Of a DNA stretch of 64,000 bases, positions 1 to 64,000 are shown one piece after another. Numbering within the stretch: position 1 is the stretch's first letter; every line of letters starts with the position of its first letter. The notes under the pieces are model-generated. The model saw nothing but the letters and a program-made list of their open reading frames with translations, ran no database searches and was not told where the DNA came from. The translations under genes and the position numbers were made by a program. The stretch lies in NCBI GenBank assembly GCA_002189035.1, contig NEEC01000014.1, forward strand, positions 744,001-808,000. Reading direction: 5' to 3'. The DNA is from Utricularia gibba (lineage: Eukaryota > Plantae > Magnoliophyta).

Positions 1-2019
1 AGTCCTCTTGTTAACGGCCGTTAGACCCAGCTGTCTTTCAATCCGGTGTGGGTTTCCCTTGTCGTTATGTGGATTGGTTAAATCTTTCTTATTTATTTTC
101 ATTTTGTAACAAAATAAAAATAAAAAATCTCCCCTTCCCGTCCCGTCGTCACAACTCACACGTGAACCATACAACTAAAATTATATTTTAAGTTCCACAA
201 CCAGTTCTACCCCTAATTTTTACACTACAATCACATTTTAAACTAAAAAAAATAAAAAAATCAAATCATTGATTTGTAGAAATAAACTATTTCTATAATA
301 TTTCATAACGAGTTTAATACTTTTTTATAATATTTTAAACAAAAATAAAAAATAATAATTTGAATGCAGTGCCATATACTTTTCTTTCAGATTCCATATT
401 TTTTAAAAAATAAAAATAATATAAAACTTTATAATAAATTATTATATTTAATAACCATTTTTGTGCAATATTTTAATAAAAAAAATAAGGTGTATTGGAT
501 ATTTTCTCATGACTTCATACGAAAGTGGATGATAATCGGGTATATTAAAAATTCGGATATCTTTTCATCGCTTTGTGATAAAATTTTAAATTTAATGTAT
601 GAAAAATATTATATGAATGTCCAATTTTTTAAATAACCCGAATATAATTCTATATATTTTAAAATAATGTGAGGAAGACAAAACCCTAATGTTATGGCAG
701 GAAGAGGCGCAGATACGAATTGGAAATAATAATACATTCCTCTTGCCACTGCATGACTGACATTAACTCTGGGTAGTTGAAGAAGAAGAAGAAGAGTTAT
801 ATGGGGGTGTCGGCTGCGGACTGATTGGATTCAATCCCCGACTCCAGCCGTGGTCCAACAAAATTTAATAATTAAAAAACCCAATATTTATAAAAAGAAA
901 ACATGCTGCAATAAATAAGGTGGGGGGGTGTGCTGTGCTGCTTTACCTGCTTTTGCATTGAAGAACTGCTGGATGATATCGAGAGATTGCTTTATCATCA
1001 TCGTCCTCGTCGTCCCCCATGCTTGGGTTCCGCGTCGTTGGCCCTGGCCCATCCCCATCCCCATCCCCCGGCTCCATTAATGAATGCAGCAACCCCCTGT
1101 TTGAATCCCCAACTTCTTACCCTTTTGTCGGTTCCCCTTCCCCTTTGTATTTTTACCACTCGAATCCATCATCTTTATCATCATCCACACTGTTGGAGAT
1201 CGATCCTTCCATGGATGAATGAGTGCCTGCATGTGACTGCAGCGCATCGGAGAGGAGTTCCGGTGGTGGAGAATGGGAGGAGGGAGGAGGCTCCCCGGGA
1301 ATGCAAAATGACCTGATTTCCGACACAAGAATACTTGGGGATCAGCTTTAGGGGCCCATTCTCAGATGCATGATTTGCAGTTACTGTTGGACTGTTGAAA
1401 CCAGTGTCCCCTCGAGGGTAATAAAATAATAAAATACTGCTTCTGGTTCAGTGAACAGATCCTTGTTGGGTCAAAGTTTGGGTGGCCATGGAAGTTGCGT
1501 AGCTTTTTCATGTTGTCAAAAGGCCCTATTTAGGTACACATATGATTATCAGATAGAAAGGTGACCGGAGAATATGGGAGCTGGCTGAGAAAAGGTGATG
1601 ATGATGCACTGTGACAGGAGTGATCATGATCATGATCATGACGATGATCTTCGCACGCGTTTCATGTCATCCCTACCAGCGAATCTTATGCTTATTTTGA
1701 TGCTCGGTATGATGGTACCACCAACTTCTGACAAGCAACAGGATTAGGGCTATTTAGCCCTAGCCCACGCGTGTGGGCCGGAGGTACGAGCAAGAATGAA
1801 ACTGGATCAACCCAATCGGTTATGGCAGGTGCAGTGGGATGGGCTGATGAGAGCAGTTTTGTAGTTCCAGGGCCGAATCCCGTTCGTTCAGTCGATAATT
1901 GACTTTCTTGGATGCTGCTGCTGCTGCTGCTGTGATTTCGCGAAAAATAACATGCTTGTAGGAGTGGCGATTTCCCGGGCGCCTTGTTCGATCTGAGTTG
2001 CGGCGGAAATCGGTCCGAA

Positions 2020-5000
2020 ATGCTGATGCAATTCGGAGCGACGGCGGATTCGATAAGCAAGGCTTCGACGTTGGTGTCGAGGATCGGGACCGATGCTCAC
2101 CTCTACGACGATCCCGAAGACGTCAGCATCGGGCCACTGCTTGATAGTAAGTTCGATTCCGAGAAATGCGAAGCTCTGAAGCGTCTTCTCGCACTCATCG
2201 CGCAGGGGTTCGATGTTTCCAGTTACTTCCCTCAGGTTTGCGGCTTGCTGAATAGTGGATCGTGAGCTGATTTTGGAGATAACTGTAATGTGTTTTTGAA
2301 TTATCAGGTGGTGAAAAACGTGGCGTCTCAATCGGTCGAAGTTAAGAAGCTGGTTTACTTGTACTTGCTGCACTACGCTGAAAAGTATGAATTGAAATCA
2401 ACTTTTGAGTGTAGATGTTCTCCTAGCTGTTCATACACTGATCGATGAAGTCACAATACATGATTTTGATGGCTATATTTCTGTGTCTTCTAGACGGCCC
2501 AATGAAACACTGCTGTCCATAAATTGTTTTCAGAAAGATTTAGGGGATCCAAATCCACTGGTGAGAGCATGGGCACTCCGGACAATGGCAGGTATTCGGT
2601 TGCATGTCATAGCACCGCTTGTTCTGGTGGTTGTTGGAAAGTGTGCTAGAGATCCATCTGTGTATGTAAGGAAGTGTGCTGCTATTGCACTGCCCAAGTT
2701 GCATGATTTGCAAGTGGAGGAACATGCTGCTACAATTGAAGAGGTGAGTCATGCAACTGCAAACTTGTCGCCCGTTCTCTCATTGTGTTTGCTTTAATCC
2801 ATCTGCACACTAGAACTGTTCAAATGAAAATTCGTTGACAGGAAAAACTGTATAAATTGGCCCCTACGTAATCCAGTTAAATTTCTTTTGTTAATTGGTA
2901 TCATTCACTTGGTCTTAATTGGTGATTCTCTTAACAGATCGTAGGTGTTTTGTTGAATGACAATTCTCCTGCAGTGGTTGGTGCTGCTGCTGTAGCATTC
3001 ACGTCAGTTTGCCCTCATAATTTGACTCTGATTGGAAGACACTACAGAAAATTATGTGAAATCCTTACTGATGTGGAAGAATGGGGTCAGATTGCCTTAA
3101 TTAGTATTCTCCTACGGTATGCAATTGCGAAGCATGGACTAGTTAGGGAGTCCATAATGTTATTTTCGAAAAGTTATAATTCAGAAAATGAGAAGTCATT
3201 ACCTGACAAAGGAAAACAACCACGTGATGATGCGGAGAGTGATATAGTGGTAGAGGTAGCACATCTAGTGTCCCAAAGTTATCTAGAAGGGTCAGATAAG
3301 TACTTATCTTATCCTGGTCATGTGAAATCAGACTCTCTCTATGTTGATAAGTCGCGTGTTACATCTGCAAAGACCAATGATGACATCAAAGCCTTGCTTC
3401 GCTCTACATTGCCATTATTGTGGAGTTGTAATAGTGCTGTAGTCCTTTCTGCTGCTAGCGTTCACTGGATTATGGCTCCGACAGAGGATATTGTAAAAAT
3501 CGTAAAGCCTTTGCTATTTCTCTTGAGGTCGTCAAGCTACTCAAAATATGTGGTATGTTAGTATTCGTTGTAGCATCAGCTCATGAAATTCCATTTCCTA
3601 AATTCTAGTTTTTACCAACATTGTTATGTCACCCAGCTTTTGTGCTTGCTTCATGTGCAGGTCCTTTGCAATATTCAGGTCCTTGCGAAAGCAATCCCCT
3701 CTCTGTTTTCTCCGTACTTTGAAGATTTCTTCATCAGCTCTTCTGATTCGTATCAAATAAAGAACATGAAGCTAGAAATTCTTTCCTCTGTAGCAACGTA
3801 TTCAACAATATATTCTATCTTTCAGGAGTTTCAGGTTGATTTATTGTATTTCCTATTCAAAATTATCATGTTGATGATGTTAAATTAATAATTTAGATTT
3901 TTGGGGCTTGACATTTTCCACCTGAAACTGAAATTTGCTAAAGTTTGACTCTAGTTGAAATGGCTTTTACCATGGAATCGTTATTGGGATGTCTTAAGAT
4001 CATATATTAGTCTTTTCATAGGATTACATTAGAGATCCAGATAGGAGATTTGCTGCTGATGTGGTGGCAGCTATTAGCTTATGTGTGCAAAGACTCCCAG
4101 ATGTCGCTGACACTTGCTTAGAAGGACTCTTGTTTCTGGCCTTATCTGGTATTTTCTCTCTTTGCAGACTTAGCAGCAAACTGTTTCCCACCCCAATCCA
4201 TTTGTCTTCCAGTTTCACCTTTTTGATGACTATGATTTCTTAACAAAACTTCAGAATTTCCAAAGTTGGACCCGTCATCATCAGTTGAAGAAGAGATTGT
4301 ATTGGTGCAAATCATCAAATCTATCAAGGCTATCATAAAACAAGATCCTCTGAAGCATGAAAGAGTAAGTTGTCTTGCTTTGATATGCAAACTACAATGC
4401 CTATTGGCCACAAGGGTTGCGGATGATTATATGCTATGCTTGATCCATATCCTTTGAGTACCATTCCATGTTGATAAATGCTGGTGGACTAGTTTTTTTC
4501 TTATTTATGTACACAAATCCAAGAGACATATTTCTGTAGGATTTGTGTTTCAATTCATGGTTTGTTATCTCTCTGAAACCTAACTTCTTTTGAAGATTAC
4601 TGCTTGCCTTGTCCGAAGATTGGAATTGATTCGGGCTTCAGAAGCACGTGCAATGGTTATATGGATGATAGGTGAGTACTGCAACATTGGAAGCTTCCTA
4701 CCAAAGATGGTTCCCGTGGTATTAAAGTATCTTGCCAGATGCTTTCCCTTGGAAGCCATTGAAACAAAACTTCAGATTCTTATTGCTTTCATCAAGGTAA
4801 TTAGTGTCCCTAATTAGTAATGGCTGCAATATGCGCCCTTGATGAACACTAGTTTTCCTCGCAAGTTGTTTATGTGATTCTAATGGTTTGTTAACTCATG
4901 ACTTTTTTAAATTAATATGAGAGGAGCACAATGGCTTTTCAGGTTCTCCTGCGCTGTGAGGGGGAATCTGCATATGAGCTAAAAATTTTGGTAGGATATG

Positions 5001-6922
5001 TTCTTGAGCTAGCCTTATCTGACATGAGCTTTGATGTTCGTGACCGTGCTCGTGTGATAAAGAAAATTCATTCAACCCCAGAAATCTCCCACTCCTTTCA
5101 AAGTGAATTGAAGGACATGAATACTTTGCTTGCTGGATGCATCTTTGGAAGCGGGAGGCAATACCCTTCTTCACCAATTACTTATCGGGTTTATCTTCCT
5201 GGATCTCTTTCACAAATAGTATTTCATGCTGCTCCTGGATATGCGCCTTTACCAGAACCTTGTAGCCTTGTTGAGGAAGAGATTAGCTCGACCATGAATA
5301 GAGCAGAGGCAATTGGACTTACAGTGAATCAGACTCATCCAGAGGGAGAGGATAATTCTTATGACAGCTCAGGATCTCTTGATCAGGAAGATGCATCTGA
5401 TTATAGTTCTCGGAGTTCTGGATCTGATTCCAGGTTAAGCAGAGTATCAAGTGACACTGATGACAATAACAGTGAACTGATTCATATCTCAGATGTCGCT
5501 CCTGGTTCCAGTAATCACTATGAAAGCACAGAGAACAGTAATTCACAGTTGGCTGATGATGGTGTGATGTCAAACAGAGCGCTTGAATTATGGCTGAATG
5601 AAAACCCTAGTTCAAGCCAAAAGCCAGTTGATACTGTTCACGTTGCACGGCCATTAGCAAGGTTCTCACTTAAGAACATAGGGCAGCTGGTTAAACCTGT
5701 CACCTTGACACTACTTGACCATGGCAACAATAATATATTAGGTGTGAATTACATATTTTCATTCGAGGTGTCCACCATATCTAAACAGCTTGTGTGCCTG
5801 GAAATGTCCTTTAGCAACTTCTCAACAGAGCCTATATCTAATATATTTATTTCAGAAGATGTATGCAATCAAGGTCCAGATGCACTGGACACATCAAAGC
5901 CATCAAAGGAAAGGTGCGTTGAATTAATAATTTATAGTTCATCCATATCCTGGAATTTGTACTCTGCTCCTGCTATCAGTTTTTTTGTTTTTTTTTTGTG
6001 GCACTTTCTTTGCCCGTTCTTTCCTCTAATTTTTGAAAGTATAAAAATCTGAGGTGTATGATCTTTTCAGCATAATCTTGTGTAGAACAGATTTTATAAT
6101 AATCAAATGAAATTATGCAGTCTTTTGTATTTCCTAGTGATGTTGCAACAACAGTACACATGGCCAAGATAGATGAGATTGCTCCTGGCCAGACAACCTC
6201 CAGATTGCTCCAGGTTCGCTTTGAGCATCATTTGCTACCGCTGGAATTGATGCTATGGCATGATGGAAATAAGCAACCAGTGAAGTTACGACCCAATATC
6301 GGCTATTTTATCAAACCGCTACCTATGGATTCTGAAGCATTTGCAACCCAAGTGTCCAGACTTACTGGGATGTTCGAATGCACACGAAGGTCAACTTTAA
6401 ATACTCATTCCATTGCATTACTTCAATTATATGCGGTTCACTTTGCTAAACTGATTTGGAAAGCCAAATTATTACCTGTCGTTGCACTGCCATATTTTGT
6501 ATGAGGAAGCCACACCAGTTACTTTGAGTTGCAGATCTTCCTTCCCTTACTCCCCTCCTATCTGCAACAGTTTTTCCTTCAAGGGTCACATTGGGCGGTT
6601 ACATGACGAGGACAAAGGCGCCCAGATGAAGGATGATGTTCTAATGATATGCGAGAAGCTGGCAGTGAAGATGCTCAGCAACGCAAATGTGTTTCTCGTG
6701 TCCGTGGACATGCCCGTTGCTGCCACTCTCAATGATTTAACCGGACTGTGCCTGCGCTTCAGTAGTGAGATCCTCAGCAGCTCACTTCCGTGTCTCATCA
6801 CGCTCACTCTCGAAGGTACGTCTTCTGAACCTCTTCAAGTACTGGTGCGCATCAACTGCGAAGAAACCGTCTTTGCGTTGAACCTCCTGAACAGAGTTGT
6901 CAGTTTCCTTGCTGAGAGCTAG
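2020..6922 (+). CDS. AP3B: AP-3 adaptor complex beta subunit (about 11 exons)
   Basis: Exon translations join into an adaptin-N protein: MLMQFGATADSISKASTLVSRIGTDAHLYDDPEDVSIGPLLDSKFDSEKCEALKRLLALIAQGFDVS, KDLGDPNPLVRAWALRTMAGIRLHVIAPLV, DVEEWGQI, ARAMVIWMIGEY, DVRDRAR, ending ETVFALNLLNRVVSFLAES*. GT-AG boundaries seen between ORF pieces; ATG at 2020. Confidence 0.95.
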
Positions 6923-7788
6923 TGAGAGTAGCAATGGAGATTCTTGTATGATGAATGTGCGTATGTTCTCGTTCCATTGCACGTTTTTTTCTGGGTTCCT
7001 TCTCTGGGTTGGTCTCGATTCGGACCTCGCCCGGGGACTGGGCTTGGATTTGACTTGAACTCGGATCCGAATACATTTGATCGAGTACAATTAATTTAAT
7101 ACTCCTAAACACAGGTGCATGTAGACTGTAGTGATGGGTTTATATTATAATATTAAATTATGCATTAATTAAATAATATTAAGTTGACTATATTCACATC
7201 ATATTAAAATTAATTTTATTTTATATAATTTGAAATATAACTTCAAAATGATTTCATTGAATTCTCATTTTCATTCTTATTTATATTTTTTTCCCAATTT
7301 TCTTTTAGTTTTAGGGCTTAGAAGCATTGAGTGTGAAATGTATTGCATAAAGTAGCATTATATATATTATTGTCATTTATAATAAAAATATGTTTTTCAT
7401 TTTATAATTTATTTTAAAATTATGGAATATCATTTTTATTTTATATCTTGTTCTTATTTTTCAAAAATTGATCTTGAAACAAAACATAGTTTTAACGAAT
7501 ATACTCTTCCTGTAACGTGTGTTTGTGGGAAGGGAGAAGGGAAAACAACGTTCTGTCTAATTGAAAGTAAACCCTATGAATATGCGGTTAGATTGAATAC
7601 AAAAAGATTCCCCCTAACTCTCCCGAGGTGGAGTATCTCTACAGTTTTTAATTGGATCAGCATGCAGACATACTCCTTTCAAAACTCTGCAAGGCCATCG
7701 TCCCCATGAATTGTCAACTTCCATTTACGAACCAGCAGCTGTGGTTATTTTAAAACCAGGCTCCAGTCCCAGGTGAACTCTTAATCTC

Positions 7789-9387
7789 ATGCCATCCCCC
7801 GCATTCCAAGGAGTATTCTTGTTATTTCTCTGCCCTTTGCGGCGGCGCGTGGCCAGAGATAATCATCCATCACACATGGATGCCCCACGCGGCGCCTTAA
7901 GGACTGCCGTCTCCGTCGCTGTCCTCTTCTCCCTTTCGTTCGGCTTCTACTCCTTTCTCCTGCGCTCCGTTGACAGGCCAGCTCGTCCCTTATATCCTGC
8001 CGAGAGAAACGACACCGATTCTCCCACCGACATTTCGCACATCGTGTTCGGCATCGGAGGCTCGGTCGATACGTGGGCGACGCGCGGACGATACGTGAAC
8101 CTGTGGTGGGCACCGCAGTGCACACGCGGATACGTCTTCTTCGAGAGGCACCCCCCCGACAACCATACCAGCCGCACCTCCTCCATCAGTTACCGCGTGT
8201 CCTCAAACTGGACACGGTTCCCCCACACCGGCGGCTCGGACTCTGCTGTGCGGCTTGCGCGCGTTATCGTCGACTTGTTCGCGCTGAAGCTCGAGAACGT
8301 GCGGTGGTTCGTGATGGGTGACGACGACACCGTGTTCTTCCCGGAGAATCTCGCTGCGGTTCTCGGGAAATACGATCACCGCCGCATGATGTACATCGGC
8401 GGTAACTCAGAGAGCGTGGAGCAGAACGTGATGCATGCCTACGGAATGGCGTTCGGCGGCGGTGGGTTCGCGGTTAGTTACCCGCTGGCGGCGAGGCTGT
8501 CCGAGGAGATGGACGGTTGCCTGGATAGGTACCATTATCTGTACGGCTCAGATGCAAGGGTCTGGGCATGCGTAGCGGAACTGGGTGTGCAGCTCACCCG
8601 AGAACCCGGCTTCCATCAGGTAATCTTCAAAATTCTCTGCATATTTCGCATCTTAAATGACCAAACAAATCATGAACTCAGATGGACATAAACGGAGACC
8701 CATTCGGCCTCCTGGCTGCCCATCCATTGGCACCACTGGTTTCCCTTCACCACGTGGATCACATCAGCCCACTGTTCCCAAATCACACCCAGTTGGCGTC
8801 ACTCGGAAAACTCCTCACGGCGCACGACGCCGATCCCTCCCGGACTCTACAGCACTGCTTCTGCTACTCCCCAACGACTGGTCTGTCTCCGTTTCCTGGG
8901 GCTACGCCGTTCAAATACACCCGTTCCTGATCCCGCCCCACGAGCTAGAGACCCCGTTGCAGACGTTTCACACCTGGAGGAGCTGGCAACCTCAGCCCTT
9001 CACCTTTAACACTCGCCCCGTCAGCCCCGACCCTTGCCGGCGACCGGTCGTATTCTACCTCCAGTCCACCCAGAGCCTGCCCGGTGCACGTACCACGGTT
9101 ACAGAGTATAGGAAGATCTTGGTGGAGGCGGCGGCGGTGCAGGGGTGCAACCAGAGCTATGCTGAGGCTTTCGCTGTGGAGAAGGTGGTCGTCATAGCTC
9201 CCTTGATGGACCCCCATGAGTGGGATCAGGTTGGTTCTTCATCCCATTTTCACCCTGCTGTATTACTCCCCGAGCACGATGACTAGTTTGATGGTCGTAC
9301 ACGCAGAGCCCCCGGAGACACCGTTGCCAGATTGTCAGTTCACTGCAAAGCTCTCTCAGGATCAGAATCACGCAGTGGAACAACTGA
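7789..9387 (+). CDS. DUF604 / fringe-like (GT31-related) glycosyltransferase, 3 exons, with a -1 frameshift at 8869-8872
   Basis: N-terminal TM anchor then HIVFGIGGS, RWFVMGDDDTVFF, YIGGNSESVEQN, MAFGGGGFAVSYPLA, YGSDARV, EPGFHQ|MDINGDPFGLLAAHPLAPLVSLHH, WSVSVSWGY, ETPLQTF, FTFNTRP. Exons 7789-8619, 8682-9229, 9307-9387 (SPRRHRCQ...RIRITQWNN*). The frame changes inside exon 2. Confidence 0.9.
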
Positions 9388-9612
9388 ATGTTCAGACTCG
9401 AATGAGCATTGAAAATGGCATAGTTACACGTCATTAATAGCGTTTAATAAATTATTATTATTATTTTATCTAAATGCAATCGCACGGAATAATTTTAAAG
9501 CTTGGGCTTCTAGTTAGACGGAAACCTGAAGCCCAATTAGAGATGAGTGTCTGGCCCAATTTCTGAAGATTAAATTTTAAATTCATATTCGGGAGCGGTT
9601 GAAGTTCCGTAA

Positions 9613-11399
9613 ATGTCGATCCCCGCGGCGTTTGGAGATTCTGACGTTGGCGAATTGCAAGCCATCGCCGCAGAGCAGTGCGGTGAAATCATGGCTGCGA
9701 AGGCCGTCGAGGATGACCTTAACTTCGCGTACGAGCTCCAACTTCAGGAAGCCATCAATGCTTCGCTTTCGGCGTCACAACAGCAACCACTTGTCGATGA
9801 TGATCCACGGCCGCCGAACTCTGGAGAAGCGTCTGGATTTATCGACGCTTTGTCGGAGGAAGTCCAGAAATTCCGGCGTGAACTGGAAGATCAAACCTTT
9901 TCTGAGACTGAGTTCAAGAAATTGAAGACTGAAATTCAACTCCGGAATCACGATTACCAAGTGGCGCGGGAAATCTATGAAATGGAGGATGATGATTGGG
10001 AGGAATGGGGCGATAATTTTGAGCGTCCCTTTGGAGAGGGCAGCACATCTAGTGTTTCGTCAGAGGGTGAGTTTAGGGTTTATTTTAAGGGTTCTCTGGA
10101 TTCCCAGACATCGAATGGGGTTCCATTGGCTGGTGTTGGCGTTGCTGTATGCGATTCGAGGGACGTTTTATTGTTTGAAATGCGAAAGCCGATTGTGCCC
10201 GGAAACAAAAGCCAGGTAGAACTGATGGCTCTGCTCGAGGCCATGACTATATCTTTTGATCTGGAATTGAAGAGTATTGTACTGTACTTCAGCTGCTTCG
10301 CGATTTACAATTATGTGAGTGCTTGACAGTATATGCATACTCGCAGTTTTGTTTTTTTTCTCATACAACTGTTGCTTGCTTTGTATTCTATTCCACTGCT
10401 ACTTGGATATCGTAGGTAAATCGGTCATGGAGGCCTAAACAGCGAAAACTTTCAGATTTAGTTGATCAAATTACCCTCTTTCGCCGGAAGTTCACATCCT
10501 GCAGATCAGTTCTTGTGCCTGGAAATGAAATAAAGTATGCATTTAAGCTAGCTAGAGAAGCTGTAGTTTCTCAGGTGATGAAGGCTGCTGCTGAGTCGAG
10601 CACTCCGGGGAAGCCTCGTGAGACCTGTGTTATTTGCATGGAATAAGTGGCTCTAGAGCACATCTTTTTCATTGAAAAATGTCTGCACCGATACTGCACA
10701 CCATGTATGCGGCAGCATGTGGAAGTTAAACTTCACCAGGGAATGCTGCCCAATTGTCCCCATGATGACTGCACCACTACCCTTACTTTGGAAAGCTGTA
10801 GCAAATTCTTGACACCAAAGTTGCAGGGAATCATGGAGCAGCGTTTGTTGGAGGATTCCATTCCTGTTACAGACAAAGTCTACTGCCTTTATCCCAAATG
10901 CTCTGCTTTAATGTCCATGAAAGATTTTGCCGGAAGTTCGAAGACCTCTGAGATATGGGCATCATTCAGAAGGTGCACGAAATGCGATCGCGGTTTCTGC
11001 CTAAACTGCAGAGTCCCTTGGCATGACAACATGACTTGCTCCAAGTACAGGACGGGAAATCCCCTCCCCCTTCAGGAAGATGCGAGGTTGAAGAACATGG
11101 CTCGCAGACACAGGTGGCGCCAATGTGTCAAATGCAAGCATATGATTGAACTAGCAGCTGGCTGTTACCACATTACTTGCAGGTAAAATTATCAATGCCA
11201 TGTTTGACATCCTTGAAGCCGTCTCTTTCGTGCTGATGCCATGGTTCGTTCCTGCAGATGTGGACACGAATTTTGCTATACTTGCGAAGCACAGTATATA
11301 AAAGGAAAGGCAACCTGCAAATGCCCCCTTTGGAATGAAAATAACATCTGGCAGGGCGATGAAGATGAAGATGAAGATGACGATGATACCTTCTTTTGA
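9613..11399 (+). pseudogene. RBR (RING1-IBR-RING2) E3 ubiquitin ligase of RSL1/ARI-like type with RNase H-like N-domain; premature TAA at 10644-10646
   Basis: Exons 9613-10314, 10416-11182, 11258-11399. Motifs DDLNFAYELQLQEAINAS, FRVYFKG, ETCVICME*VALEHIFFIEKCLHRYC, CPHDDC, YCLYPKCSALM, FCLNCRVPWH, WRQCVKCKHMIELAAGCYHITCR|CGHEFCYTC. The stop is in frame with the downstream RBR sequence. Confidence 0.8.
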
Positions 11400-11845
11400 G
11401 GAACATCTAGGAGTGGTAAAAAAAACCTGAAAATAGGGAAGGTAATTCGGGTTTTGCTCTACAGCTGTTTTTGTATTGGGGGTGAGGTGGGGGCAGTCCC
11501 CCCTCAGCCCCCTCACGTGTGGTTTTTGTCGGTGCGCACGTGTGCATGGAAACCGTTGGAACAGATTCTGGGGCTACTGTAGATAGTTTTATTATATTAA
11601 AATTTTAAAATAATATTTTCCATCTTTTTCTCGTTTCGGAATATTGGTTTGATATTTAATGAATTTATTTTTTATAATCGATATATTTGAAAAAAGAAAT
11701 TGATACTATTTAAAGAGTTAGGAAAAATAGTTTGGGCCGTTGACGAAATGGGCCCATGAGTACAACAGGCCTTGTATGCTCTTCCTTGTACAACAGCGGT
11801 TTCCGTCAAATCGTCTTCGCGGTTCGGTCTGGAAATTGGGGTACG

Positions 11846-12844
11846 ATGATCAGCATTCTTGCCCAGGTTTCCGCTTTGTATCAATGGATGGATTCCGAAA
11901 GCTAGGTTTTTTTCTTCGCCGACTATGTATGTGTCTGTAATTTGCAGGAACGTCTTTTAGGGGCGGCGCTCGGAACCGCATTTGCGTCAGCTGTGATATT
12001 TGAGCACCGTAGGAGACTCTACGAATCCATCTCGAAATTGCATCCCAAGGTACTTTTTTTTTTCGCTTCTGTGGTGGGTTTTCATTGACTTCTTCGATTT
12101 TGTGTATCTCTTGCACTTTGGCAATTGATTATTAGGTTACAGGGGCTTGTGGTTGTTTGTTGGGGCTGATGATTGTTTTCAGTTTTTTGGTGTTGTGGGC
12201 ATTGGTCACTTTGGGAATGTTACATGTGGCTTTACTGCATTCCAGAGCATACTATTGAACCATGACCTGGTTGGATCTATAAGATGAAAGTTAGTTATCG
12301 CTGTCAGAATTTAGGGTAGTTGCCCTTTGGCTTGACCCGCTTTTTTGAAATTGTATATATGATCGTCCAAATAAACCGAGGTAATTTATGATGTTAAAGG
12401 GCTTCAGATTCTATGAAAGAGCCACATGAGTAGTGTAGGCAACTTTCTCTTGAATGGTGACTCTGACCCTAGATACCTTGAAGTTATTCGATGGTGTTTC
12501 ATGTGTTCTGATATGAATAACAACTTTGTTATATATATTTGCGGGTATTCCATCTTTTGAATTGAGTGGATTGATTGTTGTCAAAGATAACTATTGCGTT
12601 CTAGAAAAGCATCCCGTAAAAACCACTTTTGTGTACAAGATGCTTGGTTTCCTTATTTTTTGGATTATTTCAATTGTTCTGTTACTTCCCAGAATAAATG
12701 TGTTGTACCCTTCTCAATCTGTTTCAGCCAAAAGAGCCTATCTTCGGTCAAAAGTCGAGACAAGAGTTTTGCCACTTGTGGAATAAGTCCGTGGACAAGG
12801 CATTTGCACCTCTCATTCAATCTCTAAGCTCACGCGGATGGTAG
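11846..12844 (+). CDS. Small conserved plant protein (79 aa, 3 exons) with one hydrophobic segment; not in the ORF track
   Basis: Exons 11846-11866, 11948-12049, 12728-12844, all phase 0 with GT-AG, give MISILAQ|ERLLGAALGTAFASAVIFEHRRRLYESISKLHPK|PKEPIFGQKSRQEFCHLWNKSVDKAFAPLIQSLSSRGW*. I recognise this pattern from uncharacterised plant proteins. Confidence 0.85.
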
Positions 12845-13058
12845 ATTTGTACCATGAGATGTCAAAGTAATGATTACCTCATGTTTGTAATAATCATCCT
12901 GATGAATCTTTTCGACTCAGCTATTGCAAGTTAATGTTGTCACACATTAGATTGTTACTCAACATGACAATACATTTTTGTCTTTGGATAATAACTCATT
13001 TCTAGGAATTGGTGGAAGTGACCATAGACTACTGACTTGCCTTGGATCTCCACAAAAG

Positions 13059-13442
13059 TTATGCTGTTAGTGTGGCTCTCTGGGAGCCATCCAGTCGGTT
13101 CATCACCACCCGGTAAGCTCCTAGTCCTCCCAGGCATATCAGAACGAATGCAAAATACATAAAAAGGATGCCTCCAGCTCCCGGACCGTGGGCATCTGGA
13201 GATGAGGTGCTCCTGGTAGCTGGAGTAGATTGCACAGTGGAAGCAGCTGCAATGATCAAAGAATCAGAAGTGGATGAATCATAGGGGCTCGGTTGCAGGG
13301 CATTGTTGGGGTGGAAGAAGTCATATGCCGCCGGTGATATCCTCATCGGAGGTATGGTTGCTACTCCGTGCGGACGATCATCCACCCCCGCTTGTGCCAG
13401 CAAGACGAGGGAAAGAAGAGAGGACATGAGCAAGGGAGACAT
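13059..13442 (-). CDS. Uncharacterised single-pass membrane protein with signal peptide (127 aa, intronless)
   Basis: Hydrophobic N-terminus (MSPLLMSSLLSLVLLAQA), ISPAAYDFFHP motif, Ser/Thr-rich linker, TM segment GAGGILFMYFAFVLICLGGLGAY followed by basic residues. Confidence 0.75.
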   Translation of the reverse strand: MSPLLMSSLLSLVLLAQAGVDDRPHGVATIPPMRISPAAYDFFHPNNALQPSPYDSSTSDSLIIAAASTVQSTPATRSTSSPDAHGPGAGGILFMYFAFVLICLGGLGAYRVVMNRLDGSQRATLTA

Positions 13443-14193
13443 GGTGGCTTCACTTGTCTTCCTGCAGCAGGCTAGTTATTGGAATTTATAGCTACCGTGG
13501 AAATGAATGATGATCACGCATTCTCTGCCGGTTCTCCATTGCCGAATGCCTCCACTCGGGAAAGCAATGAATCATTATTTGAATCACGCTTGGGATTCAA
13601 TCAACAGAGCCACCACCTCTGACGTGCGCCAAGTGTATCTCTTAAGGAACCAAACCCACAGGGGAGAAGATAGTGCATTCCCAGACCCAACAACGATTAA
13701 CGTGCCCAACAGTCAGTGATCTCAGCTCAGGGCCCTTTGTTGCACTTGAAATTTGGGTCCCAAGTTCAAAACGAACCGAGCACCCACCGCCGATGGCTCG
13801 AACCAGAGTTCAGAAAACTATCGTGCGTTTACATTGCATCCGCATTGTGCTTTTCATACTCCTAATGCATGTGATGAGTGTCAACTATCGGCAGGCAACA
13901 ACATTATTCTTTCCGCACCAAGGAATGATAGAAAAAAAACAAAAAAGAAACGCTACAACTACTACACAAGCATTGCTATCGCTGCTACTACATTACACAT
14001 GTGTTTCAGTTCAGTTCTGCTAGACAAACAAGAAGAGGGTCGAGTCGAATCCGATTGGATCGGATCGGGTCGGATTGAATCAAGCAAACTACAAGATCAG
14101 GAGCCTAACCAAAAATGTGACACAAAGTTGGTCATCTGGAGTACCTGGGAACCCAGCCCTGGCCTTCCCCGGACCCGCTTCCTCAAGACGAAA

Positions 14194-17100
14194 TTATGAT
14201 GGAGAAGCCAGCCCAAGAAGCACCAAAGTTGACCTGCGATATCAATACCAAACAGAGGTTTCAAAACCAGGGCAGAGGGAACCACTATGGCTAATCCGAT
14301 CGGAGTAATGAAAAATGGTCAGAGCCAGTTTCCCAGTTCAAATAGTCTTGTACATACTCAACAATGAACAACTTAACTACCTTTGAACATCAGCTTTCGA
14401 GCTGGACTGGTTAACATGGGCAGCGAGAGGGGCACGAAGGTTTGGGTATTTATTTAGAGCACTTTCAAGCTGAGGTGATGGCAACTGCAATAGTACCCGG
14501 AATGAATGTGGTTGTGTTTGGGACACACACTTCAAGAAGCCAATCCATAGTTTTGGCATCCTCCAGATCTGTACTCAAAACCATCGATAATATTACATTG
14601 TGTCCTGTTCCAGAAATCACATGCAAATAAGGAGCCACACTGTACATTTTATCTCAGAATACCTGCCGATCCACAAGTTTGCCTAGTATCTCCATGATAA
14701 AGCTGACCTGAGAATTACCAAAGTGGAAAACTCGTAACCATGCACTCCTCAGTTGGAGACTTCAGCAAACATATAAAATTTACCATTGTGGGGAAAGCAT
14801 CAATTGCCTGAATTACAGTTCTCATGTAGAGAAGTGGAAGCGGGGTTTGGTCAACCTAGAAGGCAGATATGGTCATGTTCTCCCAGAGATTCATAAGGTC
14901 ATGCTGCATAAAGAGGCACATACCATCTGATTTAAGGCCTTAGTCAGCACTTGTTGAGTGAACACAGTGCGCTGTTCAAAGCACGCTGAGCATGCATCTG
15001 TGATCTGAACATAAAATTATGCAATTATGAGAACAGAAACAAGCATGGGATCATCAAACGGATCATTAAAATAAGTCAAGGGAATGCTGCATGTATCCAG
15101 GGGATACCCAAACATACCTTTTTAAGCGGGATTCCCTCCTTTTCAGGAGAAATATCATGTATAGCAACCAAAACTTCAACAGGAGTTAATGCAGGGCCCC
15201 TGTGTGCAGAGCCCTACCCATGAAATATTTGAGATTTTAGAGATCATTGGGGGTAATACTAACAGTTCGATAAAAAAAACTACATTAAACCTGTAAAATA
15301 TGAGCAAGTGCAGTCTGGAACTTGGCCAAAGGAAGCTGAATGAGCCGGGGAAAAATAGGAAAGACCTGACATCACAATCATCTTCTCAAAATATGAGGAA
15401 AAAAGGCATAATGTGTGTGACGACTCCATCAGCCATCCACTTCTTAGCAATGAAATAAGGTATTGAGCACCTTGATGTTCAGTTATACCAGGTATAAAAA
15501 ACCCTCTAGCACACACTAACAAATGCATTTGCATTCATCTGATCCTCCCAACAATTTGAAAAGACTTCACATTTCATCTATCTATCACTATTGCTTTTGA
15601 GATGAAACATACAAAGGGAATAAGAGATTTAGTCACAGAAGTACGAAAACTGCAACTCATAAAATTATATTAGGTCACCACAAATCATGGGGCTCAATAC
15701 AAAACATAATATAGTGAAATAGATGTCACAAGGACAGCTACAGGATTTTCGGTGTCTGGATCTGCATAATCCGACAGTAAGGTCAATTGTTCAAACGCTA
15801 GGATTTAACATTATTTTCTTTTCTTTTTTCAGTTACCCCATTTTGTGTCCAATTAAAAAGCAATCTAGAACCTCTATATTGAAGTATCAAAGAACAAAAA
15901 AATTACCTCATCCCTTGAAAATTCTGATAAAATTGGGATAAGAACGGAAGCATCCTGCAAGAAGAATAATCTGCAAATGACTGAACTGAAATATCTATAT
16001 TGATGGATAGACAGATTAAGGCTCAATGAGAACCTTTAGTCTGGTGTCGTATAACTGCTTGATGGTGGTGACTAAATCTGGAGAAGGTATTGTGCTTTCC
16101 GACAATACATGAAGAACCTTCAGAAGCAGCATCTCTCAGCATTTATGAAGAATGGTTTTATGCTGGAAAATTAGAACACTGATTGAAAACTAACCTGAAT
16201 CACCAAATCTTCACTTCCATTGGGTGGGTTAGCTATTACACTGAGCAACTCGGTGCACGACTGGCCCAAGGATCTTGCTAAAACAGATAAATGGCGTTGC
16301 ACGGCCTGTAGATAACAGTTTTGGAATTCTTCAAGACACTGATTAAACATGATGGAAAAAAAAAGAAAAACTTGGGATCCTGGAAAAGACCAGAATGGCG
16401 TATTATTGGATTACAAAATATTTTTCTTTCCTGAGATCAAACGTTATGTAGAACCCATGCGAAATTTTCATTGCGATGCAAATAACACATGTGAACATAT
16501 ATAGATCGGATAGTACACCTGAAGATGTGTATCCTACAAAATTCAAACTGCATTTGAAAGAAAGACAGATGATGAACCTGTTTAAATGATGCAGGTGCAT
16601 TCCCGTAGTTGTCAAAAACCTGTTGAAGCAGCGCCGGTTTCTACAAGACAGACATACAAGTTGAGAAATGCTAATGAAAGGTATGCAAATAACCTTCATA
16701 GCAAAGGAGAAAAACCCACTAACCTTCGCAGACAGTGCAAAAAACAAGGACATGACAATGTGGGTTTGAGAAGATAAGTCCATCTCGCTATTGTTGCCAT
16801 TGGGATGTTGTGAAATTTGAGAGGCACTAGCAGAAGTACCTGTAGATTCCGCCTAAAACAGTGTTTGCAAAGAAAGGCTGACGTCAGTAACATTAGGGAT
16901 TGCAGAGACAGCATCTGTTCCAAATTAGATACTGAGACATAATTTTCTTCAAAAGTCCAGCCATTAGCTTGAGAAAGTAGAATCACTGTAATTGTGGAAA
17001 TATATACATGCCTACATACATGCACGCATAACTTGAAAAGGACACGAGAAAGCAGCACACCTTCACTAAAAACACACAATGCTAATAAAAAAGCTCGAAG

Positions 17101-20100
17101 TACTTAGAGGAACATGCATTGGCGTGAAAATCCTTTTTTTTTAGATAACTCGCAAATGGAACAGAAGAGAATGACAACTCGCGAACCTGCCCATCAATTC
17201 TCTGCTCAGATACTGAATTTTCAGCTTGAGGTGAACAAGGTTTCAACGTCGACAAAAACAACTCTGTAGCATATTGCTCAATTTTTTCAGTAAGGTAACT
17301 AATTGGGTAGAGTTTGTTCGACACCTGAAAGCATGATAGGATGAAAATTAGAGATTGCAAGGAGTTCAACCCTGGTCTTCACAGACATCGCGTTAAGTTT
17401 AGCAAGGCTACGGAGTGTACAAAAGAAGGAACATGTTCTAAATTTCACTTACCAAGCGTATGGCTTTTGCTCGAACATCATCCTTCGAATGAACAGCACA
17501 CTACAATAGAACAAAGAAAATAGACGAACCCTTAAATACTAACAACTAACAAATCAAACTCAGGGATGAACTGATAGGACAATGAAAAATCTGAATCAGG
17601 TAAACTACTGAGGTTGCAAATACTATCGCTCCCCCCGTCTAAATTTCAAGAAGATGAACCCAAAAACGGCATTAAATCATTAGCTTGGATATCACATTTC
17701 AAATTAATGAATATAAAACGAAAATTTTTCTCATATGGAATGTCATTGAAAAGGCTACAGAGAAGGTTTTTACCATAATCTACTCATAAATTTACCTTCA
17801 ACGCTATATCTAGGCATGCTTGACGATTGATTGGCCGCCCTAGGATCAAGCTCCAAACCGCACCAAGGCCCTGAGTAACACGATCACCATCATGACCATC
17901 CGTCTTAGGCAGGCTTTTGGTGCATACATCTTCCAGCAGGATCAATAGAGAATCAGGGATTGTAGGGACTTCGCCAAGAAGGCGGCTAAAAGACTTGTCA
18001 GATGCAGGTAAGACATCTAGCAAAAATTTACCCTGCAATTGGCATGAAAATGTTAATAATTTTGGGAGTAATATAACTTAGGACAACAGATATTTCAGAC
18101 CACTTCCAGAAGAAATCTCTCATATCCAACAGGAGCTGTTTTTGATGCAGAATCCGAAGTCATTAGACTATGCAGATAATACAGGATATGAATCACCAAC
18201 TCATGCCCCTGAGGAAAAAAGATACAAACATAAGGATGAGCATAAGCATGTAAAACAATCCAGGAATACAGATACCATATAATTCATGATAAGTATATGC
18301 ACTGGAAAATCGAAATGGTCCTACAGCCATCAAGAATGCAACCATATCCAGGAAAAGAAGAAGATAAAGGAGATGACCTTCTGCTGCTCATAATCTGATG
18401 TGATGCACCTCTGCATCATTCCAAGCATATCATCCACTTCAGTCTACAAAGATGATAAAAACAGTGGGATTTAGGACTACAGGAAGGAAAAGATGTAAGC
18501 CAAGAGAGAAAGAAGCAGGCTATCTCCTGATTTAAAAAAGACTAGACATTTCAACCTAAAAATAAAACATTTTGACATCACTATGTTCATGGAAGTGGAA
18601 AAATATTTCATCGGAAAAATGGGCAAATAAAGCAGCTATTAGCAATCAAAAACATCAGCCACCCCTGCCTCTTTAAATAACAAAAGCCAAAAACAATGTT
18701 GGTAGAAAAAAAAACTCTGGCAATGTCTCATTTGCCACTATACAGCCCAGTTAAGTAATAGCCACAATGTCTGGATGCTGCAACATTACTCGATTCCATG
18801 TAAAAAAGTATTTCTGACTTTCAGGAAATCGGTATATAACTACTGGATTCTATGTACAAAAACCATATCTAAATTAATCCAGCACATGGTTCCTAACGAA
18901 TGGGGCCAAACCTATACAGCATCACTAGGTAATGAAGAGAGCTGCAGGGCTTTACACTTAGTCACAATGTCCATCACGAATTCACAATTGGTTTAAACTG
19001 TTGGATGCTTCTTTGGAAGAGTGGGAATTTAGGGAGCAGTTCAATGGCACATGGTGAAGCGTAGATATCACAGGCATTCAAAGGCTTGAGGTCTAAGTTA
19101 ATACAATCGACCTCTCAAACACTTTAGGGCGACAGTTTAACGGCACATGGGGAAGCACACAGAAAATATAGCACGCACAATAAAGCTCTCACATAATACC
19201 CTGCAGTATTGAAATAGAGCAGCAAATGATCAACCACAATAATCTACAGCTGCCTCCCCAACCTTCTTGAAACTAACTCCAAGAAGTTGAGAAAGAAGAA
19301 TTTGATGATTACATAGCTGACCAAGAGCGGCTGTAGTCATTAAGAAATATAGACATGCGTATGAAAATTAATTATATTTATTCATCAACCCTTCTAGCAA
19401 GGAAAGATTGTAACAGCCACATGCATAGCTTCCAGCACACACCCTCAGCCCCTAAAGAAATTATCAACTCTTCGCAAATGACATCAAAATACTAATATGC
19501 ACAGATGTCTCTTGCAACAGCATAAAATTAAGATATTAGAACACATAATTGCCCTTATGCAAAAAGCCTGTAACTTGCACGAATTTATTGTTAGAGAAGC
19601 AGAAAAAATTGCCAATGATAAACCAAAGTTGGTAAGTATCCTTCATTGAGTGAGTGTTAAGTTTGTACAATTTTCAAAATCTTGTTCGGAACATCAACAA
19701 ATTAAAAGAAACTAACGGAATCTTGCAGCCTACCAGTGCAAACAATCGTGCGATCAATGCAATCTGTGTTTGCTTATGATCTGTCCGCCTTGCTTTCATG
19801 TATGACTGAATCACCCTTTCAAGCGCCAAGTGACCTGCCTTTGTTTTATCACTCTCACTAAGCCCCACATAACGTGGAAAGCCTGGAAACTCTGCTGATG
19901 CAACCTCAGATTTTTCAATATCTGAAGCATCTTGCAATGGCTCATCGAAATCCTGGGATGAAGGGGAATAAGTTTCACCAAGCATGGAAACATCAACAGA
20001 CTCCAGCTTTGTTGCATCCTCGTATTTTCCAATAATAGATGAAGATACATGCAAGGAAGAGCTAGTTTTCTTTGCAAAATCACCAGCTTCCAAATCCTGC

Positions 20101-23100
20101 AATTCATCTTTAGAATTAGATTGTTCTTCCAATGCTGCAGACAATTCTGATGTGCTTGAGTCAGTATGCAATGCTGGCAACACAAGCTCAGAGGATGGTG
20201 GAGGAAGCGACATAGAGGTAGAGGCAAAGCTTGATGAGTCAAAATCAGCTTTTACAGCAGGATGGTGGACTTCAAACGTAGCATTATTATCCACAGCAGA
20301 CGGCAATGAAGCATCATCAGGAGCTGCCACCATCCGCCTGGGATCATGACGGCGAGGATCCTGAATCATTTATAGCAAATTCCATAAAAGATTCAAAGAA
20401 AGCTAAAATTGGTGGGAATACAAGAAGAAAATACTTCAGAATAGCAACCTTACCCTTCGTGGATCACGTTTGAAATCAGCTGATACATTAGGTGTTGGGA
20501 CCTCGAGAGAAGGAAAGCTAGTTGAACGCGATGAAGATTCTGAAATAGGAGGGAAAGCTGCAGAGCCATTTGATGCAATGAATTGATCTTGATAACTAGG
20601 ATCACTATGGCGACTTAGTGATGAGTTAACGTACTTTACCATACCAGGTGCATTCTTTGGCAAGTGCCTCATATTTGTTATCACAATATCAGCAAGTAAA
20701 TCAGGATGTATGTTAGAAATCAAAATTTCCAGAGATTCAATTCCCCTTTCCCCTTCAGCAATTAGTGCACCAATCATAGCAATCATTTGTTCCACAGGGC
20801 TCACATCCACATCCAATAAAGGCTGCTCGGGGCTGACCCCATTAATATAATCCTTCTCATGATCAACTGTGACATTTGAGTGGTCCTGAGAGCCATTGCG
20901 AGGTCTTTTTGAAGTGCTTTCAAAAGTAGTAATTTGGCTTTCATTGTCTAATAGCAGCGCCCTTTTCTTACTCCCATCCCCAGAAAGATGCATTTGACTT
21001 GATAATGGACCTTCCTGATCACGGGTGGTCATGTTAAAAAAAAAAAAAAATTAAGACACGACATTGTAAAACACTGCCCACGATCACATAAAAACATAGG
21101 TAACCACCTTATTCACTTGTGGGTCCCGTACAGCACGGCCATTATTTTTCATCAGTTTCTCAACTTGTCGAACAGCATGATCAGCAGCATCTCCTGCATT
21201 CATTGCTCGCAACTCTTTAAGCAACCTATCTCTTGACTGCAAAAAGAAAAATTTATCACATTTTTCGTGGTTACTCAGGATATAAATTTGATCATACATC
21301 AATCTTAATATAACAAAAACACTAAAACTAGGCTTCAGAAGGGAAACAAACAAAATGGCACATAAGCCATGAGAAAAATATTACACACAAAGTAGAAAGC
21401 ACTGCCATCACAGCTGTGAAAATATACCTCCATCATGATAGGGTGTGTACACTTCAGAAACCCCAAAAATGCAGTTCTCATGGAATAATGAATACTGAAA
21501 GTATGGCATGCCCTTTTTCTCTCTACAGTTGGCCCGAAATTGAGGAATGCTGCAAGGATGGAGTTGTAATAGGCTGGTCTCTGCCGTGCTATAGATGCAA
21601 GACTGCAAGATACACACTGAATCATGATGTAGCTTATTAAAAAGCATTACCCTGTTATCATACAAATGGCAGGAAAACAAGAGAAGTATAGATGAAAAAA
21701 TATTCGCATAAAAATATTAACTATTCTCATGCAGAGTAACCAAAGTAGACAAACATTCCAATGGTAACACAAGAAATGCACCCAAAACTCGCTCATACAA
21801 CACAGCACTGGAATAACACACTCATGTGAATCCAACAACAAAATCTTTCTCACTTCCCCATGCTTCAAGAATCAGATAAGATTCTGAATTTATCAATCTC
21901 CAAGAGGAATCAAGAGAAACATTGTTTTGTCAACATGAGCCTCAATTTATCTTTTCCTTTCTACGAGAAAAGGTATTTGACTTGAGACTCATGCTAGAAT
22001 ATTGACATGGAAAAAGCGTATTAATGCAAGATACTGGAGAATAACAGCTGAAATCAGAAACACCAACTTCATAAAAATCAGTATGACCGCTACAAAAGAA
22101 GACAAAAAAATAGAGACAACCAACAGACTGTAAATTTTATAATCAAATTTGCAACTACTGGAAGGATGTGTACACAGACATTTCCAACGCATTCAGGAAG
22201 CTACAGTTTCATTTTCAGGATTCATATGGACTAGATTAATCATTTTCAGGAATCAGTTGGGCAGGATCTAGTGTTGGAGCCTAACCGACTCACCACCACA
22301 TTTTAAATAACACACATTCTTGAAAATAGCAGGATACTAAGTAACACGCATTGAACTCACAACTTAAAATTAAAAGCAAAAAAAACTTATTCTTTTACTT
22401 GGAGGCTTGAGAATCAATAGAATAAAAAGAATTAACTCTTCGTACACAAAACACAACCTTTCGCTACTCATATCTCATGTATGATTTCAATTTCCACAGC
22501 ATGAAAAGTAAATTGTGCAATCACAGATTCATACAAGTGGTTAAGTTGTCTTTTCAAATATTTCTTCCATTAGGGATACAACCTATTGCTTATAACACAG
22601 TAATTGCTATGTTTTTTGCAGTGGATATTCAAAATTGCAATTGTCAATAGCTTGCTCTGATGTAGGAACTGATAATACGAAGCTGGTGGCAAGGTCCCAA
22701 AACAATTTTAATTCTGAGCAAAAAGCCTAGTAACCCAAGAGCGAAGCACCCTCAAAATAAAAGAGAGCTCAGCTAAAAAATCATGATATGTTCGACAGCA
22801 CATAGTGAACCAATGGTACATAGTTACAGGGTTTCATCATTACACTAGTCATTTGTATGTATAGGTATTGTGCCTTTTTTAGCTCTCTCCAGACAAATTA
22901 CATGCGTATTTACCTAGTTTCCAATACATAAGACTTCTAGGACCAACAAATCCAATTTTACAAAACCCTTAATCTGCCATATCAACATCCAACGCATCCG
23001 ATAACCACCAATTCAGCAATTCCAGGCAACACTGTCACCTAAGCATCTAAAATCTGCAGGAGCTGCAACTTTGACAAAGACGACAGTGGAACAAGTACCC

Positions 23101-25393
23101 AGAAATAAAGATAGGATCACACTCGATATAATGAACTAAACTCAAAACAATCCTACTCCAAATAAACTGAATGGTCATGTAAACAAAAACCTAGAGATAA
23201 ATAATAACATAATCAGATCAACAAAAGGCAGCCACAGAGAATATGGCCTTACAAGATTTCAGAAGTAGTAAATTCAAGAAAAAATGTACACTGTGGTCAT
23301 AGAAATATAAAGAAACAAGGCACAAGTTAAACCAAGAGAGATTTCTGTCTAAAGGAAATGATTACATCGTGATCTCACCACATATAGCCTTACTCTCCCT
23401 ATAGCAGCTATACTTAGACACAAAAACCCATCCACACAACTAGGAAACCATTTAGAGAAAAAAGCATGCATTGATTCCCAAGTCACAGCAAAAAGAAACT
23501 CCGAGGTAGTATCAATAATTAAAAAAATAACTGCACGACACCAATCAAAAAATGGAAACAAAAACAAATTCTTCACCGGAAAAAGATGTAAAATACCATT
23601 TCACTAGAAAATGAAAATAAAAGCTGTTAAATATTTATGACTCAGTAAAAAGGGTCACCTATTAACAACCACGATTACAAAGGCGCCAGGGTAATCACTG
23701 GATGATGAAAGCATATCCAAAAGGAAGCCCAGATATCTGTTCGCATCAGATAAAAGAGAGGGCTGATTGAGGATAGGGTGGCCATCCATGACCCATGAAA
23801 TGTTAAACACTCCTCCTTGTCTCATTGCTACAAAAATATTGTAGTGGTGCGTCAGAAGTAAGTAAAAACGACAGAAAACAATGTAAGGAAACCCCATACA
23901 AGAATCCAAATTAGAAATTCAAAGGTAAGATCTTAAAGTAGTAAAACTGGCATACCATCTTGCCTATGCGTTGCAAAATCATTTGGAACAGGTGTGAAGT
24001 GCAATACATACGTTTCTAAGAATTTAACAGCTATGAACTTCGGGCCAGCGAAACCAGCCTGCGAAAATTCCAAAGAAAAAAAGGAATTAACCAAATGAAC
24101 AAAAACACCTTCAGCAAGAATTTCCAACAGAAATCACAAGGCATATAAACACGTTCCTATTATGGAAATCAGGCAGCACTTAAATTTGCAGAAATTTTAT
24201 ATGTATATATATACAATACAACGGACATTAGGATTAGGTATTGAAATTATTGAGACAAACAACAAGTTCAAACAGCAGCTCCAAGAATACCTCAAAGATA
24301 ATGTCCAATACAGCATTCTTAAATCTGATCATCCATGTTGACAGCTCTTCAAGCCATCTCTCAACCATACCATGCTGCTTATACTATAAAATAAAATACA
24401 CTTTCAAAGTTAGTATGTTCGTGCTCACACATATATGCAGGGTAAACTAGCAGCCAAGGCATAATAAAACGACAACTATCGTGGAAAAAAAAATGAAAGA
24501 ATGGCAAAAACTCTAGCATAGCATGGCATGCAAATCAGCGACATACAATCCAGTTTATCTATCCGTATGCATGCCATTTTACAGATACATATAGGGCTTA
24601 TGACAAAACACATGAGATTTTGGCACAAAAAAACGGGTATGTGAAATAGTTCAAAACAGACATATTCAAAAATTATTAAACTGCACATTATAGAATGTAT
24701 GACAAGCACAAGCAAATAGATGAAAAATGAAATCGAGAGCAAAGAGACACCTGAATTGCTAAGTCTACTAATATAAGAGAAAAAATTTTTGATCCCGTGA
24801 TGATTGCTTGCTTGGCAATTGTGGAGTTATTGTCTTTAAGAAATGTGATCAACAAAGGCAATAAAATAGACAGATATTGCCTTGTTTTAGCCCCAATATG
24901 ATCAATTATCCTGTCAACACACAAAATTGGATGAGTCCATGAAAGCCAAGAATATGACAATTACTTCGCGTAGAAACATAGGATGTCACAGAAAAACAAT
25001 TAGGTATGCCATCCAAACTGGGAAGAGTTGCTGACGATGAATAATTACTAACAGTATGCAGCAATAGTTCAAACAACGAATCCCACCAGAAAAAAAAAAT
25101 CAATTCTTGGGCATTACAGCAAATGAAACGATGCAAACCAGCCAACAGAAGATAGAAAATGCAACATTTTTCAAACGAGCGACTCACTCAATAATGTACT
25201 TTCTGACTAGGGCTTCGGGCGAATACTGCAGCTCAACTAAAAACGGGAAAACATCAGCGGCCTGATCAGGTTCAAGTGACATCAGAACATCTTTCGCCTG
25301 TTTCAATGAATGCAACTTCACGGCCAAATCTCCATTATTGTTCACCGTGGCCAGCAGTGCAAGCACCTGCTCCCTGGCTGGTGGACTGGCCAT
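14194..25393 (-). CDS. SYMPK: Symplekin (polyadenylation scaffold; At1g27595-type), many exons
   Basis: N-terminus [34 protein letters not shown]; internal DFKRDPRR|..[25 protein letters not shown]|[40 protein letters not shown]; last exon [12 protein letters not shown] (TAA at 14194-14196). About 20 exons traced, not all verified. Confidence 0.92.
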
Positions 25394-25597
25394 CCAACAC
25401 CCTTAGGTTGAACAATTAGGGATTGGATTCAATCGAACGTCAAGGGTTCTGCAAATTCGGGGGAAACGACGGGCGACAAAGCCGTGTCCCAGTCCCTTGT
25501 TCGTACCACGCCACGCCCCGCGACTCGGGAAATTGCTCATCCTACGTTCTTGGGTTTCAAGAGCACTTCCGGCTTCCCAATGCTTAGGCCGGTCACC

Positions 25598-25708
25598 GGC
25601 CCAAACACAGGCCCGTGGGTTCAATTCCGGATTCGACCTTTCGACCTGGACTGGGATTGATCCAGCCCATGGTCCGGCCCAGCAGTCTCTAAAGCATATG
25701 GGGCCCAC
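25598..25708. promoter_or_regulatory. Cluster of site II (GGCCCA/AGCCCA, TCP-type) motifs upstream of symplekin
   Basis: GGCCCA 25598, AGCCCA ~25663, GGCCCA 25676 and GGGCCCAC ~25701, 200-310 bp upstream of the symplekin ATG. Typical of housekeeping promoters. Confidence 0.5.
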
Positions 25709-26129
25709 CAGCTACAGAAACCATACCAGATGATGATCTAGATTTAGGTATATAAGGACGAGATTACCCTCCCTCTCAGCCACAAATCCCCACTAATGAC
25801 ACGGGGATATTTGCAGAGGAGGGATATTTCCCCGGGATTCGAGAAAGTTCTGGAAAGAAAGCAGGACGAAGATGTCTGAAGAAGCATGAGCCACAACTAA
25901 GATCTCACACTAACCCGCTTTAACCCTGGATCTTATCCTTGGTTTGCCAAAGCCAAAGCATGCCCATGAAAACGAAATGTAACTAATATCTAGCGCGCCC
26001 TTTACCTCATCGCCTCATCCCCTCCAACACTCATACTCACAAAAAAAATCTTTTGTGATTCGATTGTCGCATTATCTTAATCTATTATCCGATATTTATT
26101 AGAACAAAATAATTACATATCGAAAAATT

Positions 26130-26221
26130 AAAATGATATAATCAAATATATAAAATATTATGAATCATTAAATAATTGATTAATTTTATTTTTTTTAATA
26201 TGATTCACATTTTTATGTATT
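26130..26221 (+). repeat. AT-rich dispersed repeat, related to 30347-30442
   Basis: AAAATGATATAATCAAATATATAAAA...AATCATTAA...TTAATATGATTCACATTTTTATGTATT aligns by eye with AAAATGAAATAATTAAATATATAAAA...AATCATTAA...TTAATATGATTCATATTTATTATGTATT. Confidence 0.5.
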
Positions 26222-26830
26222 ATAACATTATATATATTCTTATATAATTCATTGAATACTTAATTTCAAGAGTCTATTTGGATATGCCAATCTTGTGTCC
26301 ACAAACAACTTGAAGATAAGCACTCCTTTTTGCCACTCACAAGGTGCCTCCTCTTTCCATTTGGATTCGAGGTTCAAAATGAAAAAAAAAAAAAAAGTTA
26401 TGAAATCAAAAATATATCAGATTTAAAAAATTATGATTTTTAATTATTATTATTATATATAGTTAAAATGTAAATGTGGCTCAAATTAGATTTTAAAACT
26501 ATTACTCTAAAATCATTTTCAATCATAAAATTCAAAAATATTAATTCAATATGAATAAAAAATAATATAATTCTTATAATTTTTAGTTTTTTTCCTTTTT
26601 TTTTTGAAAAAAAAATCACGAAATGTACCCTAGTTAGGAGCAACTGCACTAGCAATTTACCTTTTTATGGAATATTTTATTTCTGGAAGAAAAAATATAA
26701 AAATCCGAGTCGTGGCATGATTTTGACCAATTGCTACAGCTTTATTCCTAGTAGTGTTGGTGAGAAAAAGGTGGAACCAAAAGGGCTGAAAACAAGCTCT
26801 CGATCGGTGGGCACAGACACCCATCCTGGT

Positions 26831-27193
26831 TCATCGCAGGAACCCGGTTCCGTTGGAAGCTTGGCCCGGACCGGCGCAAGTACGGTGCAAGAACAGGCGT
26901 AGAGTGGACAGCCTATGAAGCAGCCGAATCGAGTCGGACAGAAGCTGCCGTGACTGGAGCTGGGCGGTGCGGCAGTCGCGCATCGCGACGGAGAGCTGAT
27001 CCCTGAGGCAACCATTGTTGACTCTGAGCGTGTGGAGTTGATTCACGAGGTCGTCTGCGTACTGTTTCTTTCGCAACCGGGACCGGCGGGCCGCCTCCCG
27101 GTTCGACATCATTCTTTTCCGTTTCCGATCGTCGCAGGAGACCGGCGGCCGGCATTGCAACGGAGGGTTCCCCATGTCCTCCAAAGCCATCAT
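26831..27193 (-). CDS. bZIP transcription factor, group S, intronless (120 aa)
   Basis: Basic region DDRKRKRMMSNREAARRSRLRKKQYADDL followed by a leucine zipper. TATA-like CTATAAATA about 40 bp upstream of the ATG. Confidence 0.9.
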   Translation of the reverse strand: MMALEDMGNPPLQCRPPVSCDDRKRKRMMSNREAARRSRLRKKQYADDLVNQLHTLRVNNGCLRDQLSVAMRDCRTAQLQSRQLLSDSIRLLHRLSTLRLFLHRTCAGPGQASNGTGFLR

Positions 27194-28196
27194 GGTCGAA
27201 GGGAGACACCGAGGAGGTTGGGGGCGCGTATTTATAGAAAGCGGGCAGAGGTGCGGGAAACAAAGGAAAAAAGATAATTTTTTTAATATGTATTAAAATT
27301 AACTTTTATTAATAAAATAACCTAAAAAAAAGAGAGAGATATAGATAAAATCAATATCCGAGATTCCCATGGTACGGTATGCCTGGGAAATATGAGTATA
27401 ATGCTCGGCACATGTCATTTTGAGACATAAAGTTCTTTGGTCACGCTATAAAATTGTTACATGATTGATCATTTTTTTATTTTAGAAAATAAAAAAACCT
27501 AGGCATGCATGTGATAATGTGAGGCCCCACCCAAGTAAGCCACTTTAGTAGAATCTTACATTGGTTACATATGGAGGAAATAAAGAGATTAAATAAAATG
27601 TACAAGATATTTTTTCCAACACGATTGAAGATTCTTTATAGTTAGTAGAAACTCTGATTAAAAATGATGAAAATGTAAAAAAATGAGAATTGGATATATA
27701 AAACTGAGAATATTATATAAGAAAAATGTAGATCATGACACATAACTAAGATCTATAAATTGTACTAAAGAATTAAAATTGAATTTATAGTAATAAATTA
27801 AATCAAATATACATGAATAATTGCTTTTTTATAATGTAGATCATCACAATGCTTATCATTCAAAACTTGGTAACCTAAATTGATATAAATGGATAATTAA
27901 TTTATTGAATATTTTTTTAAAAAAATACAGATCAAAAATTTTTTTACAATGCACATCATGTGTCATGTAAAGTTACACTTGTGCATATGTATCTACGAAT
28001 CCGAAACTATATTACGGCAATGTTCGATGATCCGATTCTAACTCTCGGGTTTGGTTATGAAGAACTTAGGAATCATAATCTGCCTAAGTATTAGTCTCTA
28101 AAGTATATTTAGGAGGTTGATTAAGGTGAGAGATTAGCTTCATCACTAAGATTGGGATTCGGTGTCCACGACTCACCGAGACCCCATGTGGGCAGT

Positions 28197-28360
28197 CACG
28201 TGGATGTCCGAAATCGGATTTTCAGAATAAAATGATTTTTCAAAAAAAAAAAGAAAAAGAAAATATCTTGTACACGTATCCCACGTGGCAGTGAGTAGGG
28301 GAACCTTATCCTACCAATGAAGGCTTACTATGTGTCGACTTTTGCTTTTCGGGGACGTCA
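28197..28360. promoter_or_regulatory. G-box / I-box / CCAAT / ACGT motif cluster
   Basis: CACGTG at 28197 and 28282, CTTATCC (I-box reverse) 28305-28311, CCAAT 28314-28318, GACGTCA 28354-28360, in an otherwise AT-rich intergenic region. Confidence 0.4.
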
Positions 28361-28656
28361 CTCGGATGTATCAGGGGGAAAAAATATATTAAATTGTATA
28401 AATATATTGATTTTTCAAAAATACAATATTAATAATCTAAAATATATTCTGATTCAGAAAATACAATTACAAGATGCAGTGAATCGGCTGGTTCTTTGAC
28501 TTTTGAGGGGGAAAAGGAAGCTGCCATTTATTTGTATGAATGTAATATTATTATTTTATTTTATTTGTAATATTATTTCTTTTCTTCATTCCCTCACCAG
28601 AATCATACGGTGGAAAAGAGAAGCCTCCTGTTCTCCCGGCGGAGGAGTTGACGTCG

Positions 28657-28890
28657 ATGGCCGGAACGAAAACCTCCGGGCCAGTGAGATGGAAGATTGG
28701 CCGAGCAGCGTCGCGGATCAAATACGGGTTAGTTCGTGCGTTTTTCGGGTCCTTGGAAACTTGCTCCTGCATTCACATCGCCACGCTAGATGATGAAATC
28801 CATAGCGCCACTTGCGCTTACCGCCGCCGTCGCCGCCGCCGCCTACGTACCCGGTACTTGGGGGCTCGCCGAGGTTTATTGCAGAACTGA
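28657..28890 (+). CDS. Candidate small protein of unknown function (77 aa)
   Basis: GC-rich island with ORF MAGTKTSGPVRWKIGRAASRIKYGLVRAFFGSLETCSCIHIATLDDE..., downstream of the motif cluster. Overlapping ORFs exist in other frames and no family was recognised. Confidence 0.3.
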   Translation: MAGTKTSGPVRWKIGRAASRIKYGLVRAFFGSLETCSCIHIATLDDEIHSATCAYRRRRRRRLRTRYLGARRGLLQN

Positions 28891-29379
28891 TCCTAGACTT
28901 TCTAGACGCATGCTGCTGCTCTGTAACGAAAGTAGCCGCAGGACACTCGATACCCTATTTGAGTGTCACATTGCAAATGCCGAATCAGGTGCACTGCAAT
29001 TTTATTATTTTCTGCGTTTTTCAAGGCAATTTTTTTATATATAAATCCGATCGTACACGACAATCATTTGTCCTAATAAGAACATGAATTTCTGACTGAA
29101 TCCGGTGTGGCCGACACTTTCGGATTATACCAAAAAGGGGAGCGCCCACAGACGCGGCCGGACACGGCCTGAAATGGAGGCATGGCGTGTGGACGCGGGA
29201 GTGTGAATTTGTTGAACATTTGAAAATGAATTTATTTATCCGTTTCTCAACGTCCTGCCGTGTCCCGAATTTCAAACACGACACGTTTCTCTATAAACCA
29301 AACCCCTACCGGCTACAATTCTCATATGCTTTAACCCTAAACCCCACGAAGCACTTGCCCTTCCAGCCCCATTTTCCTG

Positions 29380-29816
29380 ATGCCAACGAAGTCCGATTCC
29401 AAGGCAGCGGACACCGCCGCCACCGCCGCCACCAAGCTGTATCGTATAATCGCGATCCCTTTGCGAGCACTGTGCAAGGCTCGGATCTGTACGTCCGGAG
29501 CATGATCCGGTGCTCGAACGTCACCGTGACGGGAGTCCCGATAATGGGGGTCGCTCCTCCTAGCCTCCCCCGTAGCTTCAGCACGAGTTCCAACTCCGAG
29601 GAGGATCTACGGGAACTCATCCGAGCGTCGTCCCGGAGGGTGGCCGCCGCCATGCCCCCCAGGAGCGTCAGTGTGGCCATGGGAAGGATCGATGAGGACA
29701 GACCTTGCTACTACTCTTCTCCGGACATGAATTCCCAGTTCTACCGCCGCAGCAAAAGTCACGCCGTGGAGGAGCGGAAGGCGAGGACCGGTAGAGTCAC
29801 AGCTACAGTTTTCTGA
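29380..29816 (+). CDS. Plant-specific uncharacterised protein (LPRSFS / DLRELIRA / MGRIDED family), with a -1 frameshift at 29483-29484
   Basis: ATG 29380 gives MPTKSDSKAADTAATAATKLYRIIAIPLRALCKAR. Adding one G (CGG GAT) continues DLYVRSMIRC...SLPRSFSTSSNSEEDLRELIRASS...PRSVSVAMGRIDEDRPC...YRRSKSHAV...*. Both halves match the family pattern. Confidence 0.75.
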
Positions 29817-30434
29817 TGGAAAGATGTCACGGTTTCACACTATAAAACCTGTTGACTTTCATTTTAGAAAAATCAGCATCGGGTGGATCGGGCAACTGGG
29901 TCGGGCCAATGGGCCTTAGAACACAAATGGGCTGAACAGTATCCATCTCGCTTGTAAACTTAATTTGGGGAAACCAATGGGTTGGATTGCAGGCGGGTCG
30001 GGTTTAGAGCACGGGTGAGTGGTGAAATATAATATATATCATTTAAAGGATAATTGAGATTTATCTTTGATTAAAAAAGTATTTATGTAATGGTCTTTTA
30101 TAGGTTGGCATTTATGACCTTTTGTCTGCACTTGGACACGGATACGGATACCCGCCCCACGGGTGCGGGCGCACGTGCAGCCCATCACATTAATCATTGG
30201 ATGAACAGTGTGCAAATTTGACCCCTCCATACGCGCCCGTCTTTCATTATCCGAGAAATTAAACTAATGTGATAACCCAATTCTAATGTGAATTTGAGTA
30301 TTATGTGACTTTGATATTATAACAAGCAATCCCACAACGATATTTGAAAATGAAATAATTAAATATATAAAAAAAATTTATAAATCATTAATTATGAATT
30401 GAATTTAATTTTGTTTTAATATGATTCATATTTA

Positions 30435-30703
30435 TTATGTATTTAGATTTTAAATGTACTCATACAATCTCATCAAATCTTTGATTTTAACATCTAGTCA
30501 GACTCATCTGATATGTGTTGAATTTAATTTTATATATTTAGATTTTACGTATACTCATACAATCTCATCAAATTTTTAATTTTAACATCTAGTCATCCTC
30601 ATCGGATATGAGTTGAATTTAATTTTATGTATTTAGATTTTACGTGTATTCATACAATCTCATCAAATCTTTAATTTTAACATCCAATCATCATCATCGG
30701 ATA
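30435..30703 (+). repeat. Tandem repeat, 95-bp unit, about 2.8 copies
   Basis: ATTTAGATTTT recurs at 30441, 30536 and 30631, each followed by CATACAATCTCATCAAAT...TTTTAACATC...CATC.GATA. Confidence 0.9.
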
Positions 30704-31664
30704 ATGAATCTAGAATACAAATTCGAAAATGTCAAATAGAAGCACTTTCTTAAGAAAACAAATGATGTTAATGTATTTTGTCGAATAATCCAATTCTGAT
30801 GTGAATTAGAGTTTCATGTAACCAAGATTTTAGGATTTGTTTGATAGCTGATATTAGAAGGAAAATCTTACGGCTTGTTCATAGAAGTTCATAATACGTT
30901 GAAATGGGATTTAATATTCCTAAATTTTGGATTTTTTTAAATCCCATCTTTGCAGATAAGATTTTCATATATTGCTTCTTATTATATGTCTTTATTCTTT
31001 CTTTCTGTTTTATTTCTATTAAAAAATAATAAAATACTTAGTATTCTAATTACAACTAAGCATCCAAACACAGTTTGTCTCATTCATATACTTGTATATG
31101 TGTATTAAATCATTTTCTAACATATTACAATGCTACAATCAAACGATCTACGTTTATCACAATGCATTTCACTGGATGCTAACTAATCCTGGACTGAATT
31201 GGAGCTTTAGAATGGTCTTTGCCACAAGGATTCTTTCTATTGGTATGTTTTCCGATAGGAGCAATAATTGGGGGGTGGAGGCCGGAGTCAAATGATTGCA
31301 GCATTTGACCGGAAACACACATGAGGACGTGATAGATAATTGGTGCCTCTTCCCCTTCTCTGCATTGAAAACGATGCCTGAACCACGTCGGAGCCTGGAG
31401 TTTCTGAACCCTGAATTGGGTGGAGGGTCACCCGGGCTCGCTCGGTATCTGGGGTGTTTGATGCCAGGCGCTTCCCCTATCTGTCTGTCTACTGCTGGTG
31501 GCGTGTGAACAGCTACAGGTTACAAACCAGTGATTCTGGAACGTTGTCAGTTGGTGGGTTGGTTCGAGAGGCTACATCGCAGACTGTGGATTCTAAAACT
31601 CCCCTTTCTTTGATGTTCTGTAAAGCTAAATGTTTAAAAAAGGACTTGGGAGTTGTGGTCTTCC

Positions 31665-32368
31665 TCACTTCTTCTTCCTCCTGAGCGAACCGCCTGTTGC
31701 AGACAAAGGAAAAGCTTGTTTTTTCGTCAAGGGGTTGGTGGCGGGACACGCTTACTGCTAGAGTAAGAGGGAAGTTGGAAGAAAGAACAAACTGACCTGA
31801 TTTCACGCCATGAGATTTGGACAAGCCCTTGTGCTTCAAGTTTCTTGTTTCTGATTCTGCCTGCATAAGAAGCTCAAGTTTTGAGAAACTGGGGTTTCTA
31901 GGACTTGCTTCTACAGTAAAACAGTTGATACTGCTACCTGGAAACGTGCGCCCTCCTGACTATCGCAGTAGCTCGGTCTTTTCTAGAGCAGGACGAATCA
32001 CAAGACACGAAAAGCGAGTTAAATTAATCCCGAAACAGGAGATCCAAGAGGAATTGTGGAAACACAGGCTTTTCGCATACCTGTGGGAAACGAGAAACTT
32101 GAGATGTTGCAGTGTCGGCCGTACACCTGGAAAGCGATTCGGTGCCCTTCTTCTTCCCTCCACCGCCATAGCCACGAGCTTCTTCTGCGCCCTGATCACG
32201 CAAATGGGGCGGCCCCGAGGACGCGTCCGACGCCAACGACGAATCTTCCTCATCATCTTCCAGCGTCGTAACGCAGGCGTAAGGCTCGGTGAAGCACGAG
32301 GAAGCTTGATAAAAGTAGCTAGTCCAGCCAGAAGCACACCCGCTGCTAAACTCAGAAGACGTATCCAT
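31665..32368 (-). CDS. SOFL: SOB FIVE-LIKE / VUP family protein
   Basis: Motifs SSGCASGWTSY (family SSGCESGWTxY), EEDSSLASDASSGP, KKK and DTATS. Exon 1 ends at CAG|GTATGC; inferred exons 2-3 give AESETRNLKHKGLSKSHGVKS|GGSLRRKKK*. An unspliced version would stop at 32024. Confidence 0.75.
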
Positions 32369-33885
32369 ACTTAAGGGATGGTTCCTTCCACCTTCCCTGC
32401 ACCAGCTAATTTAAAGAGAAGGCTGAGCCCAAGAGAAGAGCAATCCAAATCCAAGTCCTTGTTTGATAATTCTTCCTTCAAGAAATGAGCTTTGCCAGTT
32501 GTTGGTGGGGTAGGGTTAGGGCATCGGTACCTAGCAGTAGAAGAATGGCAATATCATGTGATTTAGTGCAGCTACAAAATCGCTTTCAAAAAAAGAAAAA
32601 AAAATGCATTTGTACGTCTTCTAGACAAAATGAGGCATGAACTATGAACTTCATATGTTACACAAACTTTGTGATACCTCGAATAGTCGATATCGAATAA
32701 CACTCGAAAATTATTTAGAAAAATAGTCATTTAAGTGATATGTGTATGCAAAAAATAATTATATTTAATATGATTTTTTTTTTTTTTATCTCAGAAGACA
32801 GCATCTTAATTGCTCATAGATATGGAGAGCATCAACAAGAAAATGTGAATAGCATAACCTTGAAAACTGAACATTGTTTTTGAAAATTTAATTTGATAGT
32901 ATAACACACAATCAATATGTTTTGTAATTTGAAGTTATGTTTTAAATTATGTAAAATAAAATCAGTTTTAAGATTGTAAAACTGTTTTGTGAAATAATAT
33001 AAAATTACACTATAAATTTTAATAAACTAAAACATATATTATAAAGTTTAATATATATAATTTAATGTCATTGATATGAATATATTTTTAAGGTAAATAA
33101 AAAATAAAAAATATATTTTTAATTAATTTCTTATTTAATCAGTACAATAAATATTTAATAATCTTGATTTTTAATTGTATTAATTAAATATAATCAATTC
33201 GAAAAATGACGCACACAACTCTAATAAATAATATCTGAAAAAAGATTCCATATTAAATGAAATGAGAATTAATTATTTAGAAACAAGATTTATATTTCAT
33301 GATAATTTAATTTATGAAGTAATAAACAGGAGCTGATTAGGTATTCCAATGAGGTGTTGACTTGGGAATTGTGAGAAAGGGGCGCAGCAGCAGCAAAGCA
33401 ATCATGGGTGTGCGCGCGAGGGATGGCGAGAAGGTGTGTTGTGTGGTCACGTCAATCCGGACGCCTCGAGGGGAATTGCTGGCTGAAATAATGCAGAGGG
33501 ATGATGGATGATTGGGCGAATGATTGATCGGAGAAATTGAATGCCGGTGGACCGGAGAACAAGTGACGCCGCTCGTGTTCTTATCATTCATTATTATCCC
33601 CCGCAGACACTCGTGCGTGTCCGTCCCCAACTCCACCCGATTTTGCCTAATGATTATGATGATCCGCACTCGTGCGCGGGTGGACACCCGACTGGTGGTG
33701 ACACGTGGCGTTCTTCTAAATGTCCAAATATGTGCTTTTGCTCGGTTTCAGAGCTATGGTTCACGAGCGTGGGTTGTGGGGGATGAGAAAATGTAACCAT
33801 CCTTTGTGGATATGGAACAACACCCTTCTTCTGAATACAACGGGTTTATGGATACATATCTGAGTACGTTGTGTTTCACATTGTT

Positions 33886-36077
33886 CTAGAGGTTTAGCAG
33901 CTCTGAGAAGAAGCTCTGGCGTGGAGATGGCTTTCCATGCCAAGCTGAGGGATGAATTGTGGAAGGTGATGAACCGTTCAGATAGGGAACGATGTGTTTC
34001 TTCATGTCGTCTTTCGAGATTCCGAGGTGGTTCCCAGCGACTGAGATGTACTTAACTCGACCGGCATCGTCCAGCTTCTTCAAGCCGATCCAGTCCTCTG
34101 TGTATAGCTTCGTCTTGATGCAGAAAGAAAATCAGGCATTCAGTCCTCAGTGTTCCCACATGATGAACATAAGAAAAGCCAGAATGATGCTTCATCCGGG
34201 GTGAAGGCATGGTTACCTGCTGTGGAGGAAGGACAGGGCTAAAGGCTCCATCCGGATAGTATCCAAACCAGGCCGTCTGCTTTGGAATGATCACAGTGTC
34301 ATGCTCGAACTGATCACAGGACGAATTCAACCCGTTACAATCGAGCAAACCGGAAGCAGCATAGAGTGAAAACCCGTTACATACCATGATGAGTACGAGG
34401 TTCTGCAAGGCAGAGAACCGTTCTTTGAAGGTAGCATTCCTCTCACCAGGAAGCTCATTGTTGAGCTTGGGAAGAAAGCGGCATTTTTTCTGGTAGTCCT
34501 CCATATCCTGTCAAGTAAAGAATACATACCCTTTAGTTTCAAAGTTTGAGAATCCCGCAGTGGCATTCAGCAGATTTTTAAAACAGGAAAACTAACATCT
34601 TCTTACATTGGGCAGTTTAAGGTAGCCGCTGGGAGCCAAGTGTTCCTGCAGTTTAAAGCAAGGAGCTGAACACAAACAAGCGCCATGCTGTTCATATAGT
34701 TGCTTAAACAAATCGGAGAAAAGAGGCATACTTGAACATAATCGGAATAGATTTCGGACTTCATGATAGCATCAGCTATAATGCATAGAATGCCGGACTG
34801 CGAAGAGAGGCAACGACCCAACAATGGTTGCCATGAATCATAATGTAAACCAAACAGCAAGGAGGGGGGAACCTAAGGCTAAAAGGATCACTTACTCCAC
34901 ACAGAGGAACGGAGGCAGTACCCGCATGAGGTCCCCCAAGCGAGATGAAATTTCTGACCTGTTATACATACCCCAGAATCAAGCCATATCCCCATTGCTG
35001 AACACATACAGAAAATGAAGAACTCACCGGTGGTCCACCATCACAGAATTCTACAACCCCTCGCCCAATCAGGTTTCCCTTTGTGAAAAACAATTAACAG
35101 TAGACATTGAGCTTTGATAACTTTAGGGGCTGATCCAAAATTGTGCAGAATGACTGCTATTGCAGCACTTCCACAAGACTAAATAATGTATAAAAACCAT
35201 AAGACATTTACAGCTTTAAAGCTTACCTGGGAGAGGCCAACAATATTGTATCCATCCTGGAGTTCCTTCATTTGCTTGACCTGAAGTTCAGTAAAAATTC
35301 GACATGTTATCAACTTTCGACTGAAACAATGCTCTACGTATTGAGAGACAAATTACTAACCTTCTTGCACACAATTTCAGTCTGCATTTGAAGCACCATG
35401 TCAAGGTTAGGCCACAAGCAGAAGGGGTAATGGGATAAACTTTGATCACAGATGAAGCATGCTTACCTGCTCTTCAAGAGGTTTAAACCAAGAATCCCAT
35501 CCCCCATCTCCAATTTCTCTAAAAATTTTGAACCCAAATCACTGAAATTAAACCTTAAACAATAGAAGCAACACATCCTACCAAAAGTTCCCTCACATAA
35601 CTACATCACGCAATTTCTTTGAAGAGAGTATGTAACTTGTAAGTGAACAAATCCAGGTTTTTAGTGAAACAGCAGAGCGATATCAAGCCAGGTGGTTGCA
35701 ATAACAAAACTGGAGAACAAGAAACATCATCAAGAAACTAACATGCAGTGCCCTTCAGAATTGGACCATTCGCTGAGCTCCTGAGTAAAAAGCGTCATTC
35801 CCCTATTAGAACACTGGTCTCCAATTCCTAAGACAGGGATAGCAAGCCGTCAAGGCAGTGGAACCACAAACAGCGAGAGGGGGAAACTAAAGCATGTACC
35901 ATGGAGTACAATGAAGGGCAAACCACGCGAGACTGGGATACACGCAAGGAAAGCGATGACCAGGCAACTGAAATTAATCGATGACAGAAAATGAGATCCG
36001 GGTGTTGCAAAAGACTCGGTTTTTCCGCCTTCCCTTCGTTTCCCAAGAACGTCAACGAGAATCCTGGGCATATTCAT
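33886..36077 (-). CDS. PPT1: Palmitoyl-protein thioesterase 1 (about 12 exons)
   Basis: LPFIVLHG|IGDQCSNRG, EIGDGGWDSW, GYNIVGLSQ|GNLIGRGVVEFCDGGPP|VRNFISLGGPHAGTASVP, EHLAPSGY, FLPKLNNE, FEHDTVIIPKQTAWFGYYP, LYTEDWIGLKKLDDAGRV, GNHL. Lipase-type GxSxG across a splice junction. Confidence 0.95.
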
Positions 36078-36839
36078 CCCGTTCCCTCCCTCTGGAGTAT
36101 TCTGCTAGACTCTCCTTCGCGTTGGCTAAGCACAAATATGATCACACAGCAAAACGCGGATCGAATATTGCTTCGATCCAAGAAACATATTAAATTACTA
36201 TACGGCTTTTTCTTATTTTACTTAAGAAAATTGTACAACATCCAGTATATATTATTACAAATCGGGAATTTCCAAAGATTAAATGGAATGAAAATTCTTT
36301 TTAAAAATTTACTCTTAAATTATTATTATTATTTCCCTAAGAAATATACTTATATACAAAATTTTGAAAACTATAACGAAAATTGATGAATAGTCGACAA
36401 TCCCTAGCCTCCCTCTAATATTGCCCATGCGCCGATCACGCCATGCATTCTTGCTTCTGCATTCTGAACTCTCAACATTGATCTTACATTTTTTTTCCCA
36501 AAATGCCCACAACTTCTATAAGAATCTCAACAACTATAACCTCATATCATAGTAAAAGAGTTACAATACATACAATTTCCTAAATGATGGCAACAGGCCT
36601 AAAGATTAATATGCAACTAGAGTTGTTGGTTCATTATAAGAATCTTGATCAAAATGAATGCAATTCAAACTTGAGTTGTTCATTCATCACAACAACCCAA
36701 TACTCAAGTTCACTAAACACCACCACCACCAGATATCACATGATTGAGACACTAGAGAACTATCAGCATCACAAGCACTGACATAAGTTTCATGATAGAA
36801 GAGTTAGATAACATCACTTAAACCAAGATGCAGCAAGCC

Positions 36840-39212
36840 TCAGGCTGTGGTTCCAGGATCTTGCTTCTTCTCAACCTTATAAGCAGACCACTGGTCATCA
36901 CTGATCGGCAGCATGGTTGACAACGAACATTCGGGTGTCACCAGGGTAGTATTTTGTGGAACAAGTATGGTGCGCGATGATGAGCCTGTGCTGGCTGGGG
37001 GTTGTATAACTAAAGGTTCAACTGATTTGGCCTCCCCCACTTCACCATGAACTGGGGCTGGATTGCTGGGCTGAAGAATTGCATGCGATGAACCTGGGAC
37101 ATCGGCATTAATGGCATTCACATTTTCAGCTGAAGTCTTGGCTCGTTTCGCCTGTAACTCTGTTTCTGTAGTGATGATTTTTCATAAGAAACAAAGCGTT
37201 CATCAAAAGTTCACATCATATTATAGTTAAAAGCTTTACTAGACAGACATCGTGTTGAATTCTCGTTTTCATACACCCCTTTACTGTTTATCAGGAACAA
37301 CAATACCTGGTTACAAAATTAATAATACTCAGAGACGGAAAAAGGAAAAATCTGGCATTGCTACACTTACCTTCATTATCAAAATCCGTTTGCTTTCTAG
37401 TTGACGCTCTCTCTTCAACCCTCAATGTTCCAACAATAGCAGATTGCTCTACAGAAGATGGTTTTGGCTGCGGTGTTTCAGGACAAACAGAAGATGGTAT
37501 TGATGACACCGCAGGCTGGGAGCCTATCAAGATTCAAATTTCAAGGGCCCTACGTCCCATGATACTATGTTGAAACATGACTAGAAGAGAGCTAGTAAAT
37601 ACTTGCTTTCATCAGCACTAAGATCACGTCTAACCAAATGTACGTACGGCCATCCTTTTCTCTTAAGCACAAAATTAAAAAATTCAGAAAACTGCGTACA
37701 AGAATGAAGGCATGCAAAATGAAAAATCATGTATAATAGTTTCTCACCATCAATAAGTGCATGATATGCAACTTTTGCAGCATTCATCTCAGCTTGCTTC
37801 TTAGTTTTAGCTTCTCCACCATGAAAGGAAAGTTCGCCAAGCTCCACTTGAGATACAAATGAAGGTTTGTGCGACAAACCGAAGGTGGTGGTTTTATATG
37901 ATGGATCATCTAAACCCCTTCTCAGAGCAAGTTCTTGAAGAAGGTTTTTATATGAAACATCATCCTAACATCATGCCAAAAAATATGATTTTTGTTGCTG
38001 ACAAACAGTAGATGACAATAATAATGTCACTATAAAGTTAACGTGCATTACTAACCCCTTGAACCACATCTAATGACATTGCTTCGCAGGCAGCCTTTGC
38101 AACTGCATGCTCAGCTTCCCTTAATGTAGTGAATGACTCCTGTGTCTCATACGATTGTCCATCTACAGAAACCTTCGATTTGAATCTTAGTGCATGACCA
38201 GGACCTTCAGTATTAGTATGATATACAGGAAGAGCAATAGCTTTTTTTTGCGCATACTGTTGCAGCAAATTTTTATAAATATGCAATTTTCCTGCAAGTC
38301 ATACAATAATCTTCTAAATACTGCAACAAAGCAGAAGTACCTGAGCATACTACCTGTAGAGGGCAGAAAATGAAGTACAATACCTTTCTGCACTTGTAAA
38401 GCATCCCCAGAAACAGTAGGCGATTGCACAATGTTTCCAAAATTCTGTTGTGCCATCACCACACTATTCAAATTACTCGTAGGAGACTCAGTCTTTGGAG
38501 CCAGAACTAAAAGCAAGAACCAAGTTATGGATTACATTTCCCATATCTCAAAAGATAAATTAAACTGCACATACACAGAACCTACTATAAATTGTTCGAC
38601 AAGATTACAAAAGGAACATAATGCATTCATGAAAGCCTTTATTTCAAATCGAACTGTAACTACATAAATTCAACTTGAAATCGCCTGACAAATCATAAAA
38701 AAATTTCCCGATGAGGACATGGCACACCTATAGTTTCTTGAAAAAGAGAAAAAAAATTAGATAATCTTAGATAGATAACCCAGGTTAAATATGGTCAACA
38801 TCCCTAAGTTACCTGGTGTGCGAAATGTGGGAATCGGAAGTTCCGAAGGTGAAGGTGAAATTGGGATAATCGGGCCCCCATCCGCGACTGGATACTGCGT
38901 GTTAGCCATATGATACGCCGCTTGAGGCACTTGATAGCCGGAGTAATTTACAGACTGCGTGGGGTAATTGACTGCGGAGGAGTTGGCAACCTGTGCCGAT
39001 AGAGAGGTGAGATGATAAAGTGCGATATGGGCAGCATCATTTTGAGCCTCCTTTGCAGATTTGTGATGGCCAGGGGTGAGGTACGTATTCCCATTCACGT
39101 TAACCGTCGCCGTGAAACGCGGCGCATGTTGCGGCCCATCCTTCAGAGTGTTGTACTCCGGAAATGGCCACCGCCATCGTTGGCATAATTCCTGAAGTTT
39201 ACTCTTGTACAT
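36840..39212 (-). CDS. DRB4: Double-stranded RNA-binding protein with three dsRBDs (DRB4-like)
   Basis: Three dsRBDs: MYKSKLQELCQ...GPQHAPRFTATVNV...KEAQNDAA; IYKNLLQQYAQK...GPGHALRFKSKV...REAEHAVA; SYKNLLQELA...HKPSFVSQVE...KTKKQAEMNAAKVAY. Disordered tail ending LPISDDQWSAY. Assignment to the DRB4 clade is inference. Confidence 0.85.
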
Positions 39213-39258
39213 TGCGGCACTATCGGAACTAGGGTTTCATCCGCAAGCTCTTCGAAGC

Positions 39259-40223
39259 TCTATCCAACGATTGTCTTCGTGGCTTGTAGTACCAAGAAAA
39301 GCTTCGGTTTCCACTAAACTGTCAGATCTTAAATGCCCATGAATACAGTCATCAAAATCAAACTTTGGAAGCGGATACGGTCTCGAAGCAGAGGAATCCT
39401 ACGAGGTCTCTTCACCAGCTAACTGCAAGTCTTGTCCTTCGAAATCATTCTCATGTAGTCCATTGGTATGTCCCTGAAATTCACACAAGTTCATTATGGA
39501 AGTTTGAAACCACTTCTATGATACATCAACACAGGTTCCATCTGGTTAGATAATCATAATACCGATGTGAAACCAAGCTAAGTGGTCAAATTATACAAAA
39601 ACCCTCCTCAACTAATCACATTGTTCATGACATCTCGAGTCAAAATTCCCCCATGCTGAAACGGACAACTTTGAAATTCTAGGAATACAGGAAGTGAATC
39701 AGGCGTTCTCCAACACTATCAGCTGCCATAGGTTCCAGAAACACCCCAAACACAACACCCACCACTAGAACACGAGAGAAATCATCAACTGCCTCAACCA
39801 GAAGCACCCCACAAAAAGGGTATCTCATGAACGTATCCATAGTGAAACAACAAAAAAATAAAAGAGGAAATGAAGAGTAGCAGAAGAAATGAGTGGAGAG
39901 ACGCTACCTCCATCCATCCGAAGCCGAGAAGATCACTAATGCGCTCTCAAATCAACAGCCACACAGTAGCAACACCTTCCTTCATAACCCTAGCGACTCC
40001 AATTCATGCTACACAAAACAAAAAGAAACACCTCCTTCCACCTCAATAAACCGAAATCCAAGCGCCCAAAACTCCAACCCAGAGAGCATCAACGACTGCT
40101 GCGAGAACGAGTGCGCGAGAAGCAAGCGTCAGGGAAAGAAGAAAAACCACTACACTTACCAAAATCAATGCACTTAAAAGGGCATCGGCATGTTTTGTTC
40201 GCGGGGGCAGTTCCGGCAAACAA
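39259..40223 (-). pseudogene. Partial direct duplicate of the SWO1 5' end (promoter, leader/intron, first 68 codons), disabled
   Basis: Collinear match to 61900-62948 in the same orientation. In the ~206 coding nt I count 14 substitutions and a 1-nt deletion; frameshift at codon 4 and AAG to TAG at codon 22 (39399-39401). Confidence 0.95.
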
Positions 40224-40836
40224 GGTTTATCAAAAGCGTCTAAGAAATAGAGTATATTATAAATTAATTGTATTATTTTTTGGGGGAAAATTATAATTTA
40301 TATAAAAAAATTATTCATTTATATAAGAATATTTGAATTTGATTTATTAAATAAGAACATTCGAAAACGCCCAGAGCCTGGTACTGATTCTTTGTTCACA
40401 CACTGCCTCTACACAATATATGCATGCATTGAAAGGAAGAAAATGAGCTGCATGGATTGCAAACACAGAACTGGATCTCCATTGATTTCAGAATGTTGCT
40501 GGCAACCATCCATTCACAAGGTTGAGCAAGGGATACATGCACCCAATCACATGACAATACTAGGGGAGGTTTCAGCTTCCAAAATTTGACAAAACAATCT
40601 CTCAAGCAACAACATATCTTGCATATCTATGTATGAGATTCAAATGAGTAATGACACTGTTGTGTGTAGTTCACACCAGCACCAAACTATTGGAATGGTA
40701 CTTGTCAATCCAGCTATGGGGGGCTGCTTGGCTCCCAGGTGGAAGAGCATAAGGCCACACTCAAACAGAACAACAGACGAGTACTAAAGAGATATACAGG
40801 TTGTATCTACAGATACTGAGTATTTGATCAACAGAT

Positions 40837-42076
40837 TCAGGCGACATCTTTTGCTACCTTCACGGGTTTGTCTTTCAAAAAAGCCACATCGCTGTTTGGG
40901 GTGATGAGGAGATGATGTTGGTCGAGATCCTCAACTTCACTCTCTTCAGAGCCAGATGAGGAGCCTGAGCAGCTTCCATCTTTTTTGAAGAAAGGGAATA
41001 TAAAGTTTAGGGTAAGGTATTGACCAGGATCAAAATAGGGGTTGTTCAACATCTCGAGAAAATTAAGGGGTACACACTTGTATCTATTTTCATGCTTATC
41101 AGTCGGACACATACAGCATGTTCATGTCATTTCACACCGAAGTTATAAATAATCAGAATACACGGCCCAATTTTAATCAAACAAAACCTGAGTAAATATG
41201 CAGCAGAAAAAAAAAAAGATGCTTACCTGAATACATATGATCTTCAGGAAGATGTGGCAGTCTCGTAGCCTGGAGGCTTTCAGGTAGAAGGCAGTTACAT
41301 AAAGAACCTGGATTCACAGCATATTGTAGGAATATCAGGGACATCATATATGAACGGGTTTTGGAAGGAAAACATATTATGAAGTATCGCAATGAACAGC
41401 AGAGGAACAAGACAAGGCAATGATAAACTAGGGAGCCAATTTTCCTTACCCAATCGAGCCAGGCGATTCACCCATCCAGGAATTGGTTTTCCAGTTAATC
41501 GCAGGCAAACATCTTCAGTGAAATGATTGCAATTTTTCGAAATCAGATGGTATGTATCGCCATGATATTCATTGGATAGATGTTCCATGAAGGTTCGAAC
41601 TTCAGAGTGGGACATGTCAATGCTACCCAAAAGAATAGAGCGCCTAAATTTGAAACCAGGGCAGTTTCTTGGTTCAACCTCAAACACTCCACTTGTTGGA
41701 TACTCATGAGCTCCAAAGCCATACTCCATTCCATGAACTACTCCCCAATATAATAAACCGTTTGACTAAGAGCATTTTCATAAGCAACACAAATTGTAAA
41801 CAGATTTCAGTGATACAAAAACATGGGATATTCTTTATCTGGACACCCATAATTATGATATTACTCTCGCAAATCTTGATGCATACAGAACAAAAGGACA
41901 TACTGCAGCATACCTTCAATACCAGAATGATAGATTCCAAGGCTGAACCAATAAAGGTAGTTATTCATCGGAGTAAGATCATAGACATTTAGGTAAAGCA
42001 TTCCACGAGTTTTGCCAGCAACCTCCTGATCCGCTGGAGAAGCCTCCGAGGTCGGGTGAATAGGTAACAATGGCAT
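40837..42076 (-). CDS. DeSI-like / PPPDE putative peptidase (4 exons)
   Basis: LYLNVYDLTPMNNYLYWFSLGIYHSGIE|VHGMEYGFGAHEYPTSGVFEVEPRNCPGF...YHLISKNCNHF...IPGWVNRLARLG|SLCNCLLP; catalytic His (YHSG) and Cys (NCNHF) present. Confidence 0.93.
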
Positions 42077-43298
42077 TTTTTTTCAAGCCCTTCTCCTCAC
42101 CATCAACTCAACGCTTCTGGGTGTGAAAAAAGTCTGTTTACCCACAAAGGCACAACAAAGCATCAAGTATCCTCTGTAATTCAAAAATCTAAACAAAAAA
42201 ACTGGGAAACTTCAATGCACTCAGATGAATTTCATACCACCACATGCACATTACGAATCCCAGGCGCATATGCTATACTACGTAACAGGAATCGACAGGA
42301 AGGAATTAGAAAGGAAAGAAAAGAAATCGAATGAGATAGCGATACAGCGATGAGAACGGAGAAACAAAATTCCTCTTGAAATCAATCTTTTATCTCAAAC
42401 CCAAAAGCGATGTTCACCTTGTGCTTCTCAAACCGGAATCGGCGTGGCGAAGGTTTTCCGTTCGTCGATTGCCGGCGTTTCTTCCACTTTCTCTCTCGAT
42501 TCTCCCACACTTTACCTTGATTTAGAAACATTCATTCTCATCTCTGTAAATGACAAAAAAAAAAAAAAACCATAGTCGCCATCTTACAAATCATACAATC
42601 GCTACATAAATTATATTTATACATACCGGCATACATGCATGCATGTAAAAAAAAAAAAAAAAAACACATACAGACATCACATCCATGCGTAAATTTACCA
42701 AAATACATTTATAAAATATTTTATAAATTCTATAAAATATCTGCATTTATTATTTTAAAATAATACTTTTGAAATAATTTTTTAAAAAAAAATAATAAAT
42801 TAATTGAGTTTCCATATATGTAATTCACATGTGTCCATTCCATCTCTAAAAACCCTAAAATTGTGGTAATAAACACAATTTATCTAATATTCTTTTTTAT
42901 TAATTACATAATAAACATTTATCTAATACAAATAATTTAAATATATACATACATATTTCTCTTGTAACATTCGAATATTTAAAATACAACACATTGTATC
43001 ATTTTTAGTCGCAATGCCACATGTAATTTTTAGACAAATATATTATCAAAATTACTATATAATTATACTATGATCATCTTCCTTTTATTTCTCATACACT
43101 AAGATAAAAAAATTAACATTAAATGTGACCATTTTTTCATACATATATTACATGATTGCCAAATTTCTAAATCGCCCCACCACATCCCTCTTGCAGCATT
43201 GAAAAGAAAGGAAACCATCTTCCAATTACAACAATTTTGCAGAGCTTCTACCCATCTCATGAAATGTATAAAATCCACATGAACCCAGAAGACCATTT

Positions 43299-46200
43299 TC
43301 AGTAAAATATGGAGTTACCGATTTGGTTGTTCATAGCAGCTGCGTAATGGTCATTGTAGTCCAGGAGATCCCACAGCCGAGACAGACCCAAGTCACTGCT
43401 CTTGAGTGACTTGAGATGAATTGACTGCAACTCCTCCAAATTTCTGATGAATGTTGCTTTGATTGAGTGCATCTGGAGGATGTCAGCTTGACAAATTCTG
43501 TCCACTTTCTCATCAAATGTGGCCTTGAGGATCCTGCCTGTCAGACATGAGTGATAGTCCACTGAGCACTGCAGGATGTTTTGGATAACCGCAGCAATAG
43601 TTCTTGTGTCATTGGACAAGAAGCATATTTGCAGTGATTCGATCAAGTAGTCCATGAGCCTTGACTCCAGATCGAACATATCTTCGACTTTGAACTGCAT
43701 AGACTGGAGAAATCTGTGCCAGGAAACCTGGGATAACTGCACTTGCACATACTGCAGCAATGTGGAAATAAAATGGTAAATCATGTGCCTGATTCCAGCG
43801 ATTAAGGATATTTGGCCTATGTCTCCTTCATGCTGCCTTGAACTAATACACTTGAATGAGGTCCATGCATCACTAAGCAAGAATATGGCTAGCTTCACTT
43901 GAATCAAGAAATTAAATATATCTGAGTATATGGCCAGAGCCGCAGGGGTTAGGATCATGGTGATTGGCCACTCTATTTGGTAGCCCAAGCCCAAGAACTT
44001 GAAGGTGTTGATTCCCATGGCACAAGCAGCGAAATCCTTGATGCTATTTTCTTTTAGAGACACATAGAGACGATCCTTGTTTGGATTTCCCTCACAAGAA
44101 GACCTTTGGATTGCTAATTCAAGGGCTCTTTGGACTTCGGGAATCCTTTTGTGGACATCATTGTCATGCCATTTATGGTGCTGGAGAGACATGATGAAGA
44201 GATCAGCCCAGTCTGCGTGTTCCATGAAATGAAAACTGCGGAGAGCTTGCAAATGCTCTTGCAGCTTGAACCCCTCAGTTAGCAACTTGATCATAAGCTT
44301 GCTTATATATTGATACTGAAGGGATATCTCATCCACCAATGAATTTTTTATCGCAAAATCTAGTGGCAAATCAACTACAGCAACCAACTTACGCTGGCAG
44401 CGGGGCACATTGTTTTTGACATTATGAGTGGATCTACCAAGCAAGCTTTCCCAAGAAGAGCCACCAGAAACTTTTTCCAGTGATGCATATTCTCCCTGAT
44501 TTTCATTCTCAGCCACAGAAGTTTTTACGGAGCATAACTTAGCATCATGGTCCTTGGTGAATTCACCATTGTCTTTTACAGTAGGGCAGCGCAATGTGTC
44601 ATCTGCAGAAGCTGGAAGTTCATTCATAGCTGAAGTGGGATCAGCATCTTTAGTTACAGCATTATCAGCTACTTTAAGCACAAAGGCCTTTACTGGATCA
44701 TTTACATTGCCGAAATCCGCAGACAGACCCACTGAACCTGTGTAGCAATTTACTGCTGGCAGCATCACCGAGGGGTTGAAAAAGTCGCTATACTTCAGTA
44801 TTCGGTTGGAACTGAAAACATCAGAATCATATCTCTGCTTCCAATTATTCAAACCAATTGCCTCCATGTTAGAGCATGGTAAATATTTATCATGATTTGC
44901 AGAGCTATTAAACTCGGTGTTCATCAAGCCAAAACTTCCTAAGGCTAACTCATATCCATTATCAGTCAGCCCCAAACACCTCTCATGCTTACTGCTTGTA
45001 AACCTGTTTCCAGTAGCTGGTGAGAACTCTTGGTCCATATCCACAACGTATGCTTCATCTAGAATTGGACCCATGCTGAACTCTGATTCAAATTTGATAT
45101 TTGACTTAAAAACTTCCAAAATCCTTGAATCATCACCTTGACGCTGAGTTTTTACTGAATTGTTAGACAAAATCAACGGAGAAAGCAGGTCTGATAAATA
45201 ACTTCCCTCAGCACCATGACTAACAAAATCCACGTTTGTGTTCACATTTGGGGCGTCAGTGCTCTCAGATGATGAGCCATCAGAGGATAAGTTCTCTTCA
45301 GCGAAAGAGTATTCATCAATAACGCTTGATGCCTCAGAATCAACAATACAGTTATGCCTGAATTAATTGAAAAAGAGATCGAGATCATTTAAAATAAATA
45401 CTGCTAAAGTAAAAATTTCAGCTATTTTTGGGATATCAAGCAACTACAAAAGAAATATATGGACAATGGTCTGCGGGATATAGGGTAAGAAAAACATATA
45501 ACTTACACCGACAGAATATTTCCTTCACATTGAGAAGTTGAGCTTCCACCAACTGCAGACAATGGCCCCTGATGAAGGTCCCGTTCATGATTGTTCAAAA
45601 TTCCTAGAGCAGCACTTCGCTGGCCCGCCTAAAAAACACATTTACATAGAAACATATTATGATATGCAAAAGTAAACCATAATGCTCCCAAGAGACCGAT
45701 AGCTTTCCAATTTAAGACAGTTTTTAGGGGAAAATTCTCAAGAGAGGAAAACAGTGAAACACAACGTACAAGTACTTTGAAGCTTCTATTATAGCATCAG
45801 TACATATACAAAAAAAAAAAAAAAAACACTGATCTGTATATTACCTGCTGATTTCTGAGTTCAAATTTATTTGTTACTTGTTCGATTTTTTCAAACATTT
45901 GTTCATAGTATCTGGTTCTCATATGCACCAATCTTTCAATGCATTCCTTGTCAAAAGTGAATGGGACTCTAAACCACGGATGTTTTGTGGTTAAGTCAAT
46001 TAAAGAGGGAGGATCTCTTCCTGGGCATCATATGAATCAACAATGTGAAACATTTCAAACAATTTCATTATCACTTGATGCTGCTGGCCGGTTCTAAGTA
46101 GCGGAAGTAGGCACTCTTCCAGAAAACAGGGAACGTCAACCTCATTCCGCACCTAGGACAAATTAAACAGAATTCATTGATCCCAAAGTGAAACAATGTA

Positions 46201-47288
46201 CGAAGAGAGTCTCATGCTGGCTGACACAATTACCATAGAACTGGGCAGTGATGAGCTGGAAATATTTCTGGTATCTACTGGTGCATACATAGACTTGTTG
46301 TCTTTGGAATCTACAACAAACTCATTGAAAGGGTCGCTAGTTGTGCCTTCATAAATCCATGACCTTATAAAATCATTATATGGTTCATATGACTGAAGGA
46401 AAAGGAACTTGAGGAGCGCACAATTTTCAGGATCAGCAACCTAAGACATCAGGGAAATTTCTGTAAGACCAAGGAAGAATTCATGCACAGAATCTTTATA
46501 AACTCATTGAAACAGACCTTTAGCTGGGCATACAGGAAGGAGAGTAAAGCACCACTTCTTGGGAAAGAAGTGTATTCTACGTCTGCTTTCATTCTAAGTT
46601 CTTCCAAAGATGATGTAGGAAAGCCACTGCTTAGGTGATTAACATTGCACAAATTACCAAGCGCTTCCACCTGAGTTCTCAAGCCGTTCGTGTGAAGACA
46701 AACCTCTAAGAGAGTTATTTCAGGGTGCCCAATACCAGTAAGACAACCTTCAACACTTACTTTTGACGAGCGCCTCAGAGCAATAGATGCAGATAATGTA
46801 TTAACAGCTGAGATATAACCTCCGATGAACTTCCCACCGCGATAGCGAATGACTGATTGATAAGACCGAACTTACGCAATGACCGATTTTCCGGATGTTT
46901 CTCACTCTCTATCGCCTCGTAGGTTTCCGGCTTTGTGAAGTAATCGACAAATCTACGAAGGAGAAAGATGATGCAGCCAAACTGGCCAATGGAAGTAAGT
47001 AAATTCCCCAGTGCAACAGTGCTAGAACATCTGGTCCACAGATCGGGAATTCGGTGCGATGTTGCATCCGCAGAAGTAAGAAGAAGTAAAGGCGAAAGCT
47101 TTTCAATGGTTATCAACGCAGATTCAGCCCCGTGAAGGGCGTTCACAGCCAATCTCACCAAGCTCAGCTCCTGAATGCATAAAGTTCAAAGAGAAACCAG
47201 TGAAACAGAAATAAAGAATAACCAGCCTCATGGCTTCAACGAAGACAAACGCAAAAAGTGACATTACAGAGAGATGAAGAGCTCCCAT
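43299..47288 (-). CDS. GCP6: Gamma-tubulin complex component 6, with a -1 frameshift at 46833-46835; 5' end uncertain
   Basis: ELSLVRLAVNALHG, ITLLEVCLHT, FPRSGALLSFLYAQLK, long low-complexity insert, then LPLDFAIKNSLVDEISLQYQYISKL, HLQALRSFHFMEHADWADLF, LGYQIEWPITMIL, YSDIFNFLIQVKLA. Start placed at the ATG after an acceptor at 47289. Confidence 0.88.
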
Positions 47289-47599
47289 CTGCAAAGGTAG
47301 TGATCAGCCAAGCGCATCACAAGACCCAAGCTCCTCCCCCCACGAGCTGCTTTGGGGTCTGCTAGCTCGTCAAATCACCCGCGCGAAGTACCAGAACTTA
47401 TACTTGGACCGTTCAATGCGCCAAAGAGGAAAAATATATACATTGTGAGCTTTTTCTGCTGTGGTTTGCTGCTGGGTAGCCCAGAGGATTTAGACTTACC
47501 GGCCCACTGACGGCCTTGTGAGATTTGTGAACGGGGAAGGAAGAGATTAGGGTTCAGGTCTCGTGGCGATCATCTCCGTCTCCGACTGCAACTCCGAGC

Positions 47600-48322
47600 A
47601 TGAGTAAACCACCGGCTAACGGAGCAGGGCTTCCCCGGAAGCGCTTCTATCGCGCGCGGGCTCACAGCAATCCCTTGAGCGATTCCCATTTCCCAGTTCC
47701 CATTTCTCCCGCCGATTTCGACCACGCCCTACACTACCCCAATTTCCCCAACTCCAAGAAGATCGAATTCGCCGACGTCGGCTGCGGATTCGGCGGCCTC
47801 CTCATCTCCCTATCTCCCCTGTTCCCGGAAACTCTCATGGTCGGAATGGAGCTCCGCGACAAGGTTTCCGAATACGTCAAGGAACGAATCCTAGCGCTGA
47901 GGGCTTCCAATCCCCATCCCCATTACCAGAACATATCCGTGGTGCGCACCAATTCGATGAAGTACATCCCGAACTACTTCCAGAAGGGGCAGCTGAAGAA
48001 GATGTTCTTCCTCTTCCCGGACCCGCATTTCAAGGAGAAGAATCACCGGCGGAGGGTGATCAGCCCGTTCCTGTTGGACGAGTACGCATACGTTCTGGGG
48101 ATCGGCGGGGTGATCTACACCATCACGGACGTGGAGGAGCTCGGGGAGTGGATGAAGTCGTGCTTGGAAGAGCACCCACTGTTCCAAGCCGTCGATGAAG
48201 GAGAGCTCCGGGAAGACCCAGTCGTGGAGCTCTTGGCAACGGCGACGGAGGAAGGGCAGAAAGTTGCTAGAAACCAGGGTGAGACATTCAGAGCTGTTTA
48301 TAGAAGAATTTCTCTTCCTTGA
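47600..48322 (+). CDS. TRM8: tRNA (guanine-N7)-methyltransferase catalytic subunit, intronless
   Basis: LPRKRFYRARAHSNP, FADVGCGFGGLL, GMELR, RTNSMKYIPNYF, MFFLFPDPHFK, TEEGQKVARN. Intact 240-aa ORF. Confidence 0.97.
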   Translation: MSKPPANGAGLPRKRFYRARAHSNPLSDSHFPVPISPADFDHALHYPNFPNSKKIEFADVGCGFGGLLISLSPLFPETLMVGMELRDKVSEYVKERILALRASNPHPHYQNISVVRTNSMKYIPNYFQKGQLKKMFFLFPDPHFKEKNHRRRVISPFLLDEYAYVLGIGGVIYTITDVEELGEWMKSCLEEHPLFQAVDEGELREDPVVELLATATEEGQKVARNQGETFRAVYRRISLP

Positions 48323-48523
48323 TTCAGTTTCCATGGCATCATGCATTTCATTTCCTTTGAGAAGGTGAAACTCGAAGAACCATCACCTTCAAACAAACCA
48401 AACAAAAATCCGGCAGAAAAATTTTACCGGGCTGTGATTTCCGAAGGAGTTAACTTTGGGTTAGTATGATTGCCTGTTCACAGTTTCTATGTTCCAGCTC
48501 CAGCTCAGGAAAGCTTCTTTCTT

Positions 48524-51500
48524 CTACTTCCGGAGAGCTTTCCTCAGAAGGCTGCAACCTGCGACTACCAGTAGCATCACAGCTATTCTCTTCGAGGCCA
48601 GAACCCTGAGATTCACTCTTATACCATGTGTTCTCATAATCCCAACTCCTGCATCAACTAAGCAAGCAATCCAGTAAACCATAAAGTCCCATACCACCTT
48701 CAAGGCATCCGTTGCACCACGAACGGCTCTCTCGTCACTGTGGAGTTGCACATAGGACCAATTTTTATGGCGTTGGCTTGGGACCGTCTGGTTTAGTCCG
48801 AGCCTTTCGTTCAGCCAGAATGATATGCTGATGAGCAGCGACGCTAGCCATGCGATTTCGTCGTTGGAGATGGGCCGCTTCATCCAATCACCCTTGTATT
48901 TGATTTCAGCACCTGCCGGGTTGCCGGAGCTCTTGGGTGTAAAGGCTTCGCTGCTCAACTGTTGTTGATGATGCCTTGGTGTCTCAGAGGATGCGGATTC
49001 AGGAGAGGAACCGAAGAGAGATCGCAATTGGGATTTCAACATATCGATATCCTGGGCGCGGGAGCTTCCACAGGCTGCATGTACTTCACTCTCCGCGCGC
49101 ACCAAGAGGAGCTGAAACCAATAGTCATCCAGCATGTTATGCAAGGCTTGAAAGCTAAGGCCAAGTAAACAATTCATTGTTATGAATTATGAAATGTTTA
49201 TAATCAAGACTCGTACTATAAGCATGAGATGAAACTCAAAAAAATACGATGCTGAAGATCAAACCTGAAGCAAATGCTGACCACTATCTTCTCCACTGGA
49301 AAAAAGTAGTAGATCTCTTCTCCAATTCTCATGGAGAAAGGGCCGATCTACATCATTCTCAAAAATGCCATCTTCCCAATCCTAAAAATTATCAGCAACA
49401 ACCATCAGCTCACCAGATACCATCAGGGTTATAGAAGGGTGTACAAAGCATCGAATGTGAATAGCAAGATTCACATAATTACCTCCAATTGCTCCCGGAT
49501 GGTGGGAATGTGCTTGCCCACACAACTGGCAGACGATGCAGGGGATTCTTTGACTTTTGAGTGGTATAAAGCTTCAGTCTTCTTAATGAGATCCCTAAGC
49601 TCTATTGAAGACGTCAATATACTCAGTACCTGCATTAGTTTAATATGATAAAATATAAAAGCTTAAAAATTGGCGCTTGAAGGCACAGGTGTAAGCCTAT
49701 TTGATACCAAAATACAATGAGAGAAATACAACTCACAGTACCACAGCCTACAGAAAGATAAACTGTAACACAAGTTATACACAAAACAAATCAACCAAAA
49801 GGTCTCCAGTTTTCTTAAATGTCATGACTAGTCTCGCTAGTAGTAGTTCCAGTTCAAAAAACACCAGAAGTGAGAAGAATTTCTAAAGTTACTAGTACAC
49901 TCCATTTACAAAAAGAATGTTCAGTCCCATAACACAAACACCACAGAAGCAAATCTAAATCGAATTTCATGAAAAAAAAGCCCATACTTCTAATCGGAAG
50001 TCCACGTCCCTTCATCATATTAGAAACAATTTTGGAGTACAAACATGACAGATAGAAATGAAGCAGAAGAAAAGATTCTGCAATGCTAGATCAAGGCAAA
50101 ACATACCTTGGTGACCATCTTCAGTATTAAATCCATGTCGGAATGAAGGACTCTGTGGGCAAAACCAATAAAACCCATGACCAATGAGCTATAGAACAGG
50201 AAGTTGTTCATAATATACAGCTGCCAACAGGATGAATATCCAGGAGTTGACGATATGCCTGAAGAACCTTTTTTCCACAGGCCAAAGTTTTCATTAAGAT
50301 CAGTGAACTCGTCAAAACTAATTGACCAGGGTTCCATGTAATTAACCCAGACTGAAAATACTTGAAATGCATTTTTGGTTGAACCTTCGACAGGACAAAA
50401 CAGAAAAGTTCTCAAGATGTATCTGTACAACGGCCTCCGAACATTCAAGTTCCAAGACCCAGTAGCAAATCCAAGAGAACCTCTGCTGATTATTGTTGAA
50501 CCTGGATATACACTCTGCATATTCCGAGAAACTTCAGTTTGATTGGACATCTCATTAGCTTCCATGTGAGACCAATTCAGATACTTGATGAAAATATTGA
50601 TCACATCACCCATCCCTGGCGAAGGAGGGATGTCTCTCTGCATGGGCTTATCAGGGAAGATCACACCAAGAGATTTGCATAAGCCCATGGAGAAGGGCAA
50701 TCCATCATTCCCGACCAGCCAAAAATAAACCATCACGTCAACAACAAACGCTGCTCGCTCCATGACAGAACTATCACCAGAAGGAGAGCACTGAAGTAGA
50801 GAACCACCGTATGGTTCATGCACATTTGACAATTGGAGAGGTGCAAAAGTGTGAAGATACACATAAACTAGGCGCATGTACAGATTATCCTCCCTCTTCT
50901 TGTCTGCATCACGTTTCGTACTTGAAAGAACGTGGATTGAATGTGACCAGTTCTCTAAACTAAACTTTCTAACTTTATTAACCCTTGATCCCTCTGATCT
51001 CTCTCTACCACCTCGATAGACAGGGTAATAAACAAACCAGAAGAAGTAGTAGTCGAAAACGTTAAGCTGAACCTGGTACGAAGAGCCTTCATTTGATTCC
51101 TCCTTAATCCTGCCTTTAAATAAAGGGCACATTTCCCTCAAAGCCCTACAACAGTTCGCATGTTGAAGCATATAACTGCACCACTCCGGTAACCTTTCAG
51201 AAGGGAAAACAAATTTAACTAGTGATAGCCTATCAATTTCCACCACTGAAGACAACAGCAGCCCATTCGGAGACAGCAGGCTGAAAATTTTACCTGTAAT
51301 AGGGCCACAAATTCAGCGAATTCGATGAATAGCCGAAACTGTAAGGAATACCAAAAAGCGCCACACAACTTAAAACTCTAACGAACCGGAAAACAAAGCA
51401 GGCGGAAAAATATGCTTCAACGCACGTCAAAAAACGTCTAGCGAGAAGAGAGATTTCGAGAAATCAAGTTTAGGACATAAACAAACAGATTTGCTGCAAA

Positions 51501-51803
51501 AGCCCTACCCGCAAGGTCCGGATCACTTCCCGAAGAAGCAACATCAATCCATCCATTATTCAACTGAAGCTTCGCGGTTTCCGAGGAAGGCGAAGACTCA
51601 TTGAAGCCAAAAATCCTGCAGAGGAGCGTAGGGAAGGTGATGGAGAAGAACCATCGCTGGTTGTCGGCGGCGTGGTTGCGGAGAAAGGACTCTACTGCGG
51701 CGCAGGCGGAAGCAATCTGAAGCGGCGAGACGGCGGCGGAAACGGTTGCGGCAAGTTCGACGGCCTTTGTTTGCGCGTTCCCAGTGTAGGATTGCAGAAA
51801 CAT
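48524..51803 (-). CDS. Conserved plant membrane protein, probably SMPD4 (sphingomyelin phosphodiesterase 4)-like, 5 exons
   Basis: Exons join in frame: MFLQSYTGNAQ...FFSITFPTLLCRIFGF; LNVFDYYFFWFVYYP, LRTFLFCP, WVNYMEPW, YIMNNFLFYSSL; DWEDG...LHENW; WMKRPISNDEIAWLA, VNLRVLASK plus C-terminal TM. Family label is from recollection of these motifs. Confidence 0.65.
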
Positions 51804-52098
51804 GATCGAATTTTTTTTTGAAACAATGAAGTTGCAAATGGCGCTTTGAAGCGGCGGTGGAACTCAACGCGTGGCAGTGCCTTCCAACAAATTAATAAAA
51901 AAATATTTTTATTTTATTATATCAATTTTCAAATTTTTACATTATTTTTTAGGATTATAAAAATTAATTAGATAAAAATAACTATAAATACATCTTTGCA
52001 AAACCATCCCGTCCAGAGCGAGCACATGCACGACGTCGGTTTTTCTGAGCTCGCTTGCCTGCCTCTCTGCTCTTCTTCATCACGTTTTCGGTTCTACG

Positions 52099-54014
52099 AT
52101 GCTTCATTTTCGTTCTTCAAGTTCAGATTCCCAAGATTCTTCAATCTCAAGTATGGAAACCGATTCCCGTTCTGAAATTACGCCGAGGATGGCTATCGAT
52201 CGAACTCCGTCGGGGATGCTGCAAATCCGAAGACTCAGAGGATGGCGGTTAACTGAGGAACAGTTCAGGGGGTTCGTCTGGGTTGCTACGTTCATCGCGT
52301 ACGCACCGAGAAACCCCATGAACGTGGTGAAAAGCGTTCTCAATCCGGACCCCGATGGCGTCCCAATGGATTCAAGAAACGAGGCCACAGGATGGGCGCC
52401 GTTCAATGGGGAATACGGGAGTTTGAATTTGGGTTTCCTGGATATGGTGTTTCTTGTTTCCTATTCGGTGTCCGCGTACATCGCAGAGCTTTGGGACTAC
52501 CGATACAATCTTGGTTTATTTCTCACTTTGGGGATGATTGGGAGTGGATTTTCTATAGGATTGATTGGAGCGGGGTACTTCTTGAACATCCATTTTATCG
52601 AATTCTACGTTTTGATGCAAGTGGTTGCAGGGTTTTTTCAAGGAATCGGTGGCCCTGCCGCCGTTGCCGTCATGGAAAACTGGTTTGGAAGGGAACATAC
52701 AGGATCGATCATGAGAGTTTGGGATGCCCACGTTCTGCTCGGAAATATACTTGTCACTCCGCTTGCAACTAGCGTTTTAGAGCTTGGATGGGGATGGTGT
52801 TTTATCCTTATCGGCGCCGTCATCTTTGTCTTCGGGGTTTTAGTGTTTCTGTTCCTGCCACCTTTTCCGGACGGTATCCCGTTAACTTGGCAACCCCATT
52901 GGTCTCTGAGGAGGAAGAAGCTTTGCTTTCTGATGAATCAGAAGGAAGAAACGTGAATATAACACGGGCTATACTCCATAGAAGAAACGTGAATATAACA
53001 GGGACTATACTCCCTAGAAGAAACGTGAATATAACATGGTCAGAGCTCCGTAGAATTCCTGGACTCTTCACATTTGCAGCATCCGTCTTCTTCGCCAAGC
53101 TCGTCGTTTACACAATCATGTATTGGTTGCCGTTCTACCTCAGCCGGATCGGTAATTTTATGTGTACTGGTTTTTTTCTGTTCCATTCTGCCTTCTAACG
53201 ATATGTTTTTTCTGTTTCAGTTGTTGGGGGGAAGCAGTTGTCCGCGCAAATGGCTGGAAATCTATCGGTTCTGTACGACGCCGGCGGAGTGATCGGCGGG
53301 GCCTTCACCAGCTACATTTCCGACAGGTGGGGAGCCAGAGCAGTTACAGCATCAGCCTTCTCCTACATATCAATCCCATCAATGATTCTGTACCAAAGAT
53401 TCGGAACTGTATCTTACGCAATGAACAATGTCCTCTTGCTGCTCACTGGTCTGCTCGTGAACGGCCCGTACGCGCTGATCTCGACCACGGTGGCTCTGGA
53501 TCTCGCCAACCATGTCTTCCTGAGAGGCAACCCACGAGCCTCAGCGACGGTGACAGCAATCATGGATGTAACCGGGTCCATTGGGGCTGCTCTCGGCACT
53601 CTTCTGGCGGGGTATCTTTCTTCTACAGGATGGCGCTTCGTCTTCTACATGCTGGAATCCTGTGCGCTGATGTCAGCTCTGATTTTGAGCCCTTTGTGTG
53701 TCAATGAAGTCCGAATGCTCCTCCTCCGGCGACGCAATGCCCAAGCTGGTACCGGAAATCGACTTTCAGGGTCTGTTTCTATTAAGGGGCTGACCTGTTT
53801 GTTCTCTACTCGTGTTGCAGATCGACAAAGAAGTGACCCTCTTTCTGATGGGAGCGATGCTGCTCTGGATGGGATTGATGCTGCTGTGGATGGGAGTGAT
53901 GCAGCTGAAAGTGGAAGTGATGTTGCTGAATCTGGAAGTGATGCTGCTGTGGAGGAAGCAATGACAGTGCTTACTCTTGACGAAACACCCGGCGAGATCT
54001 GCATGGCGGAATGA
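52099..54014 (+). CDS. Glycerol-3-phosphate permease (G3Pp, MFS OPA/SLC37 family), divergent, with a -1 frameshift at 52878-52880
   Basis: GWAPFNG, LGFLDMVFL, WFG...WDAH..GNI, WGWCF, IPGLFTFAASVFFAKLVVYTIMYWLPFYLS, LYDAGGVIGG, GLLVNGPYALISTTVALDL, ATVTAIMDVTGSIGAA. Intron 53152-53220. Start could be 52099 or a downstream ATG. Confidence 0.88.
52945..53036 (+). repeat. Coding tandem repeat, 36-bp unit, about 2.6 copies
   Basis: GAAGAAACGTGAATATAAC starts at 52945, 52981 and 53017; encodes RNVNITRAILHR / RNVNITGTILPR / RNVNITW. Confidence 0.95.
53847..53951 (+). repeat. Coding tandem repeat, 21-bp unit, 5 copies
   Basis: Units at 53847, 53868, 53889, 53910 and 53931 encode DGSDAAL, DGIDAAV, DGSDAAE, SGSDVAE, SGSDAAV. 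Confidence 0.9.
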
Positions 54015-54603
54015 AGGGGATTCGATTCACATGTTGGAACACACACATACACCATTTTTTTTCACAGAGATGGACTCGAATTCACATCATTGTTTCCTTT
54101 TGTTTTTTTTTTTGACCCTTTTTCTGGGTTTTAGTATCCAATAAAGAGATATTAGTACTTTGGTGCAAACTGAGGATTTTGGGAAGCTTCATCATTTTCC
54201 GACTACACGGAAGCAGTAGCATCGCTTCTCTCTGAGTTTCTCCTCGAGGAGGAAAAGGGTGGCATGTCTGATGCTGAAGATGCGGGATTTCAGGCGAGAG
54301 GAGGATTTTTTTTTTGTGTGCATGTGCACTAGATGTTCGACGAAATGCCAATGAGAATAATTTTTTTTTGGATTACAAGGAGTTGCCTCGTTTACACTAA
54401 CGACTAGCGAGAAGTTCTATTGGTCTCTGAGGTGCAACACAACTTAAAACCTGTCGAGTCCCCATGTACACAGAAGAGTTCAACTGCAACTGCATTGCAC
54501 TCTCTAATCACGCCTTGTCACCTCGCCTAAACCATCAGTATTGACATGGTCTACTGCAACCCAAATAAATCTACACCATCGGAGCCTTTCTCCATGTGCG
54601 GCC

Positions 54604-57600
54604 TTAGCGACCGCTGTTTCCTGATAAAGAAGCAGCAGCAGCAGCTACCATCAGGTTCAACACATCCATGCATGCGTTTTTAGCTAGCAATGGGATCTAA
54701 CATTACCTCTTGCTGTTGTAGTTTTGGTGGGAAGTTTGTCGTGTGAAGAGGACAGGGATTTCGAGATTATCAGTGAACTTTGCAACCCTTCCAGCAGCTG
54801 AAAGAGTCACAATGAAATGACATGTTGTTCAGTTACTGGGAAGTATGGCAGTCAGTAGCAAGGGTGAAAAGGAGCATTACCCTTGATGTTGGTTGGATTC
54901 GACGAACTGATCGACGGGGCTCAGATGCATCTGAGATTAGAGTTTCATCAGATTCTCTCTTCAGTGATCTTCCACTGGGAATTGGAACCTTTTTACGATT
55001 CAATGGTGGCAGAGCCTTTGATGAGAACACCATTGCATCTCCTGAATTTTCATCTTGATTAGAGTTGGACCCATGTTCCACAAGATGCTGCTCCCCCAGT
55101 TCACTCTCGGCACCACTTGCTGAGCCCTTTCCCACATGATCAGATACAGAATCATCGCACTCATCCGGTTTAGAAGCTGTCGAGTCATCTTTCCGCGGTA
55201 AAGTTCTACCAGTATTACTGCTTGCTTTAGCGGATCTGGCAGCCCTTGCTTTACCCTGGAAAGGTTGTTTCTCCTTCACCTCCACTTTTAAACTGGTTTC
55301 AGAACTTTGCGAGCTCCGTCCATGAGGTGCCAAGAACTTCGCCAATCTATCTGAATCACTGGAAAGTTTAGACTTCACTCCTGGTTCTGAGACATAATGC
55401 TTGCTCACTTCCATGAATTTTCTCTTCTTCCCAGGCTTCGGGACACCAAAGACAACTCTTGATCTTTCTTTCTCGAGACTGGACCTTGTTCCCCGGATGG
55501 CTTTGGGCTTATTTCCCTCTGCTTGTCTTCCAATGCTGAACTTTTTCTCATCGGCAGACAGTGGCAAAGTGGGTCGTTCTGTTCCATGAGCTTCTGCAGC
55601 ATCAGCATCACCGATCTGCTTACCTTTATCGGTTATTTCGCTTGCAACCTTTGCCCTCTTCTTAGCTGGTGTGTCCCCTGAAATGTCGAAAAAGGGAAGT
55701 CAAGGAATGAATGAAGCAAACCTCAAATCGCATACACCAAATCAGCAAGAAAAGAACCTTGAATGTAGTGTTGCTCCCCAGTCTTGGAACTTCGACCCAT
55801 CGAGTGCCATCCCAGTTCAAAGTTGGCCGTAAGTGCCACACTTTAACTAATGTGGTCTGTTCTTGATCTGCAAACAATACGAATGGTATTTCAAAGTTTG
55901 AAATGATCATATAATGATGCAGTACCAAAGAAGTATAAAAACATACCTGGGAACTTGATACGCATTGCGGATTCGTCCTTTTTATTCTTCTCTGAGATGA
56001 TGCCTTCACACCAGCTAAAAGCAACAGGAAACGCAAAAGAACTTGAATCAATTCAAAAAAAAAAAAAAAGAATAAACAGAATGTGTACTTGTGAATTACA
56101 GCACTGGGTTAGTATGAGATACATATAGCCTGTTTACGAACCGAAGAAAACATGAGAAGTCAGGTAGAATATTCGGATTTTTCTTACCAGTTGTCCATCC
56201 ACACATCAACTCTATCTCCTAGTGACCAGTTATAATCCCTGCTAGCATCTCTTGGCCTCTTCTTTGCTCTTTCATGAGGAACAGACGAGAGTGGGTGAGG
56301 GGTACGCACTCTTGGTGCATTATTGTCCTTGGGACACAGGGATACCCATTCCTTCAGCTGCTCAGAACCTATTGAGATAGCATCTAAAATTGGTTAAAAG
56401 GGGAACTGCTACTTCAGTCAATCATGCTAGAGAAGCTGACACAAGTTTCTTCATCATGTCTCAGAATACAGAAGTGATCATTATTAGCAATAAAACCAAA
56501 TACTTCAGCGACAGCACAGCACATTGCTTTCCCGGAATGCTCTGTTGACTTAACTAACTGAATCCAAGGATGCAGTGTTGTTTGGGAACCCGTTAGAGCA
56601 TCATTAATTCTCAAGATATTCAGAGCGATAAAAGTTTTGTTCAGGCTAGTTGTGCTTAACGAACTGAGATACCTTCTGTGGACTGTATGTCAGTGTAGCA
56701 AACAAGGACTTCCCCCTCCCTAAAGCCCAGTACAGTGGCTGAAAACCAGGCTTTCTTTGAATCAGTGCTATCCCTAAGGACCTGAATGCATGGATCATTG
56801 AGCAGAGAGCATCAATTGAGGATTAAATGTTAATGTCATAACGCAAAACAAAGCATTATTTCAGGCAAGGCAACAAAACAAACCTCAACACGTGCGCCCT
56901 CTTGTATGCCTGACGCACCAAGCGCATCTGATAGGGAATAAAAAAGCTCATCAGAATTTGAAAATATTAACTTCTTCAAATGTTATGTGGTCTGTGCACT
57001 AAAGTTCCAAGCTATTCAAAGAAAACATCCTCATGCGTACAGGAATTAATATCCCTAAACATGATGATCAACTCCTGTCTTGGTAGTTCATCTTGAATTG
57101 CAGGTATAATGATCAGTAAGTCAGGAATCCTTACCAGTTTCCTCGGTGCCCTTGTAATTTGGTTTTGAGACAGGATTCGATTCCAGCTGTGGGTCCTTCC
57201 AGTAATTATCAGGCCCAGCTTCCACCAGTTTCCTCGAAGACAAAAGGTTTGTCATAGCCACAATTTTTCCTGCATGTGAAACAGCCTCAGCAGCCAATTC
57301 TGCAGCCTTCACAATAGCATCAAGATTTTCTGCATGTCTCGTGGCAGCAGAAGCAGCCTCTATTCTTTTTCGTGCAGCCTCTCTGGCAGCAGGTATACCC
57401 AAAGTAGAATGGTTCAGACCATTAAAGATAGATGCAGTTGATGCACTAATTAAAGTATTTGTGGAGCTTGAAACCAAATTTGAATCATATACGGCGGTTT
57501 TGGCAGTTTGAGACATGATTAGTGCTTCTTCAAACATTTGCTTTTCATGTGCTGCTACATTTTCCGCAATCTTAGCAGCTGCAGCAGCTGCCTTGGCTAC

Positions 57601-60600
57601 AGAAGCTGCAGCAGCTATTGCAGCAGCAGCCAATGCCAACTTGGAATCTACATCTAAGTCCACACCCGAGGTACTTTGCCGATCCAGTTGATTCCACACA
57701 CTCTCGCAGTATGCAACAGCAGAAGCAGCACTAGCTTCTGCCTCATGAGCTTGTAGTGTAGCCTCCTCGGATTTTTTAAAACTCTCAGCATTTAGTGCTC
57801 TACCATGTCCAGATAAGTCAGCTCTTCTCAGGGTATCACCAGAGACTGATGGTGGGTTCAAAGAGAAAAATGGGCTGGTTGAGCTCTTTGGCATGTGCAT
57901 GCTAGGGGTCGCAACAGTAACAGAAGTAGAATAATGGCTACCAATGGCAGCCATATGCATTGGCTCACCACGAGTATGAGGAACGAAAGAAATTTTCCCA
58001 GAATCTTCAACCCCAAGGCCTTTCTTTGACGAATAATTACCTACTCCGGTGGTAGGCTTGGGATCCACAAAAGAAGCAATACCAGATACAGGCGGCGGAT
58101 CCGCATGACCAGCAGATTTCTTCCTCTTTCTAGTTGTTTTTTCAGAATTCTGTTCAGATGACACTTTCAAGTTTTTTAGTTCAACAGAAGGTCCAGCAAG
58201 TACATCACTAGGCTGCCCGGGTTGAGCTGCAGGAATGGGGGTAAATTGTTTTAAGCCCACGCCAACAGGCAAGGAAGAATCTGCAATGGGGCCCAGTTTC
58301 AAGGGGAGGTAATTGGAAGTGCAGGATGGCTGGGGCCGAAATCGAAAGGAGAACTTTGTGTAGGGGCAAGCCAGGGCAAGGGAGCTAATGTTGACCAGCT
58401 GCTATTTGCAGCATACTTCCGCACGGGTGGAGTTTGATAATGGTTCAAAGATGAAACAATCTGGTAATCAACAGCACCTACCGTGCTGATGGATGGGTGA
58501 GAATCACCAGATATGGCCCACAAGGGTGATGACAGAGGTATCATTGGATTAACGATAGGAGATGCAGCAATTTTCTTTCTTGAGTGAGTAGCTGCGGAAG
58601 AAAGAACTTCACCTTCAGAAAAACTATGTCTCTGTATGTGATCAGGAGCCTTAGCATCTGGGTTTTCAGTGACAAGATATTATAATCAGGGAAAAGTAAA
58701 ATATAGAAAGCATAAACAAAATAATAGCATTGATTACCTAAACGTGCAGATACAGATGCCTCAACAATGTTAGCCTTCATTGTTCTAACTTTAAGTCTAT
58801 CCACACATCCACGCCACGACATTTCCCAGAGATTCCTGTCTCCATCTTACATTCAAAAAATACAGATTTCCCCATCAGATCCTCTAGCGTGGTAAAAAAA
58901 CTACATGACTCAAAATCAAAAGAGAAATAGGGTTTATGTGGCTAGATTAGGGACAGACATACCAAAGGCTGAAAGCATGCAAGCCTCATCCGGAGCTGCT
59001 CCTTGTCTGGAAGAAAAAATTTAAATCAAACTAAAAATAAATAAGTTGAGTAGCTGAAAAGATTCATGAAATTTCATCTTTCACTTCTTAACATCTCTGA
59101 GTATGTCAAATAACAAAATATTTTGTTTTGTGCCATAGACTCCGATCCAAGAAAATTTAGGGGCATCACTGGAAGTCGGAAAGGGGGCAGGGGGTTGCTG
59201 TGACACTTACATAAGAGATCCATACACAATGATCTGAGCTCGGAGCTGCACCTGCTGCAAGTCTGTGAAAGGCTGCTGAAAAAATATAGATGAAGGAGCA
59301 GAGGTACTAAGATCAGGTAAGCTGGATGCTGGGATGGGTAAAGGCCTAGGCTTAATGCTGGCGTCAAAATTCATAAATTCTCCAGACACTAACGGACTCA
59401 CAAAATGGGATGATTTTTCCAATATCTCAGTTTGCCTCATAGGGGTCGTTTCCTTCATCTGATTTGCACCTTTTGCACCTCCCCTGGTGACCTTACTGCC
59501 ACCACGCCTAGACTTGCGGTTAGAAGGGGCTCTAAGATCTTCAGATGAAGAGCCCAAGCCAGGGGTTGAGGAGCTAACATTGGGAACGATGTTGGACGTC
59601 AAATCATCTGCCTTGCTGCTACCAGATGCCTGTTATACAGTCAGTGATAAGAAGAATAAGATAAACCCCATGGACGTACGGAAACATATGCTCATACAAC
59701 AAGAATCTAACAAAGACAAGTTTACAAGCTTGAGTTGAGGGGTAATTTACATCTTTTCCGAAATCACAAGTAGATTGAGGAGCCATATTCCCATCATTAG
59801 CACTACAGCCTCGTCTTTCTTCAACAAGACTATCTACTTCAGAAGGCTGAGAATTCACCAAAACTTCACCAATTTTGATATTATTTCCCTGAACGGGAAA
59901 GCCATCACAAACCGGATCAGGTGTAGCAGTTACAAAAGTTTTATCTTGTTCCATTCCAGAATGACCGACTGCAAGAAAAAGGATGGCCATTCCTTGGGGT
60001 TACTTGAAGAGCAAACACGAAATTGAGATGTGTACGTAGGCAACGCACACAAAGATTCACAAACTTGGTGACACACTACATAAAATAATTTACCTGAGAA
60101 ATTATTCCCTTTATCATTATTTTCTACCTTTTTCTCTGATTTTGTTTCGATCTCTGCACCTGCAGATTCATGATGTGCTGCTGAGCTGCTGCCGGATGGT
60201 TCAATTTTTTTGCTCTCCTCATCAGAGGGTTCACTTGGCACAGATAGAGTAGGATTCTCAGAAAAAAGATTGGCTTCACCACTTTCCATCATTTTCACCA
60301 CCACAGAATCATGTACAGGCACTTCCTCAGACTCGATATATGAATTATTTTCATCTGAACTCAAGCACTCCACTGTAACCGAAGTACCTGTTTTCTTAGA
60401 GAAGTGAGATAGAGTTCCACCACCTGGATCTCTTTTTTGTGTTTCAGAAGATTGCAGGTTAGCACCAGGGGTGGCAAGCATCTCTCCAGCTTCAGCAGAC
60501 GATGCCATACTTTTATCACCAACATCTGAATTCAGCACTGCGTGATAATGTTAAATACTGTGAGAAAAGACCCTAGCAAAAGACATAGGCGTTCAATATA

Positions 60601-62105
60601 CAAGATTGCATACCGTAGCTCAAATTCAAGGTGTCTTCGGTTGATGGTTGTTTCATGCTTTCTACCAAAACATTACAATCATGATCATGCCTCTCTCGAA
60701 TGGCATTGATATTTCTCAAATCTTGCTCAATATCCAACAGTGATTCATCTCCAGCGATGTCACCTATGATGGTGGGATTTTTGGATTTAATCTGACTTTC
60801 ATCATCATTGATATCCCTTTGACCATCCATCTTAATTGGAAATGTGGCAGCTTTGCATAACCCAGATGGCATGAGAGAAGAACGGTGAGCATCAAGAGAG
60901 GTGTTGATAGCATGAGAAATGTTTCCGTCAGTAAAGGAGCTCTTTTCTTCATCAGATAGTTTAACAACAGGATCTTGCATCAGATCAACGTCAGCGCAAA
61001 CTGTGATAGAGCCAGGCATACTGTTTGTAATTTCCATTACTTCTCCATCTTCTGCTGCACTAGGATCCTCAGAGACCTGATTAACCTCTGTAGCAGGAGA
61101 CAGACTCATACTTTCATATGAAGCATCACCAATAGTTTTAGTATCTATCGCAACATCCTTGCTCTGATCAATTTCCACTACAGATACTCCAGTAGCATCG
61201 TTAGATGAAGGTTCTCCACAAACAGAATCTGGCATTTCAACTTGAAACTCTCTTTCTGTGTCATCAACTTCGACACCCATAACCCTGTCTTCCATGGTGG
61301 ATTCTATTCTAGTAACGACTTCCTGAGATGGAAATTCATTGTTATCAATCAATTTGCCTTGAACCTGGAAATTTACGTTCACTGGATTAGAAACAGATTC
61401 ATTTTCCATGGCACGAGTCTCACCATGATCTCTGTCTGTTTTCAACGCCTCAATTGCAGAACTTTCAGTCACTGCCAGTAAATTACTCTCTTCAGCGACA
61501 ACAAGTGGGTCATCAGAAGAGCACTCAGAGAGCTGAGCTCCCAAAGTATCTTCCACGTGGTTGCCAACAATTCCCGAGTTCAGGATCGGTGTAGAAACAT
61601 TCCCTTCAACTTCAATAGGAGGTAATGAGGAATTTCCGCCACTAGAATCTCTATTTATATCATCTTTCATCAAAGGATTATCCATGTCTTCGGTGGAGGT
61701 ACCTTGTTCATTTAACGTATTCGATTCCTGCATCAAACTTTCAACTGGATCTGTTTCTTCTTGCACAACAGCCTTCAATAACATTTCGACAGATTCAGAC
61801 GATGTTGCTTCAGACCAGACATTGATACGACTAGGCAAAGAGCAAGATTCTGGTGCCCTGGAGCTGAACTCGATTCCATTACCTGGATGAGAAAAATCTT
61901 CTATCCAACGATTGTCTTCGTGGCTTGTAATACCAAGAAAAGCTTCGCTTTCCACTAAACTGTCAAATCTTAAATGCCCATGAAGACTGTCATCAAAATC
62001 AAACTTTGGAAGCGGATATGGTCTCAAAGCAGAGGAATCCTTGGAGCTCTCTTCACCAGCTAACTGAAAGTCCTGTCCTTCGAAGTCATTTTCATTGTAG
62101 TCCAT
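54604..62105 (-). CDS. SWO1: Agenet/Tudor-domain protein G2484-1 / SWOLLEN1-like, with a -1 frameshift at 58303-58306
   Basis: Diagnostic N-terminus MDYNENDFEGQ...LRPYPLPKFDFDDSLHGHLRFDSLVESEAFLGI...NVWSEATSSESVEMLLKAV; FQQPFTDLQQVQLRAQIIVYGSL|..APDEACMLSAF; AREAARKRIEAASAATRHAENLDAIVKAAELAAEAVS; VVFGVPKPGKKRKFMEVSKHYV; EPRRSVRRIQPTSR|LLEGLQSSLIISK; inferred last exon GNSGR*. Confidence 0.92.
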
Positions 62106-63343
62106 TGGTATGTCCCTGAAATTCGCACAAACTCATTATGGAAATTTGAAACCGCTGCTATGATACATCAACACAGGTTCCATCTGCTTAGATAATCATA
62201 ATACCGATGTGGGACCAAGCTAAGTTGTCAAATTACACAAAAACCTGCTCAACTAATCACATCTTCGATAACATGTCGAGCCAAAAATTCCCTATGCTGA
62301 AACAGACAACTTAGAAATTCTAGGAATACGGGAAGTGAATCAGGCGTTCCACACCAGTATTAGCTGCCATAGGTTCCAGAAACACCCCAAACACAACACC
62401 CACCAACACTAGAACACGAAAAAAATCATCAACAGCCTCGACCACAAGCACCGCACGAAAAGGGTATCTCATGAACGTATCCATAGTGAAACAACAAAAA
62501 ATAAAAGAGGAAATGAAGAGTACCAGAAGAAATGAGTGTAGAGACGCTACCTCCATCCATCCGAAGGCGAAAAGCTCACCTTTAATCCTCTCTCAAATCA
62601 ACAGCCACACAGCACCAACACCTTCCTTCATAACCCTAGCGACTCCAATTCTTGCTCCACAAAACCAAAAGAAACACCGCCTTCCACCTCAATAAACCAA
62701 AATCCAAGCCCCCAGAACTATGAACTCCAACCCAGAGAGCACTAACGACTTCTGCGAGAACGGGTGCCGCGCGCGAAGCTTGCGTCAGGGAAAGAAGAAA
62801 AACCACTACACTTCCCCAAAATCAATGCACTAAAAGGGACACATCGGCATCAGTGTTTATGTTTAGTTAATGGGGGCAGTCCTGGTAAACACAGAAGGAT
62901 TAACTTGTCCAATTCGAAATACTAGTGGGGGCAGTTCCGGTAAAACAAAAGATTAGCTTATTATTAGTTATTAGAATTAATAAAATATTTAGTAATTAAT
63001 TTACAGAGTTAATATATTGACTATTAATTTATAACCTAACTAAAAAAAAGAAAAATGAAACAAAGAAGACGGGGAGGGAACTTGACGGCGGGCGAGATGA
63101 GATGAAGCTGTTCGAGAGATGAAAAGAGGAGCAGGAAAAGGGAATTGAAAGAGAACCCATTTTGTTTGGTCTCAACAATATTGGACGCAAGTGAATCGAT
63201 CGATCTATCGATCTATAATGCCGGTAAGCACAATCCCTTTTGATGCGATGGCCGGATCCAAATGTATAGGATTCGATTGGTAGGGATTTTTGTATCACGA
63301 AAGATTTGAATTTGACTTGATGCAGTTTAGGAGCGGTGTGTTT

Positions 63344-63703
63344 ATGGAGGTTGAGTCTCCGAGCATCATGAGGTTTTTGATCGGAGCTGTGATAATGATC
63401 CTGGGTGTGGTGTTTCCTGTGGGCTATATGATGTCTCGGAACAAAAGAGTTCCTTCGACTTCTTACTCCAAACAGACGTAGGTGTGCTTTTCTCACATGA
63501 TTAGATAACCATTCATGATTTTTTGAATGGTTCAGTTTTTAAATCGATATTGGGTGGTTTATGCTTCTGATTGGTTCTGCGCGTGGTGAATCGTTTGACT
63601 GTTGGGAAATTTGCTATCTTGATATGGCTGCGCTGGGAAAGGTAGCATTTTGGCTTATTGGTTTTGGATTGAATGCATATGTAGGGACAAGGTTTTGATC
63701 TGA
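63344..63703 (+). CDS. Small single-pass membrane protein (50 aa, 2 coding exons)
   Basis: Exons 63344-63477 and 63685-63703 give MEVESPSIMRFLIGAVIMILGVVFPVGYMMSRNKRVPSTSYSKQT|DKVLI*. Upstream GTAAG...TGCAG 5'UTR intron at about 63224-63325. Confidence 0.8.
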
Positions 63704-64000
63704 GCAGTTCAGGGTGGCTGGAGATCACATTTTCAACATTTGAAGACGGCTACTTGATTTGTAGTATATGTAGGAGTTCAAGAAATCAAGCAACCTAGTT
63801 TGAATTGAGGATTAATTAACAAGGTACTCTGAGAACCATATAGATTTCAACAAAATACTCGAATGCTTTGATAAAAAAGCATGTTCATTTTCAGAACCTT
63901 CGCCCTGAAAATCTGTTCCGCTGGATTCTTCAATCTTGCATATCTTACATTTGTATGAATGCTATGGTTGAATCTTATGAAATACATTGTTTTGCATACT

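Follow-up and report, generated by a model that had tools for sequence, protein, structure and literature searches.

Two genes on the minus strand of the window (the whole stretch of DNA that was analyzed, 64,000 nt long) are considered here: a DRB4-like gene with three dsRBDs and an SWO1-like gene with a probable Agenet domain. Part of the 5′ end of the SWO1-like gene occurs a second time, 22.6 kb away, just in front of the DRB4-like gene. The coordinates of these genes and of the features between them are given in Table 1.

Table 1. Features at the DRB4-like and SWO1-like loci (positions are those of the window)
Feature	Position	Strand	Remarks
DRB4-like coding region	36840..39212	-	484 codons, six coding exons, three dsRBDs
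DRB4-like coding exons	39212-38813, 38506-38384, 38291-38055, 37963-37747, 37522-37371, 37165-36840	-	From RNA splice joints
Native DRB4 upstream remnant	39213..39258	-	46 nt; telo-box AAACCCTA at 39237-39230
Copy A	39259..40222	-	Partial DNA-level duplicate: core promoter edge, leader exon, leader intron, decayed codons 1-68
Copied SWO1 exon 2 start, now 5′UTR	39259..39472	-	Old ATG at 39463
Copied leader intron	39473..39906	-	434 nt, removed by splicing at GT..AG sites; X1 and X3 have the joint 39472/39907
DRB4-like non-coding first exon	39907..40183	-	Wholly copied DNA; reaches at least 40183, a contig end and not a mapped start
AT-rich spacer	40223..40529	.	No X1/X3 RNA contig; not homologous to the SWO1 upstream region
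PPPDE/DeSI-type peptidase gene	40530..42135	-	Pfam PF05903; spliced, expressed; same strand, upstream of DRB4
Agenet-domain fragment, downstream exon of source gene	56659..56811	-	PF05641, E 2.5e-4
Copy B (source)	61900..62948	-	Functional 5′ end of SWO1-like gene

The exon chain of the DRB4-like gene, read from the RNA splice joints, starts at 39212 and runs through an intact 484 codons to a stop that ends at 36840; a poly(A) site lies near 36708 or 36660. Protein searches were run exon by exon, and three Pfam dsrm matches were obtained, in the exon ORFs 39212-38757, 38286-38038, and 37877-37581 (E 5.6e-14, 1.3e-13, and 3.9e-07 among the three matches). In Sesamum latifolium, a protein of 476 aa that is named DRB4 (P0021) is collinear with this chain, and a word search gave 69% identity at best for the first coding exon. 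Three-dsRBD proteins that begin with MYK are common, since most of the best 150 representatives have three matched stretches; in these 150, the query domain lies at residues 1 to 70. Among PDB entries, Arabidopsis DRB4 was the top match for the second (57.4 bits) and third (59.2 bits) dsRBDs of the window protein, with DRB2 and DRB3 close to it at 55 to 58 bits. The dsRBD1 and dsRBD2 of Arabidopsis DRB4 (PDB 2n3f/2n3g/2n3h) can be aligned over their full length with dsRBD2 and dsRBD3, respectively, in the window protein, and the two proteins have the motif EAKTKK.AEM.AAKVA in common. An additional N-terminal dsRBD distinguishes the window protein from Arabidopsis DRB4 and is also found in its orthologs in Sesamum, Rehmannia, and many plants outside the Brassicaceae; in the PDB search this extra domain scored best with DRB2. 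A PDB search with the C-terminal tail returned only spurious matches to repeat proteins. The collinear Lamiales proteins are named either DRB4 or “DRB1-like” in their sources. Taken together, these similarities indicate that the gene is probably of the DRB4 type. In Arabidopsis, DRB4 is a cofactor of DCL4 in the production of tasiRNAs and antiviral siRNAs.

Several other observations concern this gene and its orthologs. Alternative splicing was seen at the dsRBD2 exon, where use of the acceptor at 38162 instead of 38290/38291 drops about 128 nt and shifts the frame; a 64-nt joint (37303/37368) and an intron-retaining contig (37495-37776) were also found. All four RNA runs concerned, from three studies, show one more G behind 37544 than the assembly does, at a position within the 37523-37746 intron and covered by the intron-retaining contig; the probable cause is an error of 1 nt in the assembly or a difference fixed in the individual that was sequenced. 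The DRB4 orthologs of Castilleja, Orobanche, and Salvia divinorum (P0290, P0292, P0300, P0303, and P0306) carry the name “HLA class II histocompatibility antigen, DR beta 4 chain” at NCBI, a misannotation that stems from the shared symbol DRB4.

The gene from which the duplicate was taken has multiple exons and encodes a protein of about 2000 aa. One of its introns ends at 62115, its ATG lies at 62105, and its frame is open to 60573. The match of its downstream exon to PF05641 has a score of 21.9 bits, which is under the 27-bit cutoff; the domain is split here by an intron. On this sequence evidence, the product is probably an “SWO1-like” Agenet protein (SWO1 is described in PMC10442049).

Copy A, in front of the DRB4-like gene, is a direct, collinear duplicate of 61900-62891/62948 (copy B), and both are on the minus strand. 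A repeat search of the window resolved 39259-40164 and 61900-62820 into eight gap-free blocks in the same register, each 88 to 94% identical, at spacings of 22641 to 22656. In a BLAST search against the whole window, the region 36000-42000 gave a single match, that of 39259-40222 to 61900-62891 (88.3% over 995 columns with gaps; E = 0). Global alignment yielded 91.9% identity over 960 aligned bases, equivalent to a K2P distance of 0.086, with 92.4% in the leader exon, 91.6% in the leader intron, and 93.2% in the old coding part. Divergence is thus about uniform across the three segments, and no conserved element stands out. The original prediction of a same-orientation copy 22.6 kb away is confirmed by all of these comparisons, and its estimate of about 93% identity for the coding part was right.

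We found no homology in the flanks beyond either end of the two copies. At the distal end, the duplicate can be aligned to 62891 or to 62948, an ambiguity that arises because the source carries an internal direct repeat of about 55 nt, of which copy A has a single unit. The repeat unit in the SWO1-like promoter is a GTTT(T)ACC(G/A)GNACTGCCCCC-type motif, which is present twice, about 55 nt apart, in the source (62872-62946; starts at 62946 and 62891) and once in the duplicate, at 40204-40222. The difference reflects either a small tandem duplication in the source that came after the copying or the loss of a unit from copy A.

The copied SWO1 frame has lost 1 nt after codon 3 and then runs into a TAG at 39401-39399. 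Because this copied coding part is dead, the copying must have gone from the source at 61.9 kb to the copy at 39.3 kb. The source frame is open from 62105 to 60573, which places the breakpoint at 61900 beyond codon 68, within a long coding exon. The intron was copied together with exon sequence on either side of it; the event therefore took place at the DNA level, and retroposition is ruled out. Transposon-mediated capture was considered and rejected, as neither terminal inverted repeats nor a target-site duplication is present at the bounds of the copy. We also rejected a larger segmental duplication, given that the flanks are nonhomologous on both sides and nothing else of the 36- to 42-kb region is repeated in the window.

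Transcription of the locus was assessed with contigs drawn from a set of nine runs of one organism, produced in three studies; the contigs were placed on 36400-42300 (5901 letters) at 96% likeness. Runs X1 and X3 are from one study, and run X5 is from a second study of a genotype that is about 2% divergent. The material is RNA, as indicated by 11 joints that are all GT..AG on the minus strand and by a poly(A) loose end at 36708. Contigs of this kind show neither transcript starts nor abundance, and their depth is a weak guide.

In both X1 and X3, a contig of 876 nt joins 39999-39907 (93 nt) to 39472-38813 and then to 38506-38384. The first joint skips 39473-39906 (434 nt; CT..AC on the plus strand, GT..AG on the minus strand), and the second skips 306 nt, between 38813 and 38506. 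The piece at 39472-38813 spans both the junction at 39259 and the DRB ATG (39212), so that copied leader and DRB4-like coding sequence are joined in one spliced, chimeric mRNA. All placed X1 and X3 contigs are at least 99% alike to the window, and their identity to copy A is 99% or more. Within 39907-39999 alone, at least eight substitutions and a 3-nt indel separate copy A from copy B; the two differ too much to cross-map at 96%, and we therefore assign the 876-nt contigs to copy A. A further X1 contig (39970-40183) extends the leader outward. In X5, a contig of 507 nt (38813-39319) spans the junction at 39259 and retains the copy A base at 39289, a contig on 39907-40000 ends in 13 loose letters with which the next exon begins, joined at the same donor, and a low-depth contig lies on the copy A intron. 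A separate SWO1 contig in X5 cross-maps at the junction and, from 39259 on, continues with SWO1 sequence.

The prediction that DRB transcripts would splice through the copied intron is thus borne out by the 876-nt contigs. That they would also begin within the copy agrees with the outermost contig end, 40183, which lies inside it; the start itself is not a position that contigs can fix. With regard to the two junctions to be verified, RNA contigs of two studies cross the proximal one (39259), and none of the placed contigs crosses the distal one (40222).

The source, too, contains the splice donor used in copy A (GAG/GTAGCG, at 39907), and it has in addition an AAAG/GTGAGC donor about 30 nt upstream; a 3-nt deletion removed the latter from the copy. 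Judging from these sites, the donor used in copy A may differ from that of SWO1 itself. A search for an RNA gene in the copied intron gave no Rfam match (36 to 64 kb), and the fold of the intron is not unusual (z = -0.2).

The mature DRB leader is at least 537 nt long and contains 11 upstream ATGs (uATGs), each followed by a short ORF, whereas the modeled leader of the source has only three. Among the 11 is the old SWO1 ATG (39463), which has a strong context (CCAATGG) and opens a uORF of 14 codons. A fusion protein was also considered, as the deletion has brought the old SWO1 frame into phase with the DRB ATG; it was rejected because this frame is closed by the TAG at 39401-39399 and by a TGA at 39239-39237. 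The number of uATGs suggests that the leader lowers translation of DRB4 from the long mRNA.

The outermost contig end (40183) is about 39 nt inside the upstream edge of the copy, and the source promoter content upstream of it amounts to up to ~100 nt. No TATA box was found in the copied DNA upstream of 40183. What was captured is a core promoter/start region, a leader exon, and a leader intron and not a whole promoter; with only 39 nt of the copy upstream of the outermost contig end, most of the upstream control DNA is not derived from SWO1. Most of the captured sequence is downstream of the start, and the copied leader exon bears a TAGGGTT motif at 39992. In plants, leader introns and downstream promoter elements, as well as telo-boxes in 5′ regions, can carry information on expression level downstream of the start. 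The original prediction held that the DRB gene had been “rewired” onto the cis-regulatory region of SWO1. The structure that it described is confirmed; the regulatory part is plausible and partly supported, with the qualification that the captured piece falls short of a whole promoter.

Between the copy and the ATG at 39212, 46 nt of native sequence remain (47 nt had been reported), and the telo-box that had been noticed in this short piece is present. A AAACCCTA-like element is likewise found 25 to 45 nt before the ATG in all three of the other Lamiales DRB4 loci that we compared (L001, L002, and L003). On the other side of the copy, the distance to the PPPDE/DeSI-type gene is about 300 nt, as measured to the 3′ ends of RNA contigs at 40530-40570, and not the ~170 bp first proposed. 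No X1 or X3 contig covers 40184-40530, although a hole in contig cover proves little.

Farther upstream, between the PPPDE gene and a tRNA (guanine-N7)-methyltransferase (TRMB) ORF, is a long ORF that includes the C-terminal domain of a gamma-tubulin complex component (43299-45245, minus strand; PF04130, E 3.5e-51). The TRMB ORF (47600-48322, plus strand) holds the full Pfam Methyltransf_4 domain in one uninterrupted reading frame of 240 aa; its best match is 84% identical (Andrographis), with many eudicots at 76 to 82%, and it may be an intronless, possibly retroposed, copy. At 53828-53953 (plus strand), five tandem 21-nt units encode a G-S-D-A-A-type repeat at the C-terminal end of an MFS transporter ORF.

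We found no SWO1-like DNA or peptide upstream of DRB4 at L001 (281 nt searched), L002 from Sesamum latifolium (8 kb), or L003 from Rehmannia glutinosa (8 kb). The absence of the insert from these three loci implies that it is derived, having arisen somewhere on the lineage of the window, which fits the earlier suggestion that it is lineage specific. The three loci come from distant relatives, and their neighboring genes are not syntenic with the window. All Lamiales DRB4 orthologs are about equally distant from the window protein (50 to 57% identity), and the best matches of the window genes are from Andrographis, Sesamum, Rehmannia, and Henckelia, all Lamiales. No synteny with Sesamum or Rehmannia was detected beyond DRB4 itself. 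At L002 and L003, DRB4 is followed by a convergent MIF4G/MA3 gene; neither this gene nor the methionine synthase upstream of the Sesamum DRB4 was found in the window, which indicates that the window DRB4 is in a different genomic neighborhood.

The insert is older than the split, of about 2%, between the assembly and the X5 genotype. At a typical plant substitution rate, the K2P distance of 0.086 would correspond, as a rough figure, to an age on the order of a few million years.

We conclude that the borrowed SWO1-like 5′ end probably serves as the front of the DRB4-like transcription unit, with initiation from the copied start region, and we put the probability of this explanation at roughly three in four. 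In this explanation, a partial duplication at the DNA level took ~0.96 kb from the 5′ end of the Agenet gene to a site 22.6 kb off on the same strand, so that the copy came to lie in front of an intact three-dsRBD gene of the DRB4 type, 46 nt before its start codon. Transcripts that reach at least 40183 use the copied leader exon and lose the 434-nt leader intron; past it they contain the decayed SWO1 coding fragment, then the native remnant of 46 nt, and then the DRB4 ORF. Initiation would be driven by the copied core promoter/start region, aided by elements in the leader and intron, and DRB4 would thereby gain some SWO1-like transcriptional behavior. The long leader, including the 14-codon uORF at the old SWO1 ATG, would lower the translation of DRB4.

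Other explanations differ in where productive transcription begins. There may be two classes of transcripts, a long isoform with the uORF-laden leader (possibly prone to NMD) and a productive mRNA that starts at a native site near the telo-box (39213-39260), and the capture would then amount mainly to noise in regulation or to a damper. With 11 uATGs in at least 537 nt, the leader is a poor template, the AAACCCTA-type element before the ATG has been kept both here and at the three other Lamiales DRB4 loci, and internal starts are invisible to contigs. However, the only assembled X1/X3 RNA over 39213-39472 is continuous with the spliced leader, and since the modeled leader of the source also has uATGs, these alone need not block use; we regard two classes as unlikely. 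It is less probable still that the copy was exonized without promoter capture, that is, that it provides splice sites and a leader to transcripts that start in the AT-rich spacer (40223-40529) or that come from PPPDE read-through. The spacer has TATA-like motifs at 40304 and 40325, the PPPDE gene is on the same strand with its end about 300 to 350 nt off, and just 39 nt of the copy are upstream of the outermost contig end. Against this, X1 and X3 have no contig over 40184-40530, and the contig depth of the leader exon is 23 to 30, compared to 8 to 13 for the PPPDE gene, weak guide though this depth is.

That the copy was simply misplaced before the DRB gene during assembly is hardly credible. 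The lack of a placed contig across 40222 speaks for such an artifact, but RNA contigs of two studies cross the proximal junction, the two copies differ by 8% and by indels, and leader and intron sequence specific to copy A was recovered in independent runs.

A bolder proposal is that the capture was an adaptive rewiring, in which SWO1-type start and intron control of DRB4 is combined with translational throttling through the inherited SWO1 ATG as a uORF and with a loop of siRNA cross talk with SWO1. We consider this very doubtful. If it were true, the DRB4 and SWO1 mRNAs, which share ~500 nt of 92%-identical sense sequence, could each be hit by secondary siRNAs directed against the other, and a silencing cofactor and a chromatin reader would be coupled in a feedback loop. 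Apart from any adaptive role, the locus is a clean case from nature, backed by transcripts, in which one can see how a gene in an essential pathway may have its front end replaced by a short intrachromosomal duplication while the protein stays untouched. The parts of DRB4 that have been replaced are the start region, the first exon, the leader intron, and most of the 5′UTR. Donor and recipient make a ready comparison for the expression information that resides in plant leader exons and introns, and the locus allows study of how a dosage-relevant cofactor of RNA silencing tolerates a leader that is new to it and rich in uORFs. A TAGGGTT-bearing leader exon and a leader intron make up most of the captured module, and elements of these kinds can carry information on expression level downstream of the start.

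Partial gene duplicates that are recruited into chimeric transcription units form a known class (reviewed in PMC3449122; for fusion genes in Oryza, see PMC9199173). The present case resembles them in that a 5′ fragment was copied with its intron at the DNA level, exon-intron structure and regulation were altered, and the unselected coding part is decaying. It differs in that the recipient is an intact resident gene instead of a new ORF and in that the chimera is confined to noncoding parts (5′ exon, intron, and UTR). The case also resembles PEP1 of Arabis alpina, in which a tandem partial copy supplies a second promoter and first exon, giving two overlapping transcripts (PMC3527215). There, too, a duplicated promoter/first-exon module is spliced onto downstream exons to produce full-length transcripts; the PEP1 module, however, comes from the same gene, whereas that of DRB4 comes from an unrelated gene 22.6 kb off and replaces or precedes the native start region. 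The DRB4 case is accordingly one more member of a known category of mechanism, a partial duplication recruited as 5′ exon and promoter, and not a new category.
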